Assembly: GCA_016786585.1 (NCBI GenBank)
Contig: JAEUUI010000022.1
Location: 7,826-71,825, forward strand
Reading direction: 5' to 3'
Origin: Cyclobacteriaceae bacterium
Lineage (GTDB): Bacteria > Bacteroidota > Bacteroidia > Cytophagales > Cyclobacteriaceae
DNA: 64,000 nt
The position numbers and the translations under genes are program-made. Below are positions 1 through 64,000 of this stretch, piece after piece. Positions within the stretch are counted from its first letter, which is position 1; each line of letters starts with the position of its first letter. Under the pieces are notes generated by a model. That model had not been told where the DNA came from. It saw only the letters and a list, made by a program, of their open reading frames with translations, and did no database searches.

Positions 1-907
1 GATTTTGAACTTTATATTGCAAAACGATTGGCAATGCTCTTAGTGAGTCAAGCTGTTGCTGGCTTTTTATGTACCCACGCGAATAGAGCTTGCCAAAAAT
101 TTCATTGCGCTTCGAAAGAGAGTTTTCGTAATTGGTTTTAGGGTTGAAACGCGAAGTTGCCTGCAACATTCCTACCAGTACAGCTGACTCCTGAATGTTC
201 AGGCTGTCGGGCATCTTATTAAAGAACGTTTTTGCAGCGACCTGGATGCCGCCCACGTTTCCAAACGGAACCGTGTTCAAATACATCGCGATGATTTCTT
301 CTTTCGTGAAGTTTTTTTCGAGCTGAACGGCAATGATCCATTCTTTCGTTTTATCGAATACACGTTTTGGATATTTTCCGGTAAATACATTTCTGACAAT
401 AGAACCATCAAGGTTCATATCGGCATTTTGTGTGTACAGGTTTTTTGCAAGCTGCTGCGTGATGGTACTACCGCCACCGCTTGGATTAAGTGTTAATAAT
501 CCTTTTGCTACACGAAGGTATGCCCAGAAGTCCATGCCTGAGTGATCATGAAAGCGGTGATCTTCTGAGTTAATGAGCGTGTTGATGAGTTCGGGTGAAA
601 GATCTTCATAGCGCGTCTGGCTCCGATCATACCGGAAATAGCGACCCAGCGAAACGCCATCGGCTGAAATTAGCTCAGAAGAAAGGTCATTTTCAGGATT
701 TTCAATGGATTTAAGGCTGGGCATACCTCCGTAAAACCCAAACAAATCGATGCTTACGGTGTATACGTACAGTGGAAAGCCAATCAGAAAACCAAAGAAC
801 AGTATCCATATGGCAATAAATATCTTTCTGAACCAGGGCCGTTCGATGGCGGCAAACTCACGGATTTTGTGAGCGATAGTTTTTTTCGAAGAAGCGCGTG
901 TACTCAT
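1..907 (-). CDS. Penicillin-binding protein 1A-type (class A PBP), N-terminal membrane anchor plus GT51 transglycosylase domain; partial, C-terminus lies beyond the window start
   Basis: My own minus-strand translation from the ATG at 905-907 gives MSTRASSKKTIAHKIREFAAIERPWFRKIFIAIWILFFGFLIG (TM anchor), then NSEDHRFHDHSGMDFW and GGGSTITQQLAKNLY. These match the GT51 motifs EDxxFxxHxG and GxSTITQQ. The frame is open to the window edge, so it is absent from the ORF track. It overlaps the 3' end of the upstream gene by about 50 nt. Confidence 0.8.
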   Translation of the reverse strand, partial: MSTRASSKKTIAHKIREFAAIERPWFRKIFIAIWILFFGFLIGFPLYVYTVSIDLFGFYGGMPSLKSIENPENDLSSELISADGVSLGRYFRYDRSQTRYEDLSPELINTLINSEDHRFHDHSGMDFWAYLRVAKGLLTLNPSGGGSTITQQLAKNLYTQNADMNLDGSIVRNVFTGKYPKRVFDKTKEWIIAVQLEKNFTKEEIIAMYLNTVPFGNVGGIQVAAKTFFNKMPDSLNIQESAVLVGMLQATSRFNPKTNYENSLSKRNEIFGKLYSRGYIKSQQQLDSLRALPIVLQYKVQN

Positions 908-3419
908 CAATTCCCTTTGTACGGTAAAATATATCGAAATTGTCTTTAGTAATTACAAAGTAACTGAATTTATAGTTCTTCAATCCGGTGAGCGACTCAC
1001 GTTTTTCGCTGAACGTTTTGAGATACTCTTGGGCTGGCTGAAGTCCGCTTAAATCGGATACCAGCGTTAACGTGTAGGTGTCGTTCAGAATCAGATTACT
1101 CACTTTCAGCTTGCGGTCGCTGAAGTTAGTGGCATTAAAGTTTTCCAGTTCGCGTGCGGCTATGCCTTCAATCGCATCTTTTTTTTCAGAAATCAGCACG
1201 AAGAAGTGGGACTCATTTAGTGAGGCGATGTATTGGATGCCCTTTTCTTTTTCGCGTTGCAACGTGTATGCACGGGACGACTCCAGCAGCCGTTGAGCAT
1301 ATTTCGCTAAATCTGTACCGGTGTATTCTTTAGCGAACGCTTCGAGCTTAAGTTGATACTGGCTAATGTTTTCAGTTTTTCCAATAATCAGAATCGAGAG
1401 CAATTTCAGATTAGGGGTAAATTCTGTCTCACCCATTGATACTCCTTCCTGGATAAGAATCGCTGCGCTTCCCAAGTCGCCCGCATCGTAATGATCATAC
1501 GCTTTTTTATAAATCGCTTTTTGCTGTTCAACTACCAACCCCGACTCCTGCAAGTAGTTTGGATTAACAAGAATCCTGGCGTATGACGACTCCGGATATT
1601 TTTTCTTTAACTCATCGGCAAGTTGATTGGCGCGTGCGGGATCAGATTCTTTTAAGATCAGGTAAAGTTTATACAGCGTCTCCGCGCGATATTCAGTAGC
1701 CGGGTAGCGTGACAGCAACGCTTCATAAGATTTGATTGCATTGTCCGTCTCTTTCAAATCGAAATAATAAATATTTCCGAGATTGAAATAGGCATCTTCA
1801 ATTTTACCATTCGCGATAGCAACGGCTGAATCGGTTAATGGTAGCTCCGTTAGAATACGATCGAACTCTACTTTAACAGGATCTTTGGCGACAACCGCTT
1901 CTGTTGCTGCAGGCTGAACAGTTTGATTGGAAGCCTGAGCTGCCTGAGATCGTTCAACGGCCCCGGCTGCGCGTGACGAGCGCCTCCAGTTGTCGGCCAA
2001 TGGAATGCTTCCCCATACCCGTGTAAATTCTGTTTGGCCCAGCGCAACTGCGGTAGGATTGCCAAAATACCAGTCCGGCAGGTCAAATGAGCCTTCGTTA
2101 TTAACCGTTGTGCTGACTTCGCTGATTGCGACTCGGTTTTTTTTCTGCTTTTTCGTCTTGATTTCAGGCTTTTTCTGGCTTTCGAGAACTTTAGCAATAT
2201 GTTTACGCAGCGAAGCGGTGTCCATCTTTGCCATCACGAGTAGGCTGTCCTGCCAGGCGATGGTATTCAGATTTTTGACAAACTCATTCAGGATTTTTTG
2301 TCGTGCCTGAATGGCCTTATAATTCTCGTGTGTTGTAGGCAACGAAGAAACCGCACTGTCGTAATAAGCTTGCGACAGCTGGAAGTTCTTCAGTGTGTCG
2401 TAATAGATTTCACCGAGTCGCAGGTACGCTTCACCATCGATTAACTTATTCGAACCTTCACGAACAGCCAGGTTATAATTGGCCATTGCTTCTTTGAGAT
2501 TGTGTTGTTTAAACTCGAACACGGCCATCTCATAGTAAATTTTATCGCGGAAGTCTTTGTTCTTGGAATCTTTTAAAAGTTTTCGAAATGATTTACGGGC
2601 ACTTGCCAAGTCACGGCTTCGCGAGATTTCCGCAACCTGTGCCATGTATAGACGAGCGTAAAAATCGATCTCGTATTCAGGATTGGTTGAAATCGTTTTC
2701 TTATAAAAGTTAAAAGCCTCCGCCTCAAGGCCAAGTTCCTGGTAGACCTGACCGATGATGAAATAGATTCTTCCCCTGCGGTCGCCTTTCTTTAGTAATG
2801 GAATAGCTTTGGTAAGATTCCGCACCATATAATCATAGTTCTTTCTTTTCTGAAAATAATTGGCGCGTTGCAGGTAAAAATTCTTCTGATTGGTCTTATT
2901 GAGCTTCTCCTTCTCAAGGAAGTCGAATGCCGCTACTGCATTATTGAATTCGTTATGCTCCGTAAATGTTCGTGCGAGCTGAATGATTGCCTCATGCCGC
3001 GCATCCGGATTTTTGCTTTTCGTATTAACATACTTGAAAGTTTGAATCGCATTACCCCAATCAAGACTGAGCAAACGTGCTTTGCCCACCATGATGTAGG
3101 AGTCGTCAACCCACTTACTGTTAGGATGGCGCTGGATAGCCAGTGAAGCCATCTTGATTGCTTCCTGAATCTCTTTATCATAACCCTTCGCGCGCGCGGA
3201 GTCGAGCGGAGGGTAGAGCAGAAGAATTTCGTTGTAGTCGTCAGTGTGAGCTTTGAGGTTATCTTTTTCGATTTTTGTAACCTCTTCTTTAGCGTACCAG
3301 TAGCCGTTGAAATGAGCTGTGGTGTTATGAAAAGCTTTGCTGGTAACCGTGTTCGATTGTGATGAACAGCCGGCCAGCAGGAGCGCATAAATACAGATAT
3401 AAAAACCCCCTCTTTTCAA
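858..3419 (-). CDS. Large TPR-repeat lipoprotein, PorW/SprE-like (type IX secretion / gliding-associated)
   Basis: 853-aa ORF with a lipobox (LLAGC) followed by SKAFHNTTAHFNGYWYAKEE. Multiple TPR-like helical repeats run throughout. Size and N-terminal motif resemble the SprE/PorW family; the family name is from memory and unverified. Confidence 0.8.
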   Translation of the reverse strand: MKRGGFYICIYALLLAGCSSQSNTVTSKAFHNTTAHFNGYWYAKEEVTKIEKDNLKAHTDDYNEILLLYPPLDSARAKGYDKEIQEAIKMASLAIQRHPNSKWVDDSYIMVGKARLLSLDWGNAIQTFKYVNTKSKNPDARHEAIIQLARTFTEHNEFNNAVAAFDFLEKEKLNKTNQKNFYLQRANYFQKRKNYDYMVRNLTKAIPLLKKGDRRGRIYFIIGQVYQELGLEAEAFNFYKKTISTNPEYEIDFYARLYMAQVAEISRSRDLASARKSFRKLLKDSKNKDFRDKIYYEMAVFEFKQHNLKEAMANYNLAVREGSNKLIDGEAYLRLGEIYYDTLKNFQLSQAYYDSAVSSLPTTHENYKAIQARQKILNEFVKNLNTIAWQDSLLVMAKMDTASLRKHIAKVLESQKKPEIKTKKQKKNRVAISEVSTTVNNEGSFDLPDWYFGNPTAVALGQTEFTRVWGSIPLADNWRRSSRAAGAVERSQAAQASNQTVQPAATEAVVAKDPVKVEFDRILTELPLTDSAVAIANGKIEDAYFNLGNIYYFDLKETDNAIKSYEALLSRYPATEYRAETLYKLYLILKESDPARANQLADELKKKYPESSYARILVNPNYLQESGLVVEQQKAIYKKAYDHYDAGDLGSAAILIQEGVSMGETEFTPNLKLLSILIIGKTENISQYQLKLEAFAKEYTGTDLAKYAQRLLESSRAYTLQREKEKGIQYIASLNESHFFVLISEKKDAIEGIAARELENFNATNFSDRKLKVSNLILNDTYTLTLVSDLSGLQPAQEYLKTFSEKRESLTGLKNYKFSYFVITKDNFDIFYRTKGIDEYTRFFEKNYRSQNP

Positions 3420-3513
3420 TTAAACCGGATTAACGAAGACTAAACGTAAAAATCATATATTCAATATTTTAATCGGTCAGAATATCTAATTTTACCCCCA
3501 AAAATAGCGCGAT

Positions 3514-4377
3514 TTGAAGCCTAAAAAAACCATATCGAACTGGCTCACTAACCGATACCAGCTCGTTATCCGGAATGAAGAGAACTTTGCTGAAAAAACA
3601 AGCGTAGGGTTTACCTATTCGAAGGTAATTCTTTTTTCGGTTATCCTTTTTTCGGTGATTTTCGTCATCAGCCTTTTCCTCTCAAAAACATTACTGGCAA
3701 AATGGTTTGATCCACGTCATGCACAGATTGAAATGAACCGTCAGCTTGTGCAATTAAAAGATCAGTTTGATTCACTCTCGGTAGAAGTAGAGCGGAAAGA
3801 TCAATTCATCCTGAATTTTCAGCGGGTATTAAGCGGTGACACAAGTGAGTTCAAAGATCCGGCAGAGATTATGAACGCGGAGCGGAAGCAAAACATGAAG
3901 CCTGTGGAGAATCAGACTGAACCAAATGATTCCAGCTTCCGTAAAGAATTTGAAAAATCAGATTTGTCATTGGTTTCTTTAACCAGCGTGAAGTATCGTG
4001 AACTTCAGGAGACATTTTTCTTTTCACCGATCACCGGATTTATCTCCGCTCACTACAACATGAAGCAAGGGCATTACGGTGTTGATGTTGTAGCGAAGAC
4101 AAATGAAGCCGTAAAGAATGTTGCCGATGGTTCGGTGGTGTTTGCTTCGTGGACACAAGATGCGGGCTATGTCATTATGATTCAGCATCGGGGGAACCTG
4201 ATCTCCGTATACAAGCACAACGCGGAACTCTTGAAAAAAGTCGGTACATTTGTTAATGCAGGCGAAATCATTTCTATTGTTGGCAATAGCGGTGAGATGA
4301 CTGACGGACCACACCTGCACTTTGAATTGTGGTACAATGGTAATCCGCTTAACCCGGAAGAATTTGTAACATTTTAA
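3514..4377 (+). CDS. M23 family (LytM-type) metallopeptidase with N-terminal TM segment and coiled coil
   Basis: 287-aa ORF with TTG start. M23 motifs HYGVDV and GPHLHFELW are in the C-terminal half. Confidence 0.85.
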   Translation: MKPKKTISNWLTNRYQLVIRNEENFAEKTSVGFTYSKVILFSVILFSVIFVISLFLSKTLLAKWFDPRHAQIEMNRQLVQLKDQFDSLSVEVERKDQFILNFQRVLSGDTSEFKDPAEIMNAERKQNMKPVENQTEPNDSSFRKEFEKSDLSLVSLTSVKYRELQETFFFSPITGFISAHYNMKQGHYGVDVVAKTNEAVKNVADGSVVFASWTQDAGYVIMIQHRGNLISVYKHNAELLKKVGTFVNAGEIISIVGNSGEMTDGPHLHFELWYNGNPLNPEEFVTF

Positions 4378-4388
4378 CAGTTTAGAAC

Positions 4389-4826
4389 ATGCTTACTTCA
4401 AAAGAACAAAAACGAGTGGCAGAAGAAATCAGCAACTCGAGCAACACGATCGGAAAAGGAACTGTACTCGAAGGAAACATCGAAACGTATGGTAACATCC
4501 GCATTGAAGGCAAGGTGATTGGAAATGTGAAGTCGAAATCGAAAGTTGCTCTTGGCAACTCGTCAAACATCCAAGGAAATATTACAGCTCAGAACGCAGA
4601 CATTGAAGGTGAAGTGAAAGGAAAAATTGAGATCTCCGAGTTGCTGGTGTTAAAAGCAACCGCGATTATCAATGGCGATATCGTTACGGGCAAGCTGGTA
4701 GTTGAACCGGGCGCAGTGTTTAACGGAAGCTGCCGCATGGGCGCTGCCGTAAAAGACATCAAAACAGGCGATGCAAGCCTTCCGTCACGCTCTTTTAACC
4801 CTACCCAGGAAGTTAAAGTCAACTAG
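4389..4826 (+). CDS. Bactofilin (polymer-forming cytoskeletal protein, CcmA-like)
   Basis: 145 aa. Repetitive beta-helix pattern G-x-I/V-x-G (GNIETYGNIRIEGKVIGNVKSKSKVALGNSSNIQGNITAQNADIEGEVKGKI) is typical of the bactofilin/DUF583 fold. Confidence 0.8.
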   Translation: MLTSKEQKRVAEEISNSSNTIGKGTVLEGNIETYGNIRIEGKVIGNVKSKSKVALGNSSNIQGNITAQNADIEGEVKGKIEISELLVLKATAIINGDIVTGKLVVEPGAVFNGSCRMGAAVKDIKTGDASLPSRSFNPTQEVKVN

Positions 4827-4836
4827 TTATCGTCTC

Positions 4837-5346
4837 ATGAAGAAGCTTTGCTTATACCTCGTTTTTGCGGTTGGTTTATTTGTTCAATCGTTCGCTCAGG
4901 AAAACGCAAAGCCGACTCTGTATAATCCGACAGCCGATGCCAAGGCTGACATTGCAGCTGCCGTTAAGAAAGCTGCAGCCGAAAACAAGCACGTGTTTTT
5001 ACAGCTTGGTGGTAACTGGTGCAGCTGGTGCATCCTTTATAACAATCTTGTTACGACAAACGACACACTCAAAACCTACATGGCTCAAAACTATGTGACG
5101 GTTCATGTAAACTACAGCCAGGAAAACTTTAACGATGAGGTATTCAAGTCGCTTGGTTTTCCACAACGTTTCGGATTCCCGGTATTTGTTATTCTCGATA
5201 CGAAAGGCAACCGGCTGCATACCCAAAACAGCGCGTACCTTGAAAAAGGGAAGGGGCATGATCCACAAAAGGTACTTGAGTTCCTGATGCAGTGGTCACC
5301 CGCCAGCCTCGATCCGAAATTATACCGGCCGATCGGCAAGTATTGA
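4837..5346 (+). CDS. Secreted thioredoxin-fold protein (CxxC)
   Basis: Internal ATG at 4837 gives MKKLCLYLVFAVGLFVQSFAQ, a signal peptide. A redox motif GGNWCSWC is present. The upstream extension to 4771 overlaps the bactofilin gene and is unlikely. Confidence 0.75.
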   Translation: MKKLCLYLVFAVGLFVQSFAQENAKPTLYNPTADAKADIAAAVKKAAAENKHVFLQLGGNWCSWCILYNNLVTTNDTLKTYMAQNYVTVHVNYSQENFNDEVFKSLGFPQRFGFPVFVILDTKGNRLHTQNSAYLEKGKGHDPQKVLEFLMQWSPASLDPKLYRPIGKY

Positions 5347-5348
5347 TC

Positions 5349-5573
5349 ATGACCGAAGAGGAGAAAGAAAAAATCAAAAAAGGCACAAATTCTTATCTCA
5401 AATGGAGCGGCCTTGCCTTTCAGCTTTTGGGCGGAATCGGACTTTTCGGCTGGCTCGGATACAAGCTGGACAATTACCTGGGGCTTAGTTTTCCGGTATT
5501 TATGCTGGTATTCGGATTATTGGTATTTATCGGCATCATGTACCAGGTTTATAAATCGGTAAAAAACCAATAA
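5349..5573 (+). CDS. AtpZ/AtpI-family small membrane protein preceding the ATP synthase operon
   Basis: The ATG at 5349 gives MTEEEKEKIKKGTNSYLKWSGLAFQLLGGIGLFGWLGYKLD, followed by two TM helices. Position directly upstream of the atp genes supports the call. Confidence 0.65.
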   Translation: MTEEEKEKIKKGTNSYLKWSGLAFQLLGGIGLFGWLGYKLDNYLGLSFPVFMLVFGLLVFIGIMYQVYKSVKNQ

Positions 5574-5578
5574 CGTCA

Positions 5579-5944
5579 TTGATTAGGTTCGTCATCGCTT
5601 CAGTTGTTGTTGCCGCGGCTCTGGTAGCGGGCGGAAGCCTGGCCTTTCAGACCAAACCACTATTTTTCTTTCAAACGATCGGATTACTGTTTATCAGCAC
5701 AGCTGGCCTATACAAAGTGCTGATCGATATGAAAAGAGACAGGCCGGAGTACTTCATACACACCTATCTCGCCACACTCGGAATAAAGCTAATCGCGTAT
5801 GCCGCCTACCTTGTTTTTATGGTAAAACGACAACCCGAAATGACCGTTGAAAATGTGGTATTTTTTATGATCGGGTACGTCATTTTTACGGCTCTTGAAA
5901 CGGTGTTTTTATATCGTTTTGTCCAACAGGCTAACAAACCCTGA
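5579..5944 (+). CDS. Small polytopic membrane protein (ATP synthase protein I-like position)
   Basis: 121-aa ORF with TTG start and four hydrophobic segments. Sits between the AtpZ-like gene and atpB. No diagnostic motif. Confidence 0.55.
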   Translation: MIRFVIASVVVAAALVAGGSLAFQTKPLFFFQTIGLLFISTAGLYKVLIDMKRDRPEYFIHTYLATLGIKLIAYAAYLVFMVKRQPEMTVENVVFFMIGYVIFTALETVFLYRFVQQANKP

Positions 5945-5991
5945 AACCGGGAAAAAAGCAGGGAAAAATTTCTTAGTGATCTGCAAATTAA

Positions 5992-5999
5992 TACCTTTG
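5992..5999 (+). promoter_or_regulatory. Candidate Bacteroidetes sigma-A -7 box (TACCTTTG = TAnnTTTG) upstream of atpB
   Basis: Exact TAnnTTTG match 36 nt upstream of the atpB ATG. No clean TTTG -33 element seen. Confidence 0.3.
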
Positions 6000-6034
6000 C
6001 GGTCGGATTTTTCCACCCTGTAAAATCATCTAAA

Positions 6035-7081
6035 ATGAGCCTTTTCTCGAGCAAATTCAGCAAAATTGTACCGTTTTTTATCGCGCTGTTCTTTGCTGGA
6101 ATTTTAGCTTTTGGTCAGGAGCACGAGCAGGCCGTTGCGACCGACAGCGCGGCAAAAAATGAGGCTGAAAGTTTCAATGCAAGCGAGGTGATTTTGCACC
6201 ACGTACTGGATGACCATGTTTGGCATTTTTGGGACGGTCACCATGGCACCTTGTTCCTGCCTGTAATCGTTTATTCATCAGAGCGCGGACTGGAAACTTT
6301 TTCGTCCAGAAATTTCTACGATGAGCATCACAACATAGTTGCTTACAATGGCTACACCCTGGAGCATGGCCATATTTATCTTAACGGTGCACGGGTGTTC
6401 GATGTGTCCATCACGAAGAATGTTGCGATGTTGTTTATCACTGCGGCCTTACTGATGGTTGTATTTCTGGCAGTAGCCCGTGGCTACAAGAAAAATGCTG
6501 GTAAAGCTCCAACAGGCATCCAGTCGTTTTTTGAACCCATCATCGTTTTTATACGCGATGAAATTGTAAAACCTAACATTGGACATCATTACGAAAAATA
6601 TTTCCCGTACCTGTTAACGCTGTTCTTCTTTATCCTGTTCGGAAACTTGCTAGGGTTGGTACCAGGGTCTGCAAACCTTACGGGTAACATTGCTGTAACG
6701 CTTACGCTGGCGGTGTTGACCTTTATTCTTACCAATGTAAGTGGTAATAAAGCGTATTGGGGCCATATCTTCTGGACCCCTGGTGTTCCTCTTCCATTGC
6801 GAATTATTATTCTTCCGGTGGAACTTATCGGAATCTTTACTAAGCCGATTTCATTAACAGTACGTTTGTTTGTGGCGATAACGGCCGGTCACATCGTGTT
6901 ATTAAGCTTGATCTGTCTGGCGTTCATCTTCCATAGCGTGGTTGTTGGCGGAGTATCAAGTTTGATTGTACTATTCATTAACCTGATTGAATTATTGGTT
7001 GCCGGGATTCAGGCGTATGTGTTTACCCTTTTTACGTCACTGTACATCGGGCAAGCAACTGCTGATCACGACCATCATTAA
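6035..7081 (+). CDS. atpB: F0F1 ATP synthase subunit a
   Basis: 348 aa, polytopic. Conserved region LSLTVRLFVAITAGHIVL carries the subunit-a arginine. Operon context fits. Confidence 0.95.
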   Translation: MSLFSSKFSKIVPFFIALFFAGILAFGQEHEQAVATDSAAKNEAESFNASEVILHHVLDDHVWHFWDGHHGTLFLPVIVYSSERGLETFSSRNFYDEHHNIVAYNGYTLEHGHIYLNGARVFDVSITKNVAMLFITAALLMVVFLAVARGYKKNAGKAPTGIQSFFEPIIVFIRDEIVKPNIGHHYEKYFPYLLTLFFFILFGNLLGLVPGSANLTGNIAVTLTLAVLTFILTNVSGNKAYWGHIFWTPGVPLPLRIIILPVELIGIFTKPISLTVRLFVAITAGHIVLLSLICLAFIFHSVVVGGVSSLIVLFINLIELLVAGIQAYVFTLFTSLYIGQATADHDHH

Positions 7082-7123
7082 AGATTTCCCAACTGAACTT
7101 GTCAGAAGGGTTGTTTTACTTAA

Positions 7124-7381
<258 letters not shown>

Positions 7382-7391
7382 TAAAGTCTTT

Positions 7392-7430
7392 GAAACTTGT
7401 TCGGACACTGGGTCCGGACAAGTTTCTTTT
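7392..7430 (+). terminator. Intra-operon stem-loop plus T-run after atpE (partial terminator or attenuator)
   Basis: GAAACTTGTTCGGAC / GTCCGGACAAGTTTC forms a stem of about 15 bp (one G-T pair) with a 5-nt loop, followed by TTTT. Confidence 0.45.
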
Positions 7431-7461
7431 AATCGACATTAAACATTAGAAACATCGTAAT

Positions 7462-7956
7462 ATGGATCTTTTAATACCTGGCGAAGGACTTATCATCTGG
7501 CAACTGATCGTTTTTGTTGCGCTCGTTTTCCTGTTGAGCAAGCTTGCCTGGAAGCCGATCATCAACTCCCTCAAAGAGCGTGAAGAATCAATTCAGAACG
7601 CACTGAACACCGCAGAACGGGCACGTGCTGAGATGGCGCAGCTGAAGTCAGACAATGAGAAGTTGCTGAAAGAGGCCCGCGAAGAGCGCGACAAAATGCT
7701 GAAGGAAGCTCGTGAAGTAGCTAACCGCATGAAAGACGAGGCGCAGACAGATGCCAAGAAAGCCGCAGATAAAATTCTTGCAGAAGCCCGCGCAGCAATC
7801 AATGTCGAGAAAGAAGCTGCCATGCGCGATGTGAAAGCACAGGTTGCCCTTTTCTCACTTGAAGTAGCCGAGAAACTGATGAAGAAGAACCTTTCTTCTG
7901 ATAAAGAGCAGAAGACCCTGGTTGAAGGATACATCAAAGATTTAAAACTCAACTAA
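7462..7956 (+). CDS. atpF: F0F1 ATP synthase subunit b
   Basis: 164 aa. One N-terminal TM segment, then a long charged E/K/A-rich helix. Operon position fits. Confidence 0.9.
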   Translation: MDLLIPGEGLIIWQLIVFVALVFLLSKLAWKPIINSLKEREESIQNALNTAERARAEMAQLKSDNEKLLKEAREERDKMLKEAREVANRMKDEAQTDAKKAADKILAEARAAINVEKEAAMRDVKAQVALFSLEVAEKLMKKNLSSDKEQKTLVEGYIKDLKLN

Positions 7957-7959
7957 GCG

Positions 7960-8520
7960 ATGGCCGAAACACGGGTAGCATCACGATACGTAAAATCACT
8001 GCTTAGCCTTGCGGTTGAGCAGAATGCCCTTGATGCGGTTTACAGCGATATGCTGAGCTTTTCAAAGATCGTAAAAGAGAACCGTGAGTTCGCGCTGATG
8101 CTTCGTAACCCGATTATCAAGCACGACAAGAAACGCGACATCCTCGAGAAAATTTTCAAAGGCAAAGTAAACAACCTCACGCTCGCAATTTTCGACATCA
8201 TCACCGCGAAAAATCGTGAGCCGCTTTTGCCCGCGATTGCAGAAGAGTTTCATCACGCATACAACGTTTACAAGAACATTGGCGAAGCAACGGTAACAAC
8301 CGCTGTTCCATTGGACGCTGCGTTACGTGCTGAAATTGAAGGCATCGTTAAGAAGCTCAGTGATAAGAAGCAGGTTGAGATTAAAGAAAAGGTCGATCCT
8401 GAAATGATCGGTGGCTTTGTGCTGAACGTAGGCGATCGCCAGGTTGACGCATCAATCAAGAATAAATTGAAAGCGCTGAAAGTGAAGTTCAGCGAAAATC
8501 CATACATAAAAGAATTCTAA
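7960..8520 (+). CDS. atpH: F0F1 ATP synthase subunit delta (OSCP)
   Basis: 186 aa. N-terminal RYVKSLLSLAVEQN and C-terminal IGGFVLNVGDRQVDASIK are typical of delta/OSCP. Confidence 0.9.
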   Translation: MAETRVASRYVKSLLSLAVEQNALDAVYSDMLSFSKIVKENREFALMLRNPIIKHDKKRDILEKIFKGKVNNLTLAIFDIITAKNREPLLPAIAEEFHHAYNVYKNIGEATVTTAVPLDAALRAEIEGIVKKLSDKKQVEIKEKVDPEMIGGFVLNVGDRQVDASIKNKLKALKVKFSENPYIKEF

Positions 8521-8538
8521 GACTACAACATAAAGGTT

Positions 8539-10113
8539 ATGGCAGAAATTAAACCAGAAGAAGTATCAGCAATATTGCGCGAACAACTTTCGCAAAGCCG
8601 TACCAGCGCGCAGCTGGAAGAAGTAGGAACCGTGCTTACCATCGGTGACGGTGTGGCCCGTATCTACGGCCTTACACAAGCACAGGCCGGTGAGCTCCTG
8701 GTTTTCGAAAACGGTTTGAAAGCATTGGTGTTGAACCTGGAAGAAGATAACGTGGGTGCTGTACTTCTCGGAGAATCGAAAGGTATCCGCGAAGGCGATA
8801 CAGTAAAACGCACAGGCCAGATCGGTTCAATTAAAGCTGGTGATGGCATGCTCGGCCGCGTGGTCGATACACTTGGCGAACCAGTTGATGGCAAAGGACC
8901 AATTAAAGGTGAATTGTTTGAAATGCCGCTTGAGCGCAAAGCTCCGGGGGTAATCTTCCGTCAGCCGGTGAACGAACCGCTTCAAACCGGTATCAAAGCG
9001 ATCGATTCGATGATTCCGATTGGTCGCGGTCAGCGCGAATTGATTATCGGTGATCGTCAGACAGGTAAAACTGCTGTTGCGATCGATACGATCATCAACC
9101 AGAAAGAATTTTATGAGAAAGGCCAGCCGGTTTACTGTATCTATGTTGCCGTTGGACAAAAAGCATCAACTGTTGCAGCTGTAACGGCTGAACTTGAAAA
9201 GGCTGGTGCACTTCCATATACCGTAATTGTAATGGCGTCAGCTTCTGATCCGGCTCCACTTCAGTTCTTTGCTCCGTTTACCGGTGCAGCGATTGGTGAG
9301 TTCTTCCGTGATACCGGCCGCCCGGCATTGGTTATCTACGATGACCTTTCGAAGCAGGCTGTTGCCTACCGTGAAGTATCACTGTTGTTGAGAAGACCTC
9401 CGGGTCGCGAGGCTTATCCGGGAGACGTGTTCTACCTGCACTCCCGTTTGCTTGAGCGCGCTGCGAAAATCATCAACAACGATGAGATCGCTAAAAATAT
9501 GAACGACCTTCCTGCTTCATTGAAGAGCAAGGTAAAAGGTGGCGGATCATTAACCGCACTTCCGATCATCGAAACACAAGCGGGTGACGTGTCGGCTTAC
9601 ATCCCAACAAACGTAATCTCCATTACAGACGGCCAGATATTCCTTGAAACGAACTTGTTCAACTCAGGTATCCGTCCTGCGATTAACGTAGGTATCTCGG
9701 TATCACGCGTAGGAGGTTCGGCACAGATCAAATCAATGAAGAAAGTTGCCGGTACCTTAAAGCTTGATCAGGCTCAGTTCCGCGAACTTGAAGCTTTTGC
9801 GAAATTCGGTTCGGACCTGGATGCAGCTACAAAACTTACCATCGAACGCGGAAGAAGAAACCAGGAAATTTTGAAGCAGGATCAGTACGCTCCGGTTTCA
9901 GTTGAACAGCAGGTTGCGATCATTACCGCCTCAACCCGTGGTTTCATGGACAATGTTCCGGTTAACAAAGTACGCGAGTTCGAAAAGGAGTTCGCTGCCA
10001 TAATGAACGGAGCACATCGTCAGGTGTTGGATAACCTGCGTGCCGGTAAGTTCGAAGATGCCGATGTTGCAACAATTAAGAAAGTAGCAACTGATTTAGC
10101 AGCGAGATATTAA
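8539..10113 (+). CDS. atpA: F0F1 ATP synthase subunit alpha
   Basis: 524 aa. Walker A GDRQTGKT and the motifs [27 protein letters not shown] and ITDGQIFLE are present. Confidence 0.97.
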
Positions 10114-10120
10114 TTGAGTT

Positions 10121-11005
10121 ATGCCAAGTTTAAAGGAAGTTAAAAGCAGAATCGGGTCGGTTATTTCAACCCAGCAGATTACCAAAGCCATGAAAATGGT
10201 GGCGGCTGCAAAACTGCGTAAATCGCAGGACCGGATTACACAGATGCGTCCCTTTGCGCAGAAACTGTCGGCTATTCTGCAAAATCTTTCTTCTGCCCAG
10301 GAAGCAGGCAGCGACAACTGGTATTCGGTGAAACGCGAGGAGAAGAAAATTCTTATTGTGGCTATCAGTTCCGATCGCGGATTGTGCGGATCGTTTAACA
10401 GTACTGTATTTAAAGGTGTAAACAAACTGATTGCCGATAAGTACGAGCAACAATTCCGTAAAGGAGATGTAACTGTTCTGCCGTTAGGCAAGAAAGCGTT
10501 CGACTTTTTCGCAAAGCGTAAGGTTAGCGTGGTGGATAATTACGTGGGCACCATCGGTCAGATTTCTTATGAGAATGTTTCGGATGTGGCTGAATACCTG
10601 ATGGAGGCTTTCAAGAAAGGGACATTCGATAAAATTGAGATTGTATACAACGAATTTAAAAACGTTGCGACACAGATTTTAAGAACCGAGCAATTCCTTC
10701 CGGTTTTACCTCCGGCAAAGGCAAGCAAGTCGAAAGTAGAGGTTGATTACCTGTACGAACCAGGCAAAGAAGAAATCATCAAGGGTTTGATTCCCAAATC
10801 ACTGAAGATTCAGTTGTTCAAGGCAGTGCTGGATTCAAACGCCTCGGAAAACGGTGCGCGTATGACAGCTATGGATAAAGCAACGGAAAACGCAGGTGAA
10901 CTTTTAAAAGAACTTAAGCTTACCTACAACCGTTCCCGCCAGGCAGCGATCACGAAGGAAATCCTCGAGATCGTGGGTGGTGCCGAAGCGTTGAAATCTG
11001 CGTAA
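10121..11005 (+). CDS. atpG: F0F1 ATP synthase subunit gamma
   Basis: 294 aa. N-terminal MPSLKEVKSRIGSVISTQQITKAMKMVAAAKLRK and C-terminal LTYNRSRQAAITKEILEIVGGAEAL. Confidence 0.95.
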   Translation: MPSLKEVKSRIGSVISTQQITKAMKMVAAAKLRKSQDRITQMRPFAQKLSAILQNLSSAQEAGSDNWYSVKREEKKILIVAISSDRGLCGSFNSTVFKGVNKLIADKYEQQFRKGDVTVLPLGKKAFDFFAKRKVSVVDNYVGTIGQISYENVSDVAEYLMEAFKKGTFDKIEIVYNEFKNVATQILRTEQFLPVLPPAKASKSKVEVDYLYEPGKEEIIKGLIPKSLKIQLFKAVLDSNASENGARMTAMDKATENAGELLKELKLTYNRSRQAAITKEILEIVGGAEALKSA

Positions 11006-11031
11006 GCAAATCTGCAGGAAATGATAACTTT

Positions 11032-11067
11032 AAAGTCCTGGCCCCAACGGTCAGGACTTTTTGTTTT
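11032..11067 (+). terminator. Rho-independent terminator of the atp operon
   Basis: AAAGTCCTGGCC / GGTCAGGACTTT forms a 12-bp stem (one G-T) with a 5-nt loop, followed by TTTTTGTTTT. Confidence 0.7.
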
Positions 11068-11886
11068 ATGAATACGCCCGGTAAAGTCTATCGCTTGTTG
11101 AATGTGCTGAGCCTTGATGTTGCATTGGGTGCGGTTTGCTGTGCTGCGTGGTTTGCTAAAGGCTTTCAGGTTCAGCTTCGCCCGTATGCTTATTTAGCGC
11201 TTGGGTTAACCGTGTGGATCATTTATACGGCTGATCATTTGCTTGATGCCTCCAAGATTACCCGTGAGGCTTCTACGTATCGCCACCGGTTTCATCAAAA
11301 ACGTTTTAAAATATTGCTCACAATCATATTGCTGGCCGTGATTGTCGACTTCACGCTTTTATTCTTTATCCGGTTGAAGATTTTATATGCAGGCCTGGGG
11401 TTGTTTTCGATTGTGATTTTATACCTGCTTGTTAACCGGTGGCTGAGCTTTGCCAAAGAAATTGTTATTGCACTGGTATACAGCTGTGGAGTTCTATTAC
11501 CTGCGTTCTCGTTGAAACAAACTTCGCTTTCAATGTCGGACACGTTGTGGGTCGCCTCATTCTTTTTGACCACGCTGATCAATTTGATTTTATTTTCGGT
11601 ATATGATGCGCATTCCGATCAGGCCGATGGCAGCAACTCATTCGTGCTAACATTTGGCGAAGTATTCACCCGGAAAATTTTAAACGGTTTTTTTATTTTG
11701 CAGGCTGTGCTAATCGGAACGCTTGTTTACAAAGCGATGCTGCCGGTTAGTGTTGTTCTTTTTCTGATGAATGCAACCCTGCTCGTACTTTTTCTTAATC
11801 AACTTTTCTTCAGACAGTTTGACCGTTATAGGCTCTACGGAGATGTAATTTTTCTTTTCCCTGTCGTTTTACTGTATGTTGGGTAG
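11068..11886 (+). CDS. Polytopic membrane protein, UbiA-type prenyltransferase-like
   Basis: 272 aa with about 8 TM segments. Two Asp-rich motifs (YTADHLLD and YDAHSDQADG) resemble the UbiA DxxxD motifs. Confidence 0.6.
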   Translation: MNTPGKVYRLLNVLSLDVALGAVCCAAWFAKGFQVQLRPYAYLALGLTVWIIYTADHLLDASKITREASTYRHRFHQKRFKILLTIILLAVIVDFTLLFFIRLKILYAGLGLFSIVILYLLVNRWLSFAKEIVIALVYSCGVLLPAFSLKQTSLSMSDTLWVASFFLTTLINLILFSVYDAHSDQADGSNSFVLTFGEVFTRKILNGFFILQAVLIGTLVYKAMLPVSVVLFLMNATLLVLFLNQLFFRQFDRYRLYGDVIFLFPVVLLYVG

Positions 11887-12020
11887 TTTTTTACTCAAAA
11901 CACGCCTGAAAAACTTACAAAAAGTTACAAAATCTTATTTCAGCTATGGAGAATAGCCAAGACAAATTATCTTTAGAAGCCTTTATTTTAACCCATAGTC
12001 TACTCCACAAATAGGCTTCA

Positions 12021-13841
12021 TTGATGCACGATTTTATTCAACAATTGCCAGGAGTAATCTATGAAATCACCATCAGTGCAGATGGCTCCCGCAAGTTTAC
12101 ATTCATTAGTGCGAATAGTTTAGAGCTTCTTGGATTAAAGTCTGAGGAAGTGATGCGTAATCCAGGTGCGCTGGACAATATCATTATTCCGGAAGACCGT
12201 GAAGGGTTCAATGAATCGACCCGTGGCAATCGTAATCGCGAAGAATTGTGGACATGGGAAGGCCGGGTGCTTGTGCGGGACGAGGTACGATGGATAGAAG
12301 CACGCTCAAATTTCGAAAAGAGCGGTGCGGATACCATTCGAAGAGGTATCATCCTTGATATAACCGACCGGAAACACCGTGAGCAGGAAAGTGAGATCCG
12401 GTATCAGTTGTTAGTTGAACATCTTCCGCTGGGCGTTGGAGTACACGTGAACGGAAAATTTGTTTTCGCCAACCAGTATGCGCACAAAATTCTTGCCGCC
12501 AAACAAAATGAACTGATCGGAAAAAATATCATTGAGCTGGTCCATCCGGATTTTCGCCCTGCGGTATTGGAGCGCATGCAGAAACTTGTGCAGGGCGAAT
12601 CGCTTCCAATGATCGAGGAAAAGTATGTGCGGCTTGACGGAACAATCATCGATGTTGAAACGGTGGGCATACCCTTTATTTATAAGGGTGAAGCCGCTAA
12701 TCAGGTGATCATTCGCGATATCACCGATCGTAAAAAAGCAGAAGCAGCCAGCAAGAAAAATGAAACGTTGTTCACACAACTTTTCAACAGCACTCCGATG
12801 GGACTAGTAATGCTTGATGAGCAGGGAAAGGTTGAGCAGGTAAACAATGGTTTCCAGCTGATGTTCGGTTATCGTCCGCAGGAACTGAAAGGAAAAAACC
12901 TGAACGATTTTATTGTTCCGGAAACGTTAACCAACGAAGGGATTGACCTGAACAACATCATTGCTGCGAACGAGATTGTAAGTGTTGTTACCAAACGTCA
13001 GCATCGCGATGGTCACCTGGTGGATGTACTGATTTATGGTGTTCCGGTACTGCTGGACAATCGAACGATCAGTATCTATGGTGTTTATGTTGATATCACT
13101 GAACGCAGAAAGGTAGAGGAGGAGTTGAAGGTAAGAAATACCGAACTCGACAATTTTGTGTATAAAGTGTCGCACGATTTGCGCGCTCCGCTTTCGTCTA
13201 TTTTAGGATTGGTCAACCTCGCCAAACTTCCGGGTAATGACGACAACCCGATGGATTACATCAATATCATCGGAAGGAAAGTGGAGGATCTCGACCACTT
13301 TATCAGTGATGTGCTTAGCCATTCGAAAAACCTGAAGATGGAGGTAAGCATCACAAAAGTCGATTTCAACGGCATCATCTCGAAAACGTTCATGGACCTT
13401 AACTATCTCGAAGGCGCTTCCGATGTTCTCGTGTATCGCAGGGTTGAAGGCAAGGAGTTTTATGGCGACCGCTGGCGCATCTCTGAGATATTCAGAAATC
13501 TTGTTTCGAACGCAATTAAATACCGGCAGATAGGAGGCACAAAGCCTGAAATCCGGATTGAAATAGTTACCACTCCGTACGAGGCAACGATCATTTTCTC
13601 GGACAACGGAATCGGCATCGAAAAAAACGATCTGGCCAAAATCTTCGAGATGTTCTACCGGGCCACGGTACAGTCGGACGGCTCCGGAATAGGCCTCTAC
13701 ATCGTTAAAAATGCGGTTGAAAAACTTGGCGGAAGTATCTCGGTGACAAGCAAAGTTGGGTTTGGTACCACTTTTACTATTAAATTGCCGAATCGCACTG
13801 AAGAAAACGCATCGGGTAACACCGTTCAGTACGCGATGTAA
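12021..13841 (+). CDS. Cytoplasmic multi-PAS sensor histidine kinase
   Basis: 606 aa. Three PAS-like blocks, each ending in DITDRK/DITERRK. H-box VSHDLRAPL, N-box LVSNAIKY, G-boxes DNGIGI and GSGIGLYIV. The start may be the ATG at 12024. Confidence 0.9.
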   Translation: MMHDFIQQLPGVIYEITISADGSRKFTFISANSLELLGLKSEEVMRNPGALDNIIIPEDREGFNESTRGNRNREELWTWEGRVLVRDEVRWIEARSNFEKSGADTIRRGIILDITDRKHREQESEIRYQLLVEHLPLGVGVHVNGKFVFANQYAHKILAAKQNELIGKNIIELVHPDFRPAVLERMQKLVQGESLPMIEEKYVRLDGTIIDVETVGIPFIYKGEAANQVIIRDITDRKKAEAASKKNETLFTQLFNSTPMGLVMLDEQGKVEQVNNGFQLMFGYRPQELKGKNLNDFIVPETLTNEGIDLNNIIAANEIVSVVTKRQHRDGHLVDVLIYGVPVLLDNRTISIYGVYVDITERRKVEEELKVRNTELDNFVYKVSHDLRAPLSSILGLVNLAKLPGNDDNPMDYINIIGRKVEDLDHFISDVLSHSKNLKMEVSITKVDFNGIISKTFMDLNYLEGASDVLVYRRVEGKEFYGDRWRISEIFRNLVSNAIKYRQIGGTKPEIRIEIVTTPYEATIIFSDNGIGIEKNDLAKIFEMFYRATVQSDGSGIGLYIVKNAVEKLGGSISVTSKVGFGTTFTIKLPNRTEENASGNTVQYAM

Positions 13842-13846
13842 GAACT

Positions 13847-15016
13847 ATGAGAGCCATCGAGGTAAAGACGTCCCGGGAGATTCGCGAATTTTTAATGCTT
13901 CCGGTGAGGCTTTATAAGAATCATCCCCACTGGATTCAGCCCCTGAATAAAGACATTGAGTGGGTTTTCGACCCCAAAAAGAATAAGTTTTTTTCGCACG
14001 GTGAGTGTATCCGTTGGATACTGCAAAATGATGCCGGTGAGACCATCGGGCGGGTAGCAGCATTTATTGATAACAAGCTACTGAACAAGGGTAACGATCA
14101 GCCGACAGGCGGAATGGGCTTCTTCGAGTGCATCCACGATCAAAAAGCAGCTTTCATGCTTTTCGATTTATGTAAAGAATGGTTGCAGGCAAGAGGCGTT
14201 GAAGCAATGGACGGGCCGATCAATTTCGGGCCGCGCGACCGGTGGTGGGGCCTGTTGATTGAAGGTTACAACCTTGAGCCTAATTACCAGTGCAATTATA
14301 ACTTCCAGTACTACAAAGACTTTTTCGAAGCCTACGGCTTCCAGGTTTATTTCTATCAGCTTACGTATGGACGAAAGATGATGGAACCGTTGTCGGATAA
14401 ACTCTGGCATAAATTCGAAGTGGTTGCCGAAGACCCGGATTACACGTTCGACTACTACCGTAGCGGAAATCTCGACAAGCTTGCTGATGACATTCGCTCG
14501 GTTTATAACCGCGCATGGGCAAAGCGTGGCGAAACTCCCGAACTATCGCAGGCACAGGCACGTAACATGGTCCGGCAGATGAAGCCGGTCATGGACAAGC
14601 ATTTGGTTTGGTTCGGGTATTATAAAGGAGAACCGATTTCATTTTTTATCTCAATCCCTGAGCTTAACCAGATTTTCAAACACCTGGGCGGAAAACTTAA
14701 CTTCTGGGGTAAGCTGAAATTTGTATGGCATCAGTGGCGCAAGACAAGCCGGAAGGCATTTGGCATTTTATTCGGTATTGTGCCCGAACATCACGGAAAA
14801 GGTGTGGATGGCGGAATGATTTTAGGTTTCCGCAAACTGGTGCAGGAAGAATATCTGCGTTACGAGGATTACGAGTTCGGCTGGATTGGTGATTTCAACC
14901 CAAAGATGATGCGTGTGTCCGAGCAGGTTCAAACCCGCATTGTAAAAAAGCACGCCACGTACCGTAAGCTTTTTGACGAAACCAAGCCGTTCAAGCGTAT
15001 GCCGATTATCGGCTAG
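13847..15016 (+). CDS. Conserved hypothetical protein, possible GNAT-fold acyltransferase
   Basis: 389-aa ORF 5 nt after the kinase gene. The segment GIVPEHHGKGVDGGMILGF resembles the GNAT acetyl-CoA loop. Family assignment is weak. Confidence 0.6.
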   Translation: MRAIEVKTSREIREFLMLPVRLYKNHPHWIQPLNKDIEWVFDPKKNKFFSHGECIRWILQNDAGETIGRVAAFIDNKLLNKGNDQPTGGMGFFECIHDQKAAFMLFDLCKEWLQARGVEAMDGPINFGPRDRWWGLLIEGYNLEPNYQCNYNFQYYKDFFEAYGFQVYFYQLTYGRKMMEPLSDKLWHKFEVVAEDPDYTFDYYRSGNLDKLADDIRSVYNRAWAKRGETPELSQAQARNMVRQMKPVMDKHLVWFGYYKGEPISFFISIPELNQIFKHLGGKLNFWGKLKFVWHQWRKTSRKAFGILFGIVPEHHGKGVDGGMILGFRKLVQEEYLRYEDYEFGWIGDFNPKMMRVSEQVQTRIVKKHATYRKLFDETKPFKRMPIIG

Positions 15017-15060
15017 AAACAAATTTCAAAAGTTTATCAATCGGGATCACCCCTTAATTC

Positions 15061-16311
15061 ATGCCGGTTTCCGATCCATATGCAGCCTTGCGAATACCTG
15101 AATATCTCAGGTTCATTTCTGCGCGTGTTTTTATAACGATTGCCATTCAGATTCAGGCCGTTGTAGTGGGTTGGCAGGTTTATGAACTGACCAAAGATCC
15201 GCTTTCATTAGGATTGATCGGCTTGGCGGAGGCGTTACCCTCAATTGCCGTTTCAATTTTAGGCGCAGGCCATGTGGCAGACTTTGTTCATCGCAAGAAG
15301 ATTATTGTCATCACGGTTACTGCATTGCTGGGCTGCTCTATGGCCTTGCTTTTGTTTACAACGGATCCGGGAGCATTTGTATTCAAATGGGGAGTCGTTC
15401 CGATCTACTCGGTGATCTTCGTTAGCGGAATTGCACGAGGCTTTTTGTCGCCCGCGGTGTTTTCATTTATGCCGCAGCTCGTTCCGCGTGAGCTGTATCA
15501 GAATGCGATCACCTGGAACAGTACCTTGTGGGAAGCAGCGTCCATCACCGGACCAGCCATCGGGGGATTGGTGTACGGTTTTTTTGGAATCACAGCTGCC
15601 TATGCGTTAGACGCTTCGCTTGTACTTGCAGGGTTAACGTTGATATTTTTCATTCAAAAGAAACCACTGCCGCCACCGGCTGACGAAGAAGCGGGTGTAC
15701 TCAATAAACTTACCGCGGGATTTCGCTTTGTGTTTCAGAATAAACTTATCCTGAGCGCTATTACGTTGGATTTGTTCGCGGTATTTTTTGGTGGCGCAGT
15801 AGCGTTACTTCCATTTTTTGCAGATGAGATCTTGCACGTTGGTGCTGTGGGCCTTGGGTTTTTACGATGTGCGCCATCGATTGGCGCGGTGCTTATGGCA
15901 TTTTACATCACACACTATCCAATCCGGAGAAACATGGGAAAAACGCTTCTTTGGGCTGTTGCCGGCTTTGGAGCGTGTATGATTTGTTTTGCGATTTCCG
16001 AAAACTTCTGGCTTTCGCTGGGCCTGCTGATCCTGAGCGGAGTATTCGATTGTGTGAGCGTGATCATTCGCGGGAGTCTCATGCAAACGCTGACACCCGA
16101 AAACATGAAGGGCCGCGTATCGGCCGTCAACTATATTTTTATCGGTTCCTCGAATGAGCTCGGTATGGTGGAATCAGGCTTTGCGGCCAAACTTTTTGGA
16201 TTGATTCCATCCGTAATTTTCGGAGGGCTTATGACAATCGGAGTTGTTGCGGCAACCGCCGGGCTGAGCAAGTCGCTCAGGCAACTGCAAAATCTCGACA
16301 AGGAAACTTAA
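15061..16311 (+). CDS. MFS transporter
   Basis: 416 aa, about 12 TM segments, and the 2-3 loop motif GHVADFVHRKK. Confidence 0.85.
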   Translation: MPVSDPYAALRIPEYLRFISARVFITIAIQIQAVVVGWQVYELTKDPLSLGLIGLAEALPSIAVSILGAGHVADFVHRKKIIVITVTALLGCSMALLLFTTDPGAFVFKWGVVPIYSVIFVSGIARGFLSPAVFSFMPQLVPRELYQNAITWNSTLWEAASITGPAIGGLVYGFFGITAAYALDASLVLAGLTLIFFIQKKPLPPPADEEAGVLNKLTAGFRFVFQNKLILSAITLDLFAVFFGGAVALLPFFADEILHVGAVGLGFLRCAPSIGAVLMAFYITHYPIRRNMGKTLLWAVAGFGACMICFAISENFWLSLGLLILSGVFDCVSVIIRGSLMQTLTPENMKGRVSAVNYIFIGSSNELGMVESGFAAKLFGLIPSVIFGGLMTIGVVAATAGLSKSLRQLQNLDKET

Positions 16312-17597
16312 GATGCTGCAATCTTGAGAACTGCTTCTACGAAGCGGTCAAGATCTTTTATTGTCGTATACACGTGTGGCGTAACACGAACCCCGTTGAT
16401 GTTCTCCCATTTCACGGTTGTCGTGTGAATTTGAAACTCGTTCATCAGCCTGCCGCCAACTTCACCTGAATCAATACCTTCGATATAAAAGTTACCAAGG
16501 GCACAAGAGAACTCCGGCTTCAAGGAAATATTCAGCTTCACGCGCGGATTCTTCGTCACCTTTTCGGCCCAATAATTTTTCAGGTAGCGAAGACGTTCTT
16601 CTTTTCTTTTTGTGCCGATTGCATTTTGGAAATCGATCGCCTGACCGATCGCCTGTTCAGGAGCAAACGACCGGGTGCCGAGTGTTTCAAATTTCCGGAT
16701 GTCGGCAATCTGTGGTTTATCATTTGGAAAGAGCGGCCACAATCCGCCAATGTTCTCTTTTTTCACGCGAAGCATTCCCGTTCCAAACGGAGCGCATAGC
16801 CATTTATGCAGACTGGTTCCGAAATAATCCGGATCGAAATCAGAAATTTTATAATCGAGATGTGCAAATGTGTGGGCACCGTCAACGAGCGAAATAATGT
16901 TACGCTTGCGGGCTTCTTCACATAATTTCTTCACCGGAAATAACTGGCCCGTCCAGTTAATCATGTGGGTGATATGCCAGATTTTTGTTTTTGATGTCGT
17001 TGCGTTGATGAATTCATTTACAATCTGATCTTCACTTTCAATCGGCAACTGGAAGTTCAGCCATTTGATTTTTATACCATCGCGCATTTCCTTTTGTTTC
17101 CATGCCTGAATCATGTTGGGGTAATCCTGTTTTGTCATGATGATCTCGTCACCTTTTGAAAGCGTTAATCCCCACGTAACCGTTGCCATTGCTTCGGTTG
17201 TGTTTCGGTTGATCGCTACTTCATCCGGAGAGCATCCGGCAAGGTCGGCCAGCTTTCTGCGCACAGCTTCACGGCCTTTGTCGAGAATCTGCCACATATA
17301 ATACGATGGCGCCTCGTTACTTAACTGGTAGTAGCGGTTAACGGCATCCTGCACGACTTTCGGTTGCGGGCTAACTCCGCCATTATTCAGGTTTAAAATG
17401 TTAGGCGACACAGTGTATGATTGTGCCATTCGTGCCCACAACTCTTCATCGGTTGCTGCCTCGAGCGGAGAAAGCTTGTTGAGTGAGACCATTGCATCCG
17501 ATACATCTTCTGCAAGCGCAGCTTGTACAAACGGAGTGAGGGTAAGCAAACCAGTCGCACCCAGTGTTTTCTGAAAGAACGATCTGCGTGATGTCAT
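16308..17597 (-). CDS. Class V aminotransferase-fold PLP enzyme with twin-arginine (Tat) signal
   Basis: 429 aa. N-terminus MTSRRSFFQKTLGATGLLTLTPFVQAALA. PLP-lysine region GTSLHKWLCAPFGTG. Resembles the isopenicillin-N epimerase / cysteine desulfurase family. Confidence 0.85.
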   Translation of the reverse strand: MTSRRSFFQKTLGATGLLTLTPFVQAALAEDVSDAMVSLNKLSPLEAATDEELWARMAQSYTVSPNILNLNNGGVSPQPKVVQDAVNRYYQLSNEAPSYYMWQILDKGREAVRRKLADLAGCSPDEVAINRNTTEAMATVTWGLTLSKGDEIIMTKQDYPNMIQAWKQKEMRDGIKIKWLNFQLPIESEDQIVNEFINATTSKTKIWHITHMINWTGQLFPVKKLCEEARKRNIISLVDGAHTFAHLDYKISDFDPDYFGTSLHKWLCAPFGTGMLRVKKENIGGLWPLFPNDKPQIADIRKFETLGTRSFAPEQAIGQAIDFQNAIGTKRKEERLRYLKNYWAEKVTKNPRVKLNISLKPEFSCALGNFYIEGIDSGEVGGRLMNEFQIHTTTVKWENINGVRVTPHVYTTIKDLDRFVEAVLKIAAS

Positions 17598-17644
17598 ACG
17601 GAGGAAGATTAGGAAAGTAAGATAAGGTTTTTGAAGTGAAAACC

Positions 17645-18178
17645 TCAGCGAATTTGTTCCACTGCTGCAATAGCGGCTGCTCTGCGGTCAGCATATTCCC
17701 CGCGGATCACCCGGAAGTTGACGTCTGATTTTTTCAACGCGTTATAATACAAATCAAAAAGTTCCTGTCGCTTGTGCGGATGTTCACGCAACGGATCATC
17801 CTCCCAGGGCAGATCAATATTTGTTAATAAGTGAAGATCATACTTCTGTTGCTGCATCAGTTGTAATATCTCCGGGTCGCAGGTGTGGTATTTAAACTCA
17901 CTCCATATTTTGATGACCAGCAGGGTGGTGTCGCAAAACACAAATTGGTTTGCCTGTTGTGCGATTGCGTTTTCACTTTGCACCTGACCATTTGCAATGG
18001 TTACCAGGTCAGATTGATGATACGATCGCCCGAGATGTTCAAGATACTCGCGTGCAAACTCCGGTACCCAAACCGTATTATAATGATCAGCCAGAAAGCG
18101 GGCTAAATCCGTCTTGCCTGTGCATTCAGGCCCCACAATGGCGATCCTTCTTACCTTCGGGCTGATTTCCGTATCCAT
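17645..18178 (-). CDS. P-loop ATPase, NadR-type (ribosylnicotinamide kinase-like)
   Basis: 177 aa. Walker A GPECTGKT, then VWVPEFAREYL, typical of the NadR C-terminal kinase domain. Confidence 0.7.
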   Translation of the reverse strand: MDTEISPKVRRIAIVGPECTGKTDLARFLADHYNTVWVPEFAREYLEHLGRSYHQSDLVTIANGQVQSENAIAQQANQFVFCDTTLLVIKIWSEFKYHTCDPEILQLMQQQKYDLHLLTNIDLPWEDDPLREHPHKRQELFDLYYNALKKSDVNFRVIRGEYADRRAAAIAAVEQIR

Positions 18179-18254
18179 AGGGCGAAAATGATCTATATTT
18201 TCTTAAAAGTATAACGATCATTATCTTTCTGAAATCTTCAACTAAAGAAGCTAC

Positions 18255-19754
18255 GTGAAAAGAAGAGAAGCACTCAAAAACCTTGGGATGGGCGTTACGG
18301 CAGGCCTTGTTTTACCAGCCTGGTTAACGGCATGTTCGGATGATTCGAACGGCCCCGAGGTTAAATATGATGGTGTTGTTGGTATTGTGGGTGCCGGTGC
18401 GGCCGGACTGGCGGTTGCTGATTATCTTATTTCGAAAGGGATCAAGGTTAAAATTTTTGAAGCGTCAGGAAGAATTGGCGGAAGAATAAAGGCTATTAAA
18501 CCTTCGGACCCAATTTATAATGAACTTGCAGCCGATTTTCATGTTGAACTTGGAGCTGATCGGATTTTCGGCACCGATTCGGAGTTCGGAAATCTCATTA
18601 AGCTGTTAAAAGTTCCTACCGTTAAGTTTCGCGAAGAACCTACGAATGCACAAGATTACTACATCATCAATGATGAATACTCTACGCAGGCGGAAGCAGA
18701 AGCACGGGGCGACTTTCAGGCATTAAAAATCTTTAGGGAAACCGGTCTTGCAGCGTATACCGGTGGAGGTTCGGTTCAGGATGCGGCAGCTACAACCTCT
18801 GATCTGCAACCTATTCTTAACTCATGGTTGGGAAATGCCTATGGATCTTCGGCTGACCGCATTGGGGCAAATGCATTGGGTGAGGCGCTTTCGCTAATCG
18901 AACACGATAAAAAAGAGTTCATGCTGGTGACAAACCCGATTAGTGATGTTCTCACTTCAAAGTATGCGCGAGCGCTTAAACGGGTAACGCTTAACAGCGC
19001 GATTAAGGCAGTAAATTATTCGGGCGCTGGCGTAACGCTGACGGTTTTAGACACCGATGCCAACACGGAAAGCACGGTAGAGGTTACCAAGCTGGTAGTA
19101 ACATCGCCTGTTAATGTGCTGAAAGATTCATCGCTCATTAGCTTCTCTCCGGCGTTGCCGGCTTCAAAAACAAGTGCGTTAAGCCGCATCGGCATGGATG
19201 CATCCATCCGGATTATTCTGGAGTTTACACGCAATAACTTTTTCAAAAAGCCTGATGGCACTGGCCCGGCCCCCGCGTTTATTTACGGGGGTGTAGAATG
19301 TCCTTCTTACTTCTTTTCAGGCGTAGGCCGCAGCGACAAGAATCTGACGGTAAGTCTTACGATCAATGGACCCAAAGCGGAAGAGCTGCGCGCACTGGCA
19401 ACTGACGATGAACGAATCCAGCGGATACTCGATGAAATGGATGTTGTATTCGATGGCAAGGCATCACTGAACATCCGCAAACGCTTTCCGGAAGATGGAG
19501 GAACAATTATTTCCGTTATTAAAGACTGGACAGCGGAGCCCTATATCCTGGGCGGACAATCGTATCCACTTGTAGGCGGAACAAATGATGACCGTGTAGC
19601 GCTTGCTGAACCAATTGCCGATAAGATTTTTTTCGCAGGTGAAGCAACCGATGTTACCGGTGAGTTTGGAACCATCAGTGGTGCAATAAAATCCGGTGAG
19701 CGGGCGGCCGAAGAGGTTGTCGCTGCAATTCTGGAAGAGAACGCATCAGCGTAG
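18255..19754 (+). CDS. FAD-dependent amine oxidase with Tat/lipoprotein signal
   Basis: 499 aa with GTG start. N-terminus MKRREALKNLGMGVTAGLVLPAWLTAC. Dinucleotide fold VGIVGAGAAGLAVADYL...FEASGRIGGR. C-terminal FFAGEAT motif of flavin amine oxidases. Confidence 0.85.
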   Translation: MKRREALKNLGMGVTAGLVLPAWLTACSDDSNGPEVKYDGVVGIVGAGAAGLAVADYLISKGIKVKIFEASGRIGGRIKAIKPSDPIYNELAADFHVELGADRIFGTDSEFGNLIKLLKVPTVKFREEPTNAQDYYIINDEYSTQAEAEARGDFQALKIFRETGLAAYTGGGSVQDAAATTSDLQPILNSWLGNAYGSSADRIGANALGEALSLIEHDKKEFMLVTNPISDVLTSKYARALKRVTLNSAIKAVNYSGAGVTLTVLDTDANTESTVEVTKLVVTSPVNVLKDSSLISFSPALPASKTSALSRIGMDASIRIILEFTRNNFFKKPDGTGPAPAFIYGGVECPSYFFSGVGRSDKNLTVSLTINGPKAEELRALATDDERIQRILDEMDVVFDGKASLNIRKRFPEDGGTIISVIKDWTAEPYILGGQSYPLVGGTNDDRVALAEPIADKIFFAGEATDVTGEFGTISGAIKSGERAAEEVVAAILEENASA

Positions 19755-20531
19755 TTCGCGGAACAATATCCAGCAACCCATAATCAGTACAAACCATCCG
19801 AAGCTCTTTCGAAGCACAGCGGCCGATATTTTTTTGGAGATTCTGTCGCCAATGAGAATGCCGATAACAGACAAGGCAGTAATTGACAATAAAAATTTCC
19901 AATCCATGGAGTAGTTCAGCACATCACCCATGAAACCAACCAGGGAATTAATGGCGATGATGAACAGGGAGGTTCCTACGGCAGTTTTAAACGGCAGTCC
20001 GGTGAGCAACACCAGCGCGGGTATGATGAGAAATCCGCCTCCGGCTCCAACCAAGCCCGTTAAAAATCCGATGATGATTCCTTCAATAATTACGAGCACT
20101 ACCCGAAACCGGTGATTATCATTTGAAATCTCCTTGCTTCCGCGGATCATTGAAATGGAAGCCAGAATCATCAGTACCGAAAATATGCCGAGAATCAGGA
20201 ATCGTTTCGTTAGCGTAAACGATTCGCTTTGATGGATAATTTCAGGTATGGAAGGTACAATCCATTTCCGGGTGCAGAAGATGGTAACGATCGAAGGCAA
20301 GCCGAAAAAGAAACCGGTTCGAAGGTTTACCAAATGTTTCTTGTATTTGGGTATTGCACCAACGAACGAAGTCGTGCCTACAATAAACAACGAATAGGCG
20401 GATGCCATCACTACATCTACATGTAATAGATAAACCAAAATCGGGATGGAAAGGATAGAACCTCCACCGCCAAGAATTCCCAGAATTATTCCGATACAAA
20501 TACACGCAGCATACCCGATAATCTCCATCAT
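19746..20531 (-). CDS. TauE/SafE family sulfite-exporter-like membrane protein
   Basis: 261 aa with 7-8 TM segments. The motif GGGG(S/F)(I/L)xIP occurs in both halves (GILGGGGSILSIP and GLVGAGGGFLIIP). Confidence 0.85.
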   Translation of the reverse strand: MMEIIGYAACICIGIILGILGGGGSILSIPILVYLLHVDVVMASAYSLFIVGTTSFVGAIPKYKKHLVNLRTGFFFGLPSIVTIFCTRKWIVPSIPEIIHQSESFTLTKRFLILGIFSVLMILASISMIRGSKEISNDNHRFRVVLVIIEGIIIGFLTGLVGAGGGFLIIPALVLLTGLPFKTAVGTSLFIIAINSLVGFMGDVLNYSMDWKFLLSITALSVIGILIGDRISKKISAAVLRKSFGWFVLIMGCWILFRELR

Positions 20532-20546
20532 GATTGCGCTGCTGCG

Positions 20547-21227
20547 TTAAAGTTTTTCGTATTCAACGATAAATGTGTCAGGGAATTTTTTTCTGATTTC
20601 ATCACGAAACGTTTCTGCTTTTTCGCGATTGGAGAATTGACCGAGTATCAGACTGTAATATTTCACGCCATTCAGGATTTTTACTTGTACTACAACCTTC
20701 TTTTGATAAGAACTTTTCAGGTTTTCCGCAAGACGTACAAGATTCACCAGTTCCTGATAGGTTCCGATTTGCAAACCAAAGCCTTTTGGATTCTGACGAT
20801 CAACTTTAAATTCATAGAATTCTTTTTCATCGACTACTACGTGATCAATCGCCCGTGCCGGATCGCTAACCTTACCGGTTCCGGCATCGATCACTTCTAT
20901 TTTCACATCCGCCAGGCCGATGTTTACGAATTCCAGTTTCTCAGCTGCCGATTTTGAAAGATCTACCACACGTCCTTCCACGTATGGGCCGCGGTCGTTT
21001 ACTGTAACATCAACCGTTAAATTGTTTTTAAGGTTGGTGACACGAATAACTGTCCCGAACGGTAACGTTTTATGTGCGGCTGTGAGTTTGCTGTGTTTGT
21101 ACTTTTCTCCGCTGGCCGTTGGTCTGCCTTCAAACTTGTCGGCATAAAAAGATGCTTTGCCGGTTTGAGTTTGAGCGAAACAAAAAGTGGCAAAAAGTAA
21201 AAATGCAGTTGAAAAAATAAGTCTCAT
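20547..21227 (-). CDS. rlpA: RlpA-family lytic transglycosylase-like lipoprotein (DPBB domain) with C-terminal SPOR domain
   Basis: Signal peptide starts from the internal Met (MRLIFSTAFLLFATFCFA). DPBB motif GKASFYADKFEGRPTASGEKY...VTVNDRGPY. The C-terminal FGLQIGTYQ...ILGQFSNREKAETF is SPOR-like. Confidence 0.85.
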   Translation of the reverse strand: MRLIFSTAFLLFATFCFAQTQTGKASFYADKFEGRPTASGEKYKHSKLTAAHKTLPFGTVIRVTNLKNNLTVDVTVNDRGPYVEGRVVDLSKSAAEKLEFVNIGLADVKIEVIDAGTGKVSDPARAIDHVVVDEKEFYEFKVDRQNPKGFGLQIGTYQELVNLVRLAENLKSSYQKKVVVQVKILNGVKYYSLILGQFSNREKAETFRDEIRKKFPDTFIVEYEKL

Positions 21228-21301
21228 AGACGTTCGGTATTTGAATTCAAATTTAAAAGGACTTGTTGAATTTATAATTAGCGAATTCGCCACTCAACAC
21301 T

Positions 21302-21309
21302 TATCTTTG
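21302..21309 (+). promoter_or_regulatory. Candidate -7 box (TATCTTTG) upstream of guaB
   Basis: Exact TAnnTTTG match 30 nt upstream of the guaB ATG. It overlaps a short palindrome, TTTGCC-C-GGCAAA. Confidence 0.35.
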
Positions 21310-21338
21310 CCCGGCAAATAACAGATCGTTTATTTGCC

Positions 21339-22811
21339 ATGGCCTTAGACTCATCAAAATTCCTGTTTGAAGCGCTAACGTACGATGATGTTCTTCTCGT
21401 ACCCGCGTATTCCGAAGTTCTTCCCCGCGAAACCAGCACCGCCAGCCGCCTGACGTCAAAAATCACGCTTAACATCCCGATTGTATCAGCCGCAATGGAT
21501 ACGGTTACGGAAGCTGAGCTGGCCATCGCCATGGCCCTTGAAGGTGGGCTCGGATTTATTCACAAAAACATGCGAATCGATCAGCAGGCCGAGCAGGTAC
21601 GCAAGGTAAAGCGTTCGCAAAGCGGATTGATTCTCGATCCGGTAACATTGTCAGTTAATTCAACCGTGCAGGATGCTGAAAACATTATGCGTGAATTTAA
21701 AATCGGTGGTATCCCGGTAATTGACGGTAACGGAAAGCTACTGGGCATCATCACCAATCGTGACCTGCGTTTTCAAAAAGATATGAAAGTGGCGGTGGAG
21801 AGGATCATGACAAAAGAAAATCTGATCACTGCGCCTGAGAACATCACACTCGATAAAGCCGAAACAATTCTTCAGCAGTATAAAATTGAAAAGCTTCCGA
21901 TCGTCAATAAAAAAGGAAAGCTCACCGGCCTTGTTACGTTCAAGGACATCCAGAAAAAGAAAAACAAACCGAACGCCTGCCAGGACTCATACGGAAGATT
22001 GCGTGTCGGGGCGGCAGTTGGTGTAACACCTGATATTCTTGAGCGCATCGAAGCATTGAAAAATGCGGGTGTTGATGTTATCAGCATTGACACAGCGCAT
22101 GGTCATTCAAAAGGTGTGATGGATGCTGCGAAGCGCGTGAAAAAGAAATATCCTTCCCTTGAGATTATTGTCGGCAACATTGCAACAGGCGAAGCAGCAA
22201 AGGCATTGGCTAAAGTCGGTGCAGATGCGGTTAAAGTAGGTGTTGGCCCCGGATCAATCTGTACGACACGGGTTGTTGCCGGTGTTGGGTTACCGCAACT
22301 TTCAGCCGTGTATGAAGCATCAAAAGCACTGAAAGGTTCTGGTGTTCCGGTCATTGCCGATGGCGGAATCCGATTTTCGGGAGATATTGTGAAAGCGTTA
22401 GCCGCGGGTGCGGATAGTGTAATGATCGGATCGTTACTGGCCGGAACCGATGAAGCTCCGGGTGAGATGATCATCTATGAAGGAAGGAAGTTCAAGTCGT
22501 ATCGCGGTATGGGCTCGCTCGAAGCGATGGAAGTTGGATCGAAAGACCGCTACTTCCAGGATGTGGAAGACGACATCAAGAAACTCGTACCCGAAGGAAT
22601 TTCAGGACGGGTTCCGTTTAAAGGCCTGGTGTCGGAAGTGCTTTACCAGATGGTGGGCGGGTTGCGGGCAGGTATGGGCTACTGCGGAGCAAAGAATATC
22701 GAAGCGCTCAAGAAGGCCAAGTTTGTTAAGATCACGTCAGCCGGGGTAACGGAAAGCCATCCGCACGATGTAGCCATTACCCGCGAGGCCCCGAACTACA
22801 GCCGTAAGTAA
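21339..22811 (+). CDS. guaB: IMP dehydrogenase
   Basis: 490 aa. [15 protein letters not shown], an inserted CBS pair, catalytic loop [11 protein letters not shown], and [17 protein letters not shown]. Confidence 0.97.
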
Positions 22812-22866
22812 ACGCGCTTTAATCAGGCTTTTAGGCCCATAAATCAGCGTAATTTCATATACTTGC

Positions 22867-22895
22867 AAGCCAATCCTGCCCGATTGGCTTTTTTC
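22867..22895 (+). terminator. Rho-independent terminator after guaB
   Basis: AAGCCAATC / GATTGGCTT forms a 9-bp stem with a 6-nt loop, followed by TTTTT. Confidence 0.6.
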
Positions 22896-22923
22896 ATGCC
22901 GGCAGGGTTGATGCTTCGAAATT

Positions 22924-24981
22924 ATGCGCGCAAAGGCTCTATCCAGAATGTTATTCGTGATCGGTGTGATCACCTGGGTGGCCTTGCTGTTTACTGACCT
23001 CTCGGTTGTGTTTAGCGCCAAGAATAACCTGCCGCAGGAAGTTCCAACCTGGCTGCCAGGCATTATTCTTAACCTCTACCTGATCACACTTTATTATTAC
23101 TATAAGTTTAAGATTGATCGCGATGAGCAACTGAACTTTGTTGATCTCCTCTGGCGGGTTTTCGCCACCGGGCTTATCGCTACGGTGCTTTCATTGCTGC
23201 TGCGCCTGGTGGAAGGCTTGTTGAAATCCACCGCGCTTACTGAAAATGTTGTATACGTTGAAGTCATTTACCTGATTAACCTCGGGTTGATGTCGGCATT
23301 CCTGCTGGCTTCTTTCGCTGCATGGAAACGATTGATTCTGTATCAGAAGTCGAAGTGGTTATTGCGCGGCTGGAGCGTGTTTGAGTATTCGTTGCTGCTC
23401 GGTTTGTTGTATACCTGCTTTGATCGCACACCCAACGAAACACTTTACCTTGTTCTTCTGGGCATTTTCGTTGTGATGGGCTTGGTTCTGTCGGCCAATA
23501 TGAAATGGGTTGCGTTCCTGAACTTCCGTCAGAAATGGACGTGTCTGTTACTCCTCTTACTAACGATCTTTTACTTCGGCTATCTGAGTTTCACCAGCAG
23601 CTCGCTGGCCGAAACGGTTAAGCTGGGATTCACCGATCATCGTGCACACCTGTTCATCCAGTCGGTGATGATCTTTGTGATTATTTACAGTGTCTTTTCG
23701 TTTCTCGTAATCCTGTTCAACCTGCCGACTACTTCCGTATTCGAACAGAAGCTGGAGGAGGTAGTAAACTTTCAACGCATCAGTCAGTCAATTCAAACTG
23801 AGCAAAGCGAAGAGAGTGTTTACAACATCTTGTTAGAAACATCGGTGAGTAGCGTGTTTGCCGATGCTGCGTGGCTTGAAACCAAAGACAATGCAACGCA
23901 TCGCGTCTTTACGTACCGGATCACCGAAAAAGAAGCGTACGATATTATAAACCATCTTAAAACGCAAAACGTTACGGGCATCCTTGATCAGGGGCAGGAT
24001 AAAACGAAAAACCTGTCCAAGCACCTTGGGGCATTAAAGGGGTCGCGTTTTCGTTCCATTCTTGCTTTCCCGATTTATGTTAAGGGCGAAAATATCGGTA
24101 CGCTTGCGCTGCTAAAAGAATTGCCCGATGGATTCAATAAAGAGATGACAAAAATCGTCTCTACGTTTGCGAACCAGGCGGGAATTTCCATTGAGAATTT
24201 CAGGTTGCTGGAGGAAGCACTTCAGGGCGAACGCTATAAAGAAGAGCTGAAAATTGCGAAGACGGTTCAAAAGAGTTTGTTGCCGCAGGTTCTTGAGCAG
24301 GATCCACAATTTGAAATCGCAGCTTTTTCAGAATCAGCCGATGAAGTCGGGGGCGATTATTATGATACGCTCCGGATCAATCAGCATGAAACATCACTGA
24401 TCATCGCTGACGTTTCGGGAAAGGGAACAACCGCGGCATTTCACATGTCGCAGATGAAGGGAATTTTTCACAGCCTGGCGCAGGACTGTATTGAGCCCGA
24501 TGAGTTTATGGCCCGTGCAAATAAGGCACTGGTATATTGCTTGGAACGCGGCTCATTTATATCGGCTATTTTCTTTCTAATCAATACAGAGAATAAAACC
24601 GTGCGCTATGCGCGTGCCGGTCACTGCCCGGTACTCTATTACTCAGCAGCGAAAGGCAAGGCTGAGTATTTCAAAGATAAAGGTGTGGCCTTGGGAATGG
24701 TGCGAAACAACAGTTACAAGAATTTTATTGAAGCCAAAGAATTCGCGTATGAACCGGGCGACATTATGGTTTTGTATACCGATGGAATTACCGAAGCAAA
24801 AAGTGCGAAAGGTGAAGAGTTTGGATACGAGCGCCTGGCCGAGATTCTGATGGGCGTGAAAGATCAGTCGCCCCGTGCAATCCAGGAGCAGCTGATTCAG
24901 AAACTGTATGAATTTTCAGGAACGGATAATATCAATGACGATTACACTACGATGATCGTCAAGTTTAATGACCGAACATAA
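22924..24981 (+). CDS. Membrane-bound GAF-domain PP2C (SpoIIE/RsbU-type) serine phosphatase
   Basis: 685 aa. About 8 N-terminal TM helices, a central GAF-like region, and a C-terminal PP2C region (GGDYYD, IADVSGKG, LYTDGITEA, DDYTTMIV). Confidence 0.9.
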   Translation: MRAKALSRMLFVIGVITWVALLFTDLSVVFSAKNNLPQEVPTWLPGIILNLYLITLYYYYKFKIDRDEQLNFVDLLWRVFATGLIATVLSLLLRLVEGLLKSTALTENVVYVEVIYLINLGLMSAFLLASFAAWKRLILYQKSKWLLRGWSVFEYSLLLGLLYTCFDRTPNETLYLVLLGIFVVMGLVLSANMKWVAFLNFRQKWTCLLLLLLTIFYFGYLSFTSSSLAETVKLGFTDHRAHLFIQSVMIFVIIYSVFSFLVILFNLPTTSVFEQKLEEVVNFQRISQSIQTEQSEESVYNILLETSVSSVFADAAWLETKDNATHRVFTYRITEKEAYDIINHLKTQNVTGILDQGQDKTKNLSKHLGALKGSRFRSILAFPIYVKGENIGTLALLKELPDGFNKEMTKIVSTFANQAGISIENFRLLEEALQGERYKEELKIAKTVQKSLLPQVLEQDPQFEIAAFSESADEVGGDYYDTLRINQHETSLIIADVSGKGTTAAFHMSQMKGIFHSLAQDCIEPDEFMARANKALVYCLERGSFISAIFFLINTENKTVRYARAGHCPVLYYSAAKGKAEYFKDKGVALGMVRNNSYKNFIEAKEFAYEPGDIMVLYTDGITEAKSAKGEEFGYERLAEILMGVKDQSPRAIQEQLIQKLYEFSGTDNINDDYTTMIVKFNDRT

Positions 24982-25005
24982 ACCAATTTAAACCGTTAAT
25001 AATAC

Positions 25006-25350
25006 ATGGTCCATATAAAACGACTGCAGGAAGACGGAATCGACATAATTGCGCCCGTGGGCGAGATTGATGCAAGCTCTTCCATTGAACTGGACTTGAC
25101 CATCGCGAAAAGCGTGGGCGAAGGGTTTGCCAAAATTTTGGTTGACTGCGGGGCGCTGGAGTACATCTCTTCGGCCGGTTTAGGGGTTTTCATGTCGTAT
25201 ATCGATGAGTTCAAAGACAAGAATGTGAAAATGGTGCTGTTCGGGATGAGCGAAAAGGTGGCCAACACATTCGAAATTTTAGGATTGTATGATCTGCTGA
25301 CCATTGCACCGGACAAAGCAGAAGCTAAGAAAAAAGTAAATGAAGTATAA
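25006..25350 (+). CDS. STAS-domain anti-sigma-factor antagonist (RsbV/SpoIIAA-like)
   Basis: 114 aa. The phosphorylatable-serine context YISSAGLGV is typical of STAS antagonists. Confidence 0.85.
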   Translation: MVHIKRLQEDGIDIIAPVGEIDASSSIELDLTIAKSVGEGFAKILVDCGALEYISSAGLGVFMSYIDEFKDKNVKMVLFGMSEKVANTFEILGLYDLLTIAPDKAEAKKKVNEV

Positions 25351-25759
25351 ATATAAAGTTGGATGCAGCCTTGAGAACCTTCAGGGAATCCGGGATTTTA
25401 TCCGGACTTCATTGAAGAATCATGGCATATCTGAGCTCGAAATCAGTGAAATGGTTTTGGCGCTGGATGAAATGTGCTCCAACCTGATGATTCATGCCCA
25501 CGATTGCAATCCGAACGAGTTGTTTGAACTTGAAATTGTCATTGACCAGAACAAGCCCGTGGTATTTGAAATCATCGATGACGGAAGTGTATTCGATATC
25601 AATCAGTTTAGCGAACCCAGCATGGACAACCTCATCCATGAAAAACGCAAAGGTGGCCTGGGAATCCGGCTGGTAAAATCAATAATGGACTCGGTAGAAT
25701 ACGGCAAATCAGGAAATAAAAACATCTGCCGGCTCGTTAAGAGAGTTCAGGTAAATTAA
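25340..25759 (+). CDS. Anti-sigma regulatory serine kinase (RsbW/SpoIIAB-like HATPase)
   Basis: 139 aa. N-box-like LDEMCSNLMIHA and G-box GGLGIRLV. Overlaps the STAS gene by 11 nt. Confidence 0.8.
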   Translation: MKYKYKVGCSLENLQGIRDFIRTSLKNHGISELEISEMVLALDEMCSNLMIHAHDCNPNELFELEIVIDQNKPVVFEIIDDGSVFDINQFSEPSMDNLIHEKRKGGLGIRLVKSIMDSVEYGKSGNKNICRLVKRVQVN

Positions 25760-25769
25760 TCCTTAATCA

Positions 25770-27710
25770 ATGACACGATTTTTATTGGCTGCAGCATTTT
25801 TTATGGTGTGCGCTGCAGGCTTGGCTCAGAAGAAAGCAAAACCCGCTGTTCTTTTTTCGGTTGGAAAAGAAAAAGTTTCTGCTGACGAATTCATCTATCT
25901 CTACAAAAAGAATCATCCGGCTAAAGAAGATCTCACGGATCAAAAGATAGAAGAATATCTTGATCTGTACATCAAGTTCAAATTAAAGGTGACAGAGGCT
26001 CGCGCACGCGGAATTGATAAGACACCCGAGTTCACGAAAGAGTATGCTTCTTATAAAGATGAGTTGAGAAAACCATTTCTTCCGGAAAGCAAGATTGTTG
26101 ACAGTCTTGTTACACTTACCTACAACAGGCTTCAGAAAGAAGTCAGTGCTGCCCACATCCTGATTGAAGTTAAACAGGATGCGACACCGCAGGATACGTT
26201 ACAAGCCTATAACACAGCTGTGTCATTAAAGAACCAGATTCTTGCCGGTGAAGATTTTGGTGCGAAAGCAGCTCTGTATTCTGATGACACATACACAAAA
26301 ACCCGCGGAGGCGACCTGGGATACTTTACAACACTTCAGATGGTTTCGCCTTTTGAAGAAGCCGTGTATGGTGGTAAGACCGGAGACATCGTTGGTCCTA
26401 TTCGCACAAGTTTCGGATATCATATTATTAAAGTGGGTGAAAGCCGCCCAGCCCGCGGTGAAGTTGAAGTTTCGCACATTATGCTTCGTGCCGGGAATCG
26501 TGATGAAGCAAAGGCAAAAGCTTTGATCAACGAAATTCACACACGGCTTTTTAAAGGTGAGTCGTGGGATGATCTTGTAAAGAAATATTCCGAAGATCCG
26601 GGCTCAAAAGATCTTGGCGGCAAACTGCGGCCGTTTGGGGTTGGTGCATTGGCGAAAATCCCGGAGTTCGATGCCGTTGCTTTTTCCTTGCATACGGTGG
26701 GTGAAGTGTCAGACCCGTTTCAGACAGCGTTTGGCTGGCACATCGTAAGACTGGAAAGAAAGATACCGATGCCGACATTTGACGAATCTGCGCCTGCACT
26801 GAAAAACAGATTGGCCAGAGATCCACGTGTGCAGCTTTCGAAACAGGCCTTAACTCAAAAATTAAAGAAGGAATATTCATTCACCGAAAATGCGACTACG
26901 AAAGCAAAAGTGCTGGCGCTTGCAGATTCAACGCTCACCAAAGGGAAATGGAAAATCCCGGGATCGTTTGCCGCTGGTAAAGAAACATTGATCATAATTC
27001 AGGGCAAGAAAATTACCGCACATGATTTTCTTGTATACGTTCAGCAAAATCAGCGGGCAAATTCAATGGCACCCGACAAGTACATGGAGTTGCTGTATTT
27101 CACCTATTCGGAAACGATGTTAAGCGAGGCCTTTGAACAAAAGCTGATTGCTACAAATCCGGAGTTTGAAATGCTGTTGAAGGAATATTACGAAGGCATT
27201 CTGCTGTTCGACATCATGGAAAAAGAAGTCTGGAAAAAAGCCAGCGATGATTCTGTAGGGCAGCGCAAGTTCTTCGACAGTCATCCGGAATTATATAAAG
27301 CAGGCGAACGTGTGCATGCCACGATTTACTATTCCGATTCAAAAGAAATTATTGATCAGCTTAGCAAGCAAATACAGGTAAACGACTCAACTGCTGTGCA
27401 GGAAATTTTGAAAAACAAGAACGTGTATTCTGAAACCGGTACATTTCAGCGTGAAGACCGGCCAGCGTTACGCAACATCAACTGGAAGCCCGGACAATAT
27501 CAATCTCAAAACGCGAATACATATCAATTGGTTATTGTTACCAACATGGTGGCGCCCGGATCGCTATCGTTTGAAGATGCGCGCGCATCTGTGATCTCCG
27601 AATACCAAAATGAGCTTGAGAAGAACTGGCTTGATGCTTTGAAGAAGAAATATCCGGTTAAAGTAAATGACAAAACGAAAAAGTATGTCGTTGAAAAAAT
27701 TAAGTCTTAG
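25770..27710 (+). CDS. Periplasmic parvulin-type peptidyl-prolyl isomerase (PpiD/SurA-like)
   Basis: 646 aa with a signal peptide. Two PpiC-type domains (SAAHILI...GGDLGYF...FGYHIIKV and VSHIML...GGKLRPF...FGWHIVRL). Confidence 0.85.
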   Translation: MTRFLLAAAFFMVCAAGLAQKKAKPAVLFSVGKEKVSADEFIYLYKKNHPAKEDLTDQKIEEYLDLYIKFKLKVTEARARGIDKTPEFTKEYASYKDELRKPFLPESKIVDSLVTLTYNRLQKEVSAAHILIEVKQDATPQDTLQAYNTAVSLKNQILAGEDFGAKAALYSDDTYTKTRGGDLGYFTTLQMVSPFEEAVYGGKTGDIVGPIRTSFGYHIIKVGESRPARGEVEVSHIMLRAGNRDEAKAKALINEIHTRLFKGESWDDLVKKYSEDPGSKDLGGKLRPFGVGALAKIPEFDAVAFSLHTVGEVSDPFQTAFGWHIVRLERKIPMPTFDESAPALKNRLARDPRVQLSKQALTQKLKKEYSFTENATTKAKVLALADSTLTKGKWKIPGSFAAGKETLIIIQGKKITAHDFLVYVQQNQRANSMAPDKYMELLYFTYSETMLSEAFEQKLIATNPEFEMLLKEYYEGILLFDIMEKEVWKKASDDSVGQRKFFDSHPELYKAGERVHATIYYSDSKEIIDQLSKQIQVNDSTAVQEILKNKNVYSETGTFQREDRPALRNINWKPGQYQSQNANTYQLVIVTNMVAPGSLSFEDARASVISEYQNELEKNWLDALKKKYPVKVNDKTKKYVVEKIKS

Positions 27711-28560
27711 TGTACTCGCGGTCACCTGCATGTTTGGGTGCGAGTTCATCAAACGGAAAAATGACCAAACCGATTCCGATAATCGTGTGGCGATCGCGCG
27801 GGTAAATACAACCTACTTGTACAAAGATGAGCTTGATGATATTTTAACTCCGGCTACGAGCAAACAAGACAGCGCTGAACGGGCGGAAACGTACATCAAC
27901 AGCTGGGTACGCAAGCAGTTGTTGATCCAGGAAGCGGGCAAGAAGATCAATATCAACGAAGCTGAAGTTGAGCGCAAGATCCTTGATTATCGATTTAGTC
28001 TGATTGCGTATGAATATCAATCGTACTACATCAAGCAACACCTGGATACGGCTGTTTCTGCCGCTGAAATCGAAAACTATTATACGGGCAACATCGATAA
28101 TTTTGTGCTGAAGCAGAACATTGTGCAGGCGGTGTTCATCAAACTGCCAAAAACGGCACCCCGTACAAACCGCGTTAAAGAGTTACTGTTCTCCAGCCGT
28201 GAAAAGGATCAGAGCGAACTTAAGTCGTATTGCCTGAGTTTTTCAACCGCCTACCACCTCAGCGACTCTGCCTGGATGGTTTTTGACGAACTGGTTAAGA
28301 ATTCGCCCCTCGCAGAAATTCCAAATAAAATTCAGTTTTTAAAGGCGAATCGGTATTATGAAACATCTGATGATGGTTATCTTTACTTTTTAAAGGTGGC
28401 CAAATACCGTATTTCTGACAATATTTCGCCACTTGAGTTCGTAAAAGACGACATCCGCAACATCATATTGAATAAACGCAAGGTTGAGCTTGCCAAAAAG
28501 CTGGAAGATGAAGTTTATAACAATGCCGTACGTGAAAAGGAATTTGAAATATTTGAATAG
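27685..28560 (+). CDS. Lipoprotein with SurA N-domain-like chaperone region (no intact parvulin motif seen)
   Basis: Start taken at MSLKKLSLSVLAVTCMFGC, a lipobox-like signal. Sits between two PPIase genes. Family assignment is weak. Confidence 0.55.
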   Translation: MSLKKLSLSVLAVTCMFGCEFIKRKNDQTDSDNRVAIARVNTTYLYKDELDDILTPATSKQDSAERAETYINSWVRKQLLIQEAGKKININEAEVERKILDYRFSLIAYEYQSYYIKQHLDTAVSAAEIENYYTGNIDNFVLKQNIVQAVFIKLPKTAPRTNRVKELLFSSREKDQSELKSYCLSFSTAYHLSDSAWMVFDELVKNSPLAEIPNKIQFLKANRYYETSDDGYLYFLKVAKYRISDNISPLEFVKDDIRNIILNKRKVELAKKLEDEVYNNAVREKEFEIFE

Positions 28561-29911
28561 TGTGATTTTCCGGGCCGCTGCCTGTGTACTGTTCATTGGA
28601 CTGGGTCTTGCAGCACAGGCACAGGACTCGGGTGAAGAATCACAGGGGTTTGTGGTCGACAAGATTGTAGCCAAGGTTGACAATTACATCGTACTTAAAT
28701 CGGAAGTAGATAAAGCGTACCTGGACTATGTTACTAACCAGGGAGGCCGCGGAAACGCAGATCAAATTAAATGTCAGTTCCTCGCGATTCTTATCCGTAA
28801 CAAACTCATGCTCGCAAAAGCCGAGATTGACTCCGTAGTGGTTTCGGATGATGAGGTTGACGCCAACACGGAACGAAGAATCGGAATTATTGCTTCTCAA
28901 TACGGTGATGTGAAAGAACTTGAAAAGCAGTTCGGAAAAACCATGGAGCAAATTAAAGGCGATGTGCGGGATATGGTGCGCGAGCAGATGATTGTGAGTG
29001 AAATGGAACGAACAATCACTAAAGATCTTACGGTTACTCCGGCTGAGATTAAACGATTCTACAACAAGATTCCGAAAGACAGTTTGCCGTTTCTGGATGC
29101 GGAAGCCGAGGTAGCCCAGATTGTTCGGGTAGCAAAAGTAAGTCAGCAACAAAAAGAACAGACTAAAGGAGAGTTGATGGCGATTCGCGATGAGTTGTTG
29201 CGCGGTGCCGATTTCGCTACGCTGGCAAAAAAATATTCATCTGATCCGTCTGTGGCTACGAATGGTGGCGATATGGGTTGGTCTGGTCGCGGCCGAATGG
29301 TTCCGCAGTTTGAAGCAATGGCTTTTAAACTGAAGCCTGGCGAAATCTCGATGCCATTTGAAACTGATTTTGGAATTCACATCATGCAATTGGTAGAGCG
29401 CAGGGGTAACGAATACCACTCGAGACATATTCTGATGTCGCCATCACCTTCACCGGAGGATTTAAAAGTTGCTGAGAAGTACCTCGACAGTTTACGTACG
29501 GTGATAAACAGCGGAAAGATTACATTTCAGGCAGCAGCAAAAGAGTATTCCGATGACATGACAACAAAAGGCAATGGTGGCTTCTTTGCCGATGAAGAGG
29601 GCGGTACGCGTATTCCGTATAAAGACCTGGACCCAGTTGTATACTTCGCCATCGACTCCATGAAAACGGGCACCGTGTCAAAGCCCCTGGTTTATCGTAC
29701 CGAAGATCAAAAAGAAGCGGTCCGGATTATCTTTTACAAATCTAAAACCGCTGCACATGAACTGTCGTTGAAAGACGACTGGAACAAACTGCAAAGTGCT
29801 ACGCTGAACGAGAAGAAAAACGGAGTTTTGAATCGATGGTTTAACAAGGTTCGGCAGGATGTTTTTATCAGCATTGACCCGTCCTTTAATTTTTGCGGTA
29901 TTTTAGATTAG
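28523..29911 (+). CDS. SurA-like periplasmic chaperone / parvulin PPIase
   Basis: Signal-like AACVLFIGLGLAAQAQ. SurA N-domain, then a parvulin domain (GGDMGW...FGIHIMQLVERR) and a second degenerate one (GGFFADEEG). Start uncertain (28484, 28508 or 28523). Confidence 0.85.
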   Translation: MPYVKRNLKYLNSVIFRAAACVLFIGLGLAAQAQDSGEESQGFVVDKIVAKVDNYIVLKSEVDKAYLDYVTNQGGRGNADQIKCQFLAILIRNKLMLAKAEIDSVVVSDDEVDANTERRIGIIASQYGDVKELEKQFGKTMEQIKGDVRDMVREQMIVSEMERTITKDLTVTPAEIKRFYNKIPKDSLPFLDAEAEVAQIVRVAKVSQQQKEQTKGELMAIRDELLRGADFATLAKKYSSDPSVATNGGDMGWSGRGRMVPQFEAMAFKLKPGEISMPFETDFGIHIMQLVERRGNEYHSRHILMSPSPSPEDLKVAEKYLDSLRTVINSGKITFQAAAKEYSDDMTTKGNGGFFADEEGGTRIPYKDLDPVVYFAIDSMKTGTVSKPLVYRTEDQKEAVRIIFYKSKTAAHELSLKDDWNKLQSATLNEKKNGVLNRWFNKVRQDVFISIDPSFNFCGILD

Positions 29912-29986
29912 CAACGGCTGCCGCACGTGTAAAAGCTTCTTGCCGGAACCGTGCGTACGCTATTTTCGTAAAAACAAGTTCTTGCC

Positions 29987-30952
29987 ATGAGCAAATATTC
30001 ATCTGATGTAGAGGCGGCCGATGCACTGGCGGGCACCTATAAAAATCTCGCAAAGGAAATTTCGAAAGTGATCGTTGGCCAGGATGAAGTTGTGAGGCTT
30101 GTTCTTACAGCAATCTTTTGCCAGGGACATTCGCTGCTGATCGGGGTACCGGGGCTTGCAAAAACATTGCTTGTTCAAACCATTTCGCGTGCGCTTGATC
30201 TTCAGTTTAAACGAATCCAATTCACACCCGATCTGATGCCTTCCGATATTCTCGGTGCCGAGACGATGGATAAGGAACGAAACTTCAAGTTCATTAAAGG
30301 CCCGGTGTTTGCAAACATCGTACTGGCCGATGAAATTAACCGGACACCTCCTAAGACGCAGGCTGCCTTGCTCGAATCGATGCAGGAATATGCCGTAACG
30401 ATTGCCGGTCAGCGGTACGAGTTGCCAAAACCATTTTTTGTACTGGCTACACAGAACCCGATTGAGCAGGAAGGAACCTATCCGTTGCCGGAAGCGCAGC
30501 TCGACCGGTTTATGTTCAACATCCTGCTTACGTACCCGTCTTTCGCAGAAGAAGTAAGTGTGGTTAAAAACACTACGAACGATGAAGCGAAATCGCTGAG
30601 CACAATCCTGACATCCGAAGATATTATTGCTTATCAACACCTGGTGCGTAAAGTTCCGGTTCCGGATAATGTTATTGAGTATGCCGTTACGCTGGCGGGC
30701 AAAACCCGTCCGCAAACGATCGGTGCATCACAGGTTGCGAACGATTATCTGGAATGGGGTGCAGGGCCGCGTGCTTCACAGTTCCTGGTGCTCGGTGCCA
30801 AGTGCAACGCGTTATTGAACGGCAAGTACTCACCTGATATCGAAGATGTTCAGGCTATTGCCAAGCCGGTATTGCGTCATCGCATTGTCCGCAACTTCAA
30901 AGCGGAAGCAGAAGGAATTAGTGTAGACGAGGTGATCAGCCGATTGGTCTAG
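29987..30952 (+). CDS. MoxR-family AAA+ ATPase
   Basis: 321 aa. Walker A GVPGLAKT, Walker B LADEINR, and the MoxR signature ATQNPIEQEGTYPLPEAQLDRF. Confidence 0.95.
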   Translation: MSKYSSDVEAADALAGTYKNLAKEISKVIVGQDEVVRLVLTAIFCQGHSLLIGVPGLAKTLLVQTISRALDLQFKRIQFTPDLMPSDILGAETMDKERNFKFIKGPVFANIVLADEINRTPPKTQAALLESMQEYAVTIAGQRYELPKPFFVLATQNPIEQEGTYPLPEAQLDRFMFNILLTYPSFAEEVSVVKNTTNDEAKSLSTILTSEDIIAYQHLVRKVPVPDNVIEYAVTLAGKTRPQTIGASQVANDYLEWGAGPRASQFLVLGAKCNALLNGKYSPDIEDVQAIAKPVLRHRIVRNFKAEAEGISVDEVISRLV

Positions 30953-31071
30953 CAGATTTTAGAAATAGTCATTCCTTATTTGCCGAACGTATTGTATCGC
31001 AGATAAACCGGGATGGGAACAATTTGTTATTTTAGACGGCTGGTTTTCCCCGTAATGTTTCCCGTATTGCT

Positions 31072-31869
31072 ATGAGTGACGTTCCCCCTGATCGATCCGA
31101 TGCCAGATCAGCACTAAGATTCAAGCGTTGGAAGAAGTATGCGTTTGAATTCATCATGGTTTTCCTGGCTGTTTTTTTAGGATTTCTGGCAGAGAATGCT
31201 CGCGAGAATTTTGCTGAAAAACAACAAGCCCGCGAACTGGCGAAGAGTTTTTATGAAGAACTAAAAAGTGATTCCCTTGCTGTAGCGTCTAAAATCCAGG
31301 GCCGGCTCAAAAAGGAACATGCTATTGAGTACATGATCGGCTTCTTCCGCGACAGCAGCCTTACATCGTCCTCCAAACCACTATCCGTAAATTTCATTTG
31401 GGCCATTACGGCAAGAACGCCAATTATCTTCACGCCCCGGACGGTTGTTCTGGAGCAACTGAAAAGCTCAGGATCGCTCCGTTACTTCAGGAATAAGGAG
31501 CTTCGCGATTTGATCGGTGACTTGTCTGTTTCGATTGACTACATCAAAACAAGGCAGGACTATGAAAACTCTATTTTCGAAACGTACATGGAGCCCATTA
31601 TGACTAAGCATATGGACTTCAATTTTCAAAGCCAGCTATTCAAAGGTGAGCAGATTTTTGACCGCTTAGATGCGTATGAGTCAGGCAGTGAGTACATTCC
31701 TTTTCACCTATCGCAGGTTGAAAAATTAGACCGGCAAACGCTTATCAATGCGCTTGGGTATTATCATACGAACGGATTGAAATCTACGCGGCTTATTCCT
31801 TTTAAGAAATACGTTGAGGTTAATGCAGCCACACTAAGTGAATTGCGCAGGGAATTCAATTTGGAGTAA
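31072..31869 (+). CDS. Hypothetical single-pass membrane protein
   Basis: 265-aa ORF with one TM segment (FEFIMVFLAVFLGFLA). No recognisable motif. Confidence 0.55.
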   Translation: MSDVPPDRSDARSALRFKRWKKYAFEFIMVFLAVFLGFLAENARENFAEKQQARELAKSFYEELKSDSLAVASKIQGRLKKEHAIEYMIGFFRDSSLTSSSKPLSVNFIWAITARTPIIFTPRTVVLEQLKSSGSLRYFRNKELRDLIGDLSVSIDYIKTRQDYENSIFETYMEPIMTKHMDFNFQSQLFKGEQIFDRLDAYESGSEYIPFHLSQVEKLDRQTLINALGYYHTNGLKSTRLIPFKKYVEVNAATLSELRREFNLE

Positions 31870-31884
31870 CGACTGTCGGTTCTC

Positions 31885-32412
31885 CTAACGCTTAAACATG
31901 GGCAACGGCCTCAAAGGATGGTTGATAAAATTCTGCAAGGCGCGCCTCATTAAAAACCGGTGAAAACCTTTTGTTGGGAACTGGTTTATAAATTCTGTGA
32001 ATTGCCCTCGCAGAAGTTCGAATTTCAAGACACCCAAACTCAGGTCAATCCAGTCGGCTTTACGAAACACTTCAACAGTTGATTCGTACTGCCCGGTGTA
32101 TCGGCTCATCTTATGATGCATGTCAATCATCAATGAAACCTCAGGTATGAAATTAGTTTTCTGATGCTCGACCAGCCATGCAGTTGCGCGTGCAGCGGAT
32201 GGTTCCAGGTAGTCGAATGTGTTGTTCACCCAAATGCCGATGTCGTGAAACGCAGCCGCTACCGCATAGCGATCACGGTGTTCCGGGTTTGTGTCCAACA
32301 AAATACAAAGATGGTAAACGCGGTAAACGTGATTCCGATATTTATCAAAATCTTCTTTCAGTGAACTTCTGTATTCACTCAGAATCTGATGGATGAGAAC
32401 GTTTGTATCCAC
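31885..32412 (-). CDS. HD-domain phosphohydrolase-like protein
   Basis: 175 aa. H...HD signature (VYHLCILL...AAAFHDIG). Confidence 0.7.
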   Translation of the reverse strand: MDTNVLIHQILSEYRSSLKEDFDKYRNHVYRVYHLCILLDTNPEHRDRYAVAAAFHDIGIWVNNTFDYLEPSAARATAWLVEHQKTNFIPEVSLMIDMHHKMSRYTGQYESTVEVFRKADWIDLSLGVLKFELLRGQFTEFINQFPTKGFHRFLMRRALQNFINHPLRPLPMFKR

Positions 32413-32427
32413 ACATTTCTGAATGGA

Positions 32428-33801
32428 TTACATCTTTATGTCCATTACCTTTTTTGTTTTACGGCTTTCTTCTGCCATAAAGCCCATCACATGACTCTCA
32501 ATGGATTGATCGATGGTTGACGTCAGGAGAGCCGGATTGCGTTGCGCAACGGCCTGCACCCAGTTCCCAGCCAAACGCCAGTCGCCACCCCCATGACCGT
32601 CAGTTGTTTCTTTCCACTCTTCAGTTTTACCGCTTTTAAAATTGGTGATGGTGAATGAATTCATATCACCTACAATGTCACCATGACTACCCATTACGCG
32701 TGTTCTTCTGCCACCGTATGAAGTGAATGCTTCCATGCTGAAACTGGCGGTAACGTTGTCGTCAAACAAAATGTTGGTCACGTAATGATCGGGTTGGTCG
32801 TTATCCATCCGGTAAACGCAACGGCCGTAATTGGTTGTCTTGAGTTGTTCAAGAACATAAGCGGCTTGTTTGTCTTTATCTTCCGGTAAATCGAACACAT
32901 AGTTCCATGAACGTTTGCGATAGTAAATATCCAGCGCTGAATAAGGGCAGGAGCCTTCTACCGCGCACCCGTCCGTACAACGTTCTGTGCTGCCAGCCGG
33001 TGCATTCTTTTTTGTAAACCACGACAAGTCCCCAAATGCATGAATGCTTTTGCTTGGCTTCCCGATCATCCAGCGCAGGATGTCGAGATCGTGGCACGAC
33101 TTAGCAAGAATGATAGGAGTGGTTTGCTTGCTGTTGTGCCAATTTCCACGCACATACGAATGACTCATGTGGATGTGTTCAATCGGCTCCATATGCTGAA
33201 TACTAACTACCTCACCGATAGCTTTGCTTTGGATGAGCTCGCGCAGTTTCACAAAGTACGGAGCATACCGGAGTACGTGACACACGGCTACAATGCGGCC
33301 GGTTTTTTTAGCTAACGTGAGAATATCGCGGCACTCTTTTTCACTTGGCGAAATGGGCTTTTCGAGCAGTACATCGTATCCCATCTCCAGCGCCTTCATG
33401 CAGGGGCCATAGTGCAAATTATCAGGCGTTGTGATGATGATGGCATCGGCAAACTTTGGGCGTTTAAAAACATCTTCCCACGTAACAAAACGATTTTCAT
33501 CTTTGATGGCATGTTTGGCAGCATACCGTTCGTTACGAATAGTAATTGGCTCCGCTACGCCAACAATGTCGAGCTTATCCGGATAGGCCAGCGAGTAGCC
33601 TCCGTATACATTTCCCCGGTTTCCGGCTCCGCACACAATCGCGGTAACGGGCTTATCAAGTTTTTTGTAGTTCGTGTTTTCGGGTAACAGAATCGGGTTG
33701 CCATGTTCATCGCGGGCCTCTAACGAAGCGGGTATTGCGGTAACGGCAGCTGATAATCCGAGTAAGCGAAGCGCATCGCGCCGGGAGAATTTGTTTGACA
33801 T
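32428..33801 (-). CDS. Gfo/Idh/MocA-family NAD-dependent oxidoreductase with Tat signal
   Basis: 457 aa. N-terminus MSNKFSRRDALRLLGLSAAVTAIPA. Rossmann GAGNRGNVYG and the EKP motif LLEKPIS. Confidence 0.9.
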   Translation of the reverse strand: MSNKFSRRDALRLLGLSAAVTAIPASLEARDEHGNPILLPENTNYKKLDKPVTAIVCGAGNRGNVYGGYSLAYPDKLDIVGVAEPITIRNERYAAKHAIKDENRFVTWEDVFKRPKFADAIIITTPDNLHYGPCMKALEMGYDVLLEKPISPSEKECRDILTLAKKTGRIVAVCHVLRYAPYFVKLRELIQSKAIGEVVSIQHMEPIEHIHMSHSYVRGNWHNSKQTTPIILAKSCHDLDILRWMIGKPSKSIHAFGDLSWFTKKNAPAGSTERCTDGCAVEGSCPYSALDIYYRKRSWNYVFDLPEDKDKQAAYVLEQLKTTNYGRCVYRMDNDQPDHYVTNILFDDNVTASFSMEAFTSYGGRRTRVMGSHGDIVGDMNSFTITNFKSGKTEEWKETTDGHGGGDWRLAGNWVQAVAQRNPALLTSTIDQSIESHVMGFMAEESRKTKKVMDIKM

Positions 33802-33890
33802 ACGGTCTGGTTCAGAAAACCAAGCTACGAATTAGTGAAGGTGTATCCAAAAAATGCTGATGCAATGCCTATCTTTGGTATAACCCCACA

Positions 33891-34661
33891 ATGTCAGTAT
33901 TAAAATCACACACCGGCCAGCGTACGGTTTTCGTTCAGTCGAAAGGGTGCAGCAATGCTGTTTTCTTTCCGGTACTCGGAGTGATTGCTGTTTCGGGTTT
34001 TGTGATTCATTACTTTTATCCTGATTTAGGTTCAATGCCCTGGGGGCCTATCAAATTTGGCTGCTGGATAATAACGGGCTTTTTTCTGGTTGTGATCTTT
34101 ATCTCGCGCGGCATTCATAATTCCACACCCCACACATTTATTTTTGATCATGAACATGGAATGGTGATTCTGCAATCAGAATCCGCACAGGAAGAGGCAT
34201 ACATTGCATACAACGAAATTGAGAAGCTTGATATCTATGTCGATGAAAGGAAATCTGACGATAGCACAACCAACTATTTTTACGGGTATCTGCAAAAACG
34301 GGATGGAAGTCAGTGGTCTTTTGTCGATTCGTTGAATGACCAAACCGTTCGTCACGCACTTGACTTGCTGCGTGAAAAAATTACACCCGACCGACCGTTT
34401 ATGCCACCGGAAAAAGCCCGGGTGAGTAATAAAATAAAAAAGGAAGAAAGCAGAACCGCCTCTTTGCTGTATTGGACTAACCGTACGGGCATGCGGTCAG
34501 TTCAACTGGCTGTATACTCCATACTGTATACAGGTGTTTTTGGCTTTTGTCTTTATGTAATCTTTGATATAAGCGGAAGGTTTCCGCCAGAGGCGAAAAT
34601 TGCCTGCTTTTTTGCTACGGCAATATTTGGTACGCTGCTGGCTTTTTGCTGGTGCAAGTGA
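33891..34661 (+). CDS. Hypothetical membrane protein (2+2 TM with a central soluble domain)
   Basis: 256-aa ORF with no recognised motif. Its stop overlaps a possible GTG start of the next gene (GTGA at 34658-34661). Confidence 0.6.
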   Translation: MSVLKSHTGQRTVFVQSKGCSNAVFFPVLGVIAVSGFVIHYFYPDLGSMPWGPIKFGCWIITGFFLVVIFISRGIHNSTPHTFIFDHEHGMVILQSESAQEEAYIAYNEIEKLDIYVDERKSDDSTTNYFYGYLQKRDGSQWSFVDSLNDQTVRHALDLLREKITPDRPFMPPEKARVSNKIKKEESRTASLLYWTNRTGMRSVQLAVYSILYTGVFGFCLYVIFDISGRFPPEAKIACFFATAIFGTLLAFCWCK

Positions 34662-34984
34662 TTCGCAGAAATCTTAAAAATCTCTTCTTACGATTTGCAC
34701 TTTCCGTGAGTGAATCTGCCGTGGAGTACTTCGAGTTTAAGAAGGGAAGCGGTGAGCGTAAAGCAAGCGTATCAGTTGCTGTAGAGGATATCGTTGCAAT
34801 CCGGTACGGTTTTCAGGCATGGCAGAATTACAAAAAGCCATTGGAGATCATTAGCCGTCGGGACCCCGACACCGCCGTTGAGTTATACATGGACAGTCTC
34901 AGTCCCATCGAATGCCTGCAGGTAGAAAACTGGTTGCAGGAAACACTCGAAGCTAAAACCGGAAGAAAGTTAAGCGGGGTTTAG
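34646..34984 (+). CDS. Small hypothetical protein whose C-terminal 69 codons are duplicated 2.3 kb downstream
   Basis: 112-aa ORF. Start is TTG at 34646 or, more plausibly, GTG at 34658, which would be translationally coupled. The C-terminal sequence VAVEDIVAIRYGFQAW...KTGRKLSGV recurs at 37091-37300. Confidence 0.55.
   Translation: MLVQVIRRNLKNLFLRFALSVSESAVEYFEFKKGSGERKASVSVAVEDIVAIRYGFQAWQNYKKPLEIISRRDPDTAVELYMDSLSPIECLQVENWLQETLEAKTGRKLSGV
34775..34984 (+). repeat. Direct repeat copy 1 (210 bp, coding 3' end)
   Basis: Hand alignment against 37091-37300 shows equal length, no indels and 13 mismatches. Confidence 0.9.
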
Positions 34985-35231
34985 CATGGCGCTAACCTGC
35001 AGTATCAAGCTTACGATTTAGAATTTTTGATCGAATCATGGCGCACGGAAATAAAACACATTACAATGCGAATATTTGCTATCAAAGTCTGGTAAAATGA
35101 TTCAGAAATGAGACTACGAATCACATTGAACTAGAAACAGGTATAATAATGAATAGTTAATGTGGAAGCTTAGAATAGAGCTCCCACATTAAATAACGTG
35201 TGTTGAATAGGGCAAGAAATTTTCAGAAATT

Positions 35232-36905
35232 CTAAAAATGACTAATCAAAAGATCTATTTGAGAATCAGTAACTCCAGAAGGTTTATTCTGCTTAAGAAT
35301 CTCAGCAAGAGATGATAGTCCGTAGATATGTTTTAACATCTCGGTTTCAATTCCCGGAAGGGTGTAGCCACTCACCTGGTCATCGACCAAGCCTGTTCCA
35401 CGATCTGGGTAGTAGACATTCAACTGATTGATTTTATCGACTATATCAATATAGATTGAAGTGTATTTTTCAGAGCTTTTTTTAGTCCAATATTGGTATG
35501 CATATGAATTTGGCCTACCGGGAGGTGCAGTCGGAAAATAATCTTCTCTTCCGTAATTGAAAATTCCTCTTTCTCTGTATTCAATATTTGTTATGTACCA
35601 CTCAATAGCAGTTGCCCAACTCTCCTGCAATTGAGGAGAAACTTGCCAGTACTGAAGTACCGTGTTCATTTTTATGACGTGACTTGTATGACCGGTTTCG
35701 TGGGCGGTTGTTGAGAAGATTTCGTCCGAAAGAAATTCGGAATTAATGTCAAAGTATCTCCACACTTTGATAATGGGAACAACAACCCAGTTCGTGCCAC
35801 TGGAATTGCCAACACCATCGATCGCAACGTACACGGTTCGTCTCCGGGTGAAAAAAGGGCCAGCTGCCCACCTGAGTGGTCTTTGTAATCCTCCGATATC
35901 TTTGTAGTGATATCTAAAAGCCGATCTGAAAACGTGTCCCGCAAATCGTTGATAGCTGTTATTTAAATCGTAGTTCCAATCTCCAGAAAGTTTAGGACCG
36001 TTGACCCAAAATGTTGTATTTACGATGTTATGTCGTACCGAAAATCGAGTTTGCGCAAACCAAATAGAGTAATTGCATACTTTGCTAACAGAACGACTCA
36101 TGCGAAAATTACCATTAAAGTCTGTGAATGCCGACAATACCGTAAACCAACGCCTAGCCTGGACTCTAACACCCTCCATTCCAATCCACTGTTGCAGACG
36201 AGTGTCAAATATTCTGATGCGCCCACCCGGGGTAAATCTTCTTGAAGCGGTCGATGCTATGCAATCACCACTGTCAATTAGATCTTCGTTATTGCCTGTT
36301 TGAATATAGGCTTGATTTAATAACTTATCCACAAAGCAATCGTCTTTCCCTCCCTTGGTATAATTAAAAGCAGCATCTTCCTCTGGAATATAGAGTTCAT
36401 CCAGAATTTCATATTCAATGCTTTTTTGAAATACATAGTCCGCCTTAACTGCGCTGTACTGATAAGTTGGCACACTGTCGGGCAGGCTTGCGTCATGATA
36501 ATAATCACCATTTACAAGTATTGTACTTTCAATAGGTATGTCTGAAAATACCAAGGTTGAATCAGAGTGTAAGTTTTCATACTCATCCGAATCTTTGGGT
36601 TTAAATTTCACATAGTAATGAGTTGTGCGAACATTTGTGGATGAGTTAGGTTTCACCCCCATCTTTTCCAGGTATTGCCAGGCTGTTATCATGTTCTGAA
36701 CCGTGTAAGGATTTTGTTTATTTTTTCCTAACACAGTGTTAGTTGCCTCCATATAAGGCACGTCACTTTCTATTTTTGCCTGTAAGGTTGAACTTTTTAA
36801 ACCAGCCACATTGTCGTTTGTTAACTCGTCATCCTGACAGCCAACAAAAAGTAGAGTGAACACCGATAAACTCAATGACCACAATCGTAATTTTTTATTC
36901 TTCAT
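35232..36905 (-). CDS. Lipoprotein with HExxH zinc-metalloprotease motif, family not recognised
   Basis: 557 aa. Lipobox LLFVGC. A beta-sandwich-like segment GGRIRIFDTRLQQWIGMEGVRVQARRW. TAHETGHTSH lies near the C-terminal third. About one third G+C in the lines I counted. Confidence 0.75.
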   Translation of the reverse strand: MKNKKLRLWSLSLSVFTLLFVGCQDDELTNDNVAGLKSSTLQAKIESDVPYMEATNTVLGKNKQNPYTVQNMITAWQYLEKMGVKPNSSTNVRTTHYYVKFKPKDSDEYENLHSDSTLVFSDIPIESTILVNGDYYHDASLPDSVPTYQYSAVKADYVFQKSIEYEILDELYIPEEDAAFNYTKGGKDDCFVDKLLNQAYIQTGNNEDLIDSGDCIASTASRRFTPGGRIRIFDTRLQQWIGMEGVRVQARRWFTVLSAFTDFNGNFRMSRSVSKVCNYSIWFAQTRFSVRHNIVNTTFWVNGPKLSGDWNYDLNNSYQRFAGHVFRSAFRYHYKDIGGLQRPLRWAAGPFFTRRRTVYVAIDGVGNSSGTNWVVVPIIKVWRYFDINSEFLSDEIFSTTAHETGHTSHVIKMNTVLQYWQVSPQLQESWATAIEWYITNIEYRERGIFNYGREDYFPTAPPGRPNSYAYQYWTKKSSEKYTSIYIDIVDKINQLNVYYPDRGTGLVDDQVSGYTLPGIETEMLKHIYGLSSLAEILKQNKPSGVTDSQIDLLISHF

Positions 36906-36943
36906 AAGATTTGTGTTTTATGAAGCTACTTAGTGTAGTCAAT

Positions 36944-36963
36944 TTTTAATGCATGCATTAAAA
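36944..36963. promoter_or_regulatory. Perfect 20-bp palindrome TTTTAATGCATGCATTAAAA upstream of the HExxH lipoprotein gene (candidate operator)
   Basis: Read directly from the sequence. The centre lies between 36953 and 36954, about 40-60 nt upstream of the ATG at 36905 (minus strand). Confidence 0.3.
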
Positions 36964-37090
36964 TACCGCGATTTTTCTCGAGTAAGTTCTCAGTCATTTT
37001 TGTGCAAATAGTTATCTGAAGACAATGAGAACCTAAGGCATTATCTTGAAACAGGTTGATTTTTAACTCTCCTTTAGAGAATACAGAGGG

Positions 37091-37300
37091 GTTGCTGTGG
37101 AGGATATCGTTGCAATCCGGTATGGTTTTCAGGCATGGGAGAATTACAAAAAACCATTGGAGATCATTAGCCGTCGGGACCCCGATACCCCCGTTGAGTT
37201 GTACATGGACAGTCTCAGTCCCATTGAATGTCTGCAGGTAGAAAACTGGTTGCAGGAGACACTCGAAGCTAAAACCGGGAGAAAGTTAAGTGGGGTGTAG
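37091..37300 (+). repeat. Direct repeat copy 2 (210 bp)
   Basis: About 94% identical to 34775-34984 by hand count (13 differences in 210 nt). Confidence 0.9.
37097..37300 (+). pseudogene. 5'-truncated paralogous copy of the 34646-34984 gene (67 codons, GTG-initiated ORF retained)
   Basis: The translation MEDIVAIRYGFQAWENYKKPLEIISRRDPDTPVELYMDSLSPIECLQVENWLQETLEAKTGRKLSGV has only 2 residue changes against the full gene. It lacks the N-terminal 40 or so codons. Whether it is expressed is unknown. Confidence 0.5.
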
Positions 37301-37314
37301 TCAAAACAAGAAGT

Positions 37315-37599
37315 TCATTTATTTCCCGCTCTCCGTTTCGAGCATACGATTATTGTTCCTACCCCGAGCAGTAAAACGGCCGGAACAAATGCAAACCAGA
37401 ACTCTCCCGAGCCGATGTCTGTGGTAAAAAATGCAATGAGCAGGAGGATGATTCCAAAAAAGAACCAGACTTTTTTTCTATTGCTTTTGTAAAGAGCTTT
37501 ATACTGATAGTCAAGAAGTTCTTTTTCAGTTTTATTCATTGAAATCAGGACTTTTATCATTTCATGGTTCACTAAAATTAGACTTTTCCCATGTACCAT
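37315..37599 (-). CDS. Small two-TM membrane protein, hypothetical
   Basis: 94-aa ORF; a more likely start is the internal MNKTEKELL at about 37539. Two hydrophobic helices. No motif. Confidence 0.45.
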   Translation of the reverse strand: MVHGKSLILVNHEMIKVLISMNKTEKELLDYQYKALYKSNRKKVWFFFGIILLLIAFFTTDIGSGEFWFAFVPAVLLLGVGTIIVCSKRRAGNK

Positions 37600-37710
37600 T
37601 CTTAGTTCCAGTGGCCTGCCTTCATATATGACAGGAGTTACAAACGGAAGTTTGCGAAATTTGAACCCGCTGAATCACATCGCCTCCACAAGTTATCAGG
37701 CTAATTATGT

Positions 37711-37941
37711 GATGTTGTTAAAATTCGCAACACGCAAACAACTATCAGCAAGCACATAGCAATTATCTGCATCGCGATTGAAATTATCAGCAAGGACTAT
37801 TAAATAATCTGCAATACAATAATTAACTATAGCAACGCCAGTGAAAATATCGGCAACGGGGTTGTTAAATTCTGCAACGGTTGTGTCAATTTCTGCAACG
37901 ACACTGTAAATATCTGCAACACTTTTGCTAATTATTGCAAG
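37711..37941. repeat. Array of 11 tandem 21-bp units with a conserved 3' half (A/T-rich, then ATCTGCAAC-like) and a variable 5' half
   Basis: GCAA(C/G/T)/GCATC cores start at 37727, 37748, 37769, 37790, 37811, 37832, 37853, 37874, 37895, 37916 and 37937. That is exactly 21 bp apart, eleven times, and the region is non-coding. Confidence 0.9.
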
Positions 37942-38070
37942 CGGGAAGGGGAGATTTCGCGTTTGGGAGGGGTTTTTGGACCTTCCTAAAAATACTTGAC
38001 ACTTTTGGGGCTGTTTACTAGAAGTGGTTTACAGGGCTAGCGGTTATTCCTGATTCAATATCAGCTGTGA

Positions 38071-38130
38071 CCAAACGTGATTTGAAATCAACTAAACTGC
38101 AAAGTTACACCGAATCCAGCCATTGATTAT
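38071..38130 (-). repeat. Reiterated intergenic module, copy X (contains TAACTTTG -7 box on the minus strand at 38100-38107)
   Basis: About 84% identical by hand alignment (51/61 columns) to 39856-39916. It lies immediately 3' of the 38155-38790 gene. Confidence 0.7.
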
Positions 38131-38154
38131 GGGCATTGCTGCGCGCTGGTTTTT

Positions 38155-38790
38155 TTAACTGGTCGTGTAATAAGTAATCAATAATTCATTACCGCGTCTC
38201 CACTTAATCCAGCCACTCTTTATTTCAGTTTTATTTTGCCCTTCGTCACAATAGTTGGTCGTGAAAATTTCAATCCAGTCTCCTTTTAGAGATTTTACTT
38301 GAAAACAATCTCGTCCTTCATATTTTATTTCTTCAGCCGTATCAGCAGGTTGTATTCTTATCTTTTGTTTATGCTCAGCAAGCCTGTCTACCGCGAACAT
38401 TTGTTTAAGGTACTCTTCCCAGGTCAAGAGTTTTGTCGTCTTATTCTTTTTAATCCAGTAAGTCTGTCCGTTGTCGTTGTTCACAATAAGTTCTAACCAT
38501 TCACCATTTGTCGATTTACACCTGAAGTTAACTTGTGAATAGTCCAGCCATAGTAATTCTGGTTTTAACCAAGTCTGTTCAGTTTTCAGATTCTTTATGT
38601 TCCAACTGTTTATCGCTTTGTCGTCAAAGAACTCAATTCTCTTTGAGTACACCGTGTCAGCCGGCTTAGTGTAAAAGTCGATTATTGTCTTGTCGTCAAA
38701 TTCTATTTTTACAATCCCTGTCCCAAGTGTCACTTGCCCGTGCGTCTGGGTTAGAATTGTCATTAATAGCATGGTGGTCCAAATTCTCAT
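38155..38790 (-). CDS. Hypothetical secreted protein
   Basis: 211 aa with signal peptide MRIWTTMLLMTILTQTHGQ. W/K/E-rich with no motif. AT-rich. Confidence 0.65.
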   Translation of the reverse strand: MRIWTTMLLMTILTQTHGQVTLGTGIVKIEFDDKTIIDFYTKPADTVYSKRIEFFDDKAINSWNIKNLKTEQTWLKPELLWLDYSQVNFRCKSTNGEWLELIVNNDNGQTYWIKKNKTTKLLTWEEYLKQMFAVDRLAEHKQKIRIQPADTAEEIKYEGRDCFQVKSLKGDWIEIFTTNYCDEGQNKTEIKSGWIKWRRGNELLITYYTTS

Positions 38791-38854
38791 AAGAAACTTG
38801 TGTACAACATTAGGCTAGAAGCCGTTGCCGGAATGTTTGGCGTTACTAAGTCGG

Positions 38855-38947
38855 AACTGTTCCACGTGACCTAGCGTGAACCGAAGATACAAATTAAAAT
38901 TAGTTGAAAACCCGGCAATGACTTTAGCCAGCGCCGTGGGCTGCGGC
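38855..38947 (-). repeat. Reiterated intergenic module, diverged copy Z
   Basis: Shares blocks with copies X and Y: CTGTTCCACGTGACC, and GAAAACCCGGCAATGACTTTA against GAACCCCGCCATTGATTATG. It is more diverged, and the alignment was done by eye. Confidence 0.45.
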
Positions 38948-38958
38948 CTACTCCGAAA

Positions 38959-39549
38959 TTATTTGCCAACCGTTTCTTTTCTCTTTAGTCGTCCGTTGCC
39001 CGCTTTGTCGTAATGGTGAATCTCCTTTTTCCGTCCGTCCGGATGATAGAAGATTAATTGTCCCACGGGATTACCTTTCTTAAAATATCCTTCTAGTCGC
39101 TTATTTCCATTGTCAAAATAATCCACGTTGTACCCTTCACATAATTGGTCGCAACAAGAGTATCCACAGTCTCCCGCACTTTGTGGTGGTAGAACACAAT
39201 TTATAACATAACAGTCCATTATAGCGGACCTTGTTAACGTGTCGTAATTTTTTCCTTGAGATATTGTAATAACCTTTACCGAGTCGACCAAACGATAAAG
39301 CGTGTAGTCAAAAACCTTCAACTTATAAATTCCAGGATCTGGCAAATAAATTGTCCCAAGAGTATCTGAAATCTGAAACATCTTTCCATCCTTAACTAAA
39401 TGAACGAGTAATTCATTTTCATAAGTCGAATTGCATGGATTAAAAGTTACTACGTTTAGTGTGATTCCTTGTCCATGAGTCAAATCTGTCCAGAAGTTGA
39501 AAAATAATATGATTGCTAATACTCTCATGTCTTTTTGGCCGTTGCCCAC
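38959..39549 (-). CDS. Secreted protein with C-terminal MORN-variant / YwqK-like repeats
   Basis: Likely start at MRVLAIILFFNFW (39528). The C-terminus YFDNGNKRLEGYFKKGNPVGQLIFYHPDGRKKEIHHYDKAGNG resembles YwqK-family repeats. Confidence 0.6.
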   Translation of the reverse strand: MGNGQKDMRVLAIILFFNFWTDLTHGQGITLNVVTFNPCNSTYENELLVHLVKDGKMFQISDTLGTIYLPDPGIYKLKVFDYTLYRLVDSVKVITISQGKNYDTLTRSAIMDCYVINCVLPPQSAGDCGYSCCDQLCEGYNVDYFDNGNKRLEGYFKKGNPVGQLIFYHPDGRKKEIHHYDKAGNGRLKRKETVGK

Positions 39550-39855
39550 AACGTTGGTTTTTATGCAGTGTGCGGAGTAGGAGGGCTTAAAAATGAAGCG
39601 CAGCGGAATGTTTTACTCTACCAGTTGCGGCCAACCAGCTACTATAACAAAAATTGAAATATCTAATTTAGAGTTGTCCTAAAAATGGGGAGCTTACAAT
39701 CCGTGACTGCAGTCTCTTCACCCCAGATAGATTTATTGATTATTTCTTTTTTAAAATCAGTCGCCGTTTTCATTGGTACTTAGTTGTTGATATGATTACC
39801 GCTAACGCTTGTGCATAAGCAGTGGCGGGTCTTCGAAGCGCTTCACTGCCCCACG

Positions 39856-39916
39856 ATACCAAACTTATTTTGAAAAACTAAACTACAAATTTACACTGAA
39901 CCCCGCCATTGATTAT
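39856..39916 (-). repeat. Reiterated intergenic module, copy Y (contains TAAATTTG -7 box on the minus strand at 39886-39893)
   Basis: See copy X. It lies between the 40094-41281 and 38959-39549 genes. Confidence 0.7.
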
Positions 39917-40093
39917 GCACTTTGTTGCCGGCTGTTGGCCTTTGTCCATTCAATTGCATGTTGTCCTTCAGTCCAATTCGTATTACTTTCTACTTCTGAA
40001 TTGTCGGCTTACTCTAAGTTTAGTGTGTTGGCCGCTCCGTTTTCTTTTCTCCTGTTAAATTTTTGAATATTCAAGAAAGTGAATTTCAAAGAT

Positions 40094-41281
40094 TTATCGA
40101 ATCCAGGATACACTCAAGGTATTAAAGTCATATATCTTATTTTGGTCATTCAACAGAAACTGCCAGAGAATGGAAACATTTTCAAATTTCATAACATAGC
40201 TGTAATCAAAAGATTCTTGAAATTTCTCTTTATGTATCAATTCCAATGACTTTAAGTCCCCAAATTTTCCATAGATATTCTTAATATTATCTTCTGATTT
40301 TTTTAAATCAAGAGCAAAGTTTTCTGTAAGATCAGTGTATTTCAATTTTCCATTTGCTACTTCACTAAATAAATTTTGAATTTTGGCTGTTATTTCATGT
40401 TCTTGGTTAGGCAATGGCTTATACATTGTCAAAATATGTCTGTGCATATTTAGTGTCAATGGCATTACTGTTTGGTGTATTTGATTAGAAATATTTGATG
40501 TCTCATAGTAATGTCCCCCCTTTTTCAATTCTTCAAAAAGATTAAGTTTTGTATTTTCATTTGGATTAGCGAAGTTATAAAATACGATTTCTCCAGTTTT
40601 TAAATCATACGAGTTTGAGTATTTAGTGCCGCCATCTCCAGGAACTACACATTGCCTTAGAATTTCGGCACCTTCATTTATACTTGGGGTATTTCCCTCT
40701 TTATATAATCTATCAAAAGTGGCTTCACCAAAGCCCGAACCCCTACTTTTAATTGTGGTATCAAAATATAGATTGCCATTTTTTGAGCCAATAATTACGG
40801 ACATTCCTGATTTGTCAGCTATAAATAATGTAGTCCTTGCGAATGCTGGTTCGCTGTATTTCTGGTAAAATTTTATAGCTTCCTGCACAGTCTTGCATCT
40901 CTCAAGCATCCATTGGGCCGTGTTTACATTCAAATGAATCTTTTTTTTGTCAGGCACATAGTTGGAGTCAACGGTGTAACTATCTCCATCAACAGTAACC
41001 CACTCAAAAGCTAACCCTTTTGTATTTAGTCCACCTTGAGCTTCTCCATCATTAAAACCCACATAAGCACTACCGAAATGACCTTTCCCTTCTGGAACAA
41101 ACCAAATCCTTGTTTTAGGGTTAGTAAAATCTTCATTGTTAAAAAAGTAAGTATGCTTACCATCTGTCAATACAAAAACAGTACAAGCGTTTGAAGAAAG
41201 TACTCCCCCTAAGAATATTATTAGAAATAAAATTCCTGAGACAGAAAATGAATATGGAAAACGAAACATGATTTTGTCCAT
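40094..41281 (-). CDS. Secreted Ntn-hydrolase-like protein (choloylglycine hydrolase / linear amide C-N hydrolase type)
   Basis: 395 aa. The signal sequence ends in SSNA, followed by CTVFVLTDGKHTYFFNNEDF, so a Cys would be the N-terminal nucleophile after cleavage. AT-rich. Confidence 0.65.
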   Translation of the reverse strand: MDKIMFRFPYSFSVSGILFLIIFLGGVLSSNACTVFVLTDGKHTYFFNNEDFTNPKTRIWFVPEGKGHFGSAYVGFNDGEAQGGLNTKGLAFEWVTVDGDSYTVDSNYVPDKKKIHLNVNTAQWMLERCKTVQEAIKFYQKYSEPAFARTTLFIADKSGMSVIIGSKNGNLYFDTTIKSRGSGFGEATFDRLYKEGNTPSINEGAEILRQCVVPGDGGTKYSNSYDLKTGEIVFYNFANPNENTKLNLFEELKKGGHYYETSNISNQIHQTVMPLTLNMHRHILTMYKPLPNQEHEITAKIQNLFSEVANGKLKYTDLTENFALDLKKSEDNIKNIYGKFGDLKSLELIHKEKFQESFDYSYVMKFENVSILWQFLLNDQNKIYDFNTLSVSWIR

Positions 41282-41543
41282 TTGCTTTAGTTTTTAATAA
41301 TAAATATTGTGGTTTGCCTTATGTTACACCCTGATAACGGTCATCTTTCGAACAGGTTTTCCACGAGTACAATTTTTTAAATCTCAATTTAGTTTATGTA
41401 CGTCACAAGAGGAAAAGTCAATCTTTCGTTTTTCCATTGTCAACCGAAAACTTAGCCGTCTGGTCCGTCACTGTCCACGAAGGCGACCAATTGCCGGCAA
41501 CGTCCGGATATAAGCCACACTATGGCCTATATTTCTTTACTAA

Positions 41544-42281
41544 TTACCCCAACCTCTTCGCTACCTCATCCCAATTCACAACGTTCCACCAGTTGGTAAT
41601 GTATTCGTTGCGTTTGTTTTGGTATTTCAAATAGTAGGCGTGTTCCCAAACGTCCAGACCCAAAAGTGGTGTACCTTTTACTTCAGCAGTATCCATCAGC
41701 GGGTTATCCTGGTTGGGTGTAGAGGTGATCTGTAGCTTGCCGCTCGCATCTTTTACCAGCCACGCCCAGCCTGAACCGAACCGACCCATCGCAGCGGCAT
41801 TAAATTGTTCCATAAACTTAGGCACGGAACCGAACGATCCATCAAGCGCAGCAACAATTTTCCCATACGGAGTTCCGCTTGCGCCCGGCTTCATCACCTG
41901 CCAGAAGAAATTATGATTCCATGCACCACCGGCATTGTTGCGAACTTTGGCTGACAGCTTCGAAGCATTGTCAAAAAATTCTTTTTCCGAAGAGTACGTG
42001 AGTTTCTCTGCCACAATCGCTTCGTTCACGTTTTTAATGTACGCAGCATGATGTTTTGTATAATGAATGTCCATCGTGAGGGCATCAATGCTCGGTTCGA
42101 GTGCATTCTTCTCGTACGGCAACGGTATCTGTTTGAATTCAAATGCGGCTGCGGTTCCTGCTTTACCTAAGTTGCCGGCAGGCTGTGCAAATGCGTTCTC
42201 TAAAATGAACGATGAGCCTACGGCTGCGCCAACGGATGCTTTGAGCGAATCGCTCATAAATTTTCTGCGTGATGTTTTCAT
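41544..42281 (-). CDS. sodA: Fe/Mn-family superoxide dismutase with N-terminal Tat signal
   Basis: 245 aa. N-terminus MKTSRRKFMSDSLKASVGAAVGSSFILENAFA, then the canonical HYTKHHAAYIKNVN and GLDVWEHAYYLKYQNKR. Confidence 0.93.
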   Translation of the reverse strand: MKTSRRKFMSDSLKASVGAAVGSSFILENAFAQPAGNLGKAGTAAAFEFKQIPLPYEKNALEPSIDALTMDIHYTKHHAAYIKNVNEAIVAEKLTYSSEKEFFDNASKLSAKVRNNAGGAWNHNFFWQVMKPGASGTPYGKIVAALDGSFGSVPKFMEQFNAAAMGRFGSGWAWLVKDASGKLQITSTPNQDNPLMDTAEVKGTPLLGLDVWEHAYYLKYQNKRNEYITNWWNVVNWDEVAKRLG

Positions 42282-42338
42282 AACGATTGTTTTTAATGAT
42301 AATCCGAACTGATTTTCGGAGCGAGGCTTCTCACAGGT

Positions 42339-43370
42339 ATGGCATTAAATTTAGGCAAAAAATTTTTAGCTTGCAGTAACCAACCGATGAACGGTATGAG
42401 CGACATCTTATACAACGAAATACCCTCACTTGATCTCGCAGATTTCTATGGTGGTGATCCGGTAAAAAAGAAGAAGTTCGTGGCTGACCTGGGCGCTGCA
42501 TACAATACCATCGGATTTGTAGCTATTCGCAATCACTACCTGACGGATGAACTTTCGGATAAGCTTTATACAGCGGTTAAGAAATTCTATGCGTTGCCGG
42601 AAGATGTTAAGAAGAAATATGAAATTCCGGGATTGGCCGGCCAGCGCGGGTACATCGGCAAAGGAAAGGAGCATGCAAAAGGCCGCAACACGGGTGATCT
42701 AAAAGAGTTTTATCATGTCGGACAGGAAGTAACCGACAATGATCCGATAAAGAAGGAGTACCCGGACAATGTTTGGCCTGCGGAAGTGCCCGAGTTTAAA
42801 GAAATCGCGCTTGATGTTTACCGCAGACTGGAGAAGACCGGTGTGTACATGCTTCGCGCGATTGCGTTGTACTTAAATCTGCCGGAAGATTACTTCGATC
42901 CGAAAGTTCGGCACGGCAATAGTATTCTTCGCCCGATACATTACTATCCGATTGAAGATCCGGATTCAGTTCCTGCCGATGCGGTTCGCGCAGCGGAACA
43001 TGGCGACATCAACCTGATCACTTTATTAATGGGCGCAAGTGCGGATGGCCTGCAAGTTCTTCGCAGGGATGGCAAGTGGATTCCGATTACGGCATTGCCC
43101 GATCAGCTTGTGGTAAATGTGGGCGACATGCTCGAACGTCATACCAACAAAAAATTAAAGTCAACGATCCATCGCGTGGTTAATCCGCCCCGCGAAAAAA
43201 TGAATACACCGCGGTATTCAATTCCATTCTTCATGCACCCAAGATCTGAAATGGATCTTACCTGTTTACCGGGATGCATTGATGCGGAACATCCGAAATT
43301 GTTCGAAGACATTACTGCCGGAGCTTTTTTGGATCAGCGACTGGCTGAAATCGGTTTAAAGAAAAAGTAA
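42339..43370 (+). CDS. 2-oxoglutarate/Fe(II)-dependent oxygenase (isopenicillin N synthase family)
   Basis: The likely true start is MSDILYNEIP at 42396. HxD (EHGDIN) plus a distal His (STIHRV) form the facial triad. Confidence 0.85.
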   Translation: MALNLGKKFLACSNQPMNGMSDILYNEIPSLDLADFYGGDPVKKKKFVADLGAAYNTIGFVAIRNHYLTDELSDKLYTAVKKFYALPEDVKKKYEIPGLAGQRGYIGKGKEHAKGRNTGDLKEFYHVGQEVTDNDPIKKEYPDNVWPAEVPEFKEIALDVYRRLEKTGVYMLRAIALYLNLPEDYFDPKVRHGNSILRPIHYYPIEDPDSVPADAVRAAEHGDINLITLLMGASADGLQVLRRDGKWIPITALPDQLVVNVGDMLERHTNKKLKSTIHRVVNPPREKMNTPRYSIPFFMHPRSEMDLTCLPGCIDAEHPKLFEDITAGAFLDQRLAEIGLKKK

Positions 43371-43385
43371 GCCTAATCCATAAGC

Positions 43386-44618
43386 TTGTATCAGCAAGTC
43401 CGATATGGTGTTTTTCTGCGGGATGTGCTCATGCTCGCAGTCACTTCATTTGGCGGACCCCAAGCGCACCTGGCACATTTTCATAAAATCCTCGTAACCA
43501 AACGCAACTATCTGTCGGAAGCCGACCTGATGGAACTGAATTCGCTTTGCCAGATTCTTCCGGGGCCGAGTTCTACACAAACATTGGTAGCCGTGGGTTT
43601 TAAAATTGGTGGTACCAGTCTTGCGTATCTAACCTTGCTTGTCTGGACATTACCCTCGGTTATTTTCATGACGATCATGGCGATTTCGCTTTTTGACATT
43701 GAGCAAAAAAACTGGTCGCTTGAGTTTACACGATTCATTCAGCCGATGGCCGTGGGGTTCATCAGCTATGCTGCGTATTCGATCAGCGTTAAAACGATCA
43801 ATACAAAAACGGGTATCAGCCTGATGATCATGGCGGCTGTTACCTCGTATTTCATTCAAACACCTTTTGTGTTTCCGGCTATTTTGTTTGTTGCCGGATT
43901 AATCAGTGCGCTGAAATACCGCGCACAACCGAAAGAGGAGAAAAAGAAAATCAGCATCCGTTGGACAAGCTTAATACTCTGGGCGGGTGTACTGGTATTC
44001 GCGGCGTTGATGGGCTGGGCAACTAAAAAGGTTCCGGAAGTAACACGCCCGATCAGGTTGTTTGAGAACTTCTATCGAAACGGCAGCCTGGTGTTTGGCG
44101 GAGGCCAGGTACTGGCACCGATGCTGTATACCGAGTTTGTAAAAAAGGATTCAACTGAAGAACATGTACGGCCGGTGGAGTTTAGCAAAAAACCTTTTTT
44201 GAATCACGATGAGTTTCTGACAGGCTACGCCATTGTTCAAACACTTCCCGGACCAGTATTCGCGTTCAGTGCTTTCATTGGTTCCCTATCGATGCGCGAG
44301 TATGGAACGTTTGGTGAGATCATGGGTGCGTTTATGTCGGCCCTTGGAATTTTCCTTCCGGGAACATTTTTGATATTCTTTGTGATCAGGTTTTGGGACA
44401 GCCTGAAAAAGTATCGCGCGATCCGGGCTTCACTGGAAGGAATAACGGCTGCGAGCGCAGGATTGATTGCGGCATCGGCTGTGATCTTGTTTCAACCGTT
44501 GGATAATACCGTAATGAATTTTGCTTTTACAATCGGCACGTTCTGCATGCTTGCTTTTACACGCGTGCCGGCTCCGTATATAATCCTGGGCGGTCTTGCG
44601 CTAGGATTGTTGCTGTGA
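43386..44618 (+). CDS. chrA: Chromate transporter (ChrA family)
   Basis: 410 aa. Duplicated CHR domains, with SFGGPQAHLAHF near the N-terminus and GGGQVLAPML in the second half. Confidence 0.88.
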   Translation: MYQQVRYGVFLRDVLMLAVTSFGGPQAHLAHFHKILVTKRNYLSEADLMELNSLCQILPGPSSTQTLVAVGFKIGGTSLAYLTLLVWTLPSVIFMTIMAISLFDIEQKNWSLEFTRFIQPMAVGFISYAAYSISVKTINTKTGISLMIMAAVTSYFIQTPFVFPAILFVAGLISALKYRAQPKEEKKKISIRWTSLILWAGVLVFAALMGWATKKVPEVTRPIRLFENFYRNGSLVFGGGQVLAPMLYTEFVKKDSTEEHVRPVEFSKKPFLNHDEFLTGYAIVQTLPGPVFAFSAFIGSLSMREYGTFGEIMGAFMSALGIFLPGTFLIFFVIRFWDSLKKYRAIRASLEGITAASAGLIAASAVILFQPLDNTVMNFAFTIGTFCMLAFTRVPAPYIILGGLALGLLL

Positions 44619-45335
44619 TTATTTCCGGTTTCCGAAAAATAATGTAAGAAAGAGTGTCGGGTAAACAGAATAGTTTTTAGCCAACACCATCATATCGATT
44701 TTGCGTGTGTATACATCAACCAGCACACCGGCTTCAAAACCTGTAACCTGGCTTTTAAAAATCCCCAACTCAAAGTTCATGGCTGCTTTCAGGTTAAGAC
44801 CCGGAACAATCTTTGAATCGCCCAGTCCCTGAAACAACCGCCCAGGACCCAGGATGTTTTCTTTGGCCATCGTTTCGTTATACTGTGCGCGAATGGTGAT
44901 ATCGTCTTTCAGGTATTCAACATAGTAAGGCGCTTCAACGCCAATGCTTGGACCCGCGGCAAACACAGCTTTTATTTCAACGCCCTGTTGTGGCGCTTTC
45001 TTGAACAGGATAAAATCGCGGCCGTATTGAAGCCTGAAGGTGTAGAGGTAGTTCTGTTTGCCGAACGTGAAGAAGTTGCCGTAAGCCGAATTGAATCGTA
45101 CTTCCTGCGGATGACGAACGTTCATGATCTCCAGCCCGAAGGTTTGCAGCATCCGGTCGGTCATTTTGAATGACTTCTTGAACACGAATCCACCAATTAA
45201 TCCGCCTGACGTATTCTTGTTTAGCCCCCAGGTAAATTCCGACTCATATTCATACCCGTCCTGAACCTGGGCAACCAGGGTTCCGGCAAACATTAACAAA
45301 GTGAGGGAAATCGCTAAAATTCTAATCAACCGCAT
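44619..45335 (-). CDS. Hypothetical outer-membrane beta-barrel-like protein
   Basis: 238 aa with a signal peptide, alternating hydrophobic beta-strand pattern and a C-terminal aromatic-rich end. Confidence 0.6.
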   Translation of the reverse strand: MRLIRILAISLTLLMFAGTLVAQVQDGYEYESEFTWGLNKNTSGGLIGGFVFKKSFKMTDRMLQTFGLEIMNVRHPQEVRFNSAYGNFFTFGKQNYLYTFRLQYGRDFILFKKAPQQGVEIKAVFAAGPSIGVEAPYYVEYLKDDITIRAQYNETMAKENILGPGRLFQGLGDSKIVPGLNLKAAMNFELGIFKSQVTGFEAGVLVDVYTRKIDMMVLAKNYSVYPTLFLTLFFGNRK

Positions 45336-45406
45336 GATCCTTCCGGTAACTTTCTGATAAATTTAGAGGCTTTTAAGGTAACGCAAAAAATTAACTTACG
45401 GTATTT

Positions 45407-45811
45407 ATGACCACACTTACTTCTGTCTACAAAGGCTCATTACGCACTGAAAATACACATACGCGCTCCGGCCAGGTGGTGATTACCGATGCCCCGGTTG
45501 ATAACAAAGGAAAGGGTGAGGCTTTTAGCCCTACCGACCTGGTGTGTACGGCCCTCAGCAGTTGCATGCTTACCACGATGGCCATCGTAGCAGACCGTGA
45601 GCAGGTTGATATGACTGGCATGACCACGGAAGTGGTAAAGATCATGGGTGCGAACCCCAGGAAAATTGCCGAGATACAGGTTACGCTCACCCATCCGGGG
45701 TTAAAGGCCAGCGCTGAGCAAATTGATAAACTGAAACATGCTGCGCATACATGCCCTGTTGCGCTGAGTCTTCATGATTCAGTGAAGCAAACGATCACAT
45801 TTAACTTTTAG
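45407..45811 (+). CDS. OsmC-family peroxiredoxin-like protein
   Basis: 134 aa with two conserved Cys contexts (LSSCMLTTM and HTCPVALSL). Confidence 0.88.
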   Translation: MTTLTSVYKGSLRTENTHTRSGQVVITDAPVDNKGKGEAFSPTDLVCTALSSCMLTTMAIVADREQVDMTGMTTEVVKIMGANPRKIAEIQVTLTHPGLKASAEQIDKLKHAAHTCPVALSLHDSVKQTITFNF

Positions 45812-45905
45812 CATTCGCTAATGCTATAACGGATGACAAATCCGGACAAACTACCATTTCTGCAACGTTTGGCAGCACTTCATCGTCTTCTCAAAAAGAG
45901 TTTTT

Positions 45906-46373
45906 ATGAAGCGATTGATTACCCCAACCACCCTGTGTTTGCTTACATTTTTTGGAACCTTGAGCTTGTCCGCACAAGTACAGTCTGAATTAAAGATCGT
46001 AGACCTTTCAAAAAAAGAGGTCAGGGTTTTTAATGCCGCCCAAAAATTGCCGGATGAGGCGCGCATGAATCTAATAATGGATTCGCTTTTTATTCCCTAT
46101 ACACAATTCTGGAGCAGTTATTTAGGAAGCGAGAAAAAATTTCTTCGATGGGTGAAAAAGGATGTTTATCCGAATCTTGAAAAGCTTAATGAATTGAACG
46201 ACACATTGAATCGTGAAGCCGTTCTGAAAATTGTTTCAGCAGATAAAAGACGTAAGCGCGATAGTATTGTTTACGTGGTGTTTGGACCGGGATGTACAGA
46301 CGTGGGGAGGTTTCAGGATGGCACCGAGGTTGTCGATTTGATGCATGAAAAGTACTCAGCATTGAATCGTTAG
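45906..46373 (+). CDS. Hypothetical secreted protein
   Basis: 155 aa with a signal peptide and no motif. Its 3' end overlaps the convergent ytxJ-like gene by 4 nt. Confidence 0.5.
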   Translation: MKRLITPTTLCLLTFFGTLSLSAQVQSELKIVDLSKKEVRVFNAAQKLPDEARMNLIMDSLFIPYTQFWSSYLGSEKKFLRWVKKDVYPNLEKLNELNDTLNREAVLKIVSADKRRKRDSIVYVVFGPGCTDVGRFQDGTEVVDLMHEKYSALNR

Positions 46374-46711
46374 CCGACTACCTTTCTTTTGATCGCACTA
46401 AAATCGATCCCGTAATGTGAGTTGTCGTACACGGATTTTCCGTTGCGGATAATCAGCACCTGTGGCGACTGATGTTCAACGTTAAACTGCTCGGCAATTG
46501 CATTGGAGATATTCCGGTATGATAACAGATCCAGAAAATATGGCTTGACGTTTGGCACTTCGGCCTCTTTCCAGTTGCGTTCCAGCCGGTCGAGTGCTGC
46601 ACGACTAATGTTGCAGCGGGTGCTGTGTTTGAAGATTAAGATGGTGTTGTCAGACGATTCGTTGACAATGTCGTTCAACTGTTCAGTGCGTTCGAGATAA
46701 TTCCAGTTCAT
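46370..46711 (-). CDS. ytxJ: YtxJ-type monothiol thioredoxin-fold protein (bacillithiol system-associated family)
   Basis: 113 aa. The TRCNIS motif (T-x-C-x-x-S) is in the characteristic KHSTRCNISRAAL context. Confidence 0.75.
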   Translation of the reverse strand: MNWNYLERTEQLNDIVNESSDNTILIFKHSTRCNISRAALDRLERNWKEAEVPNVKPYFLDLLSYRNISNAIAEQFNVEHQSPQVLIIRNGKSVYDNSHYGIDFSAIKRKVVG

Positions 46712-46719
46712 ACAAGTTG

Positions 46720-49455
46720 TTAATCATACCACAAGCCTTTCTCGCCTTTATCGTAGCGTGGCTTTTTCACCTTGTCTTTCAGGTGATCGGGCTGATTTTC
46801 GTTTTTCTTGAATAAACGCGCCCACCATAGCCTAAAGTTCGTGAGCAAGCTTCTTTCTTCGTCTGTATTGTTTTTATTCGTTTTCACGAAACGGGAATCC
46901 GGATAAAGATCTTTCTTCCTGAAAAAGTCGAAACGCTTAAGCTTGATGTTTCCCTGGTAATGGGTGGCATCAAGAAAAGCTTTGCCCGGCTCGCGCACAT
47001 GCAATGCCGCTCGTGCACTGCTTGGATTGCGTTTGTAGTCCCAGTCTCTGCGAACAACGCTGGTGTATTCGCTGGCCCGGATTGAATTTTTGCCTGGTGC
47101 AATTCCCGGCATGGAGCCATCGGCTGCGTGCGGGCGTTTCTTGTAATCTTTTTCTTTAACCTTAACCTGCAGCCCGTTTACGAGATAAGTGGTTTTATCC
47201 GGACGGCTTTTCTTCAGTGCTTCATCGGCCTGGTTAGGATTCTTCAGGTAGTTTTTCTTAAACCTCGGCAACTTAATGCTTCCGGTGTATGCTTCACCCT
47301 GATCGCGCATGGATGGTTGAAAATCAAACTGCCGTTTCTTTTGCGGGAAGTAATCGACATCCGGTTTTTCTTTTTTGCCGCCTTTAATATTTCCCTGGAA
47401 GCGTGCGAGACCTGTACTATTATTATTGCGCACCGTGGTCGGCTGCTCATTGTTGTTCCAATGTTTGCCGCTAACACTTCCGCCACCTTTCGCCTTTGGC
47501 TTGAATTTAATGTTACCCTGATAACGCGAAACGGAGGCATCACCACCGGGATAACGACCTGCGATGGCGCGACCATTATTATTCCAGCTTCCGCTGATGC
47601 TGCCACCTCCTTTTTCTTTGCGCTGAAACTTCATGTTGCCCTGGTACCGGGATACCGAAGCATCGCCACCGGGATACCGACCTGCAATGGCACGGCCATT
47701 ATTATTCCAGCTTCCGCTGATGCTGCCACCACCTTTCGCCTTGCGTTGGAATTTAACATTGCCCTGATAACGCGATACGGAAGGATCTCCACCGGCATTT
47801 CTTCCTGCGATAGCGCGGCCATTGTTATTCCAGCTTCCGCTGATGCTTCCCCCGCCTTTCGCCTTGCGTTGGAATTTAACATTCCCCTGATAACGCGATA
47901 CGGAAGGATTACCTCCGGCATTTCTTCCTGCAATGGCACGGCCATCGTTATTCCAAGAGCCGCTGATGCTTCCGCCACCGGTTACCCGCTTACGTGCCTT
48001 CATGTTACCGGTATACGTTTCACCTTGCGGTGAGTATCCCTTGCGCGGCCGTACGTTGCCTGAATAAAATCCTAAGTTTCCATTAGCCCCGGCATTCTTG
48101 CCTGCAATTGCGCGACCATTGTTGTTCCACGCGCCACTGATGCTTCCGCCACCCTTGATACGTTTGCGTGACTTCATGTTGCCGGAATATGTTTCACCTT
48201 GCGGTGAATAACCTTTGCGTGGCCGTACGTTGCCTGAATAAAATCCTAAGTTTCCGTTAGCTCCGGCATTCTTGCCTGCCACTGCACGGCCATTGTTGTT
48301 CCATGCACCGCTGATGCTTCCGCCACCTTTTATTCGTTTGCGCGATTTAAGATTGCCTGAAAAAAATCCGAGGTTGCCATTCGCCCCGGCATTTCGCGGT
48401 GCAACGGCTCTTCCTCTATTGTTCCAGCTTCCGCGACCAAGTGACCGAACGGGGTTAGCGCTGCCACCTGTGCTTATTTTTCCGGAGACCGAACGATAGC
48501 CGCTTCCCGGTAGTGATGCTGAACGACCGCGGTTTTTTCCACTGATTGATGTCGGAGGCGGAAAGATTCGCTTACCGCCCGGAGCAGGTCGTTTGGTTGA
48601 ATAGTTTCTCCCTTTGATTTTTCTGCCGGCAATGTCGCCCTTCCAGGGTCTTCCGGATTTCGATGCGGTTACATACCCTCCGCGAATCGGTCCACTGTAG
48701 GTACGATCGCCACGCGAAGGCCGCACGCGATAAGGATTAGCGGTTGGATTGATAACAACAGGCTTGCGGGTTTCAAAGTTTTTGGTGCGCAACGGGCGGC
48801 CGGCCAGATCGCCTTTGGTGTAGGGTCGTTCACCTTTTGGTTTTTGATTCCAAAATCCCGCAAAGGGTGTTGTGCTTTTCCGTGAAATGAATGGTCGCGA
48901 TGCCGTACGGGGAGCGGGAGTTCCGTTTACACGTGGTGGATTTTGTTTGGTGCCAAAACGTTTTGCGCGTGCTACCTGACTTCGGTTCGAATAAATCCGG
49001 TAACGCTGCGATCGTTGTGAAGTCGAACGATTATTGACATACCGGTTTCGTTGCGAAAAAAAGTTTCGCGTTCGTCCGGATGCTGAGCCTACAGAAATTC
49101 TTCCGCCCGACTTTGCATTTCGTTTCGAAAGTTGTCCGCTAACTGAGCGGTTATTGGTAAAAGCGTTTTGTCGGTAAAAATTACGATTCGATTTTGTTGG
49201 CCGCGATATCCGCGCGCTGCTGGCCGGAGAAAACCTTCTGGGCCGGAGGCGGTTGTACTTGGGCTTTGACTGATTCTTTTTCCGCGAAACTTTGAAACGG
49301 TTTTCACGCTTGCTGCCTGATCGGACTTCGGGCCGATCACCTTTGGTATTTTGTGCGCTTGCGTCAACGGCATTTAATCCCAATAAGATCAACACAAACC
49401 CGAAGCATAGCAGGGCCTTGCGTAAAAGTTGGGGATATGAGTTGCCTGGAGTCAA
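46720..49455 (-). CDS. Secreted, extremely basic G/N/S/R/K-rich repeat protein of unknown family
   Basis: 911-aa ORF with a signal peptide (LLCFGFVLILLGLNAVDASAQ). Residues 36-340 or so are R/K/S/N-rich low complexity. Eight WNNxGRA(I/V)AG repeats fall at about residues 344-666. A [YF]xG(N/S)[ILMV]K motif recurs along the whole length. Confidence 0.8.
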   Translation of the reverse strand: MTPGNSYPQLLRKALLCFGFVLILLGLNAVDASAQNTKGDRPEVRSGSKRENRFKVSRKKNQSKPKYNRLRPRRFSPASSARISRPTKSNRNFYRQNAFTNNRSVSGQLSKRNAKSGGRISVGSASGRTRNFFSQRNRYVNNRSTSQRSQRYRIYSNRSQVARAKRFGTKQNPPRVNGTPAPRTASRPFISRKSTTPFAGFWNQKPKGERPYTKGDLAGRPLRTKNFETRKPVVINPTANPYRVRPSRGDRTYSGPIRGGYVTASKSGRPWKGDIAGRKIKGRNYSTKRPAPGGKRIFPPPTSISGKNRGRSASLPGSGYRSVSGKISTGGSANPVRSLGRGSWNNRGRAVAPRNAGANGNLGFFSGNLKSRKRIKGGGSISGAWNNNGRAVAGKNAGANGNLGFYSGNVRPRKGYSPQGETYSGNMKSRKRIKGGGSISGAWNNNGRAIAGKNAGANGNLGFYSGNVRPRKGYSPQGETYTGNMKARKRVTGGGSISGSWNNDGRAIAGRNAGGNPSVSRYQGNVKFQRKAKGGGSISGSWNNNGRAIAGRNAGGDPSVSRYQGNVKFQRKAKGGGSISGSWNNNGRAIAGRYPGGDASVSRYQGNMKFQRKEKGGGSISGSWNNNGRAIAGRYPGGDASVSRYQGNIKFKPKAKGGGSVSGKHWNNNEQPTTVRNNNSTGLARFQGNIKGGKKEKPDVDYFPQKKRQFDFQPSMRDQGEAYTGSIKLPRFKKNYLKNPNQADEALKKSRPDKTTYLVNGLQVKVKEKDYKKRPHAADGSMPGIAPGKNSIRASEYTSVVRRDWDYKRNPSSARAALHVREPGKAFLDATHYQGNIKLKRFDFFRKKDLYPDSRFVKTNKNNTDEERSLLTNFRLWWARLFKKNENQPDHLKDKVKKPRYDKGEKGLWYD
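47386..48438 (-). repeat. Intragenic tandem repeats (about 120-177 bp units) inside the basic repeat protein gene
   Basis: WNN motifs start at residues 344, 384, 442, 501, 542, 583, 624 and 666, giving spacings of 40, 58, 59, 41, 41, 41 and 42 aa. Adjacent DNA units are highly similar by eye. Confidence 0.85.
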
Positions 49456-49526
49456 AAAAATAGCCGTGAAAACAGGCTAAGATAGCAATTTTCAGTCATT
49501 TCGACCGGGATGCTTCAAGCCATGAT

Positions 49527-51506
49527 CTAAAACGCCAGCAGTTCTTCAATCTTACTTTTCAGCCGGCCTTTTGGCAGAAAATTTTGTTCGAGTGTTGGAG
49601 CGAAAGGTATGGCTGTATCGAGGCTCGCTACCCGCATTACCGGTGCATCCAGATCGGCAAAGCAATGCTCGCTGATCCACGCTGCTATTTCTCCACCAAT
49701 GCCGCCTGTTAATGTGTCCTCATGAAGAATCAGCACGCGATTGGTTTTCTTAACAGTTTGCTCAACCGCTGCTTTGTCCCAGGGTAATAAGGTGCGTAAA
49801 TCCAGCACATCAGCTTTTACATCCGGCATAGTTTCGAGAATCTCTTTCGCCCAGTGCACTCCCATGCCGTACGTAATAATGGAAAGGTCACTTCCCTCTG
49901 ATACCAGATTGGCTTTACCGATTTCAATGGTGTAATAGTCGTCAGGAATAGAATCTTTTATTGAACGATACAACAACTTATGTTCGAAATACAAATACGG
50001 ATTCGGATCTTCAATGGCTGCACACAGCAATCCCTTTGCATCGTATGGATTGGAAGGATAAACGATCTTCAATCCGGGTGTGTGAAAAAACCACGCTTCA
50101 TTACTCTGAGAATGGAACGGACCGGCAGCCGTTCCTGCTCCGGTTGGCATCCGCACGACAACATCGGCCTGCTGTGCCCAGCGCCAATGTGCTTTTGCCA
50201 GGTTGTTAACAATCTGATTAAAGCCTTCGGTTACGAAGTCTGCAAACTGCATTTCAACCATCGCCTTCATACCCTTGATGGAAAGCCCAAGGCCAGCGCC
50301 TACAATGGCCGATTCACAAATAGGAGTGTTGCGTACACGAGGCTTACCGAATTTTTCAACAAAGCCATCTGTAATTTTAAATACTCCGCCATACTCGGCA
50401 ATATCCTGTCCCATTAAAACAAGATTGTCGTAACGCTCCATGCTTTGTCGCAAGCCATCGCTGATTGCATCAATGAAACGTTTTTCAGTTTTCTTTTCCT
50501 TCTTCGGTTCTACAATAGCTTGCGTGAAGGGCGCATACATGTCAGCAGTTTCAATTTCAGTACTGGCTTCCGGATGCTTTTCTTCAAATGCTGTCGCAAG
50601 TCCGGCTTCAATCTCTTTCTTGATTTTCTTTCGGATAGTCTCTGTGTATTTGGTGTCAATTACACCTTCCGCTATCAGATACTGTTCGTAGTTCTCAACC
50701 GGATCTTTTTTCGCCCACGTTTCCATCAGTTCTTTCGGAACATACTTCGTTCCGGAAGCTTCTTCGTGTCCGCGCATGCGGAATGTGATGCATTCCAATA
50801 ATACCGGACGTGGATTTTTCCGGATTGACTCCGCTAATGTTTTTACGGTGTGGTAAACTTCGAGGACGTTGTTGCCGTCAACCTGAACACCTTCAATTCC
50901 ATAACCGATAGCTTTGTCAACAAATGCCTTGCAACGAAACTGCTCCTGACTGGGCGTAGAAAGTCCGTAGCCATTATTCTCAACAACAAAAATTACAGGC
51001 AAATCCCATACGGCAGCCACGTTAACGGCTTCATGAAAATCGCCTTCGCTCGTGCCACCGTCACCATTGAAAACAACCGTTACTTTCTTTTCACTTTTAA
51101 GTTTTGATGCGAGCGCGATTCCATCAGCAACTCCGTTTTGCGGACCGAGATGTGAAATCATCCCAACAATGTGATGTTCGTTTGTGCCGAAGTGAAACGA
51201 CCGGTCGCGGCCCTTTGTGTAACCCATCATCGTTCCCTGCCATTGCGCAAACAACCTGTCGAACGGCATGTTGCGCGAAGTGAAAACGCCCAGGTTCCGG
51301 TGCATCGGCAGAATGTATTCGTCTTCCTCCAGTGCCTCGGTAATTCCAACGGCAATTGCTTCCTGCCCGATGCCGCTGAACCATTTACTGATCTTGTTCT
51401 GGCGAAGCAGGATGAGCATTTTTTCCTCGATCATCCGGGGTTTCAGGATGGCTTCAAAAAGTTGCTTTAAAACGTTGTCAGCGTATGCCTGGCGGTTGAA
51501 GTTCAT
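49527..51506 (-). CDS. Fused alpha/beta E1 component of a 2-oxoacid (branched-chain type) dehydrogenase, TPP-dependent
   Basis: 659 aa. The N-terminal half has the E1-alpha TPP motif (GDGGTSEGDFHEAVNVAAVW...VVENNGYG). The C-terminal half is E1-beta-like (RVRNTPICESAIVG...). Confidence 0.9.
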   Translation of the reverse strand: MNFNRQAYADNVLKQLFEAILKPRMIEEKMLILLRQNKISKWFSGIGQEAIAVGITEALEEDEYILPMHRNLGVFTSRNMPFDRLFAQWQGTMMGYTKGRDRSFHFGTNEHHIVGMISHLGPQNGVADGIALASKLKSEKKVTVVFNGDGGTSEGDFHEAVNVAAVWDLPVIFVVENNGYGLSTPSQEQFRCKAFVDKAIGYGIEGVQVDGNNVLEVYHTVKTLAESIRKNPRPVLLECITFRMRGHEEASGTKYVPKELMETWAKKDPVENYEQYLIAEGVIDTKYTETIRKKIKKEIEAGLATAFEEKHPEASTEIETADMYAPFTQAIVEPKKEKKTEKRFIDAISDGLRQSMERYDNLVLMGQDIAEYGGVFKITDGFVEKFGKPRVRNTPICESAIVGAGLGLSIKGMKAMVEMQFADFVTEGFNQIVNNLAKAHWRWAQQADVVVRMPTGAGTAAGPFHSQSNEAWFFHTPGLKIVYPSNPYDAKGLLCAAIEDPNPYLYFEHKLLYRSIKDSIPDDYYTIEIGKANLVSEGSDLSIITYGMGVHWAKEILETMPDVKADVLDLRTLLPWDKAAVEQTVKKTNRVLILHEDTLTGGIGGEIAAWISEHCFADLDAPVMRVASLDTAIPFAPTLEQNFLPKGRLKSKIEELLAF

Positions 51507-51561
51507 GCAGAAATTTTAATGCACGAAGGTAGATGTTTACCGGGCATTTGTAAAACCGGCT

Positions 51562-51596
51562 GAAAACACAAAGGCCCTGATAAACAGGGCCTTTGA
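51562..51596 (-). terminator. Rho-independent terminator downstream of the 51616-52470 gene
   Basis: AAAGGCCCTG / CAGGGCCTTT forms a 10-bp stem with a 5-nt loop, followed on the minus strand by GTGTTTTC. Confidence 0.6.
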
Positions 51597-51615
51597 ATTA
51601 ACATGTTATTTGTGT

Positions 51616-52470
51616 TTACGGGTTAGCATTGGCGCCAATGTTCGATGACGCTATGTAGGTTGTAGGCGAACCCATTGTTCCTACGGCAACGTGCCCGTTA
51701 AAGGCATTCAGTTGATCGTATGTTAACGCACCGCCTGCGTCAAGTTGCGATACACTGGTTGTGCTCACGGCAGTTGAACCTGTAGACCCGTTAACGTTAG
51801 TCAAGGCGATCGCAGATGCTCCCGGTGATGCTAATGATCCGTCATAAATAACAACCGGATACGTGGTACCGGTTTCAGTACCTTCGAGGTTTGTTGTAAC
51901 GAGTGTATTACCATTCATTCTTTTTGCAAATGTTACAGTCCCGTTTACAGCACTTTCTCCAACTGAAGTAAGATTATAAGTTCTCGAAGTAGTTGTAAGC
52001 TCGTTCGTACCGATGTCAGATTGAGACACAACGGTTTCACCACTGTTAGAAACTACCAGGGTTCCGTTCAGGCCCATCAGGTCATCGTAGGTAAATGACG
52101 TGCCGTTGTCGCGTTCATCCAGCGTAGTAGTGCTCATTCCGGTTTCGCCATTCACCGGTTCAAGCTGTACGATGGTAGTACCGGTTTGATTAGCCGCATT
52201 GCTGCGGATATAAACGGGATACGATTGGCCAGACGTTGTTCCGTCCATGTCTACCGTTACCACCATGGAACCGTCTGTGCGTTCGCGAAACTGTGCCGTG
52301 CCGGAAATGTTACTGTTACCTTCCTCCATCAGGGTGTACGTATGGGTTTCACCTGTGAAGCCGGGTGCATTGTCTTTGTTGTCGTCATCATCGCTGCAGC
52401 TAAACGCAAAAGCCGATGCTACAAAGGCCAGTGCTGTCATTTTTAAAAGAGATTGAATGCTTTTTTTCAT
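51616..52470 (-). CDS. Lipoprotein with two tandem domains of about 120-130 aa, unknown function
   Basis: Start taken at MKKSIQSLLKMTALAFVASAFAFSC (lipobox), followed by an Asp-rich linker. The two halves share the pattern SGTAQFRERTDGSMVVTVDMDGT / NGTVTFAKRMNGNTLVTTNLEGT ... YP(V)xI ... LTYDQL/FTYDDL. Confidence 0.65.
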   Translation of the reverse strand: MKKSIQSLLKMTALAFVASAFAFSCSDDDDNKDNAPGFTGETHTYTLMEEGNSNISGTAQFRERTDGSMVVTVDMDGTTSGQSYPVYIRSNAANQTGTTIVQLEPVNGETGMSTTTLDERDNGTSFTYDDLMGLNGTLVVSNSGETVVSQSDIGTNELTTTSRTYNLTSVGESAVNGTVTFAKRMNGNTLVTTNLEGTETGTTYPVVIYDGSLASPGASAIALTNVNGSTGSTAVSTTSVSQLDAGGALTYDQLNAFNGHVAVGTMGSPTTYIASSNIGANANP

Positions 52471-52645
52471 AATATTGATGTTTATGATTACCTGTTGTTG
52501 AGCATGTACCTGGGAAATTTTCATGCCACGCGTAAAACATCTGTTCTACTTATTAATCAAACACACCTGCCAGAAAGACGGGGTGTATGTTGGACACTGA
52601 TTCAACACTCTGGCGGAATGTGTATGCAATTCAACATTTTTATAA

Positions 52646-53899
52646 ATGATCGTATTTAAAGAGTTCCGGCTGAAAAATGGCCTGCATGTAATTGTTCACG
52701 AAGATCCAACCGTACAGATCGCGGTAATGAACATCCTGTACGATGTTGGTTCACGGGATGAGCAGGAAGAAAAAACCGGATTTGCCCACCTGTTCGAGCA
52801 TTTAATGTTCGGAGGTTCTGTAAACATTCCAAACTACGATGAACCGTTGCAAATGGTAGGCGGAGAGAACAATGCATTTACCAACACCGATATAACAAAT
52901 TACTATTTGACGGTTCCGGCTGCCAATATTGAAACCGCATTCTGGCTGGAAAGCGACCGCATGCTAAGCTTATCGTTCGATCCGAAGGTGCTTGATGTGC
53001 AGCGAAAAGTAGTAGTGGAAGAATTCAAGCAGCGGTACTACAATCAGCCGTATGGCGATGTGTGGCTTAAGCTGCGTCCGCTTGCCTACAAACAACATCC
53101 GTATAAATGGGCAACCATTGGCAAAGAGATCAGCCACATCGAGAATGCTACGGATGCCGATGTGAAAGAATTCTTTTTCAAACATTACGTGCCGAGTAAT
53201 GCCATACTTGTGGTGGCCGGAAATGTTACCGAAGAACAGGTACGATCACTTGCTGAAAAATGGTTCGGCTCCATACCACCCGGGAAGAAACCCGCACGGA
53301 ACCTGGTAAAAGAAACTGCACAAACCGCTAAACGCATTGAGGAAACGAAGGCAAAAGTTCCGGCCAACGCGTTGTACAAAACTTACCACATGGGTGGGCG
53401 GTTCGAGAAAAGTTATTATGCGGCAGATCTGTTAAGTGATATCCTAAGCCGTGGCCAATCGAGCAGGCTCTATCATAAGCTTGTAAAAGAACTTGAAATC
53501 TTCACCTCTATCTCTTCTTTCGTGATGGGTACCATTGATCCGGGTTTATTAGTGATCAGCGGAAGGGTAAAAGACGGGATCAGCCTGGAAGAGGCTGAGC
53601 TTGAAATCGACAAAATTTTGCACGACATCGTAACAAACGGAGTGACGGAGGAGGAGCTTGAAAAGGTAAAAAATCAGGCAATGGCCACCGTTGAGTTTGG
53701 TGAAGTAGAAGTTATTAACCGGGCGATGGCACTCGCATTTGCGGCACTATCCGGAAATACGAACCTGGTTAATACAGAAAAGGCTGAACTATCTGCCGTA
53801 ACCCGCGATGACATCCACGAAGCGGCAAAAACTATTTTGCGTGATGAAAATTCGAGCGTGCTTTATTACCGGAGTGCTATGCAGGAATTGCAAACGTAA
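52646..53899 (+). CDS. M16 (pitrilysin) family zinc peptidase
   Basis: 417 aa with the inverted zinc motif HxxEH (GFAHLFEHLMF). Confidence 0.9.
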   Translation: MIVFKEFRLKNGLHVIVHEDPTVQIAVMNILYDVGSRDEQEEKTGFAHLFEHLMFGGSVNIPNYDEPLQMVGGENNAFTNTDITNYYLTVPAANIETAFWLESDRMLSLSFDPKVLDVQRKVVVEEFKQRYYNQPYGDVWLKLRPLAYKQHPYKWATIGKEISHIENATDADVKEFFFKHYVPSNAILVVAGNVTEEQVRSLAEKWFGSIPPGKKPARNLVKETAQTAKRIEETKAKVPANALYKTYHMGGRFEKSYYAADLLSDILSRGQSSRLYHKLVKELEIFTSISSFVMGTIDPGLLVISGRVKDGISLEEAELEIDKILHDIVTNGVTEEELEKVKNQAMATVEFGEVEVINRAMALAFAALSGNTNLVNTEKAELSAVTRDDIHEAAKTILRDENSSVLYYRSAMQELQT

Positions 53900-55601
53900 A
53901 TACTGAGCCTTCTCCGGGTGTTGACTCTATCCAGATTGTTCCGCCCATTTTTTGTAAGGTTTCCTTTACGATGTAAAGGCCAAGCCCCGAACCTTCCGAC
54001 TTTGTGGATGCCCGGAAGAACATATCAAAAATTTTGCTGTGATAGTCGGGTTCAATGCCCATACCGTTATCAGCAATTTTAATCACAACCGAGTTATCGC
54101 TTTTGTAAGCACTGAATGCGATGTAGGGGTCGGCCTGATCAAGCCGGTGATATTTGTATGCGTTCGAAAGCAGGTTGTTCAGGATCACTTTTAAGCGACT
54201 CGGGTCGGTTAGCAGAACTATTTTTTCTGTCAGGTTGATTTCAATGCGAACCTTACCGGTAACATCCGCCAAGTTTTGCGCTACTCCCCGGATCAATTCA
54301 TCCAGGTCAGTTTCTTCCAGTGTCAGGTCAAGGCGTGTATTGCGTGAGTAGTCAGTCACTTCGCGGATAAATCCTTCCATTGTGCGGATTCGTCCCTTCA
54401 TCATCTGTAAATATGAATGCAGCTCTTCGGGGTTCGTTGTTTTTTCGGAAATGTTGATTAATCCAAGCAGTGAGCTTAGCGGTGCACGCATGTCGTGTGA
54501 AGCACTGTACACAAACCGGTCAAGTTCTTCATTGGTTTTCGCCAGCTGAATATTCTTGGAAAGAATTTCCTCTTCTGCACGCTTTCGGTCTTCAATGTCA
54601 ACAATTGATCCAACGAGTGTGGCAACATTTCCGTGTTCGTCAACCTTGAAGGTGCCGCTGTCTAAAAACCAGCGGTATAAACCTTGTTTGGTTTTCATAC
54701 GAAGTTCGTTTTGGTAGGGTGCAAGTGTTTTGGTGTGGGTTTCCATAATCGCCTGCATTTTCTTCAGGTCATCGGGATGAAGAATTTCACTGAACTTTTC
54801 GGTAGGAACAACATCCGGATCACTGTCAGAATACCCCATCAAATGTTTCCATGTCTTGCTAACGTAGGTTGTGCTTTTATGAATATTCCATTCATAGATT
54901 CCGGCATTTGAACCTTGTACGGCAAGTGCGAAGCGCTCGCGGCTTACTTCCAGATCTTTGGCTATCTGAATCAGGTTTTTTTCGCTTTCGCGAAGTGACT
55001 CTTCTGATTCCTGGTTGCGATTGATGAGGAAGGAAACAATAAAAATATTGGAGAGAAGTCCGATGACAAAATTTACTACGAAGTTGATTCGAATAACCTG
55101 CGGATCATAAGAGGGGGGAGGTAATATGCTGAGATCAGCGGTATATGCAATGTACCCCAGTACAATTGGCAGTGTAGCAAACGCAAGCCCCGCATAGGTA
55201 CTATGGTTACCAGCCAAAATTAATCCCGCTACGGAACAGGTCATGAAAAAAAAGTACACTCCGCCAAAAGGGTGATCGTTCGTGCAAAACACAAATACAA
55301 TTGCATTCGCAAAGGCCAGCAGGAGAAATCCGGAAAACGTGTAATACTTTTTCCGGTTCAGCCACACCACTATGACGGCCATTGCTATCATTAACAGATA
55401 ACCGGGCAGGAACCGGTAAACACCATTGATGGGATCAAGAATGCAATAGAAAGCCCCAATCAGAAAAATGATAACGGCAAACTGGCCCCGGAGCAGCGAG
55501 TACTTGAACTCCAGGCGTGAAGGAATGAAGTCCTTGCCTACCAGTAAATCACGGAAGAATGATCTTTTTCCAGCCATTGCTATCGACAAAATAAGAAACA
55601 A
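53877..55601 (-). CDS. Membrane-bound PAS sensor histidine kinase
   Basis: 574 aa. Six or so N-terminal TM helices, one PAS domain, H-box ASHDMRAPL, N-box LLSNAYKY, G-boxes DNGMGI and GSGLGLYIV. No response regulator gene is adjacent. Confidence 0.9.
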   Translation of the reverse strand: MFLILSIAMAGKRSFFRDLLVGKDFIPSRLEFKYSLLRGQFAVIIFLIGAFYCILDPINGVYRFLPGYLLMIAMAVIVVWLNRKKYYTFSGFLLLAFANAIVFVFCTNDHPFGGVYFFFMTCSVAGLILAGNHSTYAGLAFATLPIVLGYIAYTADLSILPPPSYDPQVIRINFVVNFVIGLLSNIFIVSFLINRNQESEESLRESEKNLIQIAKDLEVSRERFALAVQGSNAGIYEWNIHKSTTYVSKTWKHLMGYSDSDPDVVPTEKFSEILHPDDLKKMQAIMETHTKTLAPYQNELRMKTKQGLYRWFLDSGTFKVDEHGNVATLVGSIVDIEDRKRAEEEILSKNIQLAKTNEELDRFVYSASHDMRAPLSSLLGLINISEKTTNPEELHSYLQMMKGRIRTMEGFIREVTDYSRNTRLDLTLEETDLDELIRGVAQNLADVTGKVRIEINLTEKIVLLTDPSRLKVILNNLLSNAYKYHRLDQADPYIAFSAYKSDNSVVIKIADNGMGIEPDYHSKIFDMFFRASTKSEGSGLGLYIVKETLQKMGGTIWIESTPGEGSVFTFAIPA

Positions 55602-55686
55602 AAGGGCATTGCCCGTAAGGCCTTAATATATATTTCCGCGACTTGGTAACGGCCCCTTGGGTATATTTGAAGAAATCTTGAAGATC

Positions 55687-56199
55687 ATGAATTTGCGTAT
55701 CGGAATGGGCTTTGACGTGCACGAGCTGGAAAAAGGCAAGACATTTTACCTGGGAGGCATTGAGCTGAAAGGCGCACCGCACGGTGCTGTCGGTCATTCG
55801 GATGCTGATGTGTTGATCCACGCTATTTGCGATGCGTTACTGGGCGCAGCAAACATGCGCGACATCGGCTTTCATTTCTCTAACAAGGATGAGCGCTGGC
55901 GCGGAGCCGACAGTAAGATTTTTTTGAAAGAGGTTGTCAGAATGCTTTCTGAAAAAGGCTGGTTCATCGGGAATGTAGACTGCACCATATGCCTGGAGGC
56001 ACCCAAGGTTAATCCGCATATTCCGGATATGCAAAGCGTGCTGGCGCCACTCATGAAGATTGAGAAGGATTGTGTTTCTATTAAAGCAACTACCAACGAA
56101 AAGCTTGGTTATGTAGGCCGCGAAGAGGGTGTATGTGCATATGCCGTTGCACTGATCTACAAAGCCGGATTTCCGGTTGAGTTGAAATTCAAATATTAA
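55687..56199 (+). CDS. ispF: 2-C-methyl-D-erythritol 2,4-cyclodiphosphate synthase
   Basis: From the internal Met: MNLRIGMGFDVHEL...GHSDADVLIHAICDALLGA... Confidence 0.93.
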   Translation: MNLRIGMGFDVHELEKGKTFYLGGIELKGAPHGAVGHSDADVLIHAICDALLGAANMRDIGFHFSNKDERWRGADSKIFLKEVVRMLSEKGWFIGNVDCTICLEAPKVNPHIPDMQSVLAPLMKIEKDCVSIKATTNEKLGYVGREEGVCAYAVALIYKAGFPVELKFKY

Positions 56200-56203
56200 T
56201 GCA

Positions 56204-56869
56204 GTGCTGCAGATTATCACCACCAAAGACGGTTCTGTATCGCTGCTCAACTCAGAGCTAAACGAAACGTATCATTCCATCCATGGCGCACGACAGGAAT
56301 CACTCCATGTGTTTATCCGAAACGGATTGGAATATTTCTCAGCGCAGAATAAAAAAACTCCGGTGCGGATTTTAGAAGTCGGATTTGGCACAGGGCTGAA
56401 CGCACTTCTTTCGGCTACATATGCTGCGGAGCATCGGCTGGGTATTGAATATTCAACACTCGAGGCGTTTCCGATCAACGAAAGCCTTTGGCAACAGTTG
56501 AACTTCGCACAAACAGACGATGAAGCAAAAACTTTTTATAAGCTTCATCATGAGCCATGGGAGCAATGGACGGAAATCGTCCCGGGCTTTATGCTGAAGA
56601 AGATCAATACAACCCTTCAGCTTGCATCACTTGATCATAACTACTTTGATGTTGTTTATTTTGATGCGTTCGCACCGAATAAGCAGCCTGAAATGTGGAA
56701 GTTGCCTATGCTTCAGAAAACAATTGAATCACTTACTCCAAACGGAGTCTTTGTAACGTATTGCGCGAAGGGCCAACTTAAACGTGACTTAGCATCACTT
56801 GGCACCGTTGTTCAAACACTACCGGGCCCTCCCGGCAAGCGCGAAATGATTCGTGCGATTAAAAACTGA
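56204..56869 (+). CDS. mnmD: tRNA (mnm5s2U34) methyltransferase, MnmD-type stand-alone SAM methyltransferase
   Basis: 221 aa with GTG start. TKDGSVSLLNSELNETYHSIHGA...ILEVGFGTGLN...DVVYFDAFAP fits the MnmC C-domain / MnmD family. Confidence 0.78.
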   Translation: MLQIITTKDGSVSLLNSELNETYHSIHGARQESLHVFIRNGLEYFSAQNKKTPVRILEVGFGTGLNALLSATYAAEHRLGIEYSTLEAFPINESLWQQLNFAQTDDEAKTFYKLHHEPWEQWTEIVPGFMLKKINTTLQLASLDHNYFDVVYFDAFAPNKQPEMWKLPMLQKTIESLTPNGVFVTYCAKGQLKRDLASLGTVVQTLPGPPGKREMIRAIKN

Positions 56870-57025
56870 ACATCGCGAATTTCGCACCACTTGAGTGCAA
56901 ACGTTTTCGGGATTATATTCTGTATAAATTATTCTGTTCAAACTAAAATTTTGTCAGAAAACGCGTTGCGTAAAATATTGATCTGTTATTTTTAACTTCT
57001 CAATATTTAATTCTGTCTACTACAG

Positions 57026-60000
57026 ATGAGCAACAACCACGCTAACCGTTCCGGTAAAGGGCTTTACACACCCGAACTTGAACATGATGCTTGCGGCATC
57101 GGCTTCATAGCAAACATTAATGGTTTCAAAACCAATCAGACTCTTTCTGATGCGCTCACCATGCTGGAAAATATGGAGCATCGCGGAGGCAAAGGGGCGA
57201 GTCCTAAAACAGGAGACGGGGCCGGTGTATTGCTACAAATTCCACACGACTTTTTTGTCGAGGAAGCTGCACGATTGAAGTTTACGCTTCCTGCTCCAGG
57301 GTTCTACGGAGCAGGTGTTGTGTTTTTTCCGCGCAACAAAAAAGTAATGAATGCATGTCGCGAGTTATTGCGAAAGAACATCCAGTTGTTGGGCCTCGAT
57401 TTATTGGGATGGAGATCAGTTCCTGTCGACCACAGCATTCCCGGGCCGGGTGCGGCAGAAGTGGAGCCTGTTATCGAACAATTCTTTGTTAAGCCAAAAG
57501 ATGAAGCCCTTGATCCGGATGCGTTCGAGCGCAAGTTGTTTGTGCTGCGAAACTTCACCACGCATTCGGTAACGCGTGAAATAAAAGGAAGCAACAAGGA
57601 ATTTTATATTCCAAGCCTTTCAAGCCGAACGATTATCTATAAAGGTCAGCTTCGTACGGAGCAGCTTCGTGCGTACTTCTATGACCTGCAGGATGCACGA
57701 TTGAAAACTGCACTCGCGCTGGTTCACTCACGCTTTTCTACCAATACGTTTCCGAACTGGAAGCTTGCCCAGCCGTTCCGGTACATCGCACACAACGGTG
57801 AGATTAACACCATTCGCGGTAACGTAAACAAAATGAAATCGAAAGAAGCGTTGTTCAAGTCAACACTTTTTACCGACGAAGAATTAAAGATGCTTTTGCC
57901 GATCACCAATCCCGAAGGTTCGGATTCGGCAAACCTCGATGCTCTTGTTGAAATGCTGGTATTATCGGGAAGAACAATTCCGCACGTGCTGATGATGCTG
58001 GTGCCGGAAGCGTGGCAGGATAACAAACTGATGGACAAACACCGCAAGGCATTCTATAAATATCATGCTTCGATGATGGAGCCATGGGATGGTCCCGCGG
58101 CACTTGTGTTTACAGATGGCTGTCGCATTGGGGCGACACTGGATCGTAATGGCCTGCGTCCGCTGCGCTATTGCGTTACCCGCACCGGCAAAGTGATCGC
58201 TGCATCGGAAGCCGGAGCGTTGCCTGTGAATCCAAAAGAAATTTTGGAGAAAGGCCGCATTACTCCGGGCAAGATGCTGATGGTTGATCTTGAAAAGGGA
58301 AAGGTACTGGGCGATGACGTGGTGAAGCGCACGGTGTATGAAGGCAAGCCGTACTTCGAATGGATTAAAGAAAATCGTTTAAAACTCAGGCTGGAACCTG
58401 AACAGAAGTCGTTCAAGAATGTCTTTGATGCAAAAACACTGTTACAGCGTCAGAACGCTTACGGTTTTACATCAGAAGATTTAAAAACAATTATTACCCC
58501 GATGGCCGCAACCGGGTATGAAGCAATCGGTTCCATGGGCGATGATACTCCGCATGCAGTTCTCTCGAAAGAAAGCCGCCACATCTCGAACTACTTCCGG
58601 CAGCATTTTGCGCAGGTAAGTAATCCGCCAATCGATCCGATCCGTGAACGTTTGGTAATGTCGTTATTTACGCGAATCGGGGTGAGCTTGAATGTGCTGG
58701 AAGAAACGCCTAAACACACGAATCAAATTCACATCGGGCAGCCGGTGTTGCTGAATTCTGATCTGGAGAAACTAAAACATTTACCCGAACACGGCTTTGA
58801 CTACGCGGTAATCAACTCGGTGTTCAAAGCTGATGGAAAGCCCGGTCGCCTGGAAGAGGCAATTAAAAAGATTTGCAACGAAGCTGAAAAGGTTGTTAAA
58901 GAAGGCAAGAAGATTATTGTTATCTCTGATCGTAACATCAATGCCGACTATGCGCCTATTCCATCGTTGCTTGCTATCGGTGCCGTGCATCATTCCCTCG
59001 TTGAAAAAAGATTGCGTGCATTAACCGGCTTGCTCGTTGAAGCGGGCGATGTTTGGGAAGTTCATCACTTCGCCACCATCATCGGGTATGGAGCAAGCGC
59101 TGTCAATCCATACATGGCGTTTGAAACCATTCACCATCTGAATCAACAGGGAGCGTTTAACAAAGAAATCTCAGACGACTACGCATTTGCAAACTATCAG
59201 AAAGCTATCGGCAACGGACTGCTGAAAGTTATGTCGAAGATGGGGATCAGTACGCTGCAGTCGTACCAGTCGTCACAAATCTTTGAAGCGTTGGGTATTG
59301 GCAGCGATGTAGTAGAAAAGTGTTTTCGCGGAACGATCAGTCGCATCGAAGGTATGTCGTTCGATGACCTCGCGAAGGAAGTTCTGGTACGTCATAATCT
59401 GGCGTTTAACAATCCGGGAACTGAATTGCCGGTTGGCGGAATTTATCAGTGGAAACGAAGAGGCGAAAAACACCTCTTCAGCCCTGAGATTATTCACCTG
59501 CTTCAGCACTCAACAAAAAGTAACAATTACGAACTCTATAAAAAGTACGCACAGAAAATCAACAACCTCGCGCAGGATACCATTACGTTCCGCGGATTGT
59601 TTGAATTCAAGAAGCGAAATGCTGTTCCGCTCAGCGAAGTAGAGCCGGTTGAAGAAATTTTTAAGCGCTTTGCCACAGGGGCGATGTCGTTTGGATCAAT
59701 TTCTCATGAAGCTCACACCACGCTGGCTATAGCCATGAACCGGATTGGCGGCAAAAGCAACAGCGGGGAAGGTGGTGAGGATGAAATCCGTTACGAACGA
59801 AAAGAAAATGGAGATTGGGAAAGGTCGGCCATTAAACAGGTTGCTTCCGGGCGTTTTGGTGTAACCAGCTACTATTTAACCAATGCCGAAGAGCTTCAGA
59901 TAAAAATGGCGCAGGGTGCTAAGCCCGGTGAAGGTGGTCAGTTGCCGGGAGATAAAGTTGATGAGTGGATCGGCCGGGTGCGACATTCAACTCCCGGTGT

Positions 60001-61558
60001 CGGATTGATTTCACCTCCGCCACATCACGATATCTATTCGATCGAAGACCTTGCGCAATTGATTTATGATTTGAAAAATGCGAATCGCCAGGCACGTATC
60101 AATGTAAAGCTTGTTTCGCAAGCCGGCGTCGGAACGGTTGCAGCAGGCGTTGCAAAAGCAAAGGCCGATGCAATCCTGATCTCAGGCGGTGATGGTGGCA
60201 CGGGAGCTTCTCCAATCAGTTCGATCCGTCATGCCGGCCTGCCGTGGGAACTTGGTCTTGCGGAAGCGCATCAAACGTTGGTAAAGAATAATCTACGCAA
60301 CCGGGTTACACTTCAAACAGATGGACAAATCCGTACGGGTCGTGATATCGCAATAGCTGCTCTGCTTGGCGCAGAAGAGTGGGGCGTTGCAACGGCAGCA
60401 CTTGTTGTGGAGGGTTGCATCATGATGCGCAAGTGTCATTTGAATACGTGTCCTGTGGGTATCGCTACGCAGGATTCAGAATTGCGTAAGCTCTTCACCG
60501 GAAACCCGGATCATGTAGTCAACTTCTTTACTTTCCTTGCCAATGATTTGCGTGAAGTAATGGCAAGCCTCGGTTTCCGTACAGTGAACGAGATGATTGG
60601 ACGTGCGGATGTTATGCGTGTCCGCCAGGATATCGACCACTGGAAAATCAATAAACTTGATCTTTCACCGGTTCTTCATCGCGAATCAGCGCGTGACAAT
60701 GTCGGACTATTCAAACAAATCGAGCAGGACTTTGAACTTGAAAAAGTTCTCGACTGGAAACTGCTTGAGGCTGCGCGCACAGCATTGGATGAAGGTGAGC
60801 CGGTTCAGGAAAAGTTTGTGATTTGTAATACCGACCGGACAACCGGGGCACTTTTATCGAACGAGATCTCGAAGAAATATAAAGGCAAAGGCCTTCCGGC
60901 TGATACGATCCAATTCTCTTTCAAAGGTTCTGCGGGACAAAGTTTTGGCGCATTTGTCGCACCCGGAGTTACGTTCAGGCTTGAAGGCGAAGCGAACGAT
61001 TATTTCGGAAAGGGATTATCCGGTGGAAAGCTGATTGTTTATCCTGACAAAGAGGCTTCGCTGATGGCGGAAGACAATATCATCATCGGTAACGTTGCAT
61101 TTTACGGAGCTACCTCGGGCGAGGCCTTTATCCGGGGCCAGGCGGGTGAACGTTTCTGCGTGCGTAACTCGGGTGTTAAAGCCGTTGTTGAAGGCGTTGG
61201 CGATCATGCATGCGAATACATGACTGGCGGGCGCGTAGTTGTATTGGGCAAAACAGGCCGAAATTTCGCGGCCGGTATGAGCGGAGGTGTTGCATATGTG
61301 TATGATCCTCAAAACAACCTCGCCAAACTCACCAACCTTGATATGGTTGAACTGGAGAAGGTTCAGTCAGAAGACGAGGCTGAGCTTAAGTCAATGATCA
61401 AACAGCATTACGAATATACCTTGAGCGATCCGGCTGAATGGATCCTGGATAACTGGGCAACCGCATTGCCTTTGTTTATCAAGGTGATGCCGAAGGACTA
61501 CAAGGCCGTACTGCTGAAGCAGAAGAATCAGAAAAAGCAGGAAACAGTTACTGCTTAA
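57026..61558 (+). CDS. gltB: Glutamate synthase large subunit
   Basis: 1510 aa. N-terminal amidotransferase Cys (EHDACGIGF), FMN domain (GEGGEDE...KPGEGGQLPG) and a C-terminal GXGXG beta-helix. Confidence 0.97.
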   Translation: MSNNHANRSGKGLYTPELEHDACGIGFIANINGFKTNQTLSDALTMLENMEHRGGKGASPKTGDGAGVLLQIPHDFFVEEAARLKFTLPAPGFYGAGVVFFPRNKKVMNACRELLRKNIQLLGLDLLGWRSVPVDHSIPGPGAAEVEPVIEQFFVKPKDEALDPDAFERKLFVLRNFTTHSVTREIKGSNKEFYIPSLSSRTIIYKGQLRTEQLRAYFYDLQDARLKTALALVHSRFSTNTFPNWKLAQPFRYIAHNGEINTIRGNVNKMKSKEALFKSTLFTDEELKMLLPITNPEGSDSANLDALVEMLVLSGRTIPHVLMMLVPEAWQDNKLMDKHRKAFYKYHASMMEPWDGPAALVFTDGCRIGATLDRNGLRPLRYCVTRTGKVIAASEAGALPVNPKEILEKGRITPGKMLMVDLEKGKVLGDDVVKRTVYEGKPYFEWIKENRLKLRLEPEQKSFKNVFDAKTLLQRQNAYGFTSEDLKTIITPMAATGYEAIGSMGDDTPHAVLSKESRHISNYFRQHFAQVSNPPIDPIRERLVMSLFTRIGVSLNVLEETPKHTNQIHIGQPVLLNSDLEKLKHLPEHGFDYAVINSVFKADGKPGRLEEAIKKICNEAEKVVKEGKKIIVISDRNINADYAPIPSLLAIGAVHHSLVEKRLRALTGLLVEAGDVWEVHHFATIIGYGASAVNPYMAFETIHHLNQQGAFNKEISDDYAFANYQKAIGNGLLKVMSKMGISTLQSYQSSQIFEALGIGSDVVEKCFRGTISRIEGMSFDDLAKEVLVRHNLAFNNPGTELPVGGIYQWKRRGEKHLFSPEIIHLLQHSTKSNNYELYKKYAQKINNLAQDTITFRGLFEFKKRNAVPLSEVEPVEEIFKRFATGAMSFGSISHEAHTTLAIAMNRIGGKSNSGEGGEDEIRYERKENGDWERSAIKQVASGRFGVTSYYLTNAEELQIKMAQGAKPGEGGQLPGDKVDEWIGRVRHSTPGVGLISPPPHHDIYSIEDLAQLIYDLKNANRQARINVKLVSQAGVGTVAAGVAKAKADAILISGGDGGTGASPISSIRHAGLPWELGLAEAHQTLVKNNLRNRVTLQTDGQIRTGRDIAIAALLGAEEWGVATAALVVEGCIMMRKCHLNTCPVGIATQDSELRKLFTGNPDHVVNFFTFLANDLREVMASLGFRTVNEMIGRADVMRVRQDIDHWKINKLDLSPVLHRESARDNVGLFKQIEQDFELEKVLDWKLLEAARTALDEGEPVQEKFVICNTDRTTGALLSNEISKKYKGKGLPADTIQFSFKGSAGQSFGAFVAPGVTFRLEGEANDYFGKGLSGGKLIVYPDKEASLMAEDNIIIGNVAFYGATSGEAFIRGQAGERFCVRNSGVKAVVEGVGDHACEYMTGGRVVVLGKTGRNFAAGMSGGVAYVYDPQNNLAKLTNLDMVELEKVQSEDEAELKSMIKQHYEYTLSDPAEWILDNWATALPLFIKVMPKDYKAVLLKQKNQKKQETVTA

Positions 61559-61591
61559 TATTTTCAGGTAAAATAACCACACAATAAAGAG

Positions 61592-63058
61592 ATGGGACAA
61601 ACAGACGGATTTATGAAGTTCAACCGCGAGATGCCACAGTCGCGCGATAAAAAGGAACGTCTGAAAGATTATCAGGAAGTGTATACACCGCTTCCGAAAG
61701 AAAAAGTACACCAGCAAAGTGCGCGTTGTATGGATTGCGGTGTTCCGTTTTGTCATAACGGGTGCCCGCTCGGTAATAATATTCCGGATTTCAACGATGC
61801 GGTGTACCAGGGTAAGTGGGAGGAAGCAATCAAAATTCTCAGCAGCACCAATAACTTTCCGGAATTCACCGGAAGGATTTGTCCCGCACCGTGCGAAGCA
61901 AGCTGCGTGCTATCGATTAACAACAAGCCTGTTACAATCGAGTACATCGAGAAAACTATTGCCGAGGTTGCATTCGAGAAAGGCTACATCAAGGCTAACC
62001 CCCCTAAAACCAGAACCGGTAAAAAGGTTGCGGTTGTGGGTTCTGGTCCTGCCGGGCTGGCCGCTGCTGCACAGTTAAACAAAGCCGGGCATGAAGTGAC
62101 GGTATTTGAACGCAATGATCGCATAGGCGGCTTGCTGCGATATGGAATTCCTGACTTCAAGCTCGAAAAGCATGTTGTTGACAGGCGTGTTAAGCTGATG
62201 GAGAAAGAAGGTGTTGTATTCAAAACTAACGCACACATTGGTGTTAATACCAGTGCTAAAAAATTAACGGATGATTTTGATGCCGTGCTGGTGAGTGGTG
62301 GAGCATCGGCACCACGCGATCTTCCGATCCCCGGAAGAAATCTGAAAGGTGTTCACTTTGCAATGGAATTTTTGCCGCAACAGAACAAGCGTGTAGCAGG
62401 CGATAAGCTTAGTGATAACATTCTGGCTACCGGAAAAAATATATTGGTTATTGGTGGCGGTGACACCGGTTCCGATTGCGTTGGCACATCGAATCGCCAT
62501 GGAGCAAAGTCTGTGACACAAATCGAATTGCTGGTTAAACCACCGGTAACACGTACAGCCGAAAATCCCTGGCCACTCTGGCCAATGGTACTGATGACAT
62601 CTTCATCACACGAAGAAGGTTGCGAGCGGCAGTGGTCAATCCTGACAAAGGAATTTACCGGAGATGCAGAGGGAAATCTTACCGGCTTGAAAGTGGTGGA
62701 GATCAAATGGGGACTGAATGCAGCCGGAAAGATGGGTTTTGAAGAAATCCCTGGAACGGAACGTGTTCTTCCATGCGAACTGGCATTATTGGCTATTGGT
62801 TTTGTGGGTGCTGAAAAAACCGGACTTGTTCAGGAACTTGAACTTGAGCTTGATGAACGCGGCAATCTGAAGACAGAAAATTTCATGACCACCCGCGAAG
62901 GTGTTTTTGCTGCCGGCGATATGCGCAGAGGACAATCGTTGGTGGTTTGGGCAATTTCGGAAGGACGCGAAGCTGCCCGCGCGATCGATATGTGGCTGAT
63001 GGGTGAATCGCACCTGGAGACAAAAGACGAGTCGTTCGTTCATCTGGAACGTGACTAA
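61592..63058 (+). CDS. gltD: Glutamate synthase small subunit (NADPH)
   Basis: 488 aa. Fe-S cysteine clusters (CMDCGVPFCHNGCPLGN; CPAPCEASC) and dinucleotide folds VAVVGSGPAGLAAA and VIGGGDTGSDC. Confidence 0.95.
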   Translation: MGQTDGFMKFNREMPQSRDKKERLKDYQEVYTPLPKEKVHQQSARCMDCGVPFCHNGCPLGNNIPDFNDAVYQGKWEEAIKILSSTNNFPEFTGRICPAPCEASCVLSINNKPVTIEYIEKTIAEVAFEKGYIKANPPKTRTGKKVAVVGSGPAGLAAAAQLNKAGHEVTVFERNDRIGGLLRYGIPDFKLEKHVVDRRVKLMEKEGVVFKTNAHIGVNTSAKKLTDDFDAVLVSGGASAPRDLPIPGRNLKGVHFAMEFLPQQNKRVAGDKLSDNILATGKNILVIGGGDTGSDCVGTSNRHGAKSVTQIELLVKPPVTRTAENPWPLWPMVLMTSSSHEEGCERQWSILTKEFTGDAEGNLTGLKVVEIKWGLNAAGKMGFEEIPGTERVLPCELALLAIGFVGAEKTGLVQELELELDERGNLKTENFMTTREGVFAAGDMRRGQSLVVWAISEGREAARAIDMWLMGESHLETKDESFVHLERD

Positions 63059-63101
63059 GTCAATTCTCCGGTCTTTCGGAAATTTTGTATTCTTGTCGTG
63101 A

Positions 63102-63692
63102 TTGTTACAAGTCGCACAGATGCAAAAGCTTTACAAAGAGGGAGAAACGTTTGACCGACTGAATGCTGATGAACCGCTGCTTAAAGGCGAATACGAAAAC
63201 TGTTCTTTTCTTAATTCTGATTTATCGAATCAAGACCTTTCGGGTTTCGTCTTCATCGATTGCCAGTTTCGCGAGTGTAATCTCAGCCTGGCCAAACTCA
63301 ATCAAACTTCTTTCCGCGATGTACAGTTCCTCAACTGCAAGTTGCTTGGGTTGCAGTTCAGCACGTGTAATTCATTGGGAGTATCCTTTTCCTTTACCAA
63401 ATGTGTGCTTGATCATTCGAGCTTCTTCAGAATAAAAATCAAGAAGACAAGCTTTCATAACTGTCAGCTTCATGAGACGGATTTTACAGAGGCTGATTTA
63501 ACGGGTTCCGTGTTTGATTCATGCGATTTGAAAGATGCCGTATTTGAAAATACGTTACTTGAAAAGGTCGATTTCAGAACAGCGGCTAATTATTCTTTTG
63601 ATCCGGAACGAAATTATATAAAGAAAGCCCGATTCTCAGCGAATGGCGTAATCGGTTTGTTAGACAAGTATGACATTTCCATTGAGCCATGA
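63102..63692 (+). CDS. Pentapeptide-repeat protein (Qnr/McbG/MfpA-like fold)
   Basis: 196 aa; the start may be the ATG at 63120. Continuous A(D/N)LxX-type repeats: NSDLSNQDLSGFVFIDCQFRECNLSLAKLNQTSFRDVQF... Confidence 0.85.
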   Translation: MLQVAQMQKLYKEGETFDRLNADEPLLKGEYENCSFLNSDLSNQDLSGFVFIDCQFRECNLSLAKLNQTSFRDVQFLNCKLLGLQFSTCNSLGVSFSFTKCVLDHSSFFRIKIKKTSFHNCQLHETDFTEADLTGSVFDSCDLKDAVFENTLLEKVDFRTAANYSFDPERNYIKKARFSANGVIGLLDKYDISIEP

Positions 63693-64000
63693 CTCCAAGA
63701 ATTGTGCACCTCACGGAAAAGAAGCTTGTCGGCATGCGGGTGTCGATGAGTTTTACTGATAACAAAACCGGACTGCTTTGGCAACGGTTTATGCCAAAGC
63801 GCAGGGAAATCACCAATAACATCTCAGGTGATTTAATCTCCATGCAGATTTATCCGCCAGCGTTCGACTTTAACTCATCTACGCAATTCGAGAAGTGGGC
63901 AGCGGTCGAAGTGACGGATTTTGACCAGGTACCCGAACCGTTGGAAACGTTTGTTCTGTCTGCCGGAACGTACGCGGTGTTCGATTATAAAGGTTCGGGC
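63689..64000 (+). CDS. GyrI-like / AraC effector-binding-domain small-molecule-binding protein; 3' partial at window end
   Basis: My own translation from the ATG at 63689, which overlaps the upstream TGA as ATGA: MTPRIVHLTEKKLVGMRVSMSFTDNKTGLLWQRFMPKRREI...KWAAVEV...VLSAGTYAVFDYKGSG. This pattern is typical of GyrI-like domains. Confidence 0.65.
   Translation, partial: MTPRIVHLTEKKLVGMRVSMSFTDNKTGLLWQRFMPKRREITNNISGDLISMQIYPPAFDFNSSTQFEKWAAVEVTDFDQVPEPLETFVLSAGTYAVFDYKGSG

What the first reader, a model, noticed from the sequence alone, without database searches (positions are those of the whole stretch)
46720..49455. 911-aa secreted hyper-basic repeat protein with eight WNNNGRAIAG units and no recognisable family
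**Overall layout.** After a signal peptide, the protein is almost devoid of hydrophobic core sequence.

**N-terminal region.** Residues 36-340 or so are R/K/S/N/P-rich, for example RPRRFSPASSARISRPTKSNRNFYRQ.

**Repeats.** Two 58-59-aa units and about five 40-42-aa units follow. The general form is KGGGSISG(S/A)WNNNGRA(I/V)AG(R/K)...(Y/F)xGN(V/M/I)K(F/S)(Q/R)RK.

**Recurring motif.** A [YF]xG[NS][ILMV]K motif recurs from the repeat region to the C-terminal part, as in YTGSIKLPRF and YQGNIKLKRF.

**Context.** The DNA repeats are similar enough that copy number could vary by slippage or recombination. The gene lies 9 nt upstream of, and is probably co-transcribed with, a YtxJ-type thiol-redox gene.

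**Possible role.** Such a composition would suit binding of polyanions (eDNA, polysaccharide, outer-membrane lipids, mineral surfaces). That is speculation.
Basis: partly seen in the sequence, partly recalled or inferred. Interest (0 to 1): 0.62.

Follow-up and report, generated by a model that had tools for sequence, protein, structure and literature searches.

The report
Exported polycationic disordered repeat protein family
This is a real, transcribed gene for an exported, probably unfolded 911-residue protein with about 140 excess positive charges. It is the local member of an unannotated single-copy family found in about two-thirds of the genera of one Cytophagales family, and its job in the cell envelope is still unknown.

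Summary
ORF 46720..49455 (-) encodes 911 aa with pI 11.45 and net charge +143. It has eight WNN units (41, 58, 58, 41, 41, 41, 42 and 45 aa) and twelve [YF]xG[NS][ILMV][KR] motifs.

Pfam, NCBIfam and PDB profile searches find nothing. The protein is not an orphan, though. At least 721 homologues exist, all labelled "hypothetical".

A roughly 90-residue C-terminal module (REPGKAF...YQGNIK...HPD...LWWARLFKK...KPRYDKGExGLWYD) defines a wider family. It occurs once per genome in 103 of 151 genomes of the window's GTDB family and almost nowhere else. In marine relatives the same module follows quite different basic repeats (SPRYSxGSPF). Net charge density stays near +0.15 per residue whatever the repeat type.

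AlphaFold predicts disorder: mean pLDDT 44 for the whole protein and 63 for the tail. Repeat units differ mostly by synonymous changes, which indicates purifying selection. Metatranscriptome contigs cover the gene and join it to the flanking E1 dehydrogenase and BrxC genes.

My best reading, at about 0.4, is a Sec-exported multivalent polycation. It would bind anionic envelope material and be docked by its conserved tail. The link to BrxC is positional only. I found no unit-length copy-number variation within the species.

The parts
46720..49455 (-). Whole ORF X: 911 aa plus stop, TTG start. An exported polycationic repeat protein.
   Evidence: It is single copy in its own genome.
49354..49455 (-). 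Signal peptide, residues 1-34: MTPGNSYPQLLRKALLCFGFVLILLGLNAVDASA, with predicted cleavage ASA|Q35.
   Evidence: AlphaFold predicts helix 7-32 with block-mean pLDDT 81-88. Small residues at -3 and -1 followed by Gln are conserved in homologues. This fits the Bacteroidetes Q-rule (PMC5837995, PMC10653852). Cys17 is not in a lipobox and is not conserved.
49276..49353 (-). Conserved mature N-terminal cap, residues 35-60: QNTKGDRPEVRSGSKRENRFKVSRKK. Its first 15 or so residues are nearly charge-neutral.
   Evidence: Q35, N36, T37, K38, G39, D40, E51 and F54 are at least 90% conserved. QNTKGD occurs nowhere else in the genome. A role in starting export is my inference.
48463..49275 (-). N-terminal non-tandem basic region, residues 61-331. 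It is rich in R, K, S, N and P. It carries conserved short motifs: NxYPQxGRYVNN-like, SRPFISRKS, FAGFWN, and GERPYTKGDLAGRPLRTKNF / WKGDIAGRKIKGRNY.
   Evidence: Invariant columns are D216, G219, N226, W271, G273, D274 and R278. Block-mean pLDDT is mostly below 50 and never above 58.
47362..48462 (-). Tandem repeat array, residues 332-698: eight units of 41, 58, 58, 41, 41, 41, 42 and 45 aa. Consensus: KGGGSISG[SA]WNNNGRAIAG[RK]...[YF]xGN[VMI]K.
   Evidence: Units 2 and 3 are 95% identical in amino acids and 88% in nucleotides, with 17 synonymous and 3 non-synonymous codon differences. Units 6 and 7 are 93% and 84%, with 16 and 3.
46996..47361 (-). C-terminal linker region, residues 699-820. 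It holds 'DQGEAYTGSIK' and two modules of about 35 aa of the type Y[LV]KNPNxxDEALKKxRPxKTTYxVxGLQVKVK / WDYKRNPSSxxAAL.
   Evidence: Some homologues have extra copies of this module (P0051, P0055). Residues 771-790 have block-mean pLDDT 75-79 in the full model. The matching stretch of the tail model reaches 76-86.
46723..46995 (-). Family-defining C-terminal module, residues 821-911: REPGKAF..YQGNIKLKRF..YPDSRF..NKNN..EER..LTNFRLWWARLFKK..QPDHLKDK..KPRYDKGEKGLWYD.
   Evidence: A 91-position profile (A3) finds 356 clusters at 50% identity among 1.84 billion representatives, with the module at or near the C-terminus in the 150 hits listed. It is present once per genome in 103 of 151 genomes of the family. 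Marine relatives with other repeat types share it.
46810..46848 (-). Predicted amphipathic Trp/Phe/Arg/Lys helix, residues 870-882: LLTNFRLWWARLF.
   Evidence: Helix 870-882 in the full model and helix 130-155 of the tail model. W878 and R880 are nearly invariant. A role in membrane or partner docking is my inference.
46370..46711 (-). Downstream gene brxC/ytxJ (113 aa), 8 nt after the stop of X.
   Evidence: PF11009, E = 5e-37. The adjacency is positional only.
49527..51506 (-). Upstream gene for a fused alpha/beta E1 component of a 2-oxoacid dehydrogenase (659 aa), 71 nt before the start of X.
   Evidence: PF00676, PF02779 and PF02780. Metatranscriptome contigs 48199-51501 join it to X. The E1-X-BrxC order is conserved in L001-L003 and L007. 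In L008 X follows E1 but BrxC is absent.
51569..51595 (-). Terminator-like hairpin upstream of E1 (11-bp stem, 7 GC pairs). It is the likely upstream boundary of the E1-X-BrxC transcription unit.
   Evidence: RNA contig depth falls from about 48 to 7 and then 3 beyond 51506.

Best explanation
X is made as a Sec/SPI pre-protein. The signal peptide is cut at ASA|Q35, and the new N-terminal Gln is probably cyclised, as in most exported Bacteroidota proteins. The mature chain of about 877 residues, with roughly 140 excess positive charges, is delivered to the cell envelope.

The mature chain does not fold on its own. It is a 'sticker-and-spacer' polymer. Evenly spaced aromatic-Gly-basic motifs ([YFW]xG[ND][ILVM][KR], WNN, GDIAGR) sit in Arg/Lys/Ser/Asn/Gly spacers.

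I propose that it works as a multivalent polycation. It would bind and bridge anionic envelope material, such as anionic lipids or LPS, peptidoglycan carboxylates, or acidic polysaccharide. The tandem units would supply adjustable valency. The conserved C-terminal module (amphipathic Trp-rich helix plus the KPRYDKGExGLWYD tail) would dock the chain to a conserved partner or membrane surface.

**Shown here:** the gene is real, under purifying selection, single copy and transcribed. The family, the conserved tail, the conserved charge density and the predicted disorder are also shown.

**Inferred:** export and cleavage (from sequence rules), the periplasmic location (no known outer-membrane export signal), and the binding function and tail docking (from composition and conservation only).
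For: - **Signal peptide.** There is a conserved n-h-c layout and a [ASVTL]x[AS]|Q site in all aligned full-length homologues. AlphaFold predicts helix 7-32. The Q-rule is documented in PMC5837995 and PMC10653852. The first 15 or so mature residues are near charge-neutral, while the n-region carries +2, which fits an N-in/C-out orientation (sequence).
- **Disorder.** Mean pLDDT is 44.1 with a 107-sequence alignment, and 681 of 911 residues are below 50. The tail alone gives pLDDT 62.7 and pTM 0.23. There is no hydrophobic run longer than 4 residues.
- **Charge is the conserved property.** Median net charge per residue is 0.151 for WNN-type, 0.143 for SPRYS-type and 0.143 for other members, although the repeats are unrelated. 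pI is 10.4-11.7 in 107 homologues.
- **Aromatic spacing.** Aromatics are more evenly spaced than in shuffled sequences: CV 0.68 against 0.94, z = -2.6. Homologues give z from -1.5 to -2.9.
- **Selection on the units.** Unit pairs show 16-18 synonymous against 3-4 non-synonymous codon differences.
- **Conserved tail.** It occurs once per genome in 103 of 151 family genomes (88 of 132 genera) and is at or near the C-terminus in the hits listed.
- **Transcription.** Metatranscriptome contigs cover the gene in four runs from two studies.
- **No known outer-membrane export signal.** There is no T9SS C-terminal domain, no lipobox and no barrel.
Against: - No direct evidence exists for location or for any ligand.
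- Exporting about 190 Lys/Arg residues against a membrane potential that is positive outside is energetically awkward. It has not been shown for this protein.
- The tail is not predicted to be a compact domain, so 'docking module' is only a guess.
- The gene is missing from about a third of the genera of the family, so it is not essential for the envelope.
- Strong conservation of exact short motifs within a lineage suggests a specific partner, not merely electrostatic binding.
- Logan contigs of RNA runs may contain some DNA.
Confidence: 0.4

Rival explanations
1. X is a cell-surface or extracellular matrix protein. It would cross the outer membrane by an unrecognised route and glue cells to eDNA, acidic exopolysaccharide or mineral and floc surfaces.
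For: The composition suits polyanion binding. The organism lives in activated-sludge and bioreactor flocs and biofilms. The repeat number and type differ between freshwater/soil and marine lineages, as expected for an interface with the environment.
Against: There is no T9SS C-terminal domain, lipoprotein export signal or barrel. No secretion genes lie nearby. The gene sits in a housekeeping array and is vertically inherited as a single copy. No unit-length variation was seen within the species.
Confidence: 0.2
2. X is a periplasmic stress buffer or holdase. It would be a very large analogue of the disordered, Lys-rich acid-shock protein Asr or the basic chaperone Skp, protecting envelope proteins or resetting periplasmic fixed charge.
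For: It is exported, disordered and polycationic like Asr. It is transcribed together with housekeeping and redox genes.
Against: It does not match Asr or Skp/OmpH families. It is 8-9 times longer than Asr. The conserved C-terminal module and specific motifs have no counterpart in those proteins. No stress regulator or stress promoter is evident at the locus.
Confidence: 0.1
3. X folds only on assembly. The G/N/S-rich units would stack into a beta-solenoid or amyloid-like fibre, or line a periodic polymer, which AlphaFold cannot see for a monomer.
For: The units are G/N/S-rich imperfect repeats with regularly spaced aromatics. Exact unit sequence is under purifying selection.
Against: A net charge of about +0.15 per residue opposes self-stacking without a counter-polymer. 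AlphaFold predicts no strand structure despite a 107-sequence alignment. There is no Curlin or Fap match and no csgEFG- or fapF-like neighbours. Other lineages replace these units with unrelated ones.
Confidence: 0.08
4. X is not exported. The N-terminal hydrophobic helix would be an uncleaved anchor, and the polycationic chain would stay in the cytoplasm under the positive-inside rule, binding nucleic acid or polyphosphate.
For: The huge positive charge after a hydrophobic helix would normally favour cytoplasmic retention. This rests on established topology rules and is my inference.
Against: The 15 residues after the h-region are charge-neutral while the n-region carries +2. A canonical AxA|Q site is conserved in all full-length homologues and fits the Q-rule (PMC5837995).
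Confidence: 0.05
5. X is a polyprotein precursor. It would be cut at the di- or tribasic junctions between units (KRIK, QRKAK) to release cationic peptides of about 40 residues, for example antimicrobials. Alternatively, it is a periplasmic trap for incoming phage DNA.
For: Units are bounded by basic clusters. A periplasmic repeat effector that blocks phage DNA entry is known (PMC13128918, seen).
Against: There is no protease, immunity, transporter or defence gene nearby, and the context is housekeeping. The conserved C-terminal module and N-terminal cap have no role in a polyprotein model. Basic residues lie throughout the chain, not only at unit junctions.
Confidence: 0.06

Closest known systems
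Asr, the acid-shock protein of Enterobacteria (Pfam PF06392)
   Same: Sec-exported, intrinsically disordered, strongly basic periplasmic protein with low-complexity repeats.
   Different: The Asr precursor is about 100 aa and is processed to a small peptide after acid induction (from my own knowledge). X is 911 aa, has aromatic-Gly stickers and a conserved C-terminal module, and sits in a housekeeping array. No sequence match.
T9SS cargo proteins with a conserved C-terminal domain (PF18962, TIGR04183, TIGR04131)
   Same: A Bacteroidota protein family in which a conserved C-terminal segment of about 90 residues follows very variable N-terminal parts.
   Different: The tail of X is not a beta-sandwich. 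It matches no CTD model. It occurs only once per genome instead of on many cargoes.
Functional amyloid subunits CsgA (curli) and FapC
   Same: Sec-exported, built of G/N/S/Q-rich imperfect tandem repeats.
   Different: Curli and Fap subunits are not polycationic and are encoded with a dedicated secretion pore (from my own knowledge). X carries +143, has no such neighbours, has no predicted beta-solenoid and no family match.
Arg-rich heparin- and DNA-binding region of Neisserial heparin-binding antigen (NHBA), and cationic amphipathic LPS-binding hairpins (LALF/BPI type)
   Same: Basic, partly disordered envelope segments whose alternating basic and hydrophobic residues bind polyanions. X has similar stretches, for example 'YQGNVKFQRKAK'.
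   Different: The resemblance is in composition and pattern only, recalled from my own knowledge. NHBA is a surface lipoprotein with one short Arg patch. X has about 190 basic residues, no lipid anchor and no homology.
Disordered aromatic-rich or polycationic exported proteins of Bacteroidota noted earlier in this scan (e1-2254596, e1-2295323, e1-2213822), paired with FadL-type barrels
   Same: Exported, almost wholly disordered, aromatic plus Arg/Lys 'sticker-spacer' composition in Bacteroidota envelopes.
   Different: X has no dedicated barrel. The nearby 238-aa OMP-like gene is present in 183 of 201 genomes of the order, against 9 of 201 for X. No sequence similarity was found.

Membership tests
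Unannotated 'QNTKGD ... GLWYD' family (this report) | C-terminal module of about 90 residues (YxGxIK ... HP ... WxR ... P..LK ... KP[RK][YF]D[KR]xE..[LIM]W) at or near the C-terminus | tested here: met
   The A3 profile scores 151.5 bits, E = 3e-44, on the window. It finds 356 clusters at 50% identity.
Unannotated 'QNTKGD ... GLWYD' family (this report) | Signal peptide with an AxA|Q site, polycationic low-complexity body (net charge about +0.15 per residue), single copy per genome | tested here: met
T9SS cargo (type A or B C-terminal domain) | C-terminal Ig-like beta-sandwich matching PF18962, TIGR04183 or TIGR04131 | tested here: not met
   No Pfam or NCBIfam hit at E <= 1. The tail is predicted helical or disordered, not a beta-sandwich.
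T9SS cargo (type A or B C-terminal domain) | The same C-terminal domain shared by many cargo proteins in one genome | tested here: not met
   One copy per genome.
Curli/Fap functional amyloids | Curlin_rpt or FapC homology, confident beta-solenoid model, adjacent csgEFG- or fapF-like export genes | tested here: not met
Asr acid-shock protein family | Sequence membership in PF06392 | tested here: not met
   No Pfam hit at E <= 1.
Asr acid-shock protein family | Acid-induced expression and processing to a small peptide | not testable with these tools
   The available metatranscriptomes carry no condition information.
Outer-membrane beta-barrel proteins | Amphipathic transmembrane beta-strands, a barrel model, and a C-terminal aromatic beta-signal | tested here: not met
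   No strands are predicted in the body. The longest hydrophobic run is 4 residues. The chain ends in Asp or Glu in nearly all members.
Bacterial lipoproteins (SPII substrates) | Lipobox [LVI][ASTVI][GAS]C at the end of the signal peptide | tested here: not met
   The only Cys (C17, in 'ALLCF') has Leu at -1 and is absent from most homologues.
Sec/SPI substrates obeying the Bacteroidetes Q-rule | n-h-c signal peptide, small residues at -3 and -1, Gln at +1 | tested here: met
   ASA|Q35 in X and [ASVTL]x[AS]|Q in homologues. The rule is described in PMC5837995. Actual cleavage was not tested.

The most novel reading that the evidence does not exclude
X would represent a previously undescribed class of bacterial envelope component. 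It is a very long (400-1300 aa), Sec-exported, intrinsically disordered polycation of fixed charge density (about +0.15 per residue). It would form a gel- or condensate-like layer with anionic envelope polymers. A conserved 90-residue C-terminal module would nucleate or anchor the layer, while lineage-specific repeat cassettes (WNN/YxGNIK, SPRYSxGSPF and others) are swapped to tune valency to the habitat. This would also pose a mechanistic puzzle: how does Sec move about 190 positive charges against the membrane potential?
Probability: 0.2. Interest if true: 0.75.

Novelty: new variant of a known kind. Interest (0 to 1): 0.52.

Why it matters
Exported, unfolded polycations are hardly studied in bacteria. 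This family is large: at least 721 clusters at 90% identity, present in about two-thirds of the genera of one Cytophagales family. It is single copy, under purifying selection and transcribed, yet no database annotates it.

It has a clean modular design that invites direct tests:
- a signal peptide
- a conserved neutral cap
- exchangeable basic repeat cassettes
- a conserved tail

Three questions could be addressed:
- What holds or organises the Bacteroidota envelope?
- Does charge density, rather than sequence, carry the function?
- How does the Sec machinery export a chain with about 140 net positive charges?

Cultured carriers exist (Dawidia, Chryseosolibacter, Marinoscillum, Ekhidna), so localisation, ligand and knockout experiments look feasible.

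Tried and rejected
- **Curated family searches.** Pfam and NCBIfam scans of X, of four homologues and of the SPRYS-type relatives found nothing meaningful. The only hits were a sub-threshold DUF6824 match and a weak MFP2b match in one homologue, both likely chance.
- **PDB search.** A profile search with the family alignment gave 0 hits at E <= 10.
- **Structure prediction.** AlphaFold of the whole protein and of the C-terminal 185 residues gave low-confidence, non-globular models. Foldseek against the PDB with the tail model found nothing at E <= 0.001.
- **The 238-aa OMP-like neighbour (44619..45335) as a dedicated partner.** I tested this because earlier scan notes describe disordered-protein/barrel pairs. 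I rejected it: the neighbour is in 183 of 201 genomes of the order, against 9 of 201 for X.
- **A functional link to BrxC.** Rejected, because E1 and BrxC are adjacent without X in a related genus.
- **Homology between X's tail and the two small basic exported proteins in the same slot in another family (L012).** hhalign probabilities are 0.1% and 1.2%, which is not significant.
- **A general sorting signal.** QNTKGD and the C-terminal motif occur only in X in this genome.
- **Copy-number polymorphism within the species.** Contigs of four DNA metagenomes show no unit-length indels or joints. No Nanopore runs are available.
- **Literature.** Two searches for a described basic periplasmic repeat protein of Cytophagales found nothing relevant.
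- **The antisense 301-aa ORF 47128..48033 (+).** This is a by-product of the repeats. The synonymous/non-synonymous pattern and the homologues support the minus-strand frame.


Full report
**What is there**

The minus-strand ORF 46720..49455 encodes 911 residues from a TTG start. It begins with a typical signal peptide, MTPGNSYPQLLRKALLCFGFVLILLGLNAVDASA|QNTKGD. The rest is extraordinarily basic and polar:
- pI 11.45
- 189 Lys+Arg against 46 Asp+Glu, net +143
- GRAVY -1.12
- G, R, S, K and N as the five commonest residues

In the mature chain no purely hydrophobic run exceeds four residues. No stretch longer than 15 residues lacks Lys or Arg.

Eight WNN units (residues 332-698) have lengths 41, 58, 58, 41, 41, 41, 42 and 45 aa. 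The 58-aa units are the 41-aa unit plus a 17-aa 'QGETYxGNMK' sub-unit.

Twelve [YF]xG[NS][ILMV][KR] motifs run from the array into the C-terminal part. Two GD[IL]AGR variants lie in the N-terminal part.

At DNA level there are two overlapping tandem arrays, of period 123 (4.0 copies, 82% matches) and period 174 (2.5 copies, 85% matches).

**It is a real, selected, transcribed gene**

Repeat units are more alike as protein than as DNA:
- Units 2 and 3 are 95% identical in amino acids and 88% in nucleotides, with 17 synonymous and 3 non-synonymous codon differences.
- Units 6 and 7 are 93% and 84%, with 16 and 3.

So the units are old enough to have diverged and are held by purifying selection.

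Metatranscriptome assemblies from two studies cover the gene. In two runs from a strain about 97-98% identical, contigs span 45385-47731 and 48199-51501. These cover the 3' part of X plus BrxC, and the 5' part of X plus the whole upstream E1 gene. Depth drops about ten-fold just beyond the E1 start. In two runs from a 100% identical strain, small contigs lie inside X.

A strong terminator-like hairpin lies upstream of E1 (51595..51569). None lies between E1, X and BrxC. X ends 8 nt before the BrxC start.

The caveat is that Logan contigs of RNA runs are unstranded and may contain some DNA.

**It is not an orphan**

Pfam and NCBIfam give no hit at E <= 1. A family profile finds no PDB sequence at E <= 10.

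The large protein collection, however, holds at least 721 homologues at E <= 0.001. All are 'hypothetical'. They come from Cyclobacteriaceae and Flammeovirgaceae MAGs, Dawidia and Chryseosolibacter.

Among 107 of them:
- length is 672-1009 aa
- WNN units number 1-8
- pI is 10.4-11.7
- nearly all end in GLWYD or a close variant

Alignment shows a mosaic of invariant short motifs separated by variable spacers. It also shows a very strongly conserved last 90 or so residues.

**The tail defines a wider family**

In two other genera of the same GTDB family, the gene directly after E1 is also a signal-peptide-bearing basic repeat protein, of 389 and 485 aa. In one genome it sits between E1 and BrxC. 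In the other it lies between E1 and the 240-aa OMP-like gene, with BrxC absent.

These proteins have quite different repeats, about 17-aa 'SPRYSxGSPFxxKxF' units. Yet they carry the same C-terminal module. A third repeat type with the same tail occurs in another family of the order.

I built a 91-position profile of the tail (A3) and used it in several searches:
- Among 1.84 billion representative proteins it finds 356 clusters at 50% identity. In the 150 hits listed the module is at or near the C-terminus.
- In whole genomes it is present once per genome in 103 of 151 genomes (88 of 132 genera) of the window's GTDB family.
- With the full-length profile (A1), 9 of 201 genomes sampled across the order match: 8 in that family and 1 in another.
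- At class level 7 of 401 sampled genomes match, and all 7 belong to the window's own family.

The SPRYS-type proteins come from Marinoscillum, Ekhidna and marine MAGs. NCBI places these genera in Reichenbachiellaceae. It places Dawidia in Chryseotaleaceae.

In X's own genome, QNTKGD, GGGS[IV]SG and the C-terminal motif each occur only in X. X is also the only ORF of 300 aa or more with such a charge density.

**What is conserved is charge and pattern, not the repeats**

Median net charge per residue is 0.151 in WNN-type members, 0.143 in SPRYS-type members and 0.143 in the others.

Aromatic residues are spaced more evenly than in shuffled sequences. The CV of gaps is 0.68 against 0.94, z = -2.6. 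Homologues give z from -1.5 to -2.9.

**Structure**

AlphaFold2 with a 107-sequence alignment gives mean pLDDT 44.1 and pTM 0.21. Of 911 residues, 681 are below 50. Only the signal-peptide helix and fragments of the last 180 or so residues rise above 55.

The C-terminal 185 residues alone, with a 38-sequence alignment that includes the divergent types, give pLDDT 62.7 and pTM 0.23. The model shows a long helix over FVKTNKNN...LTNFRLWWARLFKK and a locally confident hairpin, but no compact domain. Foldseek finds nothing.

The mature protein is therefore best described as intrinsically disordered, with conserved short motifs and an amphipathic Trp/Phe/Arg/Lys helix near the end.

**Export**

The n-h-c layout, the small residues at -3 and -1, and Gln at +1 are conserved in all full-length homologues. 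They fit the Bacteroidetes Q-rule for signal peptidase I substrates (PMC5837995, PMC10653852).

The first 15 or so mature residues (QNTKGDRPEVRSGSK) are nearly neutral, whereas the n-region carries +2. This favours the exported orientation despite the huge charge further on. That is my inference from the sequence.

No known outer-membrane export feature is present:
- no T9SS C-terminal domain
- no lipobox (the only Cys is not conserved and has Leu at -1)
- no barrel

The default location is therefore the periplasm or the periplasmic faces of the membranes. This too is an inference.

**Context**

E1 -> X -> BrxC -> (OsmC on the opposite strand) -> a 240-aa OMP-like gene is conserved in three distant full-length homologues. 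This is not functional evidence, for two reasons:
- In one genus without X, E1 is followed directly by BrxC.
- The 238-aa OMP-like gene is nearly universal in the order, in 183 of 201 genomes. It is therefore a core gene, not a partner of X.

X is absent from about a third of the family's genera, so it is not essential.

**Copy number**

Relatives about 10-30% diverged have 6-8 units, so units are gained and lost over evolutionary time.

Contigs from four independent DNA metagenomes were laid on the gene. Three were 100% identical and one about 98% identical. They tile the array without any unit-length insertion, deletion or joint. The units share only 70-88% DNA identity. I see no sign of rapid, contingency-type variation, although short-read contigs have limited power and no long reads were available.

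**Interpretation**

The best-supported reading, at about 0.4, is a Sec-exported, disordered, multivalent polycation. It would bind and bridge anionic envelope material. The repeat cassette would provide valency, and the conserved tail would dock the chain to a conserved partner or membrane surface.

The rivals are:
- a surface or matrix adhesin (0.2)
- an Asr/Skp-like buffer or holdase (0.1)
- a fibre that folds on assembly (0.08)
- a cytoplasm-facing anchored protein (0.05)
- a peptide precursor or phage-DNA trap (0.06)

None can be excluded without localisation and binding experiments.

**Novelty**

The family has no detectable relative among characterised proteins and no annotation. In kind, it resembles the few known exported disordered polycations such as Asr. 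It differs from them in size, modular design and its conserved tail.

Noticed in passing
window 44619-45335 (-): A 238-aa signal-peptide protein with an OMP-like look (it ends ...TLFFGNRK) has no Pfam family. Yet it has a homologue in 183 of 201 sampled genomes of the order. It is absent mainly from the tiny (about 1 Mb) genomes. It appears to be an unannotated core envelope protein of Cytophagales.
   Followed up: partly
window 45906-46373 (+): A 155-aa ORF with a signal peptide and a Q-rule site (LSLSA|QVQ) has no Pfam hit. It is wedged between OsmC and BrxC. In the three relatives examined (L001-L003) OsmC and BrxC abut directly, so this looks like a lineage-specific insertion.
   Followed up: no
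L010 5440-5961 (+), genome G041, a genus lacking X: Next to BrxC, on the opposite strand, lies a 173-aa secreted protein. It has an extremely Arg/Asp-rich low-complexity half and a Trp/His/Tyr-rich C-terminal half (GYWHYD..W.DGHW..W.PGHY). It is another exported charged low-complexity protein at the same locus, with no visible similarity to X by eye (no comparison was run).
   Followed up: no
L012 4387-5395 (-), genome G013, another family of the order: The slot between E1 and BrxC holds two small basic exported proteins: a 214-aa lipoprotein-like Lys/Pro-rich protein and a secreted Lys-rich protein of about 120-157 aa. Weak, non-significant similarities to the two halves of X's tail appear in the same order (hhalign probabilities 0.1% and 1.2%).
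   Followed up: partly
window 47128-48033 (+): A 301-aa antisense ORF runs through the repeat array. It is most likely a stop-free by-product of the repeats, not a gene.
   Followed up: partly
L009 5185-6186 (-), genome G173: A contig-truncated family member has a third repeat type: 43-aa units 'REMSGSTKGNTLGREEHKSMMAAKNEELNES...'. These are rich in Glu as well as Lys. The gene lies next to pheS instead of E1 and BrxC.
   Followed up: no
window 46700-49500, runs X1, X8, X11: The gene sequence is 100% identical in bioreactor and activated-sludge metagenomes from at least three separate studies (2018-2021). One clone of this Cyclobacteriaceae-like species therefore appears widespread in wastewater systems.
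   Followed up: no
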